From assembly GCA_963664705.1 (NCBI GenBank), contig OY761556.1:3232001-3296000 (forward strand): DNA of 64,000 nucleotides, in the 5' to 3' direction. Below the pieces are notes generated by a model, which saw only the letters and a program-made list of their open reading frames with translations, did not search any database and was not told the DNA's origin. Shown in pieces: positions 1 to 64,000 of this stretch. Within the stretch, counting starts at the first letter, position 1, and the number at the start of each line of letters is the position of its first letter. This stretch comes from Acidobacteriota bacterium. Its GTDB lineage: Bacteria > Acidobacteriota > UBA6911. The position numbers and the translations under genes are program-made.

Positions 1-366
1 CGCGTCGATGCACTGATTCAGGTTATTTTTGATTTTATTGAAATCGCCATTATACGTGTCGGTAATCTTGGGCGGGATTTCGCCTTTCGATATATTTTCC
101 ACATAATCTGCAGCGACATTCAGAGGCTGAACAATACCATCGATAAGTTGGTTGACGCATTCCAGGATTTCCCGATCCTGGCCTACCAAGTCATCAATAC
201 CGGCTCTGGCATTCAAGTTTCCGGACTTTATTTCATTGGTCAAGTCCCAAACTCTTTCAAAGACAACACCCTCAGCGATGCCGTTCATTTCAGGATCAAG
301 GCGCTTTTTGGGGCGCACCGGGGGAGGGGTGGTTCCGGTGATCCTACCATTAACCTTGGTTGGCAT
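1..366 (-). CDS. Methyl-accepting chemotaxis protein, soluble poly-HAMP type (5' part; runs off the window)
   Basis: Not in the ORF track. Manual translation from ATG at 366 (RBS AGGAGAG upstream) gives MPTKVNGRITG...LNVAADYVENISKGEIPPKITDTYNGDFNKIKNNLNQCIDA, a motif typical of poly-HAMP MCPs. Lies in a che operon. Confidence 0.8.
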   Translation of the reverse strand, partial: MPTKVNGRITGTTPPPVRPKKRLDPEMNGIAEGVVFERVWDLTNEIKSGNLNARAGIDDLVGQDREILECVNQLIDGIVQPLNVAADYVENISKGEIPPKITDTYNGDFNKIKNNLNQCIDA

Positions 367-413
367 AGTAATCGACTCTCCTAATTGTTTTTATATTTCC
401 TATTCACTTAAAC

Positions 414-1109
414 TCACCTGTTTCCTTTGTAAACGGTCGCGCTTTCCGGTGGGCAAAGGCATCGATCCTGTTCCTTTGCCTGCTCACCTCCTTTCTGCAG
501 ACTTGCATGCAGACGTATGCTCTCGCGAATTATTCTCAGCGAATCAGTCAATTGCTGTCGGGCTCCCTGGCAAACGGGATTGCCATGGCCGAAATAGATC
601 TTTTCGATATTCCGGGTGCAAAGCCTTTTCATCGTGGCCACAAAATCCGGGCTATAGGTGCCTCCGACCGAGTGAATAATCACCGGTGAATCACCCACAA
701 AGATCACGCCTTCCTCCTCGCACAGGAGCGAGATGGAATCCTCCGTATGGCCCGGCGTATGGACGACTTCAAAGTCGCGGTCTCCACACCGTATCTTTTC
801 CCCGTTGGACAGCACTCGATCGACTCCATCGAGATATGGAGAAAAGGCCAGAACTTCCGGGTTGTATACTTGGCGGATCAAGGGCAGGATAGAGGTATGA
901 TCCGAATGTCCGTGAGTCAGGATCACCCGCTCAACCTTTCGTTTTCCAACACCCGTATTTGCTCGATCCAGAGTCTCCAGGATGGAAGGGTCCGCCCCTA
1001 CATCTATCAGAGTGTTTACGTCTTCTAAGCGTTTCCATTCGCCTGTAATGAGAAAAACGTTGCAGGTGTACACCTTGTCGTTTTTTCCCTCCAGCCGAAT
1101 CAGACGCAT
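414..1109 (-). CDS. MBL-fold metallo-hydrolase
   Basis: THGHSDH (HxHxDH), HTPGHT, GD and GHG motifs. Start reassigned to MRLIRLEG at 1109, overlapping the end of cheR. Confidence 0.85.
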   Translation of the reverse strand: MRLIRLEGKNDKVYTCNVFLITGEWKRLEDVNTLIDVGADPSILETLDRANTGVGKRKVERVILTHGHSDHTSILPLIRQVYNPEVLAFSPYLDGVDRVLSNGEKIRCGDRDFEVVHTPGHTEDSISLLCEEEGVIFVGDSPVIIHSVGGTYSPDFVATMKRLCTRNIEKIYFGHGNPVCQGARQQLTDSLRIIRESIRLHASLQKGGEQAKEQDRCLCPPESATVYKGNR

Positions 1110-1717
1110 ACTGGTACCTCGATTTTGCGATACAGCTGCGCATCCGCCACGAGGGGCTCGAAATAGGGCACGGCCTCTTCGGGAAGCTTCTGAGTATGCT
1201 CTGTAACAAACAACCCGCCCGGTTCCAGCGCCTTGTGAAACATTTTGATAACCTCCACGCGTTCCGAACTCTGGAAATGCAGCAGCACGTTTTTGCAAAC
1301 GACCAGGCTGAAGTTGTCTCGCACTGGAGAAAAACTGAGCAAATCGTGATGATGTATTTTCATTCGGGCCCGGAGGGTCTCAACGACACGGTAGCTTTCC
1401 GTGTTTCCATTCAGCGGCTCAAAATATTTTCTGAAATACTCCGATGGAACGCGTTTGAGTTCTTCCATCGGATAGGTGGCGGCTTCCAGAGTCTTCAGCA
1501 GCGGAGCATCATAGTCCGATGCGTGAATCTCCAGATTTCGGAAGCCGAACTGCCCCATGTTTTCCGCGAGGAGAATGGCCAGCGTATATGGCTCATGGCC
1601 CATTGCGCAACCCGCATCCCATATGCGTATCCTGCTCCTACCGGTAACGTGCGGAAGCAGATGTTCGATTGCGAGTTCCAGACAAGTCAGGTCGCGGAAA
1701 AAAAACGTAAAAGCCAT
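1100..1717 (-). CDS. cheR: Chemotaxis methyltransferase CheR (short form, catalytic domain only)
   Basis: TFFFRD, IWDAGCAMGHEPYTLA and VCKNVLLHF motifs. Confidence 0.9.
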   Translation of the reverse strand: MAFTFFFRDLTCLELAIEHLLPHVTGRSRIRIWDAGCAMGHEPYTLAILLAENMGQFGFRNLEIHASDYDAPLLKTLEAATYPMEELKRVPSEYFRKYFEPLNGNTESYRVVETLRARMKIHHHDLLSFSPVRDNFSLVVCKNVLLHFQSSERVEVIKMFHKALEPGGLFVTEHTQKLPEEAVPYFEPLVADAQLYRKIEVPVCV

Positions 1718-3823
1718 TTAATGCACCCTCATAGACAACGGAGCTCTCTCCGCTTTTTTCAAGAGCTTGGGCAGGTCCAAAATAAGAGCCACATTGCCCT
1801 CGCCCAAAACCGTAGCCCCGGAGATTTCCTCAATATTCTTCAGGGCTCTTCCCAGAGTCTTGATTACGGTCTGATGCTGTCCGATCACCTGGTCCACAAC
1901 AAAACCCACGCATCGTTGATCGATTTCGGCGGTGACAATCTGTTCGAGGTCCGGTGGTTTGCCTTCGATATTGAGAAGTTCTCGAAGCGGAATATAGGGA
2001 ACGAGTTCCCCTCGAATCGTAGCGAGGTTCTTTCCCATCGCACGATCCCGTTCCGTGCGCTGGAGAGTCACGCATTCCTTGATTGCGGAAAGCGGCATCA
2101 CAAAGTGATCCTCCGCAATCTTCACCAGGAGACCGTCGATAATGGCCAGAGTCAAGGGCAGGCGCAGCGTGATGATGGTTCCCACACCTTTTGTGCTCGC
2201 AATGGCGATGGATCCCTGCAACGCATCGATGTTTCGGCGAACCACATCCATGCCAACGCCCCGGCCGCTGATATTTGTTATCTTTTCAGCCGTCGAAAAC
2301 CCGGGGGCCAGAATGAGCGCAAACAGTTCTGATTCCTGCATTTGGGCATCAGGCGTGATGAGTCCTTTTTCGATGGCTTTCGCCCGGATGGCTTCTGTAT
2401 CCAAACCGGCGCCGTCATCCTTGATCTGAATAACCACGCTGGCTCCCGAATGGGCCGCAGACAGGGCTATGGTCCCTTGCGCCGGCTTGCCCTGTGCGAG
2501 TCGTTCCTCGGGCCTCTCGATACCGTGATCTATACTGTTGCGAATCAGATGAACCAATGGATCATTCAATCTTTCGATGACGGTCTTATCCAGCTCCGTC
2601 TCCCCGCCATCTGTTACCAGAACGATCTCTTTCTTCAATTCCGATGCCAGGTCGCGAACCAGGCGATTGAACTTACTGAAGGTTGTCCCGATGGGAAGCA
2701 TGCGGATGCTCATGGTAGTGTCCCGCAATTCCGCAACAAGGCGCGCCACTTCATCCGCACACTGCAGCAGTGCCGGATGCCCCTGTTTGTTGGCAATTTG
2801 CGTGAGGCGCGACTGAACCGTGACGAGCTCGCCCACCATATTGACGAGGCTGTCGAGCTTTTCCGCCGGGACACGAATGCTGTGGGCCTGCTCGGCCGAG
2901 GCCTTTTTCTGGTGGACCTCCTTCAACTGATCCTGCTCGGCCAGTGCAGCGGCAACTTTGTCCGCGGTAACCGCATTGCCCTCGACCAGCATCTGGCCAA
3001 GGCGCGGCTGCGCTTCCAGGTACCGAATCAATTCTTCAGTGGATATATCGCCACGATCCACAAGAATCTCGCCGATCCGTTTGACACTTCCGGCCGGATC
3101 AACCGATCCCGTCTCGCTGATCGTCTCGATGGCAAGACTGCAATCGTCTTCAACAAATATGAAGACATCCTTAATGGCATTAATGCCCCTCTCGGTTGTG
3201 AGAATGATATCCCAGTGCATATAGCACATCTCGGGATCGAGATCGTCCAGCACAGGAAGTGCTTCCGTCTGGGCTATCACGCGGCATTCCCCGAGCATCT
3301 TCAGTTCATTCAGCAATCCCAGGGGGTTGGTCCCATTGGCGAGAATCTGCAGCGCCGGCTGGAACCGAATTCGATAGGTACGTTCCGCCGACTCCGCCGC
3401 TGTGGCAGGCTGCGCTTTGGGTGCATCTCCCGTGGCGGATTCGCTTGTTGGAAGCAGCATTTTCCTGAAGGCAGTGACAAGAGAGGAAACGGTTTCATCA
3501 GACGAGCAGTCTTTCTCAGGATTGTCTATCATCCCACGGATCTGATCGCAAGCGGCAAGCGTCAGGTCAATAAGCTCTTTTGACACCCGAAGCTTTCCAT
3601 TTCGGATCAGATCATAGATGGTCTCCACGTCATGCGTGAAGGCGGCAACCTGGGTGAACCCGAACATAGCCCCAGATCCTTTGATCGTGTGCATCGCGCG
3701 GAAAACGCTGCCGATGACATCGCGGTTGTCAGGTTCCTTTTCCAGCTCAAGCAACGAATTCTCTAATTCGCCCAGGAGTTCTCCCGCTTCCTCCCGGAAT
3801 GCTTCCCTGTGACGATCCATCAT
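1718..3823 (-). CDS. cheA: Chemotaxis histidine kinase CheA
   Basis: Hpt FRAMHTIKG, HLIRNSIDHGIE, SGRGVGMDVV, C-terminal CheW-like domain. Confidence 0.97.
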   Translation of the reverse strand: MMDRHREAFREEAGELLGELENSLLELEKEPDNRDVIGSVFRAMHTIKGSGAMFGFTQVAAFTHDVETIYDLIRNGKLRVSKELIDLTLAACDQIRGMIDNPEKDCSSDETVSSLVTAFRKMLLPTSESATGDAPKAQPATAAESAERTYRIRFQPALQILANGTNPLGLLNELKMLGECRVIAQTEALPVLDDLDPEMCYMHWDIILTTERGINAIKDVFIFVEDDCSLAIETISETGSVDPAGSVKRIGEILVDRGDISTEELIRYLEAQPRLGQMLVEGNAVTADKVAAALAEQDQLKEVHQKKASAEQAHSIRVPAEKLDSLVNMVGELVTVQSRLTQIANKQGHPALLQCADEVARLVAELRDTTMSIRMLPIGTTFSKFNRLVRDLASELKKEIVLVTDGGETELDKTVIERLNDPLVHLIRNSIDHGIERPEERLAQGKPAQGTIALSAAHSGASVVIQIKDDGAGLDTEAIRAKAIEKGLITPDAQMQESELFALILAPGFSTAEKITNISGRGVGMDVVRRNIDALQGSIAIASTKGVGTIITLRLPLTLAIIDGLLVKIAEDHFVMPLSAIKECVTLQRTERDRAMGKNLATIRGELVPYIPLRELLNIEGKPPDLEQIVTAEIDQRCVGFVVDQVIGQHQTVIKTLGRALKNIEEISGATVLGEGNVALILDLPKLLKKAERAPLSMRVH

Positions 3824-4185
3824 CCGAGCACCTTTTTCACAACAGCAACGAGTTGTTCAGGTTTGAACGGTTTAACAATCCAGCCGGTAGCCCCGGCCAT
3901 TTTCCCTTCCTGCTTTTTTTCGGCCTGGGATTCCGTGGTTAACATGACGATGGGCGTGAACTTGAACTCCGGCATTCCACGCAGCGCCTTGATGAGCCCG
4001 ATACCATCGAGGTTCGGCATGTTTAAGTCGGTGATGACCAGATTCACCGGCGATCCGGCTATCTTTGAAAGGGCATCCTGCCCATCCACAGCCTCCATGA
4101 CGTCATAGCCAGCATCCTTCAGTGTGAAACTGACCATCTGCCTGACGCTTGCAGAGTCATCCACGCTCATGATGGTTTTGCTCAT
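3820..4185 (-). CDS. cheY: Chemotaxis response regulator CheY
   Basis: Single REC domain MSKTIMSVDD...TDLNMP...GWIVKPF. Start reassigned to 4185. Confidence 0.92.
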   Translation of the reverse strand: MSKTIMSVDDSASVRQMVSFTLKDAGYDVMEAVDGQDALSKIAGSPVNLVITDLNMPNLDGIGLIKALRGMPEFKFTPIVMLTTESQAEKKQEGKMAGATGWIVKPFKPEQLVAVVKKVLG

Positions 4186-4517
4186 CTGACTTCTCCAGAC
4201 TTCCATAGGCAGGTCGCATTCCGATCGAGGACACAACCGTGTTCGCGTTCGAGCCCTAACCCACGCCAAACGCTTGCCAGTGCAGCAGGGACCGGAGTGG
4301 TAATCCGAAAACTTGAACCATTTTTGAGTGCACTGCGGTGCGCCGAGCACAGAAGCTGCAGCCCGGTTGTATCGATCGCGGTGACCCCGGACAGATCCAG
4401 TTCAAGGCTGCCCGCGCGTTGAAACGCTGTCAGTACCTGCTGCCTTATCTCCTGGATACGCTGGATCACGAGTTCTCCCTCCAGCGCTATCACCTCATAT
4501 TTCTCTGAAGGCTCCAT
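4182..4517 (-). CDS. STAS domain protein
   Basis: LDLSGVTAIDTTGLQLL STAS motif, directly upstream of cheY. Confidence 0.85.
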   Translation of the reverse strand: MEPSEKYEVIALEGELVIQRIQEIRQQVLTAFQRAGSLELDLSGVTAIDTTGLQLLCSAHRSALKNGSSFRITTPVPAALASVWRGLGLEREHGCVLDRNATCLWKSGEVR

Positions 4518-4531
4518 ATTCCCTCCAGCTC

Positions 4532-6325
4532 CTAAAAGAGCTCCACGTTGTCGCCCAGGTCGTCCGCCCCGCCCGAATCCATAAGGCCCGGGTCAACCTC
4601 CACGGAAAGGCACTCGCTATCGCCCGAAGGTTCCAGGCAGCTTCGATGAACGTCCCGTTCCTGCTGCATCGTGTAGGAGGCTTCCATTGCCTCGATCTCG
4701 GATCTTCTCGAAGATTGGAATCCTTCCGGAAGCACAAGGCGTGAACCTGCAACCAGGTCGTCAATAGCAAGGCTGACCTTCTCGATCTCGCCAATCAGCA
4801 ATGCCGGAGATCGGAATTGCCCAACGGCGTCGGAGACATCCGTAAACAGCGAGCCTCCCAGGCCTTCTATTTCCTGCAGCGTCTTGTCTGCATTCCCATC
4901 TGCAGCCTGCATGCCCATGACAATCTCACGGATCTCTTTGCCAAACGCGGCGGCAGCATCGCGGGTCCATTTCGTGCCTTCGGTATTGCTTGAGGAAAGA
5001 CTCCGGGCAAGACCGGTAACACCATTTAACGCCTCTGTGATTTCGACGATCTCATTCGCGGTTTGTGAGGCAAGGTGCCGCGTCTCCTTTGCCAGGACGC
5101 CAAGAGTAATCCCGTCCTTTCCAATCCGGGCAGCGTTCAGACTCGCGTTCAGAACGCTGATTTTTACTCCCTTGCCGATTCTCTGAATGTCATCGGTGAA
5201 TGAAGCCATCTCTTCCACCGAATCAGCGACTGAGCTCATGGAGGAAAGAATGTGGCCGTTAATCGACGCATATTCGGAATAAGCATCGACGATGGAATCA
5301 AGGCCATTTTCCAGATCCGCCAGAAAAGAAGTGCCGCCGGCTTCGGACTGGCCGGCCAGTTTCCTGGCCTGCATCGTGATTGAATTGATTTCCTGAACCA
5401 GCGCAAGGAGATTCTGTTTCAGTCTGGCTACAGCCTGCTCAAAATCATCCTTGGCAAGCCGTAACTGTACGGACTGAATCCGGCTTACGTCCGAAATAAA
5501 GGCAATATCGTCATGGGTCGCAGCTTCGCATTCCGCGGGCAAGCCGGTTTTTCGAATAGCGTCGGTGGCATGTTCAATTCGCTGCCGGGTAATATCGTGC
5601 GATTGCAGGGAAGCCACAATATCGCTGATGTGCCTTGCAATGGTCTGATATTCCGACGAAAGCTCTCCCAGCATCGAGGAGGATAATTCGCGCTTGCTGC
5701 CCAACTGTCCGAGATTGGAGAGAATCCTGTTCAAAACAGGGTTTGCATCCCCCGCCTGCCGTTTTTCATTTTGCGAAATATCCGCAAGGTTTCGATGAAT
5801 CAGCTGGTCAAGCGAGGCGGAGCGTTCTTCCAACTCCATGGATTTGGCGCGAATCTCATTCCCCAGCGATTTCAAGTTGTCGGCCACAGTCTGAAAACCG
5901 GTCGCGGATTCCTCAAATCGAGCGTTTTCGATTTTCAGGAGCACGCATATGATGTCGATCTGTTTTGTGATCCGCTCAAGCTGCCTGAAATGGAGGCGTA
6001 TCCCACGGAAGCGTGCCAGGATTGTGTTGAGTACGTCCTTGCCCTGGCCCGTACCGGACTCCATCCGCTGAATTTCATCTTTCAGCTTGCGCAGGCTTTC
6101 GATGGCATGTTCCAGCAGTGATCCGCCCATCGCGGAAGCGATTGTGTTGGCTTTTGCGGCAGCTTCCCTGGACCTGTAGACAAATTCCTGCAGGCGCCCG
6201 CCCATGTGCAGGAATTCCTCTTCCGACTCGTGCGTCACACGATCGAGCGGGTCAATCGATTGGATCAGAACCCTGTGGGAATCCAGAAAATTTCTTTCCG
6301 GAGTAGGTTCAAGAGTCTGTCCCAT
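4532..6325 (-). CDS. Cytoplasmic MCP-like coiled-coil chemotaxis protein with CheZ-like DxxxQ motif
   Basis: Two degenerate MCP signalling hairpins (ENARFEESATGFQTVA; LNASLNAARIG...GVLAKE), LQSHDITRQRIEH, tail DLGDNVELF. Start set at MGQTLE because the longer ORF start lies inside a terminator. Confidence 0.7.
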   Translation of the reverse strand: MGQTLEPTPERNFLDSHRVLIQSIDPLDRVTHESEEEFLHMGGRLQEFVYRSREAAAKANTIASAMGGSLLEHAIESLRKLKDEIQRMESGTGQGKDVLNTILARFRGIRLHFRQLERITKQIDIICVLLKIENARFEESATGFQTVADNLKSLGNEIRAKSMELEERSASLDQLIHRNLADISQNEKRQAGDANPVLNRILSNLGQLGSKRELSSSMLGELSSEYQTIARHISDIVASLQSHDITRQRIEHATDAIRKTGLPAECEAATHDDIAFISDVSRIQSVQLRLAKDDFEQAVARLKQNLLALVQEINSITMQARKLAGQSEAGGTSFLADLENGLDSIVDAYSEYASINGHILSSMSSVADSVEEMASFTDDIQRIGKGVKISVLNASLNAARIGKDGITLGVLAKETRHLASQTANEIVEITEALNGVTGLARSLSSSNTEGTKWTRDAAAAFGKEIREIVMGMQAADGNADKTLQEIEGLGGSLFTDVSDAVGQFRSPALLIGEIEKVSLAIDDLVAGSRLVLPEGFQSSRRSEIEAMEASYTMQQERDVHRSCLEPSGDSECLSVEVDPGLMDSGGADDLGDNVELF

Positions 6326-6348
6326 GTGCCATCCATACTGTTTGGGCC

Positions 6349-6406
6349 AAAAAAAAAGGCATTGCGGGCAGCTGGATTCGTAAAATCCATCTGCCTGCAA
6401 TGCCTT
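6349..6406 (-). terminator. Intrinsic terminator in the 5' leader of the che operon
   Basis: AAGGCATTGCAGGCAGATGGATT-loop-AATCCAGCTGCCCGCAATGCC followed by T9 on the minus strand. Confidence 0.8.
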
Positions 6407-6473
6407 CAACTTGCAGGGCCGACTCCCTGCACGAAAAGGTGACCGGCATCACAAGCGCCGGTAATCACTCTGC

Positions 6474-6501
6474 AGATCGGCTCAAGTCATGCAAAACTTT
6501 A
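6474..6501 (-). promoter_or_regulatory. sigma28/sigmaD-like promoter
   Basis: TAAAGTTT-N12-GCCGATCT (TAAA-N16-GCCGAT) upstream of chemotaxis genes. Confidence 0.65.
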
Positions 6502-6925
6502 TGGCCCGAAATAGGGAATCTGCCTGATCCGGCACCTTCGAAAAAATCTCTCTAGTGCACCTGCATTATCATTCGGATGCAGACATGGGAACAACGGACT
6601 AGCTGCAGTAAAATATCTCCGGACCTTTACTGCATGTCATTGAATAATTGAGATTTATTTTTCGGGTTGCGCACCGGGCCAGGCACAAATCGGTTGGGCT
6701 CTGCACTCGATATGCCCGACCGGTCGTCTCTCATTGCCCCAGGGGAAAAACGCAGAGTCCCGATCCATCAGGTCCCGCCGGATAAACGGATACTAAAGGA
6801 ATTTGCTTTTCAATTCCTGAAATATGAAAAAAATGCTTCCCCCAGCGATCCCCATGCAAATGAAACAGGGAGTTTTCGGTATTCCCGGTCTCGTCGGCCG
6901 GGCTGCGTCGCTTACCGTGGACTCT

Positions 6926-8353
6926 TTATTGGCGCGTGCCCAGATCCTTCAGCCGAGTGCCCTTTTTAAGATTCAGTTCCAGTTCTTCGAGGGTAATGCC
7001 CTTTGTCTCAGGAACGAACAGAGCGACAAAGAAGATCGAGAGAACGCAGAATCCCGCAAAGACATAGAAGATGGACGCATTCCCGTATGCATTCATAAAC
7101 GAGAGCGCATTGGCCATGACGAGACCCGCGAATGTCCAATTCACCATGGTGGTGATTGTCATCCCAACCTCGCGTCCTTCCAGAGGAAAGATCTCGGAGC
7201 AAACCAGCCATACGACCGGCCCCCAGGAAACGGCGAAACCGAAAATGTAGAGAATGGCCGAAACCAGCAGCACCATTTTGGGCGCTCCGCCGATGAGGGC
7301 AGGGTCGGAGATACCGCCGATTGCGTGAAAAGCCATGCCGGATGCAACCATGGTAACCAGCATTGCGACGGCTCCCACATACAGCAGTTTTTTGCGCCCC
7401 CATTTCTCTACCAGGTGAATTGCGGGAAAGGTGAACAGCATGTTGACGGTAGGCACCGTCATCATGGCGAGCAGGCCTTTCATGCCCGCGTATCCGAAAA
7501 TAGTCGGCGAATAGTAGATCATCATATTGATGCCGACCAACTGTTGGAACGCCTGGAGCAGAACTCCGACAACGAGAACTTTGAGGAAATAGCCGCGGAA
7601 GACTATGCCGATGCCTGCTCCCTGCGGCCCATGAAGAGCTTCTTCGATTTCTCCAATTTCCCTGTCGATTTCAGACTGGGTATTCAGCGTTCTGCGCAGA
7701 ACAGCGATCGCCTGATCCTTCCGACCTTTGAGCATCAGCCATCTCGGACTCTCAGGCAGGATAAAGCTGCCCGCAAACATCAATGCCGCAAACAGCGTTA
7801 CCGTGAGAAACATCATGGGCAATGAGGTCGCGGTGCTGGTGAAGGCCCGCGCGATAAATACATTGCTCAAAGCAATCAGGAAGATGCCGATGGTGATCAG
7901 CAACTGAAAGAGCGTGCCCATTGCACCGCGGATTGCAGCGGGTGCCGTCTCGGACAGATAAAGGGGCACGATAAAGGAGGCAATTCCGACGCCAAATCCC
8001 AACGCAAAACGGCAGGCCGACAAAACCGGAAGCGGCGGTAGCAGCGCCGAATAAGCCGACGCGGCCGTGAAGATAAGGCCTGCGAGAACTAGGCTCCGCT
8101 TACGGCCCAGAAATCTGGCAAAAATCCCTGAAAGAAGCGCGCCGAAGATGCCACCGGTAGCGAGGATGGCGGAGTAGCTCTCTTTGTCGTGTACGGCGAA
8201 CTTATAGTGCTCCGTCAGAGTATCGAGCGAATTAGCAATAAATCCCTGATCCAACCCGAATAGGAGTCCGCCCAAGGCCGCAACCATGCAAATAACGTAA
8301 ACGATGGTTTTGTATCCTCCTGCCTGAGTTCCCCCTGCCTGATTCTGTCCCAT
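6926..8353 (-). CDS. Sugar porter family MFS transporter (GalP/XylE-like)
   Basis: GGLLFGLD, GRK, PESPRWL, QQLVGIN and PETKG motifs; about 12 TM segments. Confidence 0.93.
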   Translation of the reverse strand: MGQNQAGGTQAGGYKTIVYVICMVAALGGLLFGLDQGFIANSLDTLTEHYKFAVHDKESYSAILATGGIFGALLSGIFARFLGRKRSLVLAGLIFTAASAYSALLPPLPVLSACRFALGFGVGIASFIVPLYLSETAPAAIRGAMGTLFQLLITIGIFLIALSNVFIARAFTSTATSLPMMFLTVTLFAALMFAGSFILPESPRWLMLKGRKDQAIAVLRRTLNTQSEIDREIGEIEEALHGPQGAGIGIVFRGYFLKVLVVGVLLQAFQQLVGINMMIYYSPTIFGYAGMKGLLAMMTVPTVNMLFTFPAIHLVEKWGRKKLLYVGAVAMLVTMVASGMAFHAIGGISDPALIGGAPKMVLLVSAILYIFGFAVSWGPVVWLVCSEIFPLEGREVGMTITTMVNWTFAGLVMANALSFMNAYGNASIFYVFAGFCVLSIFFVALFVPETKGITLEELELNLKKGTRLKDLGTRQ

Positions 8354-8572
8354 GCGATCTCCTTCCCGCCTTTATAATGGCTGCCAACATCAGTCTTTCA
8401 CAGGATTTGTGCAGATTCTACAAAGAGAGGCGCAATAAAAATACCAAAATATATCTGAAGATGGACAAAACACGGCGCGGCGAGCCATCCATTCTCCCTA
8501 TCAAATTGATTTTGCCTCTATGCTATAGTGGAATTCCTCATAACCATAGATTGCAAAGCCGAGGGATAAACC

Positions 8573-10225
8573 TTGTTGGATATACTGGCGCAAAACCCGC
8601 TCTTACTTTTGTTCACCATCATAGGCTTAGGATATCTCGTCGGCAACATCAGCATTTCCGGCTTGAAACTGGGCGTGGCTGCCGTTTTGTTCGTGGGAAT
8701 GTTTTTCGGCGCCCTGGATCGCAGGCTGAGCCTGCCGGACCATATCTATATTATCGGTGTCGTTCTCTTTGTTTACTCCATGGGACTTCAATCCGGTCAT
8801 GGATTTTTTGCCTCATTCCGAAAACGGGGGCTTCGTTTCAGCATAATCGCAACCATCATCCTCGCGGTTGGAGGCGTCGCTTCGATCGTGGCAGGAAAAT
8901 TGATGGGACTCTCTGCCCCGACCATCGCGGGTCTCTTCTGCGGGTCGCTGACAAGTACCCCCGCCATGGCTACGGCGGTGGAAACAACCAAAAACCTGAC
9001 GACCAACCTTTCTCCGGAAATCAGAGAGCTCTACGCAAGCAGCCCGGTGGTCGCCTACGGATTAACGTATCCCTTCGGCGTTTTCGGCGTCATCCTTTTG
9101 TTTTTCATTTCAAACAAAATTCTGAAGGTGGATCCGGCCCGGGAATCGGTAGCGGCTCAAAAGGAATCGGAAAAGGAGACTATCTTCAGCCGCACCTTTA
9201 ATGTAACAAACCCGGCAATCGTTGGGAAAACGGTGGAGGAAGTATTGACGCCTATGGGAGAGTGCGGCTTCGTACTCACCCGCATACGGAAAGGCAACAA
9301 TACCGAAATTGTCACGTCTCAGACCGTTCTGGGCTTGGGAAACCACATCGTTGCCGCCGGCGATGGCGCTGCCTTGCAGCGGGCTCAACTGATTTTTGGC
9401 GAACTCGCATCGGAACATCTTCCTTCGGGACTTGGCAATATTCGCTATCGAAGAATGTTTGTGTCGAACAAGGCTGTCGTCGGAAAAACAATCCGCGAGC
9501 TGAATCTTACCCATGAGCTGCATGCCATTATCACCCGCCTGCGCCGGGGCGACATCGATATCGTTCCCACACCCGACACGGTTCTGGAAATGGGAGATCG
9601 TATCCGCGTTCTCACCCAGCAGGAGAACATGGAACGCGCGACAAAATATTTCGGCGACTCGCTGAAATCGATTACGGAGACCGACTATCTGTCACTCTCG
9701 CTGGGAATAGTCCTCGGTGTTTTCCTTGGCATGATCCCGATTCCACTCTCCCACGGACTGAGCTTTAAGCTGGGATTTGGCGGTGGACCGCTGGTGATGG
9801 GACTGATTCTCGGGCGGCTGGAACGAACCGGCCCGATTACCTGGGAAATGCCCTTTAATGCCAACCTGGTTCTGCGGCAGGTTGGATTGGTTTTCTTTCT
9901 TTCGACAATCGGGACAAAAGCCGGCTTCGGCTTCAGTGCAATTTTCCGATCAGGCGGGTGGGGATTGATTGTGGCGGGCATCGCGATCACTACCATGATT
10001 ACGATGACAACGGTCCTGATCGGCTATAAGTACTTGAAACTGCCAATGGCCGCCGTTATGGGACTGATGTCGGGCATACAGACGCAATCGGCATGCCTCG
10101 TATATGCCAATCAGCAAACCGACACCGATCTGCCCAATGTGTGGTATACCACGGTGTATCCGGCCTCCATGGTTGCCAAGATCATCATCGCGCAACTCCT
10201 TATTTCCACGCTGCTGCTTCATTAA
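8573..10225 (+). CDS. AspT/YidE/YbjL family antiporter with two TrkA-C domains
   Basis: Duplicated hydrophobic domains, GSLTSTPA, YGLTYPFG, GGPLVMGLILG, central RCK-C repeats. Confidence 0.9.
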   Translation: MLDILAQNPLLLLFTIIGLGYLVGNISISGLKLGVAAVLFVGMFFGALDRRLSLPDHIYIIGVVLFVYSMGLQSGHGFFASFRKRGLRFSIIATIILAVGGVASIVAGKLMGLSAPTIAGLFCGSLTSTPAMATAVETTKNLTTNLSPEIRELYASSPVVAYGLTYPFGVFGVILLFFISNKILKVDPARESVAAQKESEKETIFSRTFNVTNPAIVGKTVEEVLTPMGECGFVLTRIRKGNNTEIVTSQTVLGLGNHIVAAGDGAALQRAQLIFGELASEHLPSGLGNIRYRRMFVSNKAVVGKTIRELNLTHELHAIITRLRRGDIDIVPTPDTVLEMGDRIRVLTQQENMERATKYFGDSLKSITETDYLSLSLGIVLGVFLGMIPIPLSHGLSFKLGFGGGPLVMGLILGRLERTGPITWEMPFNANLVLRQVGLVFFLSTIGTKAGFGFSAIFRSGGWGLIVAGIAITTMITMTTVLIGYKYLKLPMAAVMGLMSGIQTQSACLVYANQQTDTDLPNVWYTTVYPASMVAKIIIAQLLISTLLLH

Positions 10226-10332
10226 GCCCTAAATATTTGTGAACCAAATCAAGGGTACGGAGTATTAGCACTCGACACCACTTCATTTTTTCTCTCACGG
10301 GGCGAAAGCTTGTGATTCGCCCCGTCCTAATA

Positions 10333-10410
10333 ATTCCAGATTCCAGATTCCAGATTCCAGATTGCAGATTTCAGATTCCAGATTTCGTCTTTATCTGAAA
10401 TTTGGAATCC
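10333..10410. repeat. Heptamer (ATTCCAG)n palindrome overlapping the hybrid kinase stop codon
   Basis: About 7 ATTCCAG-like units, a short spacer, then inverted units ATCTGAAATTTGGAATCC. Confidence 0.85.
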
Positions 10411-12149
10411 GCTATGTTCTTGCCTCGTGCTGCGTAGTGGATCGCTTTGATCAATGCCTCGGGCGCGCCTCCTTTGGTCACATAGACACACGCTCCGGCT
10501 TTACGAATGGCAGAGGATAGTTCCCCTTCCTCGTGCATGGACAACCCGATAATCCGAACTTCCGGAAGGCTGCGGTGTATCTCTGCGGTGGCTTCTATCC
10601 CGCTCAGTACGGGCATACTCACATCCATGACCACAACATCAGGAAGAAGCGAGCGTGTCAGGCTGATGGCCTGAGCTCCGTTCGCTGCTTCTCCAACGAT
10701 TTCAATATCCGGATCCATGCGCAGCAATCCGGCCAATCCCTGCCTGATAATGTGGTGATCATCGGCCAGCAACACCCTGATTTTGCCTGCTGCAGGAATT
10801 CTCGCTGTCGGCTCCTCGCTGAAGGCGTGCCTAATTGCAGCATCCGCGAATTGCGGAGACAGATCCGGTTTTGGCCCGACCAGGGTGAGGCGAGTCCCTT
10901 TGCCCGGAGCGGAGTGGATCTCCAGTTGCCCGCCCAGATGCTTGATGCGCTGCTGGATGCTGAACAGGCCAAACCCTTCCGATCGACCTCCTCCTTGAAG
11001 GCTTGCTGGATTGAATCCTTTCCCTTCATCGGATATTACGAGGTGGATCCGGCCTTCCGCTCCTCGAAAACCATTGATGTGCGCCTTCGTCACTTCCGAG
11101 TGCTTGGTAACATTGAATAAGGCCTCGCGCACAGCGTCGAACAGGAAAATGCGCAAATCCTCGGTTCTTGGCTCGGCCAGAGGCGCAAATTCCACATCAA
11201 TATTGAGTCCATGCTTTTCCAAAAAATGCCTTGCGAGCCACTGGAGCGCTGGCCCAAGTCCCGCATCATATAAAACCGGAGGGCTCAACTCAGCCGTCAG
11301 GGTACGTGAAGCGGCCAGCGACTGATCGAGCAGCTCACTGACGAGCCGTGCCGCGGCCGCCATGCTTTCCGTAGGCTGCCGGTTAACAAGCATGGTGGTC
11401 TGCAGTTTGGCGGCCACCAGCATCTGCTGGATATGATCGTGGAGCACTTTGGCCAGGCGCTGACGCTCGCGCTGTTCGGTCATAGTCAAATCGGATGCCA
11501 GTTCCCGCAACTGCGAAGCTAATGCCGTTGTCTCGGCCGTTCTCTCCTCGACTCGCCTTTCCAGGGTTGAATTCAATTCGCGCAGAGAATTCTCCGCGCG
11601 GACACGCTCCATGGCCACCGCAACCAGGTCGGCAATAGTACGCATGACTTCGACTTCGGCGTCGCTGAACTGAGGGCGACTTTTCGTGCCAAACGAGAGA
11701 GTCCCTATCAATCGGTCATGGGTTTTTAAAGGATGACAGCAGTATGCCTGGACACCATAGGATCGCACCAAATCGGTTCGCGTATCCAGGACATGCGATA
11801 TATCCTCCGCGATAATCCGTTCTCCGCTTTGGGCAACGCACCCGCAGACTGCAACCCCATAATCAAGCGATTCAATTCCTTTTGCCTGATTCTCTTCGAT
11901 CCCTGCATAGGCATTCAGATGCAGGCTGTTTGTACCCTCATTGGCCAAATAGTTGACAAATATCTGGCAGTCCAGGAATTGCATGGCATCATTGCAGAGT
12001 TCATTAACAACCGATTGAGGATCCGTGGATCGAAGAAGTTTTTCAGCGGTTTGTGCGAGGAGTCTGAATTTCGATTCACTCCGCTGCGGCGTCTCTTCAG
12101 CCTGTTTTCCTTGAGCAGTATCTTGACAATTCACAACAATAGCCTGCAC
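10371..12149 (-). CDS. Hybrid sensor kinase/response regulator (GAF, HisKA_3, HATPase, NarL-type REC)
   Basis: GAF domain, ERQRLAKVLHDHIQQ, EALFNVTKHS, DEGKGF, GFGLFSI, VLLADDH...DVSMP. True start may be 12226 across a 1-nt frameshift. Confidence 0.88.
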   Translation of the reverse strand: MQAIVVNCQDTAQGKQAEETPQRSESKFRLLAQTAEKLLRSTDPQSVVNELCNDAMQFLDCQIFVNYLANEGTNSLHLNAYAGIEENQAKGIESLDYGVAVCGCVAQSGERIIAEDISHVLDTRTDLVRSYGVQAYCCHPLKTHDRLIGTLSFGTKSRPQFSDAEVEVMRTIADLVAVAMERVRAENSLRELNSTLERRVEERTAETTALASQLRELASDLTMTEQRERQRLAKVLHDHIQQMLVAAKLQTTMLVNRQPTESMAAAARLVSELLDQSLAASRTLTAELSPPVLYDAGLGPALQWLARHFLEKHGLNIDVEFAPLAEPRTEDLRIFLFDAVREALFNVTKHSEVTKAHINGFRGAEGRIHLVISDEGKGFNPASLQGGGRSEGFGLFSIQQRIKHLGGQLEIHSAPGKGTRLTLVGPKPDLSPQFADAAIRHAFSEEPTARIPAAGKIRVLLADDHHIIRQGLAGLLRMDPDIEIVGEAANGAQAISLTRSLLPDVVVMDVSMPVLSGIEATAEIHRSLPEVRIIGLSMHEEGELSSAIRKAGACVYVTKGGAPEALIKAIHYAARGKNIADSKFQIKTKSGI

Positions 12150-12760
12150 ATCGGGTTATTGAGCGGATTGGTGGCGGTTGATTTCCCGTTATTGCTTAAT
12201 GATTCCGAATTAGCAGATCCGCTCATTGGCTCTCCCGGAAGATCGCATGCAGGCCGCATCTGCCGGTATGCAGACCCGAGAAGCCGTTTATCATTCAACC
12301 GGATTGATCATCGATTGCAATATAGCCCCAAATGAGATGTTATTAATAATTATTTTTTATTCATCAGCGCGCGATTTCAAGGGGCAGCGACAACTTCCAC
12401 TGATTTTTATCCGGGTGCTTCGACAGACTAACCCTATTTCATTTGCGGTGAGTTTCTCAGCTTGCACGAAGAATGCCGCGGTGGAGTCAGGAGTCCACAA
12501 AAGCCAGGCATATCACAAGCAACAGCGCCAAAACTATCAGCAGATCGCCGACCATAATTTCCCTGCCTTGATTCTCATCCCATCCAACCATCCCTACCTA
12601 TATATGGTATACGCCCGGGGCTGCCATTGTTACATGAGCCTGGAGACACATCCCTGCCACAGATCTCTCGACGGTCTCACCATTGAGACAAACGCATCCC
12701 GAGGGAATCTAATATATTGAAGGCACTCGAGAAGAGTACCGGGAAAGTTGAGGACAGAAC

Positions 12761-13195
12761 ATGAAGACTCTAAAGATCACCGGTCTGCTGCTTGCGGTCC
12801 TGCTGATTGCATTGCCTGCCAGTGCTCACGGTCGGTTCGGAGGAAGGGTGATCGCGGGTCCAGGCTTTGGAGCCTGGAATTGGTATTACCCCTACTGGGG
12901 TTGGTATGGAGTATACGGACCGCCCTACGCGGTTTATCCTGACATTCACGCGGGATCTGGAGAGGTTAAACTAACAACAAACGTCAAAGACGCGGATGTA
13001 TTCATCAACGGAGCTTTTGCCGGAAAAGCGTCCAAGCTGAAATCAGTTTGGCTGCGTCCGGACACATATAATCTGGAAGTGCGGGCACCAGGATATGCCT
13101 CATTTTCACAGCGGGTATATGTAGTGCAAGGCAAGTCCATGCGCATCAACGCGCAATTGACGCTCGCATCGCAGCCTCAAAATCCACGAAGCTGA
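12761..13195 (+). CDS. Secreted PEGA domain protein
   Basis: Signal peptide, Y/W/G/P-rich linker, ADVFING...LEVRAPGY PEGA pattern. Confidence 0.8.
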   Translation: MKTLKITGLLLAVLLIALPASAHGRFGGRVIAGPGFGAWNWYYPYWGWYGVYGPPYAVYPDIHAGSGEVKLTTNVKDADVFINGAFAGKASKLKSVWLRPDTYNLEVRAPGYASFSQRVYVVQGKSMRINAQLTLASQPQNPRS

Positions 13196-13219
13196 ACCCG
13201 CTTTCGATTTCCCACTCGC

Positions 13220-13244
13220 GCCCGGGCCTCGAAAAGGGCCCGGG
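13220..13244. terminator. Hairpin between convergent genes
   Basis: CCCGGGCC-TCGAAAAG-GGCCCGGG; no clear U-tract. Confidence 0.45.
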
Positions 13245-13276
13245 AGTCCTTGCGACAATGGAACGTCGCTCGCCCT

Positions 13277-15625
13277 TTACTGAATCACCACAGGAACACG
13301 CACAAAGCGGTTTACATCGGCGATGGCATCGCGTGCATGTATCTGTAGAGTATAGGTTCCCCTCTTGAGATTTTTCAGCGGAAGAGAAATGGCGACCGTC
13401 GTTTCACCTTTGCGATCGTTCATTCCCTGCATCCCCGCCATTCCTTCTCCCGGACCACCCATTCTTCCAGGTCCGCCACCACCCGGGAAACCCATTCCAC
13501 CCGGCGGCGCCGTGCCTCGACCTCCGTTCCCTGGGCTAAAGCCGGGAGCGTTTCTCGCGCGAGTCCACTGCTGGACATACTGCGGCTGAGATTCAAGAAT
13601 CTTGGTCTTATCGCGGAGAAGTATCAGGTCCGCCTGGATGCATGGTCTCTGCGTGTCCTTGTCTTCGGCGCCACCATAGACCTGGAAATAGACGTACACG
13701 GTTTGCCCCGCTACAAACACATTGCCGATGCTCGGAACCACCTTTCTGCCCCCTGTTACAAGAGGGTCATAACCCGTAATCATTTCCTGGAATCGCCGCA
13801 TCGCTCCCTGGTGCGTTATCGTGGGATCGGACTGACGTGTATTGGCCAGCTGGTTGCCGAGCACAATGGAACTTATTTGAAAGCTCTTGAGATCAATCTT
13901 CGGAACCTCAATCGGTTGTTCAAAGCTGCCGAGTTTTCCCGTTACATTATCTCGCACCAGGAATTTCAACGTATAGGGTCCGGGGCGGAGTTGAAATCCT
14001 GTTGAGTAAAAGATGCCGCCGGCCTTGATTCGCTCGTACTTTTCGGCCGGCAACTTCAGCTGCACAATATCCCGGGCTACGCTGGAGATCTTCCCTTTTG
14101 AATCAGTGGCCTGGGCAACAAATTCGAACTTCCCTTCCCGGTTGGCACCTTTCTCTTCAAATTTCAGGCCGTCGCCATCCAGCTCGATGGAAATCGGCAC
14201 CAGCGTTGTGTCGTTATCTTTCCGGAAGTAATCCGCCTCTAAGATAAGGGGCACATCCACGAATGGCCGGTCTACGGTCATGGCCTGCGACATCTGCAGA
14301 TCTTTCTCCTGCTGCGTCAGCTGACCGAAAGCCTTTGCCGCAAAGTAGCCGGGGCGATGCTCTATCTTCAGCCCGGGCTTCACCAGTTCAACCCGTATCT
14401 TGCGGTACTTTCCATCTTCTTTTGAATTGGAGCTGAAATAGCCCAGAACATAATAGACATTCGTATCTTTCTGGACTTGAGTCAGTGCGAGGCTGAGGTC
14501 GTTGCTATCGGTGAACGCCTTTCCGCCCGTATCATGAGAAAGCGTAATCAGCGTTTCCTGCGATCCCATCAGACTTGATCTTTGCCGCCCCATGGCTCCG
14601 CCATTGAACATTGCACTTCCCGCGCTGCCCTGCGATGCGTCACCGCCCGGCGGCAGCGCAACAAGACCATGGCTGTCTACCGTATAGATCGACATGTTGG
14701 ACCGGTTTGCATTGTCCACTGTGGACCGGATCTGCGCATTGTTTTCGACGCCCGTTGTCGAAATGCCGTTGGAAAAGTAAATCAGCGATTTGCGCTCCGG
14801 GAACTCCCGATACATTTTTGCGAGCGTCTCCAGCGCCGATAGCCGACGGTCGGTATTAAAAACGTTGAATTGAACGGTGTCGGGAACAAATACATCATCG
14901 GAGCTGCTGGTATCACTCAGGTCGGCCGAGGCGCTGTCTCCCGAGTCAGTGGAGCTAATGCTTTTCAGCGTCTTGAGAACAAGATCGCGGTCATTGGTAA
15001 AGTCCTGAACCAGACTCAGCGAACTGCTATAGGTCGCAATCGCCATGAGATCCTGGGGGCCCGTCTGCTTCGCCACAAATTTGTTTGCGGCATCTACCGA
15101 CCGGATCAATTCCTCGGTGCCGAGCGAGCTCAGATCGAAAAACAAAATCATCAGTCGCTTGCCGGATAGATTTTCCTTTTTGACCGGCTGCCCCGCACTG
15201 GAACTCATATTGATGATAGCTGGGGGTTCTGCCGGCTTCTCCACTTTCGCCTCGGCCAGGGCCGGCTCTGGAGCAGATCCAATCGCCACCTTCTCGGCGG
15301 AGAAGGTAACGACATTTTGAGGTTTGCTGTCTTCGTATATCCGAAAATCCTCTCTTTTGAGATCAGGAATGAGTTTGCCCTTGCCGTCGCGCACGGTTAC
15401 ATCCACAACCACCATGGCAGCTTCGATCGAAAATGTCGGAGTTCGCTGCGGAACAGCGACCTGTTGCGGATCCGGATTGGGCTGCGAACCGGGAACGGCA
15501 TATCCGATCAGGCAGAAGATGAAGCAAAAAAAAGCTACCGATGCGGGATGCAGAATGCAGGATGCAGGAATGCCATGAACTAATTTCCTATAGGGGCTAA
15601 CCGACGCGGGTCTATTCCCATTCAT
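13277..15625 (-). CDS. VWA domain protein, acidobacterial type
   Basis: VVVDVTVRDGKG...L..EDF.IYED, LFFDLSS, RKSLIYFS, DTGG, YVLGY, DGKYRKI; exact start uncertain. Confidence 0.88.
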   Translation of the reverse strand: MNGNRPASVSPYRKLVHGIPASCILHPASVAFFCFIFCLIGYAVPGSQPNPDPQQVAVPQRTPTFSIEAAMVVVDVTVRDGKGKLIPDLKREDFRIYEDSKPQNVVTFSAEKVAIGSAPEPALAEAKVEKPAEPPAIINMSSSAGQPVKKENLSGKRLMILFFDLSSLGTEELIRSVDAANKFVAKQTGPQDLMAIATYSSSLSLVQDFTNDRDLVLKTLKSISSTDSGDSASADLSDTSSSDDVFVPDTVQFNVFNTDRRLSALETLAKMYREFPERKSLIYFSNGISTTGVENNAQIRSTVDNANRSNMSIYTVDSHGLVALPPGGDASQGSAGSAMFNGGAMGRQRSSLMGSQETLITLSHDTGGKAFTDSNDLSLALTQVQKDTNVYYVLGYFSSNSKEDGKYRKIRVELVKPGLKIEHRPGYFAAKAFGQLTQQEKDLQMSQAMTVDRPFVDVPLILEADYFRKDNDTTLVPISIELDGDGLKFEEKGANREGKFEFVAQATDSKGKISSVARDIVQLKLPAEKYERIKAGGIFYSTGFQLRPGPYTLKFLVRDNVTGKLGSFEQPIEVPKIDLKSFQISSIVLGNQLANTRQSDPTITHQGAMRRFQEMITGYDPLVTGGRKVVPSIGNVFVAGQTVYVYFQVYGGAEDKDTQRPCIQADLILLRDKTKILESQPQYVQQWTRARNAPGFSPGNGGRGTAPPGGMGFPGGGGPGRMGGPGEGMAGMQGMNDRKGETTVAISLPLKNLKRGTYTLQIHARDAIADVNRFVRVPVVIQ

Positions 15626-15685
15626 CTGCCGTCTCTCCTGTCTTCCGGGTATGACCTCATCCTGAAATAAAACCGGAACTCCCGA

Positions 15686-18600
15686 TCAGAACCGAACGCG
15701 GAGGTTCATGCTCATGCTTCGCATCGCGCGCACGCTCGTCACCTGTCCGAAATTCAATGCATTTACCGTGGTACCTACGCCTCCCCAATTCGCATGATTC
15801 AGGAGATTCTGAACCTGCCAGCTGAAATCGAGGCGTCGGCCGTTCTCATCCAAGCGGAAACCTTTTCGAACCGAAAGGTTGATCATGAACGAACCGGGGC
15901 CGGTAATGGTATTTCTGCCCGCCGTGCCCAAAGAGCCGGCAGGAATCGCAAAAGCAGCAGTGTTGAAATATCGCAACCAGCTGCGTTCGCTCCGTGAAAG
16001 CGCCGGGGAAATGTTGGTGGCGTCCGCCCGCAATGCGTTATACAACGCGGATCCTGATGTGCTGCCGCTGCTGCTCGCATAGCGAGCGGTCAGGGGCGTA
16101 CCGCTTGCAAGCGACACATTCCCGTTGAAACTCCAGCCTGCGATGAAATTGAGCAATTTGGCGGAGGAGCCGGCAAAAAACATGCGGTTTTGCCCGATAG
16201 GTAATTCATAGGCAAAGTTTGACTGGAAATTGTGGCGTTGATCCTGCCCGCTCAGAGCACGCTCGGCCGAAAGATTAGCGTCATTCTGAGCTACACCGCT
16301 TGAGGTATCGTCGATGCTCTTCGCAAGCGTATATGAATTGCTGATGTTGAACCCGTGCGAAAACCGGCGGGACAGTTGGACCATCAGACCGTGATAGATG
16401 GATGAACCACCGTTGGTCTGGTAAATGAACTGGGAGGCGCTGCTGCTCCGGTTGGGCGCCCGCATGACATCCAATCCGGTTCCTTTGCTTCCGCTATAGG
16501 CAACCGTCAGGACATATAGCTTCGAAAGCTGTGACTGAATGTCCAGGTTCCACTGCTGCGCATAGGAAGCCCGGTAATGGGGGTCGACCGCAAAAGTATT
16601 CAGGATGCTCAACGACGGGTTCACAGGGAAACCGTTTTGCAGCGTCAAGGGATTGGACCGGTCCGAAGCCAGCGTCTGGCTGATCGCGAAAGGCGACTGA
16701 TTGACAAGCTGGTTTACGATGGATCCAAATCCGCCCGCATTGTAGCCAATTCCATAGCCGGCCCGGAAAACGAAAGGGGATCTGGGTTTCGGTCGCCAGG
16801 CAATCCCGATGCGGGGCGCGACATTGTTTCTGTCGGCATTGAGAATGGATCGGGAAAAGCTCAGTCCGCTCAAAGGACCTGTTTCGTCCGGAAAAACCTG
16901 CGCAATGGAGGAAAAATCAGAATTCGTATCCAGGCTTACGAGGCGATCGTACTTCTCATAACTGGGCCCGGTATATTCATAGCGCAGTCCATAATTCAGT
17001 GTGAGCCCGGAACTGATTCTCCAGTTGTCCATAATGAAGATATTCCAGGTTCGGTTCCGAAGATAGATGCTGTTGCCATGAGAATCCACGCTCGGATCGA
17101 CATACCTTCGCGAAGTTGAATAAGGCCGCCCAAGCAGGAAGTCGGCGAAATCACTGCCTGTTCCTGAAACCTGCTGTCCTTTTGCATCAAGAAGGACGGT
17201 AGCGTAGCCCGTGAAACTGAAGGTGCCGCGACCATTGGAGTCACTGTGGGAATTCCGTTGCGAGAAATTGATGTCGACGCCGGCTCGGATGGAGTGCTTG
17301 GTTCCGATCTTATTAATGCCGCCGGAAAAGCCGAACGTCTGGTTCTGAGTCAATGTGGGCGCCGCCAGTGACAGCCCTCCATAGTTTGTAAAGCCGATGG
17401 TCGGAGGCCCCCAGTTGATCGGATCCTGAGAAACACCGGCGATTCCCAGCAAACCTTCAACATTATTCTGATACGCAAAAGCATTGTTCGATTCGACGCG
17501 CGTACGATTCAGGGTCAATCTCCAGTTACCGATGAGTCGCGCCTGGAACCGGTGGGTTCCCGAGATCCCGATGTTCTGGCCTTTATTGGAACGGGTCGTA
17601 TCGAGTCCCTGGAAAGTCGCCGCACTCAGCGAGTCGCCGCGGCGCATGCTGTAATTCACACCGATATTGTCCCGGGACGAAAGGCGGATCCCGGTGATAC
17701 TTCCCTGAAACTGGTCCGAGGTCGAAGGCAGACTGCGCTCCAGTGCGTAATTATTGGTGCAAAGCCCGGTTGAACTGCAGGGCAGATTGGCCCGCGGAAC
17801 ATATTTCAACAGTTGAGCGGCAATCGGGTCGATTGCGGTGATCTTGGTGAAGCGGGTTGCGGCATCATTCGGATTCAGATAAAGCTGTACCGGCTGGATG
17901 ACCACGGATCTCTGCCCGGTGATCGCATCCACCACCGATGCCTGCGCATACGTTTGGGAAAAATCGCCCGTGCGCTCCAGGTCGGTCGGTACAGTCGTCA
18001 GTACATCCTGTGCGCCTCTATTCCGGCTTCCGCTATAGGTAAAACTCCAGCCAGGCTGGCTGTTGATGCGCATTCTGGCATTCGTGGACCCATTCTGGGT
18101 TGCGGCACTCTTGGCCTTAAACCAAGGGAGCACACCCCCCAGAGTCACGCTGAAGTTATTTTGGATCTGGACAGGCTTCGGCAGTGTCTGGCCGGTCAGG
18201 GAATAGTTGCGGGCATTGAGAGCGGAATTACTGTATGTCTCGGACAGACTCCCCTCGACTGCCGGCTGGCGGAAGTTGTTGCCGCGGCCCATCCGAGGCA
18301 TCCCCATGCCACCACCGGGACCGCCCCCAGGACCGCCACCACCCGGCCCTCCTCCAGGGCCACCACCCATCATGCCACCGGCCGGGCCGCCGCCCATACC
18401 TCCAAAGCCGCTGAAACTGGCACCGCCGCCGGAACCACCTTCTGCGCCGGGACCGAATTCCTGGATCTGAAATCCCATGGACCGCGCGGCATCCATCATC
18501 TGACCTCGAAAACCGGAATCCCCAAAGTTGCCGGAATCGAGATTGGCGGTATTCCCACTGATGAACAGCATGCTGTCCTGACGGGACGAAGCCGCCGTCG

Positions 18601-19189
18601 TGTCGCCGGCCTGGCTCGACAGATCTTCCTGAAACTGGCTGAGCCCTGGCAAGGTCGTGACCTCAGCCGTCTGGAAAACCGGCGTATCCTGCTGCGTTTG
18701 CGATTCCTGCGTTTTGGCAAATGCAGCCCGCTGCGTCTTCGGCGCAGGCGGACGAGGAAGCGATTCAAGCTGCACCGTCAGGTTCCGGCTCGTCTCAGCA
18801 GAACTGTCGATTCCGTCTTTCACAGCCTTCTGGAATCCGACCATATCAACCGTCAGCTGATAAACTCCTGCCGGCAAACCCTCGACCTTAAAAGATCCGT
18901 CCAGCTCGGTCAGTGTTTCGGCCAGCTTGCCGGAGGGAGTGGAAATCACAACTCCCGCGGCGGGGATGGGCACACCCTTGGAGTCGGCAACTTTTCCGAT
19001 AATGGAAGTCTGGACCTGCGCATTTATCGGAAGGCAGATCAGCAGGGTGTTAACAATCAGAATGGGTAGAACGATAAACCTGATAGTAGATCGTCTCATC
19101 ATTCTGGATATACGCGCGGGCGCGAAAAAGTTACGCGAATATACCCGATTCGGACAGGTTAACGTAGATTTAACAGGCTGAAGCCCCAA
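15686..19189 (-). CDS. TonB-dependent receptor-like outer membrane protein (carboxypeptidase-regulatory-like N-terminus, Oar-like barrel)
   Basis: GKVADSKGVPIP N-domain, LNYGLRYE, APRIGIAW, QQWNL, C-terminal Phe; start probably near 19100. Confidence 0.88.
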   Translation of the reverse strand: MGLQPVKSTLTCPNRVYSRNFFAPARISRMMRRSTIRFIVLPILIVNTLLICLPINAQVQTSIIGKVADSKGVPIPAAGVVISTPSGKLAETLTELDGSFKVEGLPAGVYQLTVDMVGFQKAVKDGIDSSAETSRNLTVQLESLPRPPAPKTQRAAFAKTQESQTQQDTPVFQTAEVTTLPGLSQFQEDLSSQAGDTTAASSRQDSMLFISGNTANLDSGNFGDSGFRGQMMDAARSMGFQIQEFGPGAEGGSGGGASFSGFGGMGGGPAGGMMGGGPGGGPGGGGPGGGPGGGMGMPRMGRGNNFRQPAVEGSLSETYSNSALNARNYSLTGQTLPKPVQIQNNFSVTLGGVLPWFKAKSAATQNGSTNARMRINSQPGWSFTYSGSRNRGAQDVLTTVPTDLERTGDFSQTYAQASVVDAITGQRSVVIQPVQLYLNPNDAATRFTKITAIDPIAAQLLKYVPRANLPCSSTGLCTNNYALERSLPSTSDQFQGSITGIRLSSRDNIGVNYSMRRGDSLSAATFQGLDTTRSNKGQNIGISGTHRFQARLIGNWRLTLNRTRVESNNAFAYQNNVEGLLGIAGVSQDPINWGPPTIGFTNYGGLSLAAPTLTQNQTFGFSGGINKIGTKHSIRAGVDINFSQRNSHSDSNGRGTFSFTGYATVLLDAKGQQVSGTGSDFADFLLGRPYSTSRRYVDPSVDSHGNSIYLRNRTWNIFIMDNWRISSGLTLNYGLRYEYTGPSYEKYDRLVSLDTNSDFSSIAQVFPDETGPLSGLSFSRSILNADRNNVAPRIGIAWRPKPRSPFVFRAGYGIGYNAGGFGSIVNQLVNQSPFAISQTLASDRSNPLTLQNGFPVNPSLSILNTFAVDPHYRASYAQQWNLDIQSQLSKLYVLTVAYSGSKGTGLDVMRAPNRSSSASQFIYQTNGGSSIYHGLMVQLSRRFSHGFNISNSYTLAKSIDDTSSGVAQNDANLSAERALSGQDQRHNFQSNFAYELPIGQNRMFFAGSSAKLLNFIAGWSFNGNVSLASGTPLTARYASSSGSTSGSALYNALRADATNISPALSRSERSWLRYFNTAAFAIPAGSLGTAGRNTITGPGSFMINLSVRKGFRLDENGRRLDFSWQVQNLLNHANWGGVGTTVNALNFGQVTSVRAMRSMSMNLRVRF

Positions 19190-19228
19190 GCTTCAGGGTA
19201 ATCCGCCCGCAGAAGATGGAAGAAACTT

Positions 19229-19780
19229 CTATCTTAGAAATTTCAAAGCTACGAGGAGCGCAATCGCCACAGCAAATCCGAAGGCTGTACGGTGTTCCCG
19301 ATTGCGAACAACTCGGGACCAGCGGAAGGCGGAGGGATCTAGTCCGGATCTGCGAAATCCGGGAACAAACATTGGAACTCTATTAGAATAATCCAGGAAT
19401 TTGCTCCCGTATCCATTGTAGAGCTCCTGCTCCTCGGCTTTCATAACAGGGAAATAAAACGCAACAAAGAAAGCCAGGAATGGCAGCAGCAGCCAGTACC
19501 CCTGCCCGGCGATGATCAGTCCGAATGCCATGAAAAATGATCCCAGGTAAAGCGGATTCCGTGTGAAGGCATACGGCCCGCCCTGGGTAAGCACTCTTCC
19601 CTTTTCGATGTGTCCGGCTGCCCAGAGACGCAGGAGGGCGCCGGCGGAAGCGATTACGCCTCCAACCAGGAGGGACTGAGCCGAAGGCCCCTGTTTATAG
19701 AGAAGATACAGAAAAACGACACCCAATGCCGTTCCAACCGGCACGCGGGTTTTTTGTGCAAACTTTTTCCAGGAATGCAT
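19229..19780 (-). CDS. Isoprenylcysteine carboxyl/phospholipid methyltransferase family membrane protein
   Basis: GPYAFTRNPLYLG, EE..L...YG..F..Y...VP. Confidence 0.85.
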   Translation of the reverse strand: MHSWKKFAQKTRVPVGTALGVVFLYLLYKQGPSAQSLLVGGVIASAGALLRLWAAGHIEKGRVLTQGGPYAFTRNPLYLGSFFMAFGLIIAGQGYWLLLPFLAFFVAFYFPVMKAEEQELYNGYGSKFLDYSNRVPMFVPGFRRSGLDPSAFRWSRVVRNREHRTAFGFAVAIALLVALKFLR

Positions 19781-19843
19781 AGAAAGTTAGAAATAAATCA
19801 AGTTTATGAAATCAAACAAAACCGGATTCCTATCCGAGGCGGA

Positions 19844-21868
19844 CTAATGGCCCTCGGCACCCATCGTTGTTCGCTCGCGCGTAAAAGGAGCCGCAAGCCA
19901 TTTATTTGCCTCCGCCTGGGCTCCATTTGTGTCGTCTTTTGTGTTGATTGCCTTGGTGTATTCCGCCATAGCCCTCTGGCGTTGCCCCAGGATATCGTAT
20001 ATCTTCCCCAGGTAGAGGTAGCACCAGACCTCGACCCACTTCGGGTCCTTGTCTCCATTCAGTGCGTCGCGGAATGAATTCGCAGCCGACTGGAGATTGA
20101 ACTGTTCATAGAAAACCTCCGCCAGCCTGTAATGCGCAATAGATCGATGCGAATCCAGTTTCAGAGCGCTTTCATAGGCACGGATTGCCTCGACGAAATC
20201 GCCGCGCTGTTTGCAATCGTTGCCGATGGAGAGCTGAACGGACGTCTGCAGCTCTTTGGAATCCCTCAACAGTTTGTTATTGGGATCCAGGACAACCTTT
20301 TGCGGCATAGTAAATGTGGTAATGTCAAAGGCCGTTGACTTGCCGTTTAATTCGACTGTCTTGGTCTCTTCCTTGGAGTTGCTGACAACGGATACATCGA
20401 CGGGCATCCTGAACAGGTCGCGATCCTGCTTGACGGTGCCAGAGACGCGGAACCCGCTGGCCGTTTTAAAAACCACATAATCCGTCTGCAGCGTGGGGAC
20501 GCCGATTGTGTCGATCCACTCGGCAAAGAACCAGCCGAGTTCCTTGCCATATATCTTCTCAGAAAGCTTTTGGAAGGCGGTTGTGCTTGCCTGAGTCCCG
20601 GAGAAATCGTGCGCATACTGCTGCAGGAGTTTGGTGAAGTTCGCTTCACCCATGATCCCGCGCAGCATGTTGAGCACCCAGGCGCCTTTTCCAGCGACGA
20701 CAGACTCGTATCGCTCCGATCGATAGCCCAACCCAAGCCCGCCACGGACGGCGCTCTTGTTTTCGAATTTCAGGGCCAGCACCGCCAGGTTGTCAATTTC
20801 CTCTTTATATGCCGCGGTTCCTTCGTTCTTGCCCAGGTATTGAGCCGCCGAAAGGTACGCCATTCCATCCACGAGCCAAAGGTCGTCAGCGCTTTGGATT
20901 CCGACTGTCTCCTGCCACCACTGGTAGGCCGCGCGCCGCGCCAGTTCGCGCACCGGAGGCGTCGATTGAGCCAACTCCCTTCGCGTGATGAAGATCGTCC
21001 CCAACATCCCGGATTGTTTGACCAATGCCTCATCCACTTCGACGAGGCGAAAACTGTTACCCGAAGACGGCGAGCCGTAGTTCTTCTGGTAGTAGTCCAG
21101 GATTTTGGCCAGCGCTTCCGCACTTGGCTGCATCGCCTCCGGTTTGTTGTCTTTGGAAAAACACTCAATCGACAATTGTCCGAACTGCATTTTCTTTTGC
21201 GTGTATTGCCCGGCCACGACGGAGCCCGGAAGAATAGGATTTTTGGCAACCCATCCGAACGTTTCGTTGATGCCCTTTGTGACAACGGGCATCTGCGTCC
21301 CCGGTCCGATAACCGTCATCCCCAGGGGAACGGTCACTTCCACCGTCGCGGTTGCCCGGTCCACCAGAAACTGGCTTACCGGAAACCACTTGGCGGAATA
21401 CATCAGGTATGTCCCTTCCATTCCGATGTAGGCACTGCCTTCATCCCGTGTATACATGCGGCTGTAACGGTCGCGATCGAAGCCGCCCTGGCACTCGATC
21501 TGAATGGTAATGACCGAACCGGCATCCAGCGCCTTCGGAAAACGGATCGAGAGATACCCTGGACCAATCTCGTCCTGACCGAATTCCAGTTCTACTCCAT
21601 TGGAATTGAGCACCCTCTGAACCGAGAGATTTTCGCTCAATTCGAAGACAATGTGATCGGTCGCTTGAATCGGCTTGAAAGCGATGGTTGTGACGGATTT
21701 GATTTCGTGGCTGTCCGGAGTCAGCGTCGCCTCGATCCTGTAATTCTGAATATCTATACGCGGCATCGTGGAAGCAGCTTTCTTCGCCTGCGCATAGCCT
21801 GGCAAACCTGTGCCCGCAAAAGCCAGAAGAAGGATAGACATCAGAATGGATTTGTTGCGCATGTTCAT
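19844..21868 (-). CDS. Secreted M1 aminopeptidase-like protein with C-terminal TPRs; zinc motif degenerate
   Basis: Signal peptide, KGAWVLNMLR, WFFAEW, TPR tail. HExxH position reads RRAAY. ATGA overlap with the lpxB stop. Confidence 0.8.
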   Translation of the reverse strand: MNMRNKSILMSILLLAFAGTGLPGYAQAKKAASTMPRIDIQNYRIEATLTPDSHEIKSVTTIAFKPIQATDHIVFELSENLSVQRVLNSNGVELEFGQDEIGPGYLSIRFPKALDAGSVITIQIECQGGFDRDRYSRMYTRDEGSAYIGMEGTYLMYSAKWFPVSQFLVDRATATVEVTVPLGMTVIGPGTQMPVVTKGINETFGWVAKNPILPGSVVAGQYTQKKMQFGQLSIECFSKDNKPEAMQPSAEALAKILDYYQKNYGSPSSGNSFRLVEVDEALVKQSGMLGTIFITRRELAQSTPPVRELARRAAYQWWQETVGIQSADDLWLVDGMAYLSAAQYLGKNEGTAAYKEEIDNLAVLALKFENKSAVRGGLGLGYRSERYESVVAGKGAWVLNMLRGIMGEANFTKLLQQYAHDFSGTQASTTAFQKLSEKIYGKELGWFFAEWIDTIGVPTLQTDYVVFKTASGFRVSGTVKQDRDLFRMPVDVSVVSNSKEETKTVELNGKSTAFDITTFTMPQKVVLDPNNKLLRDSKELQTSVQLSIGNDCKQRGDFVEAIRAYESALKLDSHRSIAHYRLAEVFYEQFNLQSAANSFRDALNGDKDPKWVEVWCYLYLGKIYDILGQRQRAMAEYTKAINTKDDTNGAQAEANKWLAAPFTRERTTMGAEGH

Positions 21869-23031
21869 TCCCTTAAGAAGCTGCTCACTATGGCCGCGAC
21901 CGTATCCGAGGCGCAACGGGTACTGAGTTGTTCCCTGATTCCGGCCAACTGTGTACGCATCAGTGCACTGCATTCGGGCTCCAACAAGTATTTCAGCGCT
22001 ACCTGAGCCAACCGATCCGGTTCCGCCTCGCTCTGAAACAACTCCGGTACAATCTTCTCCTGCGCTATCAAGTTTACCAGCCCCTTCATGGAACTGCGAA
22101 TCAGAATGGAGCCTACAAACCAGCTCAAGGGGGAGATCTTGTACGCTATCAGGAAGGGGGTTCCAACCAGCGCCGCTTCCAGGGAACTGGTTCCGCTCTT
22201 TACAAAGGCAAAATCGGAATTCGCCAGTATATCTCTGGAATCCTGTGTTGAGAGATGGAACCGGTCTTCATTCGGATCGCCCTGGAGCTCAGCGCGCATC
22301 ACGGTGCGAATATGAGCCGGGTTGATGGTAGGAGCCGCCGAAATGACGAATTGCGCGTCAATGGATTTCAGTAACCGCTTCCCCGCCTGCAGAAGGACTG
22401 GAAGGATGTGATCGATTTCCTTTTTGCGGCTCCCGGCTAATATGGAAATTGTATATCGGGCCGGATTCAAACCAAGCTGAAGGACAAAGGATTCGCGATC
22501 GCAGTCCGGATGGAAATCCTCCAGCAGCGGATGTCCTACGAATTCGACCTCAACACCGCGCTCCCGGTAATACGCCTCTTCGAAAGGCAGGATAACCAGC
22601 ATCTTGTCCACATACTCCCGAATAGCCCGGATGCGGCCGCTACGCCAGGCCCATATCTGCGGGCTTATGTAGTAGATAACCTGGATGCCCTGTCGTTTCA
22701 GTTTTTTTGCCAATCGCAGGTTGAAATCCGGGAAATCCAGCAGGATGGCAAGCCGGGGAGGTTGCTTCGAGGATTCAAGCAGAAGCCGTCGGTAGGTACG
22801 ATAATAGGTTCGAAAACTGGAAAAAGCCTCGCGAATCCCTATATGCGCCAGTTCTCGTACATGGCAAAACAGCTGGACTCCGGCTTTCTGCATGGCATCG
22901 CCGCCGGTCCCATAAAAATGAATGGCGCCGGGGCCGGCGAGTTGTGTCAGCTTTTCCACAAGCCGCGCACCATACCGGTCAGCCGAGGCTTCTCCGGCAA
23001 CTATCAGAATCCGCATAGGGGGCTTTGCCAT
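21865..23031 (-). CDS. lpxB: Lipid-A-disaccharide synthase
   Basis: AGEASAD, DFPDFN, YISPQIWAWR, LPFE, FVGHPL, GSR, KSGTSSLE. Confidence 0.95.
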   Translation of the reverse strand: MAKPPMRILIVAGEASADRYGARLVEKLTQLAGPGAIHFYGTGGDAMQKAGVQLFCHVRELAHIGIREAFSSFRTYYRTYRRLLLESSKQPPRLAILLDFPDFNLRLAKKLKRQGIQVIYYISPQIWAWRSGRIRAIREYVDKMLVILPFEEAYYRERGVEVEFVGHPLLEDFHPDCDRESFVLQLGLNPARYTISILAGSRKKEIDHILPVLLQAGKRLLKSIDAQFVISAAPTINPAHIRTVMRAELQGDPNEDRFHLSTQDSRDILANSDFAFVKSGTSSLEAALVGTPFLIAYKISPLSWFVGSILIRSSMKGLVNLIAQEKIVPELFQSEAEPDRLAQVALKYLLEPECSALMRTQLAGIREQLSTRCASDTVAAIVSSFLRE

Positions 23032-23059
23032 ATTTCGTTCTTAAGAAAAAAGCTCTTAA

Positions 23060-23081
23060 CCGTCAATCGTCAATGGTCAGT
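23060..23081. repeat. Heptamer (CGTCAAT)x3 overlapping the mnmA stop
   Basis: CGTCAAT CGTCAAT GGTCAGT. Confidence 0.55.
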
Positions 23082-24189
23082 CCCGTCGAATCCACCCGCC
23101 GCCCACAACCTTGTCGGCTTGATAGAAAACGCATGCCTGCCCGGGACTTATCGCGGGTTGGGGAGAGTCGAAGACAACTTCCACCACCCCATCTTCCGCG
23201 GGCACAATTGTCGCCGAGGCTTCCTTATGGCGAGAGCGAATTTTGGCATGAACCTTCATAGGCGCATCCAGCGCGGCGATAGAGATCCAATTGGGTCGGA
23301 TCACATGACACCGCTGTCGGTTCAGTTCCGCGCGCGCTCCGACAATAATGGTATTGTCCTCGGGACGGATTTCCAGCACATAGAGAGGAACCGCATGGGC
23401 AATGCCTAACCCTCTTCTCTGGCCGATTGTATAGTGGTGAATCCCTGGATGTCTGCCGACAATTTGTCCCTTGGAGTTGAGAATATTCCCGGCAGGAAAC
23501 TCCAGCGGCTCGCCAGTCATTTCGCGAGCATAACGCTCAATGAACGACGCGTAATCCTGATCCGGGATAAAGCAAATCTCCTGGCTTTCAGCCTTCTCGG
23601 CCACCGGCAGATCATATCGGCGTGCAATCTGGCGCACCTGCTGTTTGTCGAGATCTCCGAGGGGGAATAAGGCTTTGGATAATTGCGCCTGGTTCAGCTC
23701 AAACAGGAAATAGGACTGATCCTTGTTTTTATCGCGCGCCTGCCACAGCAGATACCGGCCTGTTTCCTGATCGAGCGTGACTCTGGCATAGTGCCCGGTG
23801 GCCACGCAGGGGGCCTGTATATCCTCCGCCATGCGGACGAGGCGATCAAACTTCATATGCGAATTGCAAAGCACGCAGGGAGAAGGGGTGAGCCCTCTCC
23901 GGTAATTGTCGACAAAGTCCCGGACGACGGTATTCTCGAATTCCTTCTCGAAATCGACCACATAATAAGGAATGCCCAGCCGGGCGGCCACTTCCCGAGC
24001 ATCGTGGAAATCCTCCAGGGAACAGCATCCGCCGGACCGTGCCGAAGCCGCTTCCGCGCCGCTCCGCCTTTGGTCCCAGAGCTGCATGGAAAAACCTACC
24101 AGATCGTAACCGGTCTCCTTGAGAATGGCGGCGGCGACGGAACTGTCTACTCCGCCGCTCATCGCAATTGCAACTCTCTCTGAAGGCAT
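23077..24189 (-). CDS. mnmA: tRNA 2-thiouridylase MnmA
   Basis: AMSGGVDSS, TPSPCVLCN, ATGHYA, KDQSYFL, ESQEICF, YTIGQRRGLG, PGQACVFY. Confidence 0.97.
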   Translation of the reverse strand: MPSERVAIAMSGGVDSSVAAAILKETGYDLVGFSMQLWDQRRSGAEAASARSGGCCSLEDFHDAREVAARLGIPYYVVDFEKEFENTVVRDFVDNYRRGLTPSPCVLCNSHMKFDRLVRMAEDIQAPCVATGHYARVTLDQETGRYLLWQARDKNKDQSYFLFELNQAQLSKALFPLGDLDKQQVRQIARRYDLPVAEKAESQEICFIPDQDYASFIERYAREMTGEPLEFPAGNILNSKGQIVGRHPGIHHYTIGQRRGLGIAHAVPLYVLEIRPEDNTIIVGARAELNRQRCHVIRPNWISIAALDAPMKVHAKIRSRHKEASATIVPAEDGVVEVVFDSPQPAISPGQACVFYQADKVVGGGWIRRD

Positions 24190-25068
24190 CTAGACCATAT
24201 CCTTGGGCATCCACAGGATGCAGCTTCTTACAAAATGGATATCTTTCAGATTTGGGTGAAGGATGTATTCGTCAATTGCGCTGGCCTTTTCGTTGAACGA
24301 ATCGGTGAGCCGGGATATCTCCTGGCGAGCCTCCCATTCCAGCGCCGTCAGCCGCTCCTCCAGTTCGGGGACCGCAGAATCCTGCGGAGGCAGGTTCGGC
24401 ATAGGCCGCAGCCGGAGCCCGGAAGAACTGAACAGCTCTGTCATCTGATCCGAGTACCGCGTAAAAATATCCCGGTTCCGCGACTCCGATTTGGAAGGCT
24501 CCAGCGCACCGGATTCGACTCTGCCCAGGTATTTCTGCTTGGCCTGCTCCAGCATGCGGTTAAAAACCTCGTGAAGCTTGTCGAGCTCGGACCGCTTACT
24601 GCCTTCAAAAAGCTCCAGGCACCGCCAGCAGAAATCCGCACGCGATTCTCCCGAAAGAGAATAAACGTTTAAATCAAAATTCCGGAAAATCCTCGCCGCA
24701 TAGGAGCGCAACAGATATTGGACAAACTGATTTTCCATCTGGGCAAGAAAATTCGGATTCACAAAATGGGGCAGGATTCCCAGGCGAACCCCTTCCGGCA
24801 CGGAGGTACTCGTCCTGGAAAGGTCGATATTCCGAATCATGTCATCGGTCCAAAGCAGGTCCGCATTGTCCGAATAAATCTCCAGCGCCTTGCATAGGCT
24901 TACAGTTTCCCTGAATCCCGTCCGCACATCGTTGAAGTCGATTCTGGCTTCAACGCAGAAAAAGGGGATCCAGTCAGAACCGGTGTTGAACTGATCCGGT
25001 ATCAGATATAGCTGCTTGATTCTCTCTGCTGCATGATTCTGCTGCGCTCTGGGATTCACGGGATGCAT
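24190..25068 (-). CDS. Hypothetical protein
   Basis: 292-aa ORF whose stop abuts the mnmA start; no motif recognised. Confidence 0.7.
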   Translation of the reverse strand: MHPVNPRAQQNHAAERIKQLYLIPDQFNTGSDWIPFFCVEARIDFNDVRTGFRETVSLCKALEIYSDNADLLWTDDMIRNIDLSRTSTSVPEGVRLGILPHFVNPNFLAQMENQFVQYLLRSYAARIFRNFDLNVYSLSGESRADFCWRCLELFEGSKRSELDKLHEVFNRMLEQAKQKYLGRVESGALEPSKSESRNRDIFTRYSDQMTELFSSSGLRLRPMPNLPPQDSAVPELEERLTALEWEARQEISRLTDSFNEKASAIDEYILHPNLKDIHFVRSCILWMPKDMV

Positions 25069-25190
25069 CGGAAACCTCTGACGGTTCGGAATAAAAGCCC
25101 TTTATTTTATCATGCGAAGAGTCATTCTCAATTGGGGATGTTGGGGGGGGCATGCGGACGGGCGGGAAGCGATTGCGGATGGGTCCTCGG

Positions 25191-25247
25191 GAAAAGCAAC
25201 GCCCGGGAGCGAGGCGCGAGGCGCAAATGGCCTCGCTCCCGGGTTGC
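25191..25247 (-). terminator. Terminator hairpin after the ECF sigma gene
   Basis: CCCGGGAGCGAGGC / GCCTCGCTCCCGGG inverted repeat followed by TTTT on the minus strand. Confidence 0.6.
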
Positions 25248-25250
25248 GCT

Positions 25251-25868
25251 TTAGTTGATCACTTCCGATGAGGGCCGGAACCCTCCGTTGGCCAGGGCGC
25301 CAAACACTGTCTTGAATTCCTGCCTTCCATAAAAGAGCCGCGACTTGACCGTGCCAACCGGGCAGTGGATGATCTGGGCTATTTCCTGAATCGTGTGCCC
25401 TTCCATGTCGTGCAGCCGAACCACAATCCCCTGCTTTTCCGACATGCGATGGAATGTCTCATGAACGAGAGATCGCAATTCCTCGAGCGAGGTGTGGGCC
25501 AGCGGATCGGTGAATGGCGTAGACTCCGCGGGGAGATCCCTGGCGATATCGTCTTCCAGCTCCACGAACTGCCGATTCTTCCCTTTGCGCAACATACCCA
25601 GGCAAACGTTGATCGTAATTCGGCTGATCCAGGTGGATACCTTGCTGTCGCCCCTGAAATGGGATATCCCGCGATATACATTCAGAAGTGTCTCCTGAAG
25701 CGCGTCTTCCGCAGACGATTCCTCGCCAAGTATGCGGTACGCGGTATTGAAAATCTTGCGGTTGTATCGGGCAAAAAGCTCGTTACATGCATCCGGATCG
25801 TTGGACATGCAGCGATTCAAAAGGGCTACATTGAGTTCTTCGTTGGGTTGGGATTCGATCGCCAGCAT
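25251..25868 (-). CDS. ECF sigma-70 factor
   Basis: AEDALQE, FRGDSKVSTWISRI, EIAQII.CPVGTVKSRL. Start reassigned to MLAIES, downstream of the sigma54 promoter. Confidence 0.92.
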   Translation of the reverse strand: MLAIESQPNEELNVALLNRCMSNDPDACNELFARYNRKIFNTAYRILGEESSAEDALQETLLNVYRGISHFRGDSKVSTWISRITINVCLGMLRKGKNRQFVELEDDIARDLPAESTPFTDPLAHTSLEELRSLVHETFHRMSEKQGIVVRLHDMEGHTIQEIAQIIHCPVGTVKSRLFYGRQEFKTVFGALANGGFRPSSEVIN

Positions 25869-25927
25869 AAATTTCCTTTTCCTTTCCAGTTCATTGGCGC
25901 CATTCCATTGCCGCCGAACTGTACAGT

Positions 25928-25943
25928 TGCAAATCGAATGCCA
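25928..25943 (-). promoter_or_regulatory. sigma54 -24/-12 promoter of the ECF sigma gene
   Basis: TGGCAT-TCGAT-TTGCA with exact GG-N10-GC spacing. Confidence 0.75.
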
Positions 25944-26021
25944 GACCGAATAAAAATCCATATATTGTTTATAATGAATAATTTACACAAAATATCCCAA
26001 CCAGACCCCAAGGCATTCAAC

Positions 26022-26104
26022 TGTACATATTTTGGACACCTTGGCTTTATCAGCCAACAATCGCATTGTTTTCAATACTTTATCGGATGTCCAAAAATAT
26101 TACA
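26022..26104. promoter_or_regulatory. Pair of putative enhancer (UAS) boxes
   Basis: TGTACATATTTTGGACA (26022-26038) and TGTCCAAAAATATTACA (26088-26104), both TGT-N11-ACA and mutually inverted. Confidence 0.6.
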
Positions 26105-26301
26105 CCTGGAGCAAGCCAAAGAAACCCGCGTATTATCAACAGTTATAGAATTTGACGCCGCCGGCCCGGCCAATGCCGCCTTATTTATTTGCCAAAACCG
26201 CGGAGTACAGCCGCAAGCTGCCGCAGCGATGGCAATTCACCGCACTCCGATGGGCTTCGCCCTCGAAAAATAATATGCAGCGAGATGTCGGCGGTTCGCT
26301 C

Positions 26302-27711
26302 TTAGCTCATGCGGCGGAGTTTTTCGATGAGGGACTGGCGGCTGATGCCGAGGACACGGGCAGTTTGGGATTTGTTCTGACCCAGCCTGGCCAGAGTTTC
26401 CCGGATCATATCTTCCTCCAGCACACGGATGGCAGATTTCAGATCTCCTTCAGAGAGCGGTACGGACCGGTGCCGCTGTCGGATGTGATCCGAAAGGAAT
26501 TCTGGTCCGATGCTTTTGTCTTCCTCTGCCAAAAGCACCACACGCTCAATTTCATTCTGCAGTTCTCGGACATTTCCCGGCCAATTGTATGCCATCAGGA
26601 GGTCGCAGGTTTCCTCACTGAAGGGTCCGGTTTTGCGGTTCAACTTCCTGGAGAACTGCTGCCGAAAGAATTCCGCAAGGGGAAGGATATCCTTCTTTCG
26701 TTCGCGCAGAGGGGGAATGGTGACGGAAAAAACATTGATGCGGAAAAACAGATCCTGGCGGAAACGATTTGCCTGAACCTCCGCTTTCAGATCCCGGTTG
26801 GTCGATGCGATGATGCGCACATCCACCTTTTTCGGCCGGTTGTGGCCGACCGGCATGATTTCACTTTCCTGAATGACACGCAGCAGCTTGACCTGCAGTT
26901 CGGGCGGCGCCTCTCCTATTTCGTCGAGAAAAATGGTCCCCCCGTTTGCCATCTCGAAATATCCCTTTTTCTCCTGAGTGGCGCCGGTGAAAGCTCCTTT
27001 AGCGTGCCCGAAGAATTCGCTCTCGACGAGATCCCTTGGGATGGCGCCGCAATTGACGGGGATAAATATCTGGTCGCGGCGATTGCTCTCGCCATGAATA
27101 AAGCGGGCAATGAGTTCCTTGCCGGTTCCGGTTTCTCCCTGGATAAGAACGGTTGTTTCCGTCCCGGTGACCCTGCGCAGCAGATGCAGGATGTTTTCCA
27201 TTTCAGGACTGCCGTGAATGATGTTCTTTGAAAAAGCCTGCTTCTCAACCTCCTGCCGCAAAATGATGTTTTCGGTCTGCAACCGTTCGTTGGCAAGCTT
27301 CAATTCGGTAGCCAACCGTTCGTTTTCACGCACCAGGTCCATCTTCTCGAGAGCATCCTGGACGGCCATGCGCAAATCGTCAGGCTCCCAGGGCTTGGTG
27401 ATATATTTGTGAACTTTTCCCGTATTGATGGCTTCAATGAGATCCTGCACATCGGTAAAACCGGTCAATACGATCCGTACCACGTTGGGATGGCTTTTCT
27501 GCGACAGTTCGAGAAATTCCATGCCCGTCATGTTGGGCATCTTCTGATCCGTGATGATCGCATCAATTGGGGTTTTATGCAGGATTTCCAGCGCATCCTG
27601 CCCGGATTGCGCCAGGTGGATGCCGTACTGCGCCATGAACGTGCGCTGAAGCTTCTGCAGATTGGCCATTTCGTCATCTACAAGCAACAGCTCATACTTT
27701 CGCTTATTCAC
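26302..27711 (-). CDS. sigma54-dependent response regulator (NtrC family)
   Basis: REC, GETGTGKE, GAFTGA, FLDEIGE, WPGNVREL, Fis HTH. Confidence 0.95.
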   Translation of the reverse strand: MNKRKYELLLVDDEMANLQKLQRTFMAQYGIHLAQSGQDALEILHKTPIDAIITDQKMPNMTGMEFLELSQKSHPNVVRIVLTGFTDVQDLIEAINTGKVHKYITKPWEPDDLRMAVQDALEKMDLVRENERLATELKLANERLQTENIILRQEVEKQAFSKNIIHGSPEMENILHLLRRVTGTETTVLIQGETGTGKELIARFIHGESNRRDQIFIPVNCGAIPRDLVESEFFGHAKGAFTGATQEKKGYFEMANGGTIFLDEIGEAPPELQVKLLRVIQESEIMPVGHNRPKKVDVRIIASTNRDLKAEVQANRFRQDLFFRINVFSVTIPPLRERKKDILPLAEFFRQQFSRKLNRKTGPFSEETCDLLMAYNWPGNVRELQNEIERVVLLAEEDKSIGPEFLSDHIRQRHRSVPLSEGDLKSAIRVLEEDMIRETLARLGQNKSQTARVLGISRQSLIEKLRRMS

Positions 27712-29885
27712 GCAACTTTCTCCCGATTGACCGGCAGGCTGACGATGAAGGAACTCCCCTTCTGGGGAACGCTCGTCACGTGGATCCTGCCCTGGTGCTG
27801 CTCAATGATTCCGTAGCTGATACTCAATCCGAGCCCGGTCCCCTGACCTACCGGCTTGGTCGTAAAAAAGGGTTCGAAAATCCGGTTCATATATTCTCTC
27901 GGAATCCCGACGCCATTATCCTCAATTTCAACTTCCACCATGCCGTCATTGCAGCGCGTGCGAATCCAGACATCTCCCTTTCCCTGCACGGCGTGAAATG
28001 CATTGGACAGAAGGTTCATAAAGACCTGGTTCAACTTGCCCGCATACCCCGGTATTTTGGGAATGTCACCATATTCCTTGTGGATCTCGATCCGGCTCTT
28101 ATAGGCATTGCGCAGCAGATTCAGCGACATCTCCAGCGAGGCGTGCAGGTCGACTTCCGACACGGTATCGGTGTCCATCCGCGAAAACGTCCGCAAGTCG
28201 GTCACGATCGTATTGATTCGCCGCGCGCCCTCGGTGAAGTTATCAATCAGGATCTTCAGGTCATCCTTGATAAAGTTATAGTGAATCCCCTCTTTCATCT
28301 TGGCCATTTCCATTTGATCCAATTCCGAAATGCTCGGCATCTTCTCAAATGACTCGACCAGGACCTGCAATTTCTGCGTGTAATCAGCCAGGAACCCCGT
28401 ATTCCCGTAAATGAAATTCAAAGGATTTTTGATTTCATGCGCAATGCCGGCCACAAGCTGCCCAAGGGACGCCATCTTTTCAGTCTGGACCAATTGCTCC
28501 TGGGCACTCTGCAGATCCAGGTAGGCGCGCTTGAGTGCTTCGTGCGAGTTCTCCAACTCCACCGTTCGATCGCGAACCATATCCTCAAGATTGCGATTCA
28601 ACTCCTGCAACTGCACCTCGCGCACGGAGAGCGCCCGGGCCATATCATTAAACGTCGAGGCCAGGATTCCGACTTCGTCGGAGGAGCGAATGGGGACACG
28701 TTCCCTGAAATTTCCCTGGGCAATCGTTGAAGCGGATCGAATCAGTGTTTTCAGCGGTACCGTGATTCCCTCTGCAATCAGGTAAGTAAACAGCACGACC
28801 AGCGAAGCCAGCAGCACGGCCGCGCCAAACAACCAATAGCTCAATACCTTGACGGGCCGGAATATGTCCGCCTTGTCAATTTCGACGCCGACAATCCAGC
28901 CGAAGGATGTGTCGTCGATCGGAGCAAATCCGGCAATTTTCCCGCTCCCCTTCAGATCGTAGGCCGAATTGTGCTCCTGATTCAGGATGGCGTCGTGCAC
29001 ATCGCGAAGACCATAATTCTCGATCAGCGTCGTTTTATAAAAGTCCTGCCCGGCAGGTCTTTTCTCATTCTCATCCATTTTTCGATTCGCCCTGTATTTA
29101 TGGGCAATAATGGTGTCCGCGTTCTTGGCCAACATGAAGCCATACCCGGTCCTCAAATCCAGGTTGGCAAGATCCGTTTCAACGCTGTCGAGAATATTCT
29201 GGAAATAGGACCAGTTCAGAATGTTGATCCAGACGCCTACCACTTCGTGCGTCGCCGGGTCTTTGATCGGCTCCGAGAGCGCAATATTGAACTGGCGGCT
29301 TCGATCTTCCTTCCTGTAATCGTAAACACTCTGAACCATCTTGGACTGGTACCAGTCGTGGTGATAACTATGCCCGGTCACCGAGGACATGAATAACTGC
29401 TGCTCTTCCGGGAAGCCGGAGATGTTTTCCCCCATGAGCTTCGAAAGCTTGTCCGAGGGTAGCGGAACAAGATACCGATCCGCGGTGTTGATTCCTACGA
29501 TTCTGCCGGACGTATCCAACACAATCAGCAGGTCATAGACTTCATGGTAAAAGCAGTAGTTGTTCAGCAGATAAGTCAAACTGCCCGGATCGCGCCGGCG
29601 CCCATCGCGATATATCAAGGGATACGTGGTTGCCATGGAACGAATCTCATCCTTTCGCCCACGCAGCATCAGATCCACCTTATCCGCCGTGTCCTGCGCC
29701 ATCTTGCCAAGCGATAAGGTGATCCGATCCTCGATCTGCTTCCTCCCAATGTAATAGGAGAAAAGAGACATCCCGATCAGCGGCACCAAAGAAAGCCCAA
29801 TCATCAGAACAAGCAGCTTGTTCCTGACGCCGTGAAAAAGCGCCAGCCTTGGCTTCCTCATGCTCCCGCTCTGATTTTCAGTCAA
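27708..29885 (-). CDS. Sensor histidine kinase (periplasmic Cache-like, HAMP, HisKA, HATPase)
   Basis: Two TM segments, GIAHEIKNPL, NQVFMNLLSNA, FEPFFTTK, GTGLGL. Confidence 0.95.
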   Translation of the reverse strand: MTENQSGSMRKPRLALFHGVRNKLLVLMIGLSLVPLIGMSLFSYYIGRKQIEDRITLSLGKMAQDTADKVDLMLRGRKDEIRSMATTYPLIYRDGRRRDPGSLTYLLNNYCFYHEVYDLLIVLDTSGRIVGINTADRYLVPLPSDKLSKLMGENISGFPEEQQLFMSSVTGHSYHHDWYQSKMVQSVYDYRKEDRSRQFNIALSEPIKDPATHEVVGVWINILNWSYFQNILDSVETDLANLDLRTGYGFMLAKNADTIIAHKYRANRKMDENEKRPAGQDFYKTTLIENYGLRDVHDAILNQEHNSAYDLKGSGKIAGFAPIDDTSFGWIVGVEIDKADIFRPVKVLSYWLFGAAVLLASLVVLFTYLIAEGITVPLKTLIRSASTIAQGNFRERVPIRSSDEVGILASTFNDMARALSVREVQLQELNRNLEDMVRDRTVELENSHEALKRAYLDLQSAQEQLVQTEKMASLGQLVAGIAHEIKNPLNFIYGNTGFLADYTQKLQVLVESFEKMPSISELDQMEMAKMKEGIHYNFIKDDLKILIDNFTEGARRINTIVTDLRTFSRMDTDTVSEVDLHASLEMSLNLLRNAYKSRIEIHKEYGDIPKIPGYAGKLNQVFMNLLSNAFHAVQGKGDVWIRTRCNDGMVEVEIEDNGVGIPREYMNRIFEPFFTTKPVGQGTGLGLSISYGIIEQHQGRIHVTSVPQKGSSFIVSLPVNREKVA

Positions 29886-30073
29886 TGTGTATTCCCTCTT
29901 AACAGTCCAGGCAGATTTATTGTCAATTTATTTTACAGCTTTGTCAAAGCAATTGATCAAACTCCACCTATCCATGGTTCAGAATTGTTCCCTGCGTTGC
30001 CCTCCGGGACGGCTTTTCCCATGACCCGGACAAAATTTCATGATAGTTTTCCCTGGTATCAGGAGGGTGATCG

Positions 30074-30343
30074 ATGAGCATCACGGTTCGGATTCCTTCG
30101 CCGCTTCGGCAATATACGGAATTGAAGTCAGAAATAGAGCTGGAGGGAAAGACGGTAGCGGAGGTGTTGGAGAGTTTTAAGGCTCGCTTCCCCGACGCCA
30201 GCAGCCGGTTCTTCTCGCCCAAAACCGCGCACTACATGAATCTTTATCTGAATGACAAGGATATCCGCACTTTGTCCAACCGTGAAACGCCGGTAGCAGA
30301 CAAAGATGTCCTCTCGATCGTGTTTGCGATTGCAGGGGGCTAA
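30074..30343 (+). CDS. MoaD/ThiS family sulfur carrier
   Basis: ITVRIPSPLR..., C-terminal AIAGG; RBS AGGAGG. Confidence 0.9.
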   Translation: MSITVRIPSPLRQYTELKSEIELEGKTVAEVLESFKARFPDASSRFFSPKTAHYMNLYLNDKDIRTLSNRETPVADKDVLSIVFAIAGG

Positions 30344-31283
30344 GGCCAAATTACGAATTACGAATTACGAATTACGAATGACGAATGAAGCAAATTCTAT
30401 TGCCGGACATTCGTCATTCGTAATTCGTAATTCGTAATTATTCGCTGAGGGCCCAGGCGATGGCGGCTTCGGCAAGGATCCTTGTGGTATCGATATAACC
30501 GCTTCCGCCCCGGCCTTGACCTCCCCTATAAAGGATATCCGCACTTTGTCCAACCGTGAAACGCCGGTAGCAGACAAAGATGTTCTTTCGATCGTGTTTG
30601 CGATTGCAGCGGGCTAAGGCTAAATTACGAATTACGAATGACGAATGAAGCAAATTCTATTGCCGGACATTCGTCATTCGTAATTCGTCATTCGTAATTA
30701 TTCGCTGAGGGCCTAGGCGATGGCGGCTTCGCCGAGTATCCTTGTGGTATCGATATAACCGCTTCCGCGCCTGCCTTGACCTCCCCTACAAAGGAATATC
30801 CGCACTTTGTCCAACCGTGAAACGCCGGTGGCAGACAAGGATGTCCTTTTGATCGTGTTTGCGATTGCAGGAGGCTAATGCCAAATTACGAATTACGAAT
30901 GACGAATGAAGCAAATTCTATTGCCGGACATTCGTCATTCGTAATTCGTCATTCGTAATTATTCGCTGAGGGCCCAGGCGATGGCGGCTTCGACAAGTAT
31001 CCTTGTGGTATCGATATAACCGCTTCCGCCCCGGCCTTGACCTCCCCTATAAAGGATATCCGCACTTTGTCCAACCGTGAAACGCCGGTAGCAGACAAAG
31101 ATGTCCTTTCGATCGTGTTTGCGATTGCAGCGGGCTAAGGCCAAATTACGAATTACGAATGACGAATGACGAATGAAGCAAATTCTATTGCCGGACATTC
31201 GTCATTCGTAATTCGTCATTCGTAATTATTCGCTGAGGGCCCAGGCGATGGCGGCTTCGGCAAGTATCCTTGTGGTATCGATA
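30257..31283. repeat. Tandem array of four ~260-bp units: moaD 3' end, (ATTACGA)n palindrome, racemase 3' end
   Basis: Units start AAGGATATCCGC at 30257, 30531, 30791 (with a 1-nt insertion) and 31052; they differ by scattered substitutions and heptamer count. Confidence 0.95.
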
Positions 31284-31948
31284 CTGAAGTAGCCCACCTC
31301 GTTAGGCTCAAAAGCCAATGGAACTTCCGTACACCCCAATATAACCGCTTCCGCACCTGCCTCTATCAGCCGGCGGCCGCACGATTGAAATGTTTCGCGG
31401 GTCAGCCGATTCTGCTCCCCGGCCTTAACCTGCCCTATCGCAGCATGGATCTTCTGCTGTTCGGCCTCCGATGGGATCAGCACCTCAATCCCATCCCTGG
31501 CAAAAGCGCGATGATAGATACCGCTATGCACGGTCCCCAGGGCGGCAATCAGGCCGACCTTGGTTGCATGCGGAAGAGTCCGGCGAACTTCCCGGCACGT
31601 TTCCTCTATCATATCCAGAAACGGAACAGTCACCTCGCGTTGAAGCTGCGGAAGAAAATAGTGGGCGGCATTGCATGGCATGGCAATAATCCCGGCGCCC
31701 GCTTTCTCAAGTACCCTTGCCCCTTCAATCATATATGGCAAAGGACTCTCTCCCCCTGCCGCGATGGCTTCCGTTCGATCCGGAATTTTGGGGTTTGAGT
31801 AAATAAGGACAGGGATGTGATCCTGGTCCTTAATTGCCGGAGTGAGATTAATAATATGTCGGTACAGGTCCAGAGTAGCTTCCGGCCCCATCCCTCCCAA
31901 AATTCCGACCATTCGGCCGGGAACAACGGCTTTCATAACATCTGACAT
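31226..31948 (-). CDS. Aspartate/glutamate racemase family protein
   Basis: GILGGMGPEAT, KDQDH, PCNAAH and LGCTE (two catalytic Cys); start 31948 or 31936. Confidence 0.92.
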   Translation of the reverse strand: MSDVMKAVVPGRMVGILGGMGPEATLDLYRHIINLTPAIKDQDHIPVLIYSNPKIPDRTEAIAAGGESPLPYMIEGARVLEKAGAGIIAMPCNAAHYFLPQLQREVTVPFLDMIEETCREVRRTLPHATKVGLIAALGTVHSGIYHRAFARDGIEVLIPSEAEQQKIHAAIGQVKAGEQNRLTRETFQSCGRRLIEAGAEAVILGCTEVPLAFEPNEVGYFSIDTTRILAEAAIAWALSE

Positions 31949-32279
31949 TTCATGATTATAGGACTGCCCGGCTCCGATTGCCAAAAAAGCATTTCAACCC
32001 ATCGGCCGGGCGAACGACTCCTGACCGGATCATTCCGTCGCTGCCGGGAACAGTGCAATCTGCCACCCCAAAATACCCTGTTTTTTGTTTGGCTCAAATG
32101 GCCCTAAGACCGTTATATAGTTAGCCCTGTTTTGCGCAAAGCAGGTATCAAGTGATAACTGCTTCATTAAATGCGCATTTGTGTCGATAACTATAGAGCG
32201 ATAGGCGGTGGAACCGGTCTACCCCCTCCGAAAAACCTTTTTTGGGGGAGGCGGGCCAGGGGAACCGTAAGGTAGCAAA

Positions 32280-33143
32280 TTGCTGAGCAAATTGAAAATT
32301 GTTCTGGAAATGGTGAAGGTCGAGCACACGATCTTTGCCCTTCCTTTTGCTTTTCTAGGTGCATTCTTGGCGGCTCGGGGCATTCCCCAACCGGCACAGA
32401 TTGGATGGATTTTGGTGGCAATGGTCGGTGCACGCAGTGCGGCAATGGCATTCAACCGGTTGGTGGATCTTCCGTTTGATGCCAGGAATCCGCGCACGCT
32501 CAATCGGGCACTCCCGCAGAAACTGCTTACCCGCGGTTTCGTAGCGGTGTTCATTGTTATCAGCTCGGCGATGCTGATTTTTGCAGCATCCAGGCTGAAT
32601 CGGCTGTCGCTGATCCTGAGTCCGGTGGCGCTTGCCATCGTCTTTTTTTATTCCTATACGAAGCGATTCACATGGCTGACGCACGTGTTTCTGGGCGTTT
32701 CGCTGGCTTGCGCTCCCATAGGCGCGTGGATAGCGCTGCGGGGATCTCTTTCGCTGTCACCGATTATTCTGGGGATGGCTGTTGCCCTGTGGGTAGCCGG
32801 CTTTGACGTGATCTATTCCTGCCAGGATGTCAAATTTGACCAGGGGGAAGCGCTCTATTCGATCCCAAAGCGCTTTGGAGTCGGAGCGGCACTTTGGATT
32901 GCGGCCGGACTGCATCTGGTAATGCTGGGAATCCTTGCCTTTCTTTTCTGGAGAGAAGGGTTGGGGGCCGTCAGCTATTCGGGATTGGTGCTGGTAGGGC
33001 TGCTGCTGGCCTATGAACACAGTCTTGTGAAACCGGGAGACCTGAGCCGCGCCAATACAGCGTTTTTCACAATCAACGGCTGGATCAGCATTCTGCTGTT
33101 CGTGATAACAACGATTGACTTGCTAATGAATGGGTCAAAATAA
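32280..33143 (+). CDS. UbiA-like polyprenyltransferase (MqnP-like)
   Basis: EHTIFALPF, ARSAAMAFNRLVD...DARNPRT, YSYTKRF, GFDVIYSCQD. Confidence 0.92.
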   Translation: MLSKLKIVLEMVKVEHTIFALPFAFLGAFLAARGIPQPAQIGWILVAMVGARSAAMAFNRLVDLPFDARNPRTLNRALPQKLLTRGFVAVFIVISSAMLIFAASRLNRLSLILSPVALAIVFFYSYTKRFTWLTHVFLGVSLACAPIGAWIALRGSLSLSPIILGMAVALWVAGFDVIYSCQDVKFDQGEALYSIPKRFGVGAALWIAAGLHLVMLGILAFLFWREGLGAVSYSGLVLVGLLLAYEHSLVKPGDLSRANTAFFTINGWISILLFVITTIDLLMNGSK

Positions 33144-33146
33144 GCG

Positions 33147-34880
33147 ATGCCAACGCAAATCGGCGAACTGCTGGTTAAAGAAAATTTCATAACAACGGAC
33201 CAGCTTGAAACTGCGCTGAAGCACCAACGCCAGAACGGCGGCCGTCTGGGCTCCATCCTCATCAACCTGGGATTTGTGGAAGATGATGATATTACGGCGC
33301 TGCTGAGCAAAAAATACGGCGTACCCTCGATCAACCTCACTTACTTTGAGATTGATTCGGCCGTCATCAAGCTCATCCCGGTGGAGGTGGCACAAAAGTA
33401 TATGGTGGTGCCGCTGAGCCGTGTAGGCAGCACGCTGACTGTTGCAAGCGCAGATCCGACCAATGTATTCGCCATGGACGACATCAAGTTCATGACGGGT
33501 TTCAATGTTGAACCGGTGGTTGCCAGTGAAGCCTCCATCACGGAGGCCCTGGAGAAATACTACGGCACTCCCCATTCCATTGAGTTGAAGAGAGTCTACG
33601 AGCAGATCGCCCAGGTCGACAAGGAGACCAGCGTTGATCTGGACCTCGAGGGAATCGATGACGGGAAGGAGATATCGTTAGACGAACTGCAGCGTTCCAG
33701 CGAAGACGCTCCCATCATTAAGCTCGTCAACCTGATCCTGTCGGACTCATTGAAAAAGGGCGCCAGCGATATCCATGTCGAGCCGTATGAAAAGGATTTC
33801 CGGGTCCGGTTCAGAGTGGATGGAATCCTCTACAACATGATGAATCCTCCACTGAAACTGCGCGACGCCATCATATCGCGCATCAAGATCATGGCCAAGC
33901 TGGACATCTCGGAAAAGCGGCTTCCCCAGGATGGACGCATCAAGATACGAACCACCTTTGACGGCAAAAAGAAGGAGATCGATTACCGCGTTTCCTCACT
34001 CCCGACTCTCTTTGGCGAAAAAATCGTGCTTCGTATTCTGGACAGGGATGTGCTGCCGCTGGATATGAGCAAGCTCGGGTTTGAGGAATCTTCGATGAAG
34101 AAGATCGAGACCGCCATCGCCAAACCCTACGGCATGGTTCTGGTAACGGGGCCGACGGGAAGCGGGAAAACGTCTACGCTCTATTCCGCTTTGAACAAAC
34201 TGAATACACCCGAAACCAACATCATGACCGCCGAAGATCCGGTGGAATACAACTTCCGTGGCATCAACCAGGTTCAGATCCGGGAACAGATCGGCTTGAC
34301 CTTTGCCGCGGCGCTCCGCTCTTTCCTGCGCCAGGATCCCAACATCATCCTGGTCGGGGAAATACGCGATTTCGAAACCACGGAAATTGCCATCAAGGCG
34401 GCGCTGACCGGACATCTGGTTCTTTCCAGTCTTCATACCAATGATGCGCCTTCAACCATTTCACGTCTTCTGAATATGGGAATCGAACCATTCCTGGTTG
34501 CCACTTCGGTTCATTTGATCTGCGCCCAGCGGCTGATTCGCAAAATTTGTCCCGACTGCAAAGTCGAGATCAAAACGCCCATCCAGGCCCTTACCAATGC
34601 CGGTTTTTCGCAGGAAGACGCCAAAACGGTGAGAACTTTTAAAGGCGAAGGTTGCAAGACTTGTAATGGAACTGGTTATAAGGGCCGAATCGGTATGTAT
34701 GAGGTGATGGAAATAGGAGAAGACATTCAGGAACTGATCCTTGTCGGAGCATCGGCCAGGGAAATCCGGCGTAAAGCGGTTGAAGAAGGCATGCTCACGC
34801 TCAGGCATAGTGGACTGGCAAAAATAAAGGCGGGATCAACAACCCTGGATGAGGTACTGCGCGAAACCGTCATAGCCTGA
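33147..34880 (+). CDS. pilB: Type IV pilus assembly ATPase PilB
   Basis: MshEN-like N-terminus, ASDIHVEP, GPTGSGKT, LRQDPNIILVGEIRD, tetracysteine motif. Confidence 0.97.
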   Translation: MPTQIGELLVKENFITTDQLETALKHQRQNGGRLGSILINLGFVEDDDITALLSKKYGVPSINLTYFEIDSAVIKLIPVEVAQKYMVVPLSRVGSTLTVASADPTNVFAMDDIKFMTGFNVEPVVASEASITEALEKYYGTPHSIELKRVYEQIAQVDKETSVDLDLEGIDDGKEISLDELQRSSEDAPIIKLVNLILSDSLKKGASDIHVEPYEKDFRVRFRVDGILYNMMNPPLKLRDAIISRIKIMAKLDISEKRLPQDGRIKIRTTFDGKKKEIDYRVSSLPTLFGEKIVLRILDRDVLPLDMSKLGFEESSMKKIETAIAKPYGMVLVTGPTGSGKTSTLYSALNKLNTPETNIMTAEDPVEYNFRGINQVQIREQIGLTFAAALRSFLRQDPNIILVGEIRDFETTEIAIKAALTGHLVLSSLHTNDAPSTISRLLNMGIEPFLVATSVHLICAQRLIRKICPDCKVEIKTPIQALTNAGFSQEDAKTVRTFKGEGCKTCNGTGYKGRIGMYEVMEIGEDIQELILVGASAREIRRKAVEEGMLTLRHSGLAKIKAGSTTLDEVLRETVIA

Positions 34881-34965
34881 TGAAAAGTGCAATATTTGTG
34901 AGCCCGGTTACTGCAGAAACCAGAGAATCGAAGTATTCAAAACCGTTCACCTATAGGAGAAGACG

Positions 34966-36099
34966 ATGAGCACGTTGCCCGAGATGCTCCAGAAAACCAT
35001 TCAATCCGGGGCTTCGGACTTGCATCTTACAACCAATTCCCCGGCTCAGATCCGAGTTGACGGAACGTTGCGCCCGATCGATGACCAATATCTCAACGCT
35101 GCCGATACGAAACGGCTTGCCTATAGCGTGATGACCGATGGGCAAAAGCACCAGTTCGAAGAAAAATGGGAAATAGATTTTTCCTTCGGCATCAAAGATC
35201 TGTGCCGGTTCCGCGCCAATGTGTTTACCCAGCGAGGATCCGTGGGCGCGGTATTCCGCATCATTCCATTCGAAATCAAAGGATTTGAAACCCTCAATCT
35301 GTCGCCGGTGGTGGAAAAGCTGTGCGACAAGCCGCGCGGCCTCATTCTGGTGACCGGGCCGACCGGCAGCGGAAAATCGACAACGCTGGCCGCCATGATC
35401 GACAAGATCAATCGCGAACGGCACGAGCACATCCTAACGATCGAAGATCCTATAGAGTTTCTGCACCCTCACAAAAACTGCATTGTCAACCAGAGGGAAA
35501 TCAGCGCGGACACCCACTCGTTCTCGGACGCATTGCGCGTTGCCCTCCGTGAAGATCCGGATGTTGTGCTCATCGGAGAAATGCGCGACCTTGAAACGGT
35601 AGAGTCGGCACTGCGGATTGCAGAAACCGGGCATCTTACGCTGGCCACGCTTCACACCAACAGCGCCGCCACTACGATCAACCGAATTGTTGATATCTTC
35701 CCTTCCAACCAGCAGCCGCAGATACGCGCGCAATTGAGCATGGTGCTGGAAGGGATATTATGCCAATCGCTGATTCCTCGCGCCAATGGTACGGGGCGCA
35801 GCATGGCAATGGAGATTTTGGTCCCGACCACAGCCATCCGCAACCTGATCCGTGAAGACAAGATCCATCAGATATACAGCTCCATGCAGACCGGTCAGGA
35901 AAAATATGGAATGCAGACATTCAATCAATCCCTGTCGCAGCTGGTTTTAAGCAAGCAGATCACAATGGAAGATGCTCTGAACAAATCCTCCAACGCGGAT
36001 GAATTGCAGGATCTCATTCAAAGGGGAGTCGGCACCAACGTTCAATCTGCTGCTCAGCGCATGCAGCGACTCGAGCCGGCAGGCGGTATGCATCGCTGA
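34966..36099 (+). CDS. pilT: Type IV pilus retraction ATPase PilT
   Basis: ASDLHL, GPTGSGKSTT, LREDPD, AIRNLIRE, GMQT. Confidence 0.97.
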   Translation: MSTLPEMLQKTIQSGASDLHLTTNSPAQIRVDGTLRPIDDQYLNAADTKRLAYSVMTDGQKHQFEEKWEIDFSFGIKDLCRFRANVFTQRGSVGAVFRIIPFEIKGFETLNLSPVVEKLCDKPRGLILVTGPTGSGKSTTLAAMIDKINRERHEHILTIEDPIEFLHPHKNCIVNQREISADTHSFSDALRVALREDPDVVLIGEMRDLETVESALRIAETGHLTLATLHTNSAATTINRIVDIFPSNQQPQIRAQLSMVLEGILCQSLIPRANGTGRSMAMEILVPTTAIRNLIREDKIHQIYSSMQTGQEKYGMQTFNQSLSQLVLSKQITMEDALNKSSNADELQDLIQRGVGTNVQSAAQRMQRLEPAGGMHR

Positions 36100-36117
36100 T
36101 TCTGAAAGGGTAAGGTC

Positions 36118-37329
36118 ATGCCAGTCTACGTATTTCGCGGACGAAACGTCCGAACCAACGAAAGCATCAATGGAGAACGGTTTTCAAACAGTGCCCAGGC
36201 ACTGGCGGCTGTATTGAGGAAAGAGCAGATCTCGCCTATCCAGATCCGGGAAAAGACAGCTCCTTCGTTCAGTTTTTCCTTTAAGAAGAAGGTCTCTCAA
36301 ACTGAAGTCGCCATCTTTACGCGCCAGTTTTCCGTAATGCTCGACGCCGGGCTTCCGCTGATACAGGGGCTCGATGCTATTGGGCAGCAGCACTCAAACC
36401 CGACATTCAAACAGGTCCTGGAACAGATTCGAATGGATGTGGAATCGGGCGCCACCCTGTCCGCTGCCATGTCACGCCACCCAAAGGTATTTGATTCGCT
36501 TTATACCAACATGATTGCGGCCGGCGAAACGGGCGGCATCCTGGATACAATTCTCCAGCGCCTCAGCACCTTCATTGAAAAGATCGTGAAGTTGAAGCGG
36601 GCCCTGCGCTCCGCCATGATCTACCCGGCAACCATCCTCACGGTGGCCATCGGAGTTGTGGCATTGATCCTGTGGAAGGTCATTCCCGTATTTGCAACCC
36701 TGTTCGAGGGTTTCAATGTCGAGCTTCCGCTGCTCACGCGCATTGTCATCACCCTCTCCAGGATCATGGAACACTATGCCATCTTCTTCATCGTTTTCAT
36801 CATCCTGGGCATCATCGCGTTGCGCAGTTACTACAAGACAGCTAAAGGACGACTTGTCGTGGACGGGTTCATGCTCAAGATCCCCGTGCTGGGCCAGGTT
36901 CTCCGCAAAATTGCGGTCGCCCGGTTTACCCGAACGCTTGCGACGCTGATGACGAGCGGCGTCCCGATTCTCGAAGGATTGAACATTACAGCCAAGACCT
37001 CGGGCAATGCCATCCTGGAAGAGGTCATTTACGACCTGCGCCAGAAAATCGAGGGCGGCGGAACCATGGCCGACCCGATGCGTACGTCCGGATTCTTCCC
37101 CTCCATGGTTACGCAAATGGTATCAGTCGGCGAGTCCACAGGCGAAATGGATACGATGCTTGTGAAGGTAGCGGATTATTACGAGGAAGAGGTCGACGTC
37201 GTGGTGGCAAACCTGCTGACCCTCCTGGAACCGATCATGATGGTTTTCCTGGGTGTGGTAGTGGGAGGAATTGTCATCGCCATGTACATGCCTCTGTTCA
37301 AGCTGATCCAGGTTCTTTCCGGCGGTTAG
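36118..37329 (+). CDS. pilC: Type IV pilus platform protein PilC
   Basis: FTRQFSVM..AGLP, GETGG.LD, GESTG, EP; T2SS F family. Confidence 0.95.
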   Translation: MPVYVFRGRNVRTNESINGERFSNSAQALAAVLRKEQISPIQIREKTAPSFSFSFKKKVSQTEVAIFTRQFSVMLDAGLPLIQGLDAIGQQHSNPTFKQVLEQIRMDVESGATLSAAMSRHPKVFDSLYTNMIAAGETGGILDTILQRLSTFIEKIVKLKRALRSAMIYPATILTVAIGVVALILWKVIPVFATLFEGFNVELPLLTRIVITLSRIMEHYAIFFIVFIILGIIALRSYYKTAKGRLVVDGFMLKIPVLGQVLRKIAVARFTRTLATLMTSGVPILEGLNITAKTSGNAILEEVIYDLRQKIEGGGTMADPMRTSGFFPSMVTQMVSVGESTGEMDTMLVKVADYYEEEVDVVVANLLTLLEPIMMVFLGVVVGGIVIAMYMPLFKLIQVLSGG

Positions 37330-37422
37330 AAACAGAAAGTCCCCGTGCAGTGGGATGCGATTCCCGTGTCCCACTGCCAATTCATCTTTTGAGCACAATT
37401 GCCGGTTGCCGATCAAAGGCCT

Positions 37423-39114
37423 ATGGAGTCCAACTCAGAAATTCATCCCGGCGCAACAACCAAAGATCTCAGACGACGACTGCTTGAGCTGATTGTCCTG
37501 CGCACAATCGCGCTTCTGCTGGGATTGAATTTTGCCAATCGCCTGGCCCTTCTGCCCGATCATATCAACGCCTTTCCATTTCTCAGCTTTTTCAACATAT
37601 TTGCCATTTCAGCCGCCATCCTGTTCCTTCTCCTGTGGCGGATACGCTGCAATGAAATGCTGCAGCTCTGCCTGCAGATTGCCTCCGATCTGATTCTGAC
37701 AACAATTCTCGTCGGCTATACCCATGGCATTGAAAGCCCTTTTGTCTCGTTTTACCTTCTGATCATCATTTACTGCACCCTGACACTGGGGCGAAATGGC
37801 GGCATGATAGGAGCCGCGCTGAGCATGATCTCCTATGCGGGGATCATCCTGTCCATTCAATTGCGCTACCTGTCTATTGGCGGCATCGGCGGCGATAGCA
37901 GCCAGGCAGTCTTCCGCATTGCCGCCCATGTCCTCGGATTCTGGGCCATAGCCTACCTGGGCACCTACCTTCATAAGCGCCTGAAACTCATCGAAGGCGA
38001 GCTGAAGGAAAAAATCGATTCGGTCACGCAGCTGAAGCGGCTGAACGAACACATTATCACCAGCATCCGGAGCGGCTTGATCACCACCGACCTGCATGGT
38101 TACATCGCGGTCTATAATGCGGCGGCAGGCGAGCTTACCGGGCGACCGCCCGATGAAATGCGCGATCAGCATATCCAACTGCTGATCGGGGATAGCTTCT
38201 GGGCCGAGATCCTGCAGTCCAATCTGAGCCGAAACGCAAAACCTCTGCGCCATGAGGAATGGATCGCCATGCCCAATGGCACAAAGCGCTTTTTGGGATT
38301 CAGCGTTTCTCCACTGTTTGACCAGAGCCAGGTATTGCGCGGATACATCATCTCTTTCCAGGACCTGACTGAAATCAACCGTCTGGAAGAAGAGGTTCGC
38401 CTGAAAGACCGGATGGCCGCCGTAGGCCGAATGGCGGCGGGAATTGCCCATGAGATCAGGAATCCACTGACCGCAATGCGCGGGTCGGTGGAGCTGTTGC
38501 GCTCCCGCACCAGCCTCCCGCCCAGAGATGAAAAACTTCTCGATATCCTGATTCGCGAGAGCGATCGGTTGAATCAGTTCGTTGAGGACTTTTTGAGTTA
38601 TGCCCGCCCGAGAAAGTACGAAAAAAAACCGCTGGACCTTGTTCCGGTACTGCGAGACTCCGTTACCCTTCTGCGCAACAGTCCTCAACTGCGGGAGAAT
38701 CACTCACTAAAGCTGGACATCGAGGCGCAATCGGTACACATCAGCGGCAGCATCAACCAGCTGAACCAGGTATTCTGGAATCTCTCGCAGAATGCCATCC
38801 GCGCAATGCCTGGCGGCGGAAGCCTGACCATCCGTCTGCGCAAAACTCCCCAGGATTCCGCGCAGATCATTTTTCAGGACACCGGGATCGGAATGAGTCG
38901 GGAAGAAATGGAACAGCTTTTTCAGCCATTCCATTCAGGCTTTGCCGGAGGCGTGGGGCTTGGGCTCAGCATCGTCTTTCAGATCATGGAAGATCATCAG
39001 GGGAAGATATCGTTCGAAAGTGAAAAGGGATCAGGCACGAGCGTTGTACTGAATTTCCCGCTGGAAAGCAATGCCTCCGCAGCGGAGGTCTTGGAGCAGG
39101 CCGCAAAAGGATAG
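37423..39114 (+). CDS. pilS: Sensor kinase PilS
   Basis: About 6 N-terminal TM segments, PAS, AHEIRNPL; between pilC and pilR; start approximate. Confidence 0.85.
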   Translation: MESNSEIHPGATTKDLRRRLLELIVLRTIALLLGLNFANRLALLPDHINAFPFLSFFNIFAISAAILFLLLWRIRCNEMLQLCLQIASDLILTTILVGYTHGIESPFVSFYLLIIIYCTLTLGRNGGMIGAALSMISYAGIILSIQLRYLSIGGIGGDSSQAVFRIAAHVLGFWAIAYLGTYLHKRLKLIEGELKEKIDSVTQLKRLNEHIITSIRSGLITTDLHGYIAVYNAAAGELTGRPPDEMRDQHIQLLIGDSFWAEILQSNLSRNAKPLRHEEWIAMPNGTKRFLGFSVSPLFDQSQVLRGYIISFQDLTEINRLEEEVRLKDRMAAVGRMAAGIAHEIRNPLTAMRGSVELLRSRTSLPPRDEKLLDILIRESDRLNQFVEDFLSYARPRKYEKKPLDLVPVLRDSVTLLRNSPQLRENHSLKLDIEAQSVHISGSINQLNQVFWNLSQNAIRAMPGGGSLTIRLRKTPQDSAQIIFQDTGIGMSREEMEQLFQPFHSGFAGGVGLGLSIVFQIMEDHQGKISFESEKGSGTSVVLNFPLESNASAAEVLEQAAKG

Positions 39115-39117
39115 GGT

Positions 39118-40515
39118 ATGCCAGTCATTTTAATCGTTGACGATGAGCCGAATATTATCGAGATCCTCGAAATGGTTTTGCGGGATGAAGGGATGGAAGT
39201 CCTGAGAACCGGAACCGGGCAGAGCGCCCTGTCCATTCTGCAGTCCCGTACAGTCGACGTGGTCATATCGGATATCCGCATGCCGGGCTTTTCCGGCGTG
39301 GAGCTTCTGAGGGAAGCCCGGCAGGTTTCGCCCGACACCATCTTTATCATGATGACCGCGTTTGCCAGCACCGAAACCGCGATAGAAGCGCTGCAGCACG
39401 GTGCCTACGATTACATCACCAAGCCTTTCAAAATGGATGAGCTCCGGACTATTGTCCATCGGGCTTTGAAGGAAAGACAGAGCCGGCAGCCGCAACCCGT
39501 CATCGCCGCGGATGAGATCGAGGCCCGGCAAGGCCAGAAACTGTTCCAGGCTTTGCAGGGGAGTCATGTCGTGGGCAAGAGCCCCAAAATGGTGGAGGTT
39601 TATAAAACCATCGGCACCGTTGCCATGGGGGACAGCACCGTGTTGATCACGGGAGAAAGCGGCACGGGAAAGGAACTGGTTGCCCGCGCCATTCACGAAG
39701 CCTCCAGCCGGAAGGAAAAACCGTTCGTCTCCATCAATTGCAGCGCTTTCCCGGAAACGCTGCTCGAGAGTGAATTGTTCGGTTATATGAAGGGCGCTTT
39801 TACGGGAGCCAATGCCAACAAGAAGGGACTCTTCGAGGCAGCCGGCGGCGGCTCCATCTTCCTGGACGAGATTGGAGACATGACCCCCGCGATGCAGGTA
39901 AAACTCCTGCGCGTTCTCCAGGAGCGCCAGCTGCGCCCCCTGGGCGGAACCAACGAGATCCCCATCGATGTGCGCGTGATCGCCGCTACCAACCAGGACC
40001 TTCATGAACAAATCCGCCTGGGTTCGTTTCGGGAGGATCTGTACTATAGAATCGCTGTAATCAATATCCACCTTCCGGCCTTGAGAGAGCGCTCGGAAGA
40101 TATCGGGCTGCTGTCCTTCTATTTTCTGCGCAATTATGCGGAGCATTCGGGGAAAAGAATTACCGGGATATCGCCCGAAGCTCTGAGGTGCCTTGAATCC
40201 TACAGTTGGCCGGGAAATGTGCGGCAACTGGAAAACACCATCGAGCGTGCCGTAGCATTGGAAACCAGCGCGGAAATTCGGATCGACCGTCTGCCAGACA
40301 ATGTCCGCACCCAGGCAAGCGAGATCAAAGGCGATCTCTTTACATTGCCCGAAGGCCCTTTCGATCTTGAGTCATTCCTGGCCCAGGTCGAGAGCAGTCT
40401 GATACTGCAGGCTCTTCAGCAATCCGATGGGAATCAAACGTTGACCGCACAGAAATTGAAGCTGACCAAGGGTTCGCTGCGCCACAAGCTTCACGCGCTG
40501 CAAATCAAGTATTAA
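39118..40515 (+). CDS. pilR: sigma54-dependent response regulator PilR
   Basis: REC, GESGTGKE, GAFTGA, HTH; upstream of a sigma54 pilin promoter. Confidence 0.87.
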   Translation: MPVILIVDDEPNIIEILEMVLRDEGMEVLRTGTGQSALSILQSRTVDVVISDIRMPGFSGVELLREARQVSPDTIFIMMTAFASTETAIEALQHGAYDYITKPFKMDELRTIVHRALKERQSRQPQPVIAADEIEARQGQKLFQALQGSHVVGKSPKMVEVYKTIGTVAMGDSTVLITGESGTGKELVARAIHEASSRKEKPFVSINCSAFPETLLESELFGYMKGAFTGANANKKGLFEAAGGGSIFLDEIGDMTPAMQVKLLRVLQERQLRPLGGTNEIPIDVRVIAATNQDLHEQIRLGSFREDLYYRIAVINIHLPALRERSEDIGLLSFYFLRNYAEHSGKRITGISPEALRCLESYSWPGNVRQLENTIERAVALETSAEIRIDRLPDNVRTQASEIKGDLFTLPEGPFDLESFLAQVESSLILQALQQSDGNQTLTAQKLKLTKGSLRHKLHALQIKY

Positions 40516-40526
40516 GCACGGGGGGG

Positions 40527-40820
40527 CAGAAGACAGGAGTCAGGAGACAGGAGACAGCAAATCGGACTCCGCAGATACAGCAGTTTCCGCCCCTAATCGC
40601 GGCTGGATCCGCCGCTCTCGTTTGACTAATTCCAAAATCAACTCTGTAATTCTGTCGACCCATTCCTGCCCGCGCACACAGTTCCAATATACTCCCTAGT
40701 TCCAAATCCCATACCACTTGCAGCTTGAATGCCTCTCGGTACCTTATCCTTCCCTTTCTCTCCTGACTCCTGACTCCTGTCTCCTGTCTCCTGACTCCTG
40801 TCTCCTGTCTCCTGTCTCCT
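40527..40820. repeat. Inverted heptamer arms (CAGGAGW)n ... (CTCCTGW)n around a ~200-bp spacer
   Basis: About 4 units at 40527-40557 and about 9 inverted units at 40758-40820. Confidence 0.88.
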
Positions 40821-41057
40821 CTGTCCTTCGCTTCCGAACGGCTGCTATCCCGAAAAAAAAGTTGGCGATTTTGGCGCCTTATCCATTTGTTATTTGAACA
40901 GAAATGCTGATTTCCAACACACCAAGTGATGAAAACCAGCACGCAATAATCTTTAAAGCCAAAAAGGCAAGATGACGAAAAATGTAACAGTGGCGCAAAG
41001 CAAGCATTTGCAAGGCTTAAGCCACTTATGGATTTTTCCGTTGCTCTCAATCAGGAT

Positions 41058-41073
41058 TGGCACGGGTTTTGCA
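41058..41073 (+). promoter_or_regulatory. sigma54 promoter of the pilin gene
   Basis: TGGCAC-GGGTT-TTGCA, consensus match. Confidence 0.9.
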
Positions 41074-41125
41074 AATGATTTTACCGGTAACGCAATGAAT
41101 GTCCCCCAAAAATAGAGAAGAGGAG

Positions 41126-41635
41126 ATGGAGTTCATGAAAAAGGAACAGGGCTTTTCACTTATCGAGCTTTTGATCGTCGTGGCGATTATCGCCATCATC
41201 GCAGCGATCGCAGTCCCCAGCATGTTGACATCCAGAATGGCCGCCAATGAAGCGGGCGCCATCCAGGGATGCCGTACCATCGGCTCCGCCGAAGTGGCCT
41301 ATTCGGCCGTAAACAACCAGAGCTATGCGAACCTCGCAACATTGGTCGGTGGCAAATTCCTGGACGACAGATTCACAGCCACCGGCTTCAATGGCTTCAA
41401 ATATACCGAGGGATCGACTGTAACCGGCGCGACCGATTTTGATGCCACCATCAAATCCTTCCTCGCCGAACCGCTGACAGCCGACTCGACCGGCAGATAC
41501 AACTACGGAATTGGCGCCGATCAGGCCGTTCGCTACATGGGCGAAGCAGGAAGTGCTGACCCGGCCAAGTGCGGTGCCGGCAATTGCATCGCTGGCGATC
41601 CGATTGGTAAGGCAGGAGCTGGCTCCGGCAGCTAG
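41126..41635 (+). CDS. pilA: Type IV major pilin
   Basis: QG/FSLIELLIVVAIIAIIAAIAVP prepilin motif; RBS GAGGAG before 41126; C-terminal Cys pair. Confidence 0.9.
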   Translation: MEFMKKEQGFSLIELLIVVAIIAIIAAIAVPSMLTSRMAANEAGAIQGCRTIGSAEVAYSAVNNQSYANLATLVGGKFLDDRFTATGFNGFKYTEGSTVTGATDFDATIKSFLAEPLTADSTGRYNYGIGADQAVRYMGEAGSADPAKCGAGNCIAGDPIGKAGAGSGS

Positions 41636-41666
41636 AATTAACCGATTGTCCCATCTGTTGCAAAGG

Positions 41667-41700
41667 AAAGGGCGGCTCATTGAAGCCGCCCTTTCTATTT
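41667..41700 (+). terminator. Terminator after pilin
   Basis: AAAGGGCGGCT-CATTGA-AGCCGCCCTTT then CTATTT. Confidence 0.75.
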
Positions 41701-41822
41701 GAGGCACTGGTTTTGTTTTTTCTTTTGAATCCTATGGATTTTGCCGACAAGTCTATTGTCAAATCCGGATCTCGCCAGGATCCATGGAAAAACACAGCGG
41801 CCATACAACAAGTTGATCTGAG

Positions 41823-42662
41823 ATGGAACTCCAACCCAAAAGCTATCTGAGTCTTTTTAACCCGGACGGTGGCGTACCTTACGCACCGGGCAATCCCTCG
41901 TCTTCCGAGCCGACTCTGCTGATGCTTCTCGCATACATCGCGGCGGGAGACGGCAAAGGAGCCCAACCGCTGGTGCAATGGATTATGGAGAACCGGAATC
42001 CAGACGGATCCATCGGGCTGAACCGTGAATTCCCGGATCAAGGTCTCTGGACAACACCGCTCCTCGCCATTGCAATGCACCGCCTGGGACGGAATGCCGA
42101 CCGAGACTCGGCGATTCATTTCATCCTGAATTTTCGCTCAGCACGCGTAGCGTCATCTCCAAACAATGACATCGACACCAACCTGGTAGGCTGGTCATGG
42201 GTGGACCAGACATTCGGATGGGTGGAGCCCACGGCATGGGCACTGCTGGCACTGGAGCTTGCGGGCCAGGGTCAACATCCTCGCGCGCTCGAAGGCCGGA
42301 AGCTTTTGGAGAATCGGTGCATCCGGGAAGGTGGCTGGAATTACGGCAACAAGGTTGTTTTCAACCATACGCTGATGCCCTTCTGGGATACTACCGCTCT
42401 CGCGCTCCTGGCAATGTCCGACTATAATCCGGAACTCCGCGATAGGAATCTGGATCTGCTGGAGAAGGCTCTTCCCGAAATTCATTCGCTTTTGTCTTCA
42501 GCGCTGGTTCATCTCTGCTTTGCGCGGTTTCACAAAAAGGCTGAAAACCTGCGACAACTGATCCATGCAACGATCGGGATTTCCGACAATGCGGATCTGA
42601 ATCTTGCACATACCGCGCTTGGACTCATCGCGCTTTCCGGGAAAAGGGTGCTGACCGTATGA
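41823..42662 (+). CDS. Prenyltransferase/squalene-oxidase repeat protein
   Basis: NPDGG, NPDGS and EGGWNYGN repeats; WVEPTAWALLAL. Confidence 0.75.
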   Translation: MELQPKSYLSLFNPDGGVPYAPGNPSSSEPTLLMLLAYIAAGDGKGAQPLVQWIMENRNPDGSIGLNREFPDQGLWTTPLLAIAMHRLGRNADRDSAIHFILNFRSARVASSPNNDIDTNLVGWSWVDQTFGWVEPTAWALLALELAGQGQHPRALEGRKLLENRCIREGGWNYGNKVVFNHTLMPFWDTTALALLAMSDYNPELRDRNLDLLEKALPEIHSLLSSALVHLCFARFHKKAENLRQLIHATIGISDNADLNLAHTALGLIALSGKRVLTV

Positions 42663-43624
42663 ACCGACGGGAATTCCTGCGCTGGTCGCTGCATGGCCTG
42701 TGGATCTCGATGTTGGGATGCGTCGCGACCCGCTGTTCACACCGATCGCAGCCGGTTACAGTTCTTTCCGTCCCGGATCTGAATCGCGATTTTCGCAAGG
42801 ATTTTGCCCGCGTCCTGATCGATGACAAGCTGACGGTCCAAGGCAAAAAGGTTCTTCTCAAACCCAATTTTGTGGAGTTTCACCAGGGGCACCCTATCAA
42901 TACGGATGTGCGCCTGATTCAGCAGATTTCAGAGGCATGCCTCAATCTCGGGGCCAGAGAAGTAGTGGTCGCCGAAGCGGCCGGGCATCGACGGGATCCC
43001 TGGTATTCCATGTACAATCCGATTCTGAAGGAAAACCTGGATCCGCGAATCCGACGTATCGACCTGAATCACGGACCTGCGGTCCGGATTCAAAACAGGG
43101 GTCCCTACACCGGGCTTCCCCATTTCTACGTGGCCGAGCCGGTTGCCAAAGCAGACGTTGTCATCAGCATGCCCAAACTCAAAACGCATCATTGGGTAGG
43201 GGTCACGCTATCGATGAAAAATCTCTTTGGAACCCTGCCCGGCATTTTTTACGGCTGGCCCAAAAATCTGCTGCATTTGAAAGGGATTGAAAATTCCATT
43301 GTCGATCTCAATCTGACGGTTCCCGTGCACTATGCCATCATCGATGGAGTCATCGGAATGGAAGGAGATGGTCCCATTATGGGCGAAGCCAAGCAGGTTG
43401 GAGCCGTCATTATGGGCAGGAATCTGCTTGCGGTCGACTGCACCGCAGCCCGCATGATGGGATTCAATCCGAAAGAGATTTCCTATCTGCAAATGGCCTC
43501 GTCACATTTTCGCGGGCTCAACGAGGGCGATATCATTCATCGTGGAGAGGACCCTAAAAGATTTGCTGCGCGCTTTAAGTGCCTGCCCCAGTTTTCCGGG
43601 GCGCAGTTCGATGTACCGGCATAA
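42659..43624 (+). CDS. DUF362 domain protein with Tat-like N-terminus
   Basis: NRREFL, VLLKPN, PKLKTH...TLSMKNLFG, DGVIGMEGDGP. Confidence 0.88.
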   Translation: MNRREFLRWSLHGLWISMLGCVATRCSHRSQPVTVLSVPDLNRDFRKDFARVLIDDKLTVQGKKVLLKPNFVEFHQGHPINTDVRLIQQISEACLNLGAREVVVAEAAGHRRDPWYSMYNPILKENLDPRIRRIDLNHGPAVRIQNRGPYTGLPHFYVAEPVAKADVVISMPKLKTHHWVGVTLSMKNLFGTLPGIFYGWPKNLLHLKGIENSIVDLNLTVPVHYAIIDGVIGMEGDGPIMGEAKQVGAVIMGRNLLAVDCTAARMMGFNPKEISYLQMASSHFRGLNEGDIIHRGEDPKRFAARFKCLPQFSGAQFDVPA

Positions 43625-43656
43625 TAAGTTGTGCGCTTGAGTGACAACCGATTCCT

Positions 43657-44721
43657 ATGAACAGCAATACTTATCCTGAACTCACCCGGCAGGATTCCGG
43701 ATCATCCATATTGACTGCAAGGGAGATGCTCTCAGCAAAACGGGCATGGAGAGACCCCTCAATCCTCGGAGACAACCTCCCGCTGATAGTCATCGTTGGT
43801 TTATACATCGCCGTTATTTATGCGGTGCATGCGGTTTGGGGAATTCGCGACAGGATTCACCTGGAATTTTATTATGAGGCGTTTGCCCGGGTTACGATTG
43901 TATTTTCGGGCCTATTCATACTTATCAATTTCCGGCAGAAGGCATACCGACGGTATCTTGACGTGCGAACGCTGGCAAGCGTTCTCACAATATTTCTTCT
44001 GGCCGCGCCCTTCAACAGTGCTTTTGTCAGCTTCAAACAAAGCCTCCCTTTGGTTCACCCGTTCCAGTGGGATTCCACTTTGATGAAGCTGGATTCCGGC
44101 CTTCATTTTGGACATCAGGCCTGGGAATGGATGAGGTTTCTCCTCAAATACCCTTTGCTCATCCGTATTATCGATAAGGCTTATATGGCCTGGTTTATTC
44201 TTCTCACCGGTTCATGCCTGTGGATGGCCTGGACGCGCCGGCGCGATCTGCGGCGCTGCTATCTTGTATCCGCACTTCTCACCTGGATTGTGCTGGGCTC
44301 GGGCTTTGCCACGCTCTTTTCCAGCGTCGGACCCTGCTATTATGCCAAAGTCGTCAAAAGCGGAGATAGTCCTTATGCTCCCCTGATGGAAAGGCTTTCT
44401 GAAATTGATCGAGAAACGCCTTTGAAGGCCGTATATAACCAGGAAGGATTGTGGGAGGCCTATCAGCAGGGGACATGGCTTCCATTTGGCGGAATTTCCG
44501 CGATGCCGAGCATTCACGTTGCGATTGCCACTCTCTATGCCCTGCTGGCATTCAACATACGCCGATGGTTGGGCTATATCTTTGCAGCGTATGCACTGCT
44601 TATCCAGGTCGGATCCGTCATCCTTGGTTGGCATTATGCAGTGGATGGATACATGGGGATTGCCCTGACTATTGCGATCTGGTTTTCGGTAAAGCGCTGG
44701 GTACGTCGCCATCCCGCCTAA
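43657..44721 (+). CDS. PAP2-superfamily membrane phosphatase/phosphotransferase (AUR1/IPT1-like)
   Basis: Multi-TM, GP, ISAMPSIH, GWHYAVDG. Confidence 0.85.
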   Translation: MNSNTYPELTRQDSGSSILTAREMLSAKRAWRDPSILGDNLPLIVIVGLYIAVIYAVHAVWGIRDRIHLEFYYEAFARVTIVFSGLFILINFRQKAYRRYLDVRTLASVLTIFLLAAPFNSAFVSFKQSLPLVHPFQWDSTLMKLDSGLHFGHQAWEWMRFLLKYPLLIRIIDKAYMAWFILLTGSCLWMAWTRRRDLRRCYLVSALLTWIVLGSGFATLFSSVGPCYYAKVVKSGDSPYAPLMERLSEIDRETPLKAVYNQEGLWEAYQQGTWLPFGGISAMPSIHVAIATLYALLAFNIRRWLGYIFAAYALLIQVGSVILGWHYAVDGYMGIALTIAIWFSVKRWVRRHPA

Positions 44722-44930
44722 TGCAGCACTGGCCCCACTGAGAGCGCCGCTGTCCCGCCTAATGCACACTATTTGTTCCGAGCCCTGCAACGCGAGTGGA
44801 GCAACAGGCCCGGAGGGCCGAAAGATCGTAGACATAATGGAGTGATCGGTCTCTAGCATGTAATATCGTGGGTTACAGCTGAAGTCGTGGTGACGAAGCT
44901 GCAGAGCCATAAAACATGAGGAGACCGATC

Positions 44931-46025
44931 ATGGCAGATTGTATCACTTGGGTAGGGATGGATGATTCAGCAAAAAAGATAAACGTCGCAATTTTTCGCG
45001 GGCAGGAAAGTAACCCTCGAGAAGAACTTGTTGTATCAAACGACAGTACGGGGCTGGGTCGGTTAGCGAAAAAGCTAAGGGCATTTGAAGATGATGTACG
45101 GTGCGTCTACGAAGCGGGCGTTAATGGATACTATTTGCAGCGCTATTTGGCCAAACATGGGATTTCTTGTGAGGTTGCGGCCCCTTCGTTGACTCCGAGA
45201 CGAGCGGGGAAAAAAGTAAAAACGGATAAGCTGGATGCGAAAGCCTTGGGCAAATTGTACCGAGCGGGAGAACTAACATGTATTGTGATCCCGCAAAAAG
45301 AACAGGAAAGTCTGCGAGATCTGGTGCGTGCGCGAGAAGACGCATTGGAAGACCAGCAGCGAGCACGGCATCGATTAGCACGGTTTCTGATGCGACGTGG
45401 ATTGAAATATCCGCAGGGCAAGAACTGGTCGCTTGGGCACCTAAAGTGGATTAAGAGCCTTGTGTTTGAGGATGATGGGGATCAAACAGTACTGGAGGAA
45501 TATCGACAGGCGCTTGAGCAACAGACGGAGCGGTTGAAAACATTCCAGGGAAAAATCGAGGAAGTTGCAAAACAGCCGAACTATCAAAAGCGAGTCAGCT
45601 ATTTGATGGCGCTAAAAGGCGTTCAGGTTCTGACGGCGATGACGATTATCGCAGAAGCGCTCGATTTAAGACGGTTCGTTGATGCGCCTTCGTTTATGGC
45701 CGCTATTGGGGTGGTGCCTTCGGAAAGCAGCTCAGGTGAACTTGAAAGACGGGGAAGGATAACCAAAACGGGAAACAGCCACCTACGTAGGGTGCTGATC
45801 GAAAGCGCCTGGCACTACCGTCATTCTTCAGTAGCTGGCAAAACTCTCAAGAAACGACGAGAGTGTTTGCCGGCAGAAGTTATCGAGATTGCACAACGTT
45901 GCGATAAGCGATTGAATCAAAAATTCCGACGCATGCTCAACCGAGGGAAAGAAAGACAAAAGATCGCGGTTGCGGTAAGTCGAGAATTGGCAGGATTTAT
46001 CTGGGCTATCGGTCGTGTTGCATGA
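44931..46025 (+). CDS. IS110 family transposase/recombinase
   Basis: VGMD, YEAG, KTDKLDA (DEDD), GVVPSESSSG, ITKTGNSHLR; RBS GAGGAG before ATG 44931. Confidence 0.96.
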   Translation: MADCITWVGMDDSAKKINVAIFRGQESNPREELVVSNDSTGLGRLAKKLRAFEDDVRCVYEAGVNGYYLQRYLAKHGISCEVAAPSLTPRRAGKKVKTDKLDAKALGKLYRAGELTCIVIPQKEQESLRDLVRAREDALEDQQRARHRLARFLMRRGLKYPQGKNWSLGHLKWIKSLVFEDDGDQTVLEEYRQALEQQTERLKTFQGKIEEVAKQPNYQKRVSYLMALKGVQVLTAMTIIAEALDLRRFVDAPSFMAAIGVVPSESSSGELERRGRITKTGNSHLRRVLIESAWHYRHSSVAGKTLKKRRECLPAEVIEIAQRCDKRLNQKFRRMLNRGKERQKIAVAVSRELAGFIWAIGRVA

Positions 46026-46097
46026 CATAAGGCACCAGCTCTTGCAGCTATTTTGTTCTTCAATGGATTAATAACGGAAACATTCGGTTAGTGAACG

Positions 46098-46280
46098 GAA
46101 CAGGAGATCGAGTTCCAGGCTTCGAAAGGAGAAACCTCGACCTGGCTATGTTGGTATGGGAAACCAGAATCCACGGAAGTAGAGTGAGGCCGCTCCCGAT
46201 GAATCAGTTGTCATGCGTGCTTATCGACCCGCGAATATCAGATTGATTATCGTCGCTGTTGCCAACTCGATCCCCTGTTC
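46098..46280 (+). ncRNA. Putative bridge RNA/seekRNA of the IS1111 element
   Basis: 17-bp closing stem around two internal-loop stems whose loops match the target and the circle junction; boundaries approximate. Confidence 0.75.
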
Positions 46281-46371
46281 TTTTTACTGGCTGATTTATT
46301 TATGAACCGAAGAAAACCAAAATGAACGAACAAGGAACGGATTGATTGTACTTGACCGATCACTCCATATC

Positions 46372-46597
46372 AGCCGGGGGTGAAGCGCAGCGAACCCCCG
46401 GTAGAGATTAGCGCGCGAAAGAGCCCGGGTAGGGCGACAGAAACGGTTAAATGAACCCCTCTCCAATGTTCAACCTTAGGTTATGTGGAGGAACGAAAAT
46501 GTCTTTCGCCCCCTCCGGGCTCTTTTTACTTTCATGCTATCCGGGGGTTCGCAAAAAGCGCTCACCCCCGGCTACTTTCTGACCGCCCCGCCGGGAC
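46372..46597. repeat. REP/REPIN-like composite palindrome (its left 22 bp lie at 44808-44829, split off by the IS)
   Basis: AGCCGGGGGTGA / TCACCCCCGGCT, GCGAACCCCCGG / CCGGGGGTTCGC and GAGCCCGG..GGGCGACAGA / TCTTTCGCCC..CCGGGCTC nested inverted pairs. Confidence 0.8.
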
Positions 46598-46750
46598 TGA
46601 GATGCAACGCGCTTCCAGCTTCCTCGGGCAAATTATATGCAGCATTAGTCGTCCCGGCGGCAACGGCTGTGGTGGATGCAAACCTGCTCTTGCCCCCGAG
46701 ACGGCGGCGCTCCCAGCAGGACGGATTCCAGTAAAAAATGGCCTACCAAT

Positions 46751-46794
46751 AAAAAACCGCGGATTTCCAGGACGCACCCGAAAATCCGCGGTTT
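46751..46794 (-). terminator. rpoC terminator
   Basis: AAACCGCGGATTT-loop-AAATCCGCGG followed by T6 on the minus strand. Confidence 0.85.
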
Positions 46795-46818
46795 GATGGC
46801 TATTGCCGATTACCTATA

Positions 46819-49800
46819 TTAGCCGAAATCGGCGCGCTTATTTTTCACAGCGTCGAGATCCAGGTTCCCACCCAGAAGGTCGGCTTCCAGATCCGGTTCA
46901 CCGCCCTCCGCTTCAGCCGGTTCCATCGGAACCATCTGCTCGGTGAGCTTGATATTGTGGTAATACTCCATTCCCGTACCGGCGGGAATGAGGCGTCCCA
47001 TGATCACATTCTCCTTCAGACCCCGCAGGTAATCGACCTTTCCGCTGATGGCGGCTTCGGTCAGAACGCGGGTGGTTTCCTGGAAGGATGCGGCTGAAAT
47101 AAAGCTGTCGGTCGAGAGCGAAGCCTTCGTGATGCCGAGCAGTAGTGGCCGGCCTTTGGCAGGCGCTCCACCGGCAGCCTCAACGCGTTCGTTCTCTTCG
47201 TAGAATCGGAACTTATCCACCTGTTCTTCGAGCAGAAATTCCGTATCGCCGACTTCCTCAACCTTGATCCAGCGCATCATCTGGCGAACGATCACCTCGA
47301 TGTGCTTATCGTTAATGTTGACGCCCTGCAGACGATACACCTCCTGGATTTCGTTCACCAGGTAGCTCTGCAGTTCTTTTTCGCCCAGTACACGCAGAAT
47401 ATCGTGCGGGTTGCGCGGACCATCCATCAAGGCCTCACCGGCGCGGACATACTCACCTTCCTGCACGTTAATATGCACGCCGCGAGGAAGCAGGTATTCC
47501 TTGATCATGCCGCTTTCGTGATGAACTTCGATCTTCCGCTGACCGCGCACCAACCCAGCGTATTTGACCACGCCGTCGATTTCGGTGATAACCGCGGTTT
47601 CCTTCGGCTTCCGGGCTTCGAACAACTCGACGATGCGCGGCAAACCTCCGGTAATATCCTTGGTTTTACGCGTTTCGCGAGGAATCTTTGCCATGATGCT
47701 TCCGGGGAACACCTCTTCGCCGTTGTCGACCCAGAGATGCGCCTTGGATGGCAACAGGTAGCTCTTGACCACCTTGCCCTTGTCGTTTTTGATGCCGATC
47801 TGCGGCTGGTATTTCTCGTCCGGAGACTCCGTGATGACCTGGCGCACGAGACCCGTGTTTTCGTCACGTTCCTCTTTGACCGTAATGCCATCATGGATAT
47901 CCTTGAACACGATCGTTCCGCCGAACTCGGTCAGAATCGCGAAGGAATACGGATCCCATTCAACGAGAATCTGGCCGGGTTTGATCTTCTGCCCTTCCTT
48001 GACCTTCAGAATGGCGCCGTATGCTACGGAGTAGCGTTCCTTCTCGCGTCCCGCCTCGTCGGCAATGATCAGCGTACCGTTGCGGTTCATCACAACCAGG
48101 TTGCCGTCTCGGTTGGTGACATGCTGGATGTTGAGGAACTTGACGATACCTTCATTCTTGGACTCTTCGGTCGACTGCTCATGCGTTCTGCTCGCCGTGC
48201 CGCCGATGTGGAAGGTTCTCATCGTCAACTGCGTACCGGGCTCACCAATGGATTGCGCCGCGATAACGCCGGTGGCCTCGCCAAGGTCCACCAGTTGTCC
48301 GGTGGCCAGGTTGCGACCATAGCATTTAATGCAAACGCCGCGCTTCGCTTTGCAGGTCAACACCGAACGGATCTTGACCCGTTCGATGCCAGCCGCCTGA
48401 ATATCGGCAGCCAGGGTTTCCGTAATTTCATCATTGATTCCGCAGATTGTCTCGCCGGTGAGCGGATCCTTGATATTTTCAAGCGATACGCGTCCCACGA
48501 TACGGTCACGGAGAGGCTCGATGATCTCGCCGCCCTCAATGATCGAAGTTACATAGATTCCATCCAATGTGCTGCAATCCTGGGTGGAAATAATGACGTC
48601 CTGCGCCACATCAACAAGCCTTCGGGTCAGGTATCCGGAATCGGCCGTCTTGAGCGCCGTATCCGCCAACCCCTTGCGGGCGCCGTGCGTTGAAATGAAG
48701 TACTGCAACACCGTCAACCCCTCGCGGAAATTGGCGGTGATCGGCGTTTCAATAATTTCGCCTGACGGCTTGGCCATCAAACCGCGCATGCCGGCCAGCT
48801 GACGAATCTGCTGTTTGCTGCCGCGGGCGCCCGAATCGGCCATGATGTAGATCGGGTTGAATTCATACCCGCCCTCATCCTGCTGGGCCATCTTGCGGAA
48901 CATTTCATCCGATACCTTTTCCGTAACATCCGACCAGATATCGATGATCTTGTTGTAGCGCTCGCCGTCGGTAATGGCGCCGTCCTGGTACTGCTTTTCG
49001 ACCTCGATCACGCTTGAACGCGCATCGTCAACAAGGTCGGCCTTGCTTTCGGGCACGACCAGGTCATCGATGCCAATCGAGATCCCTGCCTTGGTCGCAT
49101 GCAGGAAACCGAGGTCCTTCAGGTCGTCCAGCATTTTGACGGTAGTGTCGAGACCGAACTGCAGGTAGCAGTAGTTCACGAGCTGCTGCAGACCTTTTTT
49201 CTTCAGCAGACCGTTGACGAATGGCATCCCCTTGGGAAGAATGGAATTCAGGACAAGGCGGCCAATCGTGGTGTTAACGAACTCGTTCTTCACATCGCGT
49301 ACTTCCGCGCGCATCACGGCCTGATCGTCATACTGCGTCGTCAGATCCATCAACGGGCCGGTGTAGCGATACCGGATCGGAGTTAGCCGTTCCACCATGC
49401 TGTTGTCGAGAGCAAACATCGCTTCATCGAACGTACCGAACGCACGGCCTTCTCCCTTGGTCCCCTTCTTCGCCTTCGTCAGGTAGTAGCAACCCAACAC
49501 GATATCCTGGCTGGGGATGGCGATCGGCTGGCCATTCGCCGGCGAGAGAATATTGTTGCTGCTCAGCATGAGCACCGATGCTTCGATCTGGGCTTCCGGC
49601 GAAAGCGGAATGTGTACGGCCATCTGGTCGCCGTCGAAATCGGCGTTGAACGCGGCGCAGACCAGGGGTGGGATCTTGATGGCTTTCCCTTCAACCAGCA
49701 CCGGCTCAAAAGCCTGGATACCGAGTCTGTGCAGCGTCGGAGCGCGGTTCAACAATACCGGATGATCCTTGATAACCTCTTCGAGGATATCCCACACCAC

Positions 49801-51018
49801 CGATTCCTGCCGCTCGACCATTTCCTTGGCGCCCTTGATGGTCGCAGCATGTCCTTCCTTCTCCAGCCGGTTATAGATGAACGGCTTGAAGAGCTCGAGA
49901 GCCATTTTCTTGGGCAGACCGCATTGATGCAGCTTCAGTTCGGGACCGACTACGATCACCGAACGGCCGGAATAGTCGACGCGTTTTCCGAGGAGGTTCT
50001 GACGGAATCGTCCGGACTTCCCTTTGAGCGTGTCGCTGAGGGATTTCAACGGGCGGTTATTGGCACCACGAAGCACGCGGCCGCGCCGTCCGTTGTCGAA
50101 CATCGCATCCACCGCTTCCTGCAGCATGCGCTTCTCGTTGCGGATGATGACTTCGGGTGCACGCAACTCCATCAGCTTTTTCAACCGGTTGTTCCGGTTG
50201 ATGACGCGCCGATAGAGGTCGTTCAGATCCGATGTGGCAAATCGGCCGCCATCCAGTGGGACCAGGGGGCGCAGTTCGGGCGGGATGACCGGGATGACGT
50301 CCAGAATCATCCATTCCGGCTTATTCCCGGATTTGCGGAAAGCATCCACGACTTTCAGCCGTTTGGCATACTTGATTCTCTTCAGTTGGGACGTTTCCGT
50401 CTTCATGGCGGCGCGCAGTTCATCCGCGATCTCTTCAATATCGACTCTCTTCAAGAGTTCCTTGATCGCTTCCGCACCCATCATCGCCCTGAATTTGCCG
50501 GGGAATTCCTGGATCAATGCCCGGTATTTTTCCTCATTCAGGAGTTCGCCCGATTTGACCGGCGCTTCGCCGGAATCAATCACGACATAGGCTTCAAAAT
50601 AGAGCACTCGTTCCAGATCCCTGAGGCTGATATCGAGTAGATGGCCGATCCGGCTGGGCAATCCTTTGAAGAACCAGACATGCGAACAAGGGGATGCGAG
50701 CTCAATATGGCCGAGTCTTTCACGGCGCACCTTCGAAAGGGTGACTTCAACGCCGCACTTGTCGCATACCACGCCCCGGTACTTCATGCGCTTGTACTTG
50801 CCGCACAAGCATTCCCAGTCTGTAACCGGGCCAAAGATCCGAGCACAGAAGAGTCCGTCTTTTTCCGGTTTGAAAGTACGATAGTTGATCGTTTCGGGTT
50901 TGGTCACTTCACCGCGCGACCATGCCCGTATCTTTTCCGGAGACGCAAGGCTGATTCGAATGCTGTCGAAATCAGTGCTCAAATCCGATTTTTCCATTAC
51001 ATCTTTAAAACTTCTCAA
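46819..51018 (-). CDS. rpoC: RNA polymerase beta' subunit
   Basis: [29 protein letters not shown]. Confidence 0.99.
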
Positions 51019-51098
51019 TTGGCCCCCCCAATTTTTGTATGAGGTTTCGCTTTTAATCTCTTCGTCTCTAGTTCAACGTCCCTTGGTTTAACCAAATA

Positions 51099-51161
51099 AT
51101 TGACGATTGCGGATTTACGATTGACGATTGTTTCAAATCGTCAACCGCCAATCGCAAATCA
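51099..51161. repeat. Heptamer (ATTGACG)n palindrome abutting the rpoB stop
   Basis: TTGACGA TTGCGGA TTTACGA TTGACGA ... ATCGTCA ACCGCCA ATCGCAA. Confidence 0.8.
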
Positions 51162-55465
<4,304 letters not shown>

Positions 55466-55644
55466 TGAAAAATTTACCTCGAAAAGCTCAGTTAAATTTC
55501 GATGTGGGGAGATCCCAAAACAAGGGATAAAAAGCGGAAAGGCACACTTCGACCTTTATCCGCCTGAGAGCGAAAGATGAGTAATTCTGTTTCCCCGAAT
55601 CTGAAGGTCGTCGCATAATGGACCTCATATTGGGGCGATCTTTA

Positions 55645-55853
55645 CTGCGGATTGCGGATTGCAGATTGCGGAGTCAGGGGTAAATCCACAATCCCCAATC
55701 CGAAGTCCGCAATCAGTTGATCTCCACGGTTGCGCCGGCTTTGGCTAATCTGTTTTTGATGGCGTCCGCCTTTTTTTGTTGGTGTTCTCCAACGCGAATT
55801 AAGGATTGAGGATTGAGGGAGTTGGCCACAATCCCCAATCCGATATCCGCCAT
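55645..55853. repeat. Two heptamer palindromes flanking a diverged copy of the rplL 3' end
   Basis: (ATTGCGG)n..(CCGCAAT)n at 55645-55714, rplL-like segment 55713-55777, (ATTGAGG)n..(CCCCAAT)n at 55798-55853. Confidence 0.85.
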
Positions 55854-56240
55854 TTACTTGATCTCAACGGTTGCGCCGGCTTCCTCGAACTTCTTCTTGA
55901 TGGAATCGGCTTCTTCCTTGCTGACGCCTTCTTTGATCGGTTTGGGAGCGCCCTCAACCAGGTCCTTTGCCTCTTTCAGACCGAGGTTGGTGACTTCGCG
56001 GACGGCCTTGATCACGTTGATCTTCTTGTCGCCAACGGTGGCAAGGATCACGTTGAATTCAGTTTTTTCCTCGACCGGAGCGGCTGCGGCGGCAGCGCCT
56101 ACACCCGGCATGGCCATCGGCATGGCAGCGGCAGCGCTGATGCCATATTTATCTTCAAGGCTCTTTACCAGGTCCGAAATTTCCAGCATCGTTGCCTGAT
56201 CGATCCATTCCATTACTTCAATCTTTGTAATCGCCATCAT
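55854..56240 (-). CDS. rplL: 50S ribosomal protein L7/L12
   Basis: [25 protein letters not shown]. Confidence 0.98.
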
Positions 56241-56291
56241 TTACTCCTATAGGATTTTAGTAGAGATGAATTGCCGATTCTTCTGGACTCC

Positions 56292-56798
56292 CTACTTTTT
56301 GACCTGCTGTAAAACCAAGTCCAAGTTTCGTACTGGAGCTTTCAGAACCATAGTAAGTCTCTGCAAGGGCGCCTTGAGGAGGAAGACCAGTTTGCTCAAC
56401 ATCACCTCTCGGGACGGCATCGAGGCTAATGCCTGGATTTCCGTCGTAGGAACCACCTTGCCTTCCACCAGCGCAGCCTTGAACGTGAAGTTTGGATTAG
56501 TCTTGCTGATATCCGTCAGCAACTTCGCCATTCCTACAACATCGCTGGGATGGTACGCCACTGCGGTCGGACCCGTGAAGAAGGGTTCGAGTGCCTCCAT
56601 TTTGGTTTCTTTGGCGGCTCGCAGTGCCAGGGTGTTTTTAACCACCACGTAATGACCATCGATTTCCCTAATTTTTCGGCGAAGCTCAGTCACATCTACT
56701 ACCTTCAAGCCTTTATAGTCGATCAAGAAGGCGCTTGAGATCGATTGGAACTGTTCGCCCAGGGATGCTACCGTCTGTTGCTTTTCCTCTTTATTCAT
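56292..56798 (-). CDS. rplJ: 50S ribosomal protein L10
   Basis: DYKGL.V...TELR, VVKNTL, GPTA. Confidence 0.97.
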   Translation of the reverse strand: MNKEEKQQTVASLGEQFQSISSAFLIDYKGLKVVDVTELRRKIREIDGHYVVVKNTLALRAAKETKMEALEPFFTGPTAVAYHPSDVVGMAKLLTDISKTNPNFTFKAALVEGKVVPTTEIQALASMPSREVMLSKLVFLLKAPLQRLTMVLKAPVRNLDLVLQQVKK

Positions 56799-56852
56799 GA
56801 TGAAAAAACCTTTTGGGCACCTAGCCTGAATTGCTGGAGTTACCAGGTATTA

Positions 56853-57551
56853 TTAAGCATGAGTCTCGATGGAGGCTTCATCCACCCAGATCCCGGGACT
56901 CATGGTTGAGGAAATCGAAATACTTTTGATGTATTTGCCCTTGCTGCTTGCAGGTTTTGCCCTGATAACGGCTTCGATCAACGCCTTGGCGTTCTCGAAC
57001 AGGTTCTTTTCCTCGAATTGAATCTTCCCGCAAGGCGCATGGATGATTCCAGTTTTGTCGACGCGGAACTCCACTTTTCCAGCTTTGATTTCTTTGATGG
57101 CCTTTCCGACTTCGAAAGTTACAGTTCCGGTTTTCGGGTTCGGCATCAGGCCGCGAGGCCCGAGCACCTTCCCAAGTTTACCGACGCTGCGCATCATATC
57201 GGGTGTCGCCACCACGGCATCGAAATCCATCCAGCCGCCGGCGATCTTTTCAACCATTTCTTCACTTCCGACTTCATCGGCCCCGGCGTCCTTCGCCTCT
57301 TTGACCTTGTCCCCGGAAGCAATTACGATAACCCGTTTGCTTCTGCCCAATCCGTTTGGAAGCACCACCGTGCCGCGCACCATCTGATCCGCATGCTTGG
57401 GATCGACTCCCAGGCGCATATTGATTTCGACGGTCTCGTTGAATTTGGCGTAGGCGATCTTCTTCAGCAGAGGCACTGCTTCATCCAGGCGGTACAGCTT
57501 TCTTTCCCTGGCGGCGGCAGCCTTTACATAATTTTTTCCTGCCTTCGGCAT
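56853..57551 (-). CDS. rplA: 50S ribosomal protein L1
   Basis: [21 protein letters not shown]. Confidence 0.98.
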
Positions 57552-57602
57552 TGCATTACACCTCGTTGTTAGGAGGCCGATCCTTAAAAACCCGGCCCCG
57601 AC

Positions 57603-58028
57603 CTACCCCTCGACTTCCACTCCCATGCTTCGGGCAGTCCCCATAACAATCCTGATGGCTGCTTCAATGCTGGCTGCATTGAGATCCGGCATTTTCAGCT
57701 GAGCGATCTCGCGCACATCCTTCATTGAAACCTTACCCACTTTGGTTTTGTTTGGTACACCCGAGCCCTTCGCGATATTTGCAGCTTTTTTCAGCAGAAT
57801 TGCGGCAGGAGGAGTTTTCGTGATGAAGGAATACGTACGATCACTGTAGACAGTCACCACAACAGGTATAATGAGCCCCTCCTGCTTGGCGGTCTTGGCA
57901 TTGAATGCCTTGCAGAAATCCATGATATTCAATCCATGGGGACCCAGCGCCGATCCTACCGGAGGGGCCGGTGTCGCTTTTCCTGCTGCCACCTGCAGTT
58001 TCACATTTGCAATAATCTTCTTTGCCAT
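57603..58028 (-). CDS. rplK: 50S ribosomal protein L11
   Basis: MAKK...[18 protein letters not shown]. Confidence 0.98.
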
Positions 58029-58070
58029 CGAACAGCTCCATCGAACCGGCCGCAAAGCCGATTCTCGCTT

Positions 58071-58607
58071 CTACGCTTTCTCTACCTGCTCCGTTTCCAG
58101 TTCCACCGGGGTTGCGCGGCCCAGGATCGTGAGCATGACCTTCAGCGTATTTCTGTCGGGATTCACATCTTCAACCACACCCGTAAAATCCTTGAAAGGA
58201 CCTTCGGTAATCTTGACGGAATCGCCGCGATCAAAAGTAAATTTCGGCTTCGGCTGTTCCGCCGTAACCGAAACCCGGTTGACCACCTCGTTGATCTCCT
58301 CTTCCGTAAGAGGAGTCGGTTTCTTTCCGGTGCTGATGAATCCCGTGACTTTCGGAGTGCCCCGCACAATGTGCCAGGCTTTGTCCGTCATATCCATTTC
58401 AACCAGGATATATCCGGGAAACGTCAGCTTTGTGGTAACAATCTTCTTCCCACTCTTCGTCTCGACCACGTCTTCCGTGGGGATCAGAATCTGACCGATA
58501 CATTCCCCCAGATCATAAGCGTCGATGCGGTTCATAAGGCTTTCCGCAACTTTTCGCTCATACCCGGAGTATGTATGGATAATGTACCACTTCTTCGAAT
58601 TGTCCAT
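58071..58607 (-). CDS. nusG: Transcription termination/antitermination factor NusG
   Basis: [32 protein letters not shown]. Confidence 0.98.
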
Positions 58608-58616
58608 GCTTCGGTC

Positions 58617-58850
58617 TCAAGGGCGTGCTTCCAGCATACCCCGAATGAAGGTCATTCCGTTACCAACCAAGAAATCCACTACCGCAAGGAAGAATCCGAA
58701 GAAAAACACCGACGCAATCACAACGAACGTCGTTCCGGTAACCTCACGCCTCGATGGCCACGATACGTTGTAAAGCTCTTTTCGCGTGTCCTTGAGGAAC
58801 TCGATAATACTTTTAAACCATGCCCTCAGTTTTTCGAAAAAGTCTTTCAT
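58617..58850 (-). CDS. secE: Preprotein translocase SecE
   Basis: EL..VSWPSR.E plus a TM segment; position upstream of nusG. Confidence 0.95.
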   Translation of the reverse strand: MKDFFEKLRAWFKSIIEFLKDTRKELYNVSWPSRREVTGTTFVVIASVFFFGFFLAVVDFLVGNGMTFIRGMLEARP

Positions 58851-58914
58851 TGCTTAACTCCGCAATTCTTCACGCGGCCTGTCGGGTCCCACCCGGAACG
58901 GCGGATCCCAAATA

Positions 58915-58991
58915 TGGCAGGCCAGGAGGGACTCGAACCCCCAACATGCGGTTTTGGAGACCGCCGCTCTGCCAATTAGAGCTACTGGCCT
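58915..58991 (-). tRNA. tRNA-Trp (CCA)
   Basis: Cloverleaf, anticodon CCA, TTCGA T-loop, encoded CCA end. Confidence 0.97.
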
Positions 58992-59028
58992 GTGTACAAC
59001 CCTCGTAACGGAAACCAGCCCCTCACGC

Positions 59029-59178
59029 CTAACGCGTTTCCTTGTGCGGCGTATGGGCACGGCACCGATTACAGAACTTCTTGAACTCCAGCCGCTCCGT
59101 CGTCGTCTTCTTATTCTTCGTCGTCGTATAGTTGCGGCTTTTGCACTTCGTGCATTCCAAATTAATAATGTCTCGCAT
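59029..59178 (-). CDS. rpmG: 50S ribosomal protein L33 (Zn-binding type)
   Basis: Manual translation [49 protein letters not shown]. Confidence 0.97.
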
Positions 59179-59190
59179 GGCTGTCCCGGA

Positions 59191-60378
<1,188 letters not shown>

Positions 60379-60472
60379 ACTAGATTCTCCTGGCTTCTGC
60401 TCCGGGTCGTTTTAATTTTTTTAAATATTAATAACTCTTTTCAATTCCTATCAAGCTATCCGGCAAATTCGA

Positions 60473-60548
<76 letters not shown>

Positions 60549-60641
60549 AGATCCTCAAATTGTTTTGCCAGCCAAAACAAAACTACGACAGGCAATCCTT
60601 CTTTAAGTTTTGGCTTGCCAGCCGGAGCCTTTGGCATAGGC

Positions 60642-60717
60642 TGGAGCGGGAGACGGGACTCGAACCCGCGACCAATAGCTTGGAAGGCTATGACTCTGCC
60701 AACTGAGTTACTCCCGC
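60642..60717 (-). tRNA. tRNA-Gly (TCC)
   Basis: Cloverleaf, anticodon TCC, CCA end. Confidence 0.97.
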
Positions 60718-60791
60718 TTAATAAATGCTCCGCCTTTTTTGACGGACAGTTTTTCAGACTCCGGCTGGCCGGCCGGAGCTTCAAGAAAAAC

Positions 60792-60879
60792 TGGTGGAGA
60801 GGGGAGGATTCGAACCTCCGTAGTACCTAAGTACGCTGGGTTTACAGCCCAGTGCCATTAACCGCTCGACCACCTCTCC
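60792..60879 (-). tRNA. tRNA-Tyr (GTA)
   Basis: Cloverleaf with long variable arm, anticodon GTA. Confidence 0.96.
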
Positions 60880-61111
60880 AAAGATCTTCTCGCCTTCATT
60901 CTGCTTCGACAGGCTTGCCCGCCCAAGCTTCAGCAAAGGCTATTCAACATCTGCAAGGCATGGGAACTTTCTGCAATGCTTTGGTCATCCGCCAAAGTGG
61001 AGTCCAGGGAGCTTACAGGTGAGCCGGCCTAACCCTTCTGCCTCCGTCCGGTTAAGCCTCCGAACCGGGTTCCGCAAATCCCAAATCCAGCTTCTTTTAC
61101 GGCCCTTATAC

Positions 61112-61187
61112 TGGAGCTGGCGAGAGGATTTGAACCCCCGACCCGCTGATTACAAATCAGCTGCTCTACCGACTGAGCTACGCCAGC
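61112..61187 (-). tRNA. tRNA-Thr (TGT)
   Basis: Cloverleaf, anticodon TGT, CCA end. Confidence 0.97.
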
Positions 61188-61202
61188 ATTGGCAAAGTTT
61201 TA

Positions 61203-61231
61203 AATCTAGCACGCAAAAATAGACTCTGCAA
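61203..61231 (-). promoter_or_regulatory. Putative sigma70 promoter of the tRNA-tuf operon
   Basis: TTGCAG-N17-TAGATT with extended TG. Confidence 0.5.
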
Positions 61232-61553
61232 CCCAAAACTACATATTCGGGTAAGAATTTACAGAACTTACTCCATGCCCGGGCTGCCCCATCGATCGGG
61301 CTACCCATCCGAACCACATACCGGCCCCTAAAGAGATACCTATCCCTCGGAGGGTAATCCTTATGTTGTTCCGGAAAATGTCTTTGAGTCAAGAACTACT
61401 TTCAAAAAAAGTCAGAAATCCACGAAATTCGCCCTAAAAAGCTGCGCTCAGCATCCGCTCCCATGAATCTTCCAGCCCAATGGAAGCCTCCACAAAAACG
61501 CCTGGTCCCCCACTTTATACGAGGGCTTCACCCTCAGCCGCCCGACATCATAA

Positions 61554-61582
61554 TTGACATCGCAGGGTGCTTTGTATTAAAT
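61554..61582 (+). promoter_or_regulatory. Putative sigma70 promoter of the radical SAM gene
   Basis: TTGACA-N17-TTAAAT; would put +1 near ATG 61590, i.e. possibly leaderless. Confidence 0.4.
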
Positions 61583-62606
61583 GCCTCCGATGCCAAACGG
61601 TGGAGCGCTCAATCGTCTTAGACTTTTCCGGGACTACCTGCTCCGCAAGCCTGTTTGTTCCGCCAACCCGGTCGAAATCAGCGTCGAAACTACCACAAAA
61701 TGCAACCTGCGCTGTCCCATGTGCACGCGGGAGCAGCTCGTTCCCTCTCTCTCCAACATGGATCTCGAGCTTTTCAAGCGCATCATCGATCAGGGAGAGA
61801 AATACCTGGAGCTCGTGGTCCCCATGAATCTGGGCGAACCGCTCATGAATCCCCAGATATACGAGATCATCCGGTACTGCAAAAACAAGGGCATGAATGT
61901 CCTGATTTCCACCAACGGTACGCTGCTGAATGAAAGCAACTCACGGAAACTCCTGGAATCCGGTGTCGACTATCTCATTTTTTCTTTTGATGGCGCATCC
62001 AAGGAGATCTATGAAAAGTACCGCGCCGGCGCCGAATTCGAAAAGGTTCGCGCCAACCTGTTGTCTTTCTTCCGGATGAAACGGGAAATGAAATCCCGTA
62101 CCCATTGCGTGATCCAGATGGTGATCCTCAAAGACAACCAGGGCGAAATCAAGGCCTTCAGAGATATGTGGGAGGCGGAGGGCGTCGAGGTCCGGTTGAA
62201 ACCCAATTTGGTCCTGGGAGAGGAATTCTCGATCCCCCGCACCTTGGAAGACAACCCCGCCGCCTTGAAGAAGCCCTGTTTCCACCTGTGGCGCGGCAGC
62301 TTTGTGGTTCGGGTTGACGGAATTGTATTCCCCTGCTGCTGGAGCTATAACTCGCTTCCGGTAGGAGACCTCAAAACTCAAAGCCTGGATGAAATCTGGA
62401 ATTCGCCGGAAATGGTTGCGCTGCGGAAGAAGCATGTCGACGGTTCGGCGCATCAGATACCCACCTGCCGGAATTGCAGCCTGGTGCAACCGGAGTTCAC
62501 CAGCCTTGCGGCGGCGTTTCTCCTGACGGGGCTTCAAGTGCGGAGGCTGCTCCCGATCCGGGAAAAAATCGTCGCATTTTTCGAAAAACTACGGCCACAA
62601 AAATGA
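61581..62606 (+). CDS. Radical SAM protein with SPASM/twitch domain
   Basis: CNLRCPMC, GEPL, STNG, C-terminal C...PCC...CxxC; start 61581 or 61590. Confidence 0.93.
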   Translation: MPPMPNGGALNRLRLFRDYLLRKPVCSANPVEISVETTTKCNLRCPMCTREQLVPSLSNMDLELFKRIIDQGEKYLELVVPMNLGEPLMNPQIYEIIRYCKNKGMNVLISTNGTLLNESNSRKLLESGVDYLIFSFDGASKEIYEKYRAGAEFEKVRANLLSFFRMKREMKSRTHCVIQMVILKDNQGEIKAFRDMWEAEGVEVRLKPNLVLGEEFSIPRTLEDNPAALKKPCFHLWRGSFVVRVDGIVFPCCWSYNSLPVGDLKTQSLDEIWNSPEMVALRKKHVDGSAHQIPTCRNCSLVQPEFTSLAAAFLLTGLQVRRLLPIREKIVAFFEKLRPQK

Positions 62607-64000
62607 GCGAACCCAGCCCCCGCGTTTCGCGCGCTATCATCATTCTGTGGGCTTGTTTCCTGTCTTTGCCCTTTCTCCGTCAGCCGCTGCACCTCGATGA
62701 TTGTTTCTATTACGATATTTCAAAGAATGTTTCCCACAAGCCCTTGTTTCCACAAGACATGCCGTATGTTTTTGAGGGCAGGCTGGCGCAGGATCTCGGC
62801 TCCAATTCCCACGCTCCTTTTGTTCCTTATTACATCGCCTTAGCCAACAGTTCCCTTCCGGACCGCTGGGGAGAGGAGGCCAAGCTTCATCTTGCCTTCG
62901 CACTGTTTCCCATCATCATTGGTTTGGCCGGGTATAGCCTTGCCCGTGCATTAACGCCATATCCTCTGCTAGCCGCGCTGTTGATTCAGGCAACGCCCGC
63001 GGTAATGGTGAATTCTCATACGTTGATGTCGGACGTTCCGGCGCTCGCCTTCTGGCTTGCGTCCCTTGCCGGCTTCCACCTGTGGATTTCTACTCAAAAG
63101 AAGCGATACCTTACCTTGTGCATTCTATCAACCATGGCGGCATCCTTCGCGGCCTATCAATCGTTAGGCCTGGTCCTGCTGTTTGCGCTCTACGCATGGC
63201 TTAAAGGAAAGTTTGACCGTGGGGTTGTGCTGGCGTGCGTATTGCCGATCCTCTTTATAATAGGTTGGTTCGGACTCGGATACCTCCATTACGGACGTTT
63301 CCTTGCCTCGAACACCGCCGCCTACGCCGTTGGGCGCGGCATCTTCACTCCATACCAAATTGCAGAGCGGGGCATTGCCGTATTTGTTTATATTGGCGGC
63401 ACCACGCTCTTCCCGCTCGGATTGCTGCTTCTTTGCGCGGGCTGGCTCAAAGGCCGCATCATTGCCATTACACTTCTGATCTCGGCGGTGATCGTTCAGG
63501 TGTTTGCCCCGCAGTACACATTTGGCGAAAAAAGCCTGCTGGTGCTGCTCCTCTGCGCCGCTGTGGTTGTTTCCGCAAAACTCATTCTATCGGGAATCAC
63601 CGGGTTTGCCCGAAAGACAAACCAGGAGAGAGATGCGGAGGGCCTTTTCCTGGCAGCCTGGTTTCTGTTTGTTTTCCTTTATTGCATCGTCATCTTTTAT
63701 ACCTCGACAGCACGCTATATTTTGCCGCTGGTTCCTCCGCTCGCAATATTTGTCACACGAGCGGTGCCCGGGCAGGCTTCCCTTCGACGGGTCGCCCTGG
63801 TCATTTTGCTGGCCGCCACGTCCATCCAGGGCGCGGCACTGAGCCTCTCCGACTATCAATTCGCAAAAATTTACCGGCAAATCGCCTCCGAGATGCGGTC
63901 CTCCTATGGGCGCATGGCGGGAGATATCTGGTATGGCGGGGAATGGGGCTTTCGTCATTACATGGACCAATCATCCTATAAGCTGATAAGCTCGAACCTG
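62603..64000 (+). CDS. GT-C fold membrane glycosyltransferase (ArnT/GT39-like), partial
   Basis: Not in the ORF track because it has no stop in the window. Manual translation MSEPSPRV...HLDD..YY...LMSDVP...ARYILP is multi-TM; ATGA overlap with the radical SAM gene. Confidence 0.75.
   Translation, partial: MSEPSPRVSRAIIILWACFLSLPFLRQPLHLDDCFYYDISKNVSHKPLFPQDMPYVFEGRLAQDLGSNSHAPFVPYYIALANSSLPDRWGEEAKLHLAFALFPIIIGLAGYSLARALTPYPLLAALLIQATPAVMVNSHTLMSDVPALAFWLASLAGFHLWISTQKKRYLTLCILSTMAASFAAYQSLGLVLLFALYAWLKGKFDRGVVLACVLPILFIIGWFGLGYLHYGRFLASNTAAYAVGRGIFTPYQIAERGIAVFVYIGGTTLFPLGLLLLCAGWLKGRIIAITLLISAVIVQVFAPQYTFGEKSLLVLLLCAAVVVSAKLILSGITGFARKTNQERDAEGLFLAAWFLFVFLYCIVIFYTSTARYILPLVPPLAIFVTRAVPGQASLRRVALVILLAATSIQGAALSLSDYQFAKIYRQIASEMRSSYGRMAGDIWYGGEWGFRHYMDQSSYKLISSNL

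Follow-up and report, generated by a model that had tools for sequence, protein, structure and literature searches.

Anatomy of the moaD/racemase array

The window, i.e., the whole stretch of 64,000 nucleotides of Acidobacteriota DNA that was analyzed, contains a tandem array at positions 30257-31283 (period 260, 3.9 copies, score 1751 with Tandem Repeats Finder run on the 64-kb window). It is lodged between two tail-to-tail genes, a ThiS/MoaD-family gene on the plus strand and an Asp/Glu-family racemase gene on the minus strand (Table 1). Its four units of about 260 bp, which start at intervals of 274, 261, and 260 bp, bear out the four-unit array with periods of about 260 to 274 bp that the initial annotation had described here, and they are mutually 94.6-97.8% identical. 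The MoaD-like gene matches PF02597 with 40 bits (cut-off 22.5) and TIGR01687 with 37.9 bits, the latter under the cut-off of 49.5. Its product combines a ThiS-family match with a C-terminal GG, the two features expected of a sulfur carrier; the source genome (G000) holds five ThiS-family matches. The racemase reaches 265 bits against NF052483, the cysteate racemase CuyB (cut-off 190), and also matches PF01177.

Table 1. Features of the array and of its two parent genes (positions in the window)
Feature	Position	Strand	Basis or remark
Intact MoaD/ThiS-family gene, 89 aa, ends AIAGG	30074..30343	+	last 87 bp (30257-30343) open unit 1
Heptamer palindrome 1, 5 + 4 heptamers, 20-nt spacer 30388-30407	30349..30439	.	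sequence, folding
Silent racemase 3' end copy 1, 58 bp	30438..30495	-	sequence comparison
Linker 1: two racemase-interior remnants of the 58- and 63-bp deletions, then moaD-tail join	30496..30530	-	
Silent moaD tail, unit 2, AIAAG	30531..30617	+	
Heptamer palindrome 2, 3 + 4	30623..30699	.	
Silent racemase tail copy 2, premature stop; most diverged junction segment begins here	30698..30755	-	
Linker 2: 3 differences in 34 bp relative to linkers 1 and 3; 1-bp insertion adjoining	30756..30791	-	
Silent moaD tail, unit 3, AIAGG, S>L, four synonymous changes relative to the gene	30792..30878	+	
Heptamer palindrome 3, 3 + 4	30884..30960	.	
Silent racemase tail copy 3	30959..31016	-	
Linker 3, identical to linker 1	31017..31051	-	junction also in run X5
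Silent moaD tail, unit 4, AIAAG	31052..31138	+	
Heptamer palindrome 4, 4 + 4, abuts racemase stop codon	31144..31227	.	
Intact Asp/Glu-family racemase gene, over cysteate racemase CuyB cut-off	31226..31984	-	PF01177, NF052483
Racemase interior, source of first linker piece	31339..31358	-	
Racemase interior, source of second linker piece; far end of original duplication	31417..31438	-	

Each extra unit brings 87 bp of the moaD-like 3' end, the palindrome, and 58 bp of the racemase 3' end. This is the composition initially annotated, except that unit 3 carries 83 bp of the moaD-like end, after a 1-bp insertion, and that the racemase part is discontinuous. Indeed, the linker of about 35 bp is not foreign DNA. 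It is made of two further racemase pieces (31339-31353, extending to 31358 in unit 2, and 31417-31438), and the racemase copy consists of three segments, with internal deletions of 58 and 63 bp. The unit thus corresponds to about 390 bp, reaching 87 bp into moaD on one side and 213 bp into the racemase gene on the other, from which these two deletions have been removed. Microhomology amounts to 3 nt at the first deletion, to 1-4 nt within an imperfect 9-nt repeat at the second, and to 1 nt or none at the join to moaD. Since the deletion joins are common to all three extra units, these units would descend from one event.

Read in order, the MoaD tails translate to AIAGG, AIAAG, AIAGG (with S>L), and AIAAG, and the racemase tails to ILAE, ILGE, ILVE, and ILAE, in agreement with the initial readings. 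A Trp-to-stop change is found in racemase copy 2, and the silent copies include one stop and one frameshifting deletion. There are 3 base differences between junction segments 1 and 3, and for segment 2 the counts against these two are 13 and 11, so that the GG/AG alternation is one mutation copied once, rather than two variants.

All four palindromes have near-perfect arms, i.e., AT-rich tandem arrays of a 7-mer, around one identical 20-nt spacer. The unit 1 palindrome has predicted folding energies of -50.1 kcal/mol on one strand (z -10.5) and -54.9 kcal/mol on the other (z -13.1), none of 200 shuffles being as good, and all four beat shuffles on both strands (z -8.6 to -13.1). The promoter scan returned 2 sites for 2.6 expected, none of them within the array, while the terminator scan found no canonical terminator inside the array and one terminator-like site outside it. 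Rfam gave only a mir-70 match, far below the gathering score, which was rejected as a generic hairpin match, and an exact search of metagenome contigs with the palindrome core gave 0 matches.

The array is real. The source genome is assembled as one contig of 6.89 Mb and, in run X2, the unit-specific contigs reach depths of 19, 18.5, 21, and 23.9 for units 1 to 4, against 20 and 22.5 in the unique flanks and 74.4 in the shared palindrome core. Run X1 gives the same pattern for the pieces listed; it shares its sample with X2, and the assembly may come from that sample. In run X5, which stems from another sample and another study, a 93-nt contig covers the linker-to-moaD junction 31012-31104 with no differences. 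These single-copy depths and this junction dispose of the assembly artefact that had been envisaged. No contig among the short-read contigs listed spans the whole array, so that the order of the units rests on the single-contig assembly. As for the heterogeneity of tail alleles that had also been considered, the contigs of the GG unit stand at single-copy depth with no other letters listed, such contigs dropping rare variants and phasing only to about 31 nt.

Related genomes and the class of gene-tail arrays

The racemase search covered 41 genomes, and 21 genomes other than the source gave the moaD and racemase loci together. No tail copies are present at the gene pair in any of these 21 relatives; their assemblies are mostly fragmented, but every moaD/racemase locus is nonetheless contiguous across the interval. 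The comparison of this interval among related genomes, suggested by the initial annotation, leaves the array without counterpart at this gene pair. In the MoaD search of 30 genus genomes, extra moaD-tail matches were likewise found only in the source genome, and the C-terminus of MoaD is GG in all 21 orthologues examined. In one relative (G014), a single palindrome of the same heptamer lies directly after the moaD stop, with a different spacer, which indicates that a hairpin can exist at this stop without being amplified. The tail-to-tail pairing of a sulfur-carrier gene with a racemase that passes the CuyB cut-off is itself kept in the 21 other genus genomes, and three relatives (L002:2245-2940, L003, L010) have 616-695 bp between the two genes, likely holding an extra gene missing from the source genome.

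The source genome contains 215 runs of 7-nt periodicity, 194 of them intergenic. Arrays with a period of 130-390, organized around 7- or 9-mer palindromes, are numerous in it. Copies of neighboring gene edges occur in 13 of the 154 intergenic regions with 7-/9-mer arrays vs. 8 of the 2349 without (odds ratio 27, P 1.5e-11; regions of 100-2500 bp in the source genome, our own gene calls, and a motif list drawn up after the arrays had been seen). By length, the enrichment is seen for regions of 250-500 and 500-1000 bp; neither the shortest nor the longest class, nor the minus-strand pairs, reach significance. At least 5 of the 8 cases counted as having no repeat hold, on inspection, degenerate 7-/9-mer or REP-like elements. 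Regions with heptamers only carry copies in 4 of 112 cases (P 0.0015) and those with 9-mers carry duplications in 9 of 42. The 108 heptamer-only regions without duplication mean that the hairpin is insufficient, the event being enriched yet rare.

Two other arrays of the source genome have the same architecture as that of moaD, one at purM/rnc (3 x 238 bp) and one at mtgA/thiC (2 x 284 bp), and internally deleted flank copies are also found at C1:4472664 and C1:5929717. Automatic junction calls were usable for 4 of 14 loci, the others having badly placed anchors or an element at the join. The joins show 0-3 nt of microhomology in four arrays of the source genome (e.g., 0 nt at purM/rnc, about 0 at mtgA/thiC, and 3 nt at a kinase gene).

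Two nearby palindromes of the window's heptamer occur in 4 of the 30 genus genomes (G000, G043, G005, and G017). G043 has an independent array of 2 x 252 bp, 97.6% identical, which is built from the tails of two convergent genes, presumably a Memo-like gene and ruvC judging by their translations, and joined at an 8-nt microhomology. G005 and G017 were rejected as arrays, a small gene lying between their two hairpins; at both loci (L109 and L111) this gene sits inside an operon, with palindromes of the window's heptamer on both sides. The generality of the phenomenon beyond the source genome rests on this one case, G043, in relatives searched with the window's heptamer. Because such arrays collapse when short reads are assembled and give rise to false short ORFs, they are probably undercounted.

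Other repeats of the window were recorded on the way. At 55654-55915, an older 140-bp duplication, 73-74% identical, includes a heptamer palindrome and the 3' end of a gene that we take to be rplL, and appears as a decayed second case. Two other heptamer families are present at 40522-40827, as an inverted pair whose arms are about 170 nt apart, and at 10333-10384. Positions 1-84 belong to the end of a 15-copy repeat of 273 bp (G000:C1:3227925-3232084) that is likely protein-coding.

Gene-edge copies are found in 8 of 45 convergent regions with repeats vs. 4 of 275 without, in none of 721 divergent regions, and 19 of 21 gene-edge copies are 3' ends. This distribution would fit an accidental amplification that was kept by selection because serial hairpins terminate or insulate convergent transcripts better than one. 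The four palindromes, with their near-perfect arms and identical spacer, and units old enough to have diverged by 2-5%, would agree with such a role. We nevertheless regard it as unlikely: the 21 relatives do without the array, several of them with overlapping or nearly abutting moaD/racemase stops, the convergent bias also follows from the positions of gene ends and hairpins, and homogenization alone would keep the arms alike.

Origin of the array and fate of the silent tails

We favor, with moderate confidence, a reading in which the heptamer hairpin provoked a local replication or repair slip that produced four head-to-tail copies including both gene ends, the silent tails being by-products. 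The hairpin would have come first, as a dispersed repeat placed at two stop codons, where it would likely act as a two-way terminator or as an RNA 3'-end structure. A template switch near this hairpin would then have duplicated it together with both flanks. Two deletions at microhomologies of 1-4 nt may have arisen in the same event or soon after, before any further amplification, and slippage or unequal exchange would have brought the number of units to four. Sequence would since have gone on passing between silent and expressed tails, by exchange or by renewed copying of the latter, selection keeping GG at the expressed position.

The genome-wide class, with the purM/rnc and mtgA/thiC arrays and the independent case of G043, supports this palindrome-linked amplification. 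The initial annotation had proposed that the palindrome drives the amplification of the flanking gene ends; what stands of this proposal is the association, which is not causation, and the hairpin would be the cause only by inference. Joins of 0-3 nt, below what plain slippage would be expected to leave, speak against hairpin slippage in its simple form. The textbook route for such structures is hairpin cleavage by SbcD; the source genome has one SbcD match, under the family cut-off, and this route is thus without a clear enzyme. Moreover, units that are 94.6-97.8% identical must have persisted for long, and neutral instability alone leaves this unexplained.

An enzymatic origin has also to be weighed. 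In the source genome, heptamer arrays lie on both sides of all five PF05635 (four-helix-bundle) genes, with a separate family for each gene, and these families are the commonest heptamers of the genome. One of these genes, C1:235699-236052 (PF05635/TIGR02436), is bracketed by the window's family, which counts 37 arrays in the genome, mostly at gene ends; the 64-kb window itself contains no PF05635 match. In five relatives, 13 of 25 PF05635 genes have 7-periodic runs on both sides, vs. 2 of 605 small control genes of the source genome. Among the other genus genomes, homologues more than 50% identical to the product of C1:235699-236052 are found in 7 of the 12 with the repeat vs. 0 of the 17 without (P 0.0005, kin genomes not being independent). 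The flanks of these seven homologues carry a sister heptamer different by one base in five cases, are mixed in one, and match in one, which weakens an exact pairing of heptamer and protein. The three GxxExxY genes of the source genome are all flanked by 9-mers, arranged as in the heptamer families.

From these associations, the palindrome could be the gene-less shell of a four-helix-bundle cassette, the protein or a partner nuclease recognizing the repeats and starting a local copying that includes the flanks, with GxxExxY proteins playing the same part for 9-mers, whose regions are duplicated in 9 of 42 cases. TnpA-REP has been proposed, in the available text, to amplify BIMEs locally with their flanks (PMC3333891). 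We consider this protein-driven origin, the chief alternative to our reading, possible but doubtful. Indeed, five of the seven homologues carry the sister heptamer, 5 of the 12 repeat-bearing genomes have no close homologue, a nuclease activity for PF05635 was not found in print, no common cut-site motif is visible by eye at the joins, and REP-like elements of the source genome also adjoin duplications, which is compatible with any hairpin acting. A bolder proposal is that four-helix-bundle proteins and GxxExxY nucleases are partners in a RAYT-independent, REPIN-like system. Acting at their own 7- and 9-mer hairpins, nearly always at stop codons, they would repeatedly copy host 3' ends into arrays exchanging with the live gene. 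We advance this proposal as a speculation of low probability. If it were true, the heptamer repeats would gain a mechanism and become local engines of C-terminal sequence turnover.

At G000:C1:4472298-4473155 (L089), an intact GxxExxY gene precedes two copies derived from it, which are arranged in tandem and have internal deletions and 9-mer arms, i.e., a parent beside miniature derivatives. A 9-mer-armed element whose interior is similar to parts of a GxxExxY gene is flanked by direct repeats, about 40-110 bp long, of host sequence that is in most cases a gene end (G000:C1:3371433, 5237340, 5507756, 5547931, 2126809, and 6229701). These direct repeats resemble a very long and variable target duplication, with up to six tandem copies at C1:5193577. 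One Y1 transposase match (G000:C1:1439920-1440261) has REP-like repeats on its flanks, and a BIME-like composite array of related repeats lies at 1384399-1386027 (G000 C1).

The differences among the copies bear on what happened to the tails after the amplification. Where only some of the copies depart from the live gene, 13 of the 23 differences are synonymous vs. a fraction of 0.29 expected under neutral decay (P 0.005; third-position test, P 0.019). Codons with at least two changes were excluded from these counts, no ungapped copy was obtained for rplL, and misalignment affected two indel-bearing loci, almost wholly outside the 13/23 class. The excess persists when the moaD/racemase array is left out (7 of 11, P 0.018), this array alone giving 6 of 12 (P 0.10, not significant). 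The third-codon positions of the relatives are too saturated for polarizing the differences. A single duplication followed by decay does not predict such an excess, while repeated copying from the live tail or exchange with it does (rough expectation of about 0.43, with which the data are compatible, P 0.14). The silent copies thus likely exchange with the expressed tails or are re-copied from them, as far as these small numbers can tell, and the excess points to a traffic between live and silent gene tails.

This traffic touches the second proposal of the initial annotation, i.e., that the array is a reservoir of alternative C-termini. Recombination would move silent tails into the genes, switching the sulfur carrier off (GG to AG) or varying the racemase tail. 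Two of the three silent moaD tails read AG, the anatomy is such that AG would come to the expressed position by a crossover within the first 75 bp of the tail, and the synonymous excess does suggest exchange. What survives of the proposal is that tails seem to be exchanged over evolutionary time; an adaptive switch is very improbable. Indeed, arrays of the same kind lie at purM, rnc, thiC, and mtgA, i.e., at unrelated housekeeping genes, and this genome-wide class argues against a MoaD switch. The copies hold a stop and a frameshifting deletion, the GG is kept in all 21 orthologues, and the unit 1 contig stands at single-copy depth with no other letters listed. A swap would moreover delete units and be hard to reverse, and the two AG tails have one mutation in common.

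The mutation spectrum is ordinary and transition-rich. In arrays with at least three copies, the substitutions among units are C>T 51, A>G 36, A>T 13, C>A 11, C>G 10, and A>C 5, i.e., 39 transversions. Diversity-generating retroelements (DGRs) hold a silent 3'-end copy beside a hairpin and an accessory protein, Avd, to which the four-helix-bundle family is related. The array resembles them by its silent gene 3'-end copies next to a hairpin and by the Avd-like protein family of the source genome. It differs from them in that its differences have no adenine bias, no reverse transcriptase with accessory gene adjoins it, its targets are housekeeping genes, and copies of two genes are present. The spectrum, not being adenine-specific, excludes DGR-type mutagenesis, and DGRs were rejected on this ground. 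That no contig among those listed spans the array and that the source genome has one reverse transcriptase match could be invoked for an assembly artefact or for a DGR-like templated variation. This match, the only one to PF00078 (C1:5.76 Mb), lies 2.5 Mb away, the unit-specific contigs are at single-copy depth, and the junction is found in a second study. We give such an origin hardly any credence.

Palindrome-linked amplification with by-product tails thus remains our preferred reading, and the locus as such probably matters little for function. It is of interest as an example of a process in which the unit can be traced base by base and the link with the hairpin can be measured across one complete genome. 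Tandem REPIN clusters with flanks were reported without a mechanism, and heptamer repeats have long been a puzzle.

Comparison with known repeat systems

Inverted 7-mer arrays near stop codons are described in Xanthomonas and Nostoc (PMC4692102), Geobacter (PMC2700814), and Beggiatoaceae (PMC4679880), according to the passages available. The likeness with the present array lies in the intergenic 7-mer runs by stop codons, often in inverted pairs, whereas the heptamer here is another one and is not G-quadruplex-like; these passages mention neither a duplication of flanking gene ends nor a link with four-helix-bundle genes. A literature search over titles and the starts of abstracts, of incomplete coverage and exclusive of supplements, found no paper linking four-helix-bundle or GxxExxY genes to such repeats, and no description of gene-tail arrays at heptamer hairpins.

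REPs are defined by a 5' GTAG/GTGG head followed by a short GC-rich palindrome (PMC2817692, PMC3686654, in the parts available). The AT-rich heptamer arms of the array have neither this head nor a GC-rich palindrome. The one PF01797 match of the source genome is flanked by a different repeat, which is REP-like, and RAYT was rejected as the cognate enzyme for this reason. On the other hand, the palindromes share with REPs, REPINs, and BIMEs their organization in inverted doublets that are dispersed, intergenic, and multi-copy, as well as a local tandem amplification that includes the flanks. For eight REP clusters of E. coli, the available text reports no circular intermediates (10.1101/2024.07.17.603846).

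The closest systems are the REPIN clusters of Pseudomonas fluorescens SBW25 and the BIME-2 of E. coli. In SBW25, tandem repeats of near-identical REPINs with their flanks form 16 clusters in one genome, for which a second mechanism is needed and left unexplained in the passages available (PMC3116915, PMC3337134). The likeness is a tandem hairpin doublet with 5' and 3' flanking sequence (PMC3116915). The differences, as far as these passages go, are the heptamer-array arms, the lack of a GTAG/GTGG head, a four-helix-bundle gene rather than a RAYT, and flanks that are coding 3' ends with internal deletions, although Fig. S7 of the same paper (PMC3116915) may show gene ends among the flanks. With BIME-2 and atypical BIMEs of E. 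coli and their TnpA-REP (PMC3333891, PMC2817692, from the available text), the array has in common head-to-tail palindromic units, locus-specific linkers, and a local amplification after dispersal. It differs from them by having no REP consensus and no enzyme shown, and by a linker that can be traced to the two neighboring genes. With neither a REP head nor a cognate RAYT, the array is not a member of these families, but it works like the SBW25 REPIN clusters and BIME-2.
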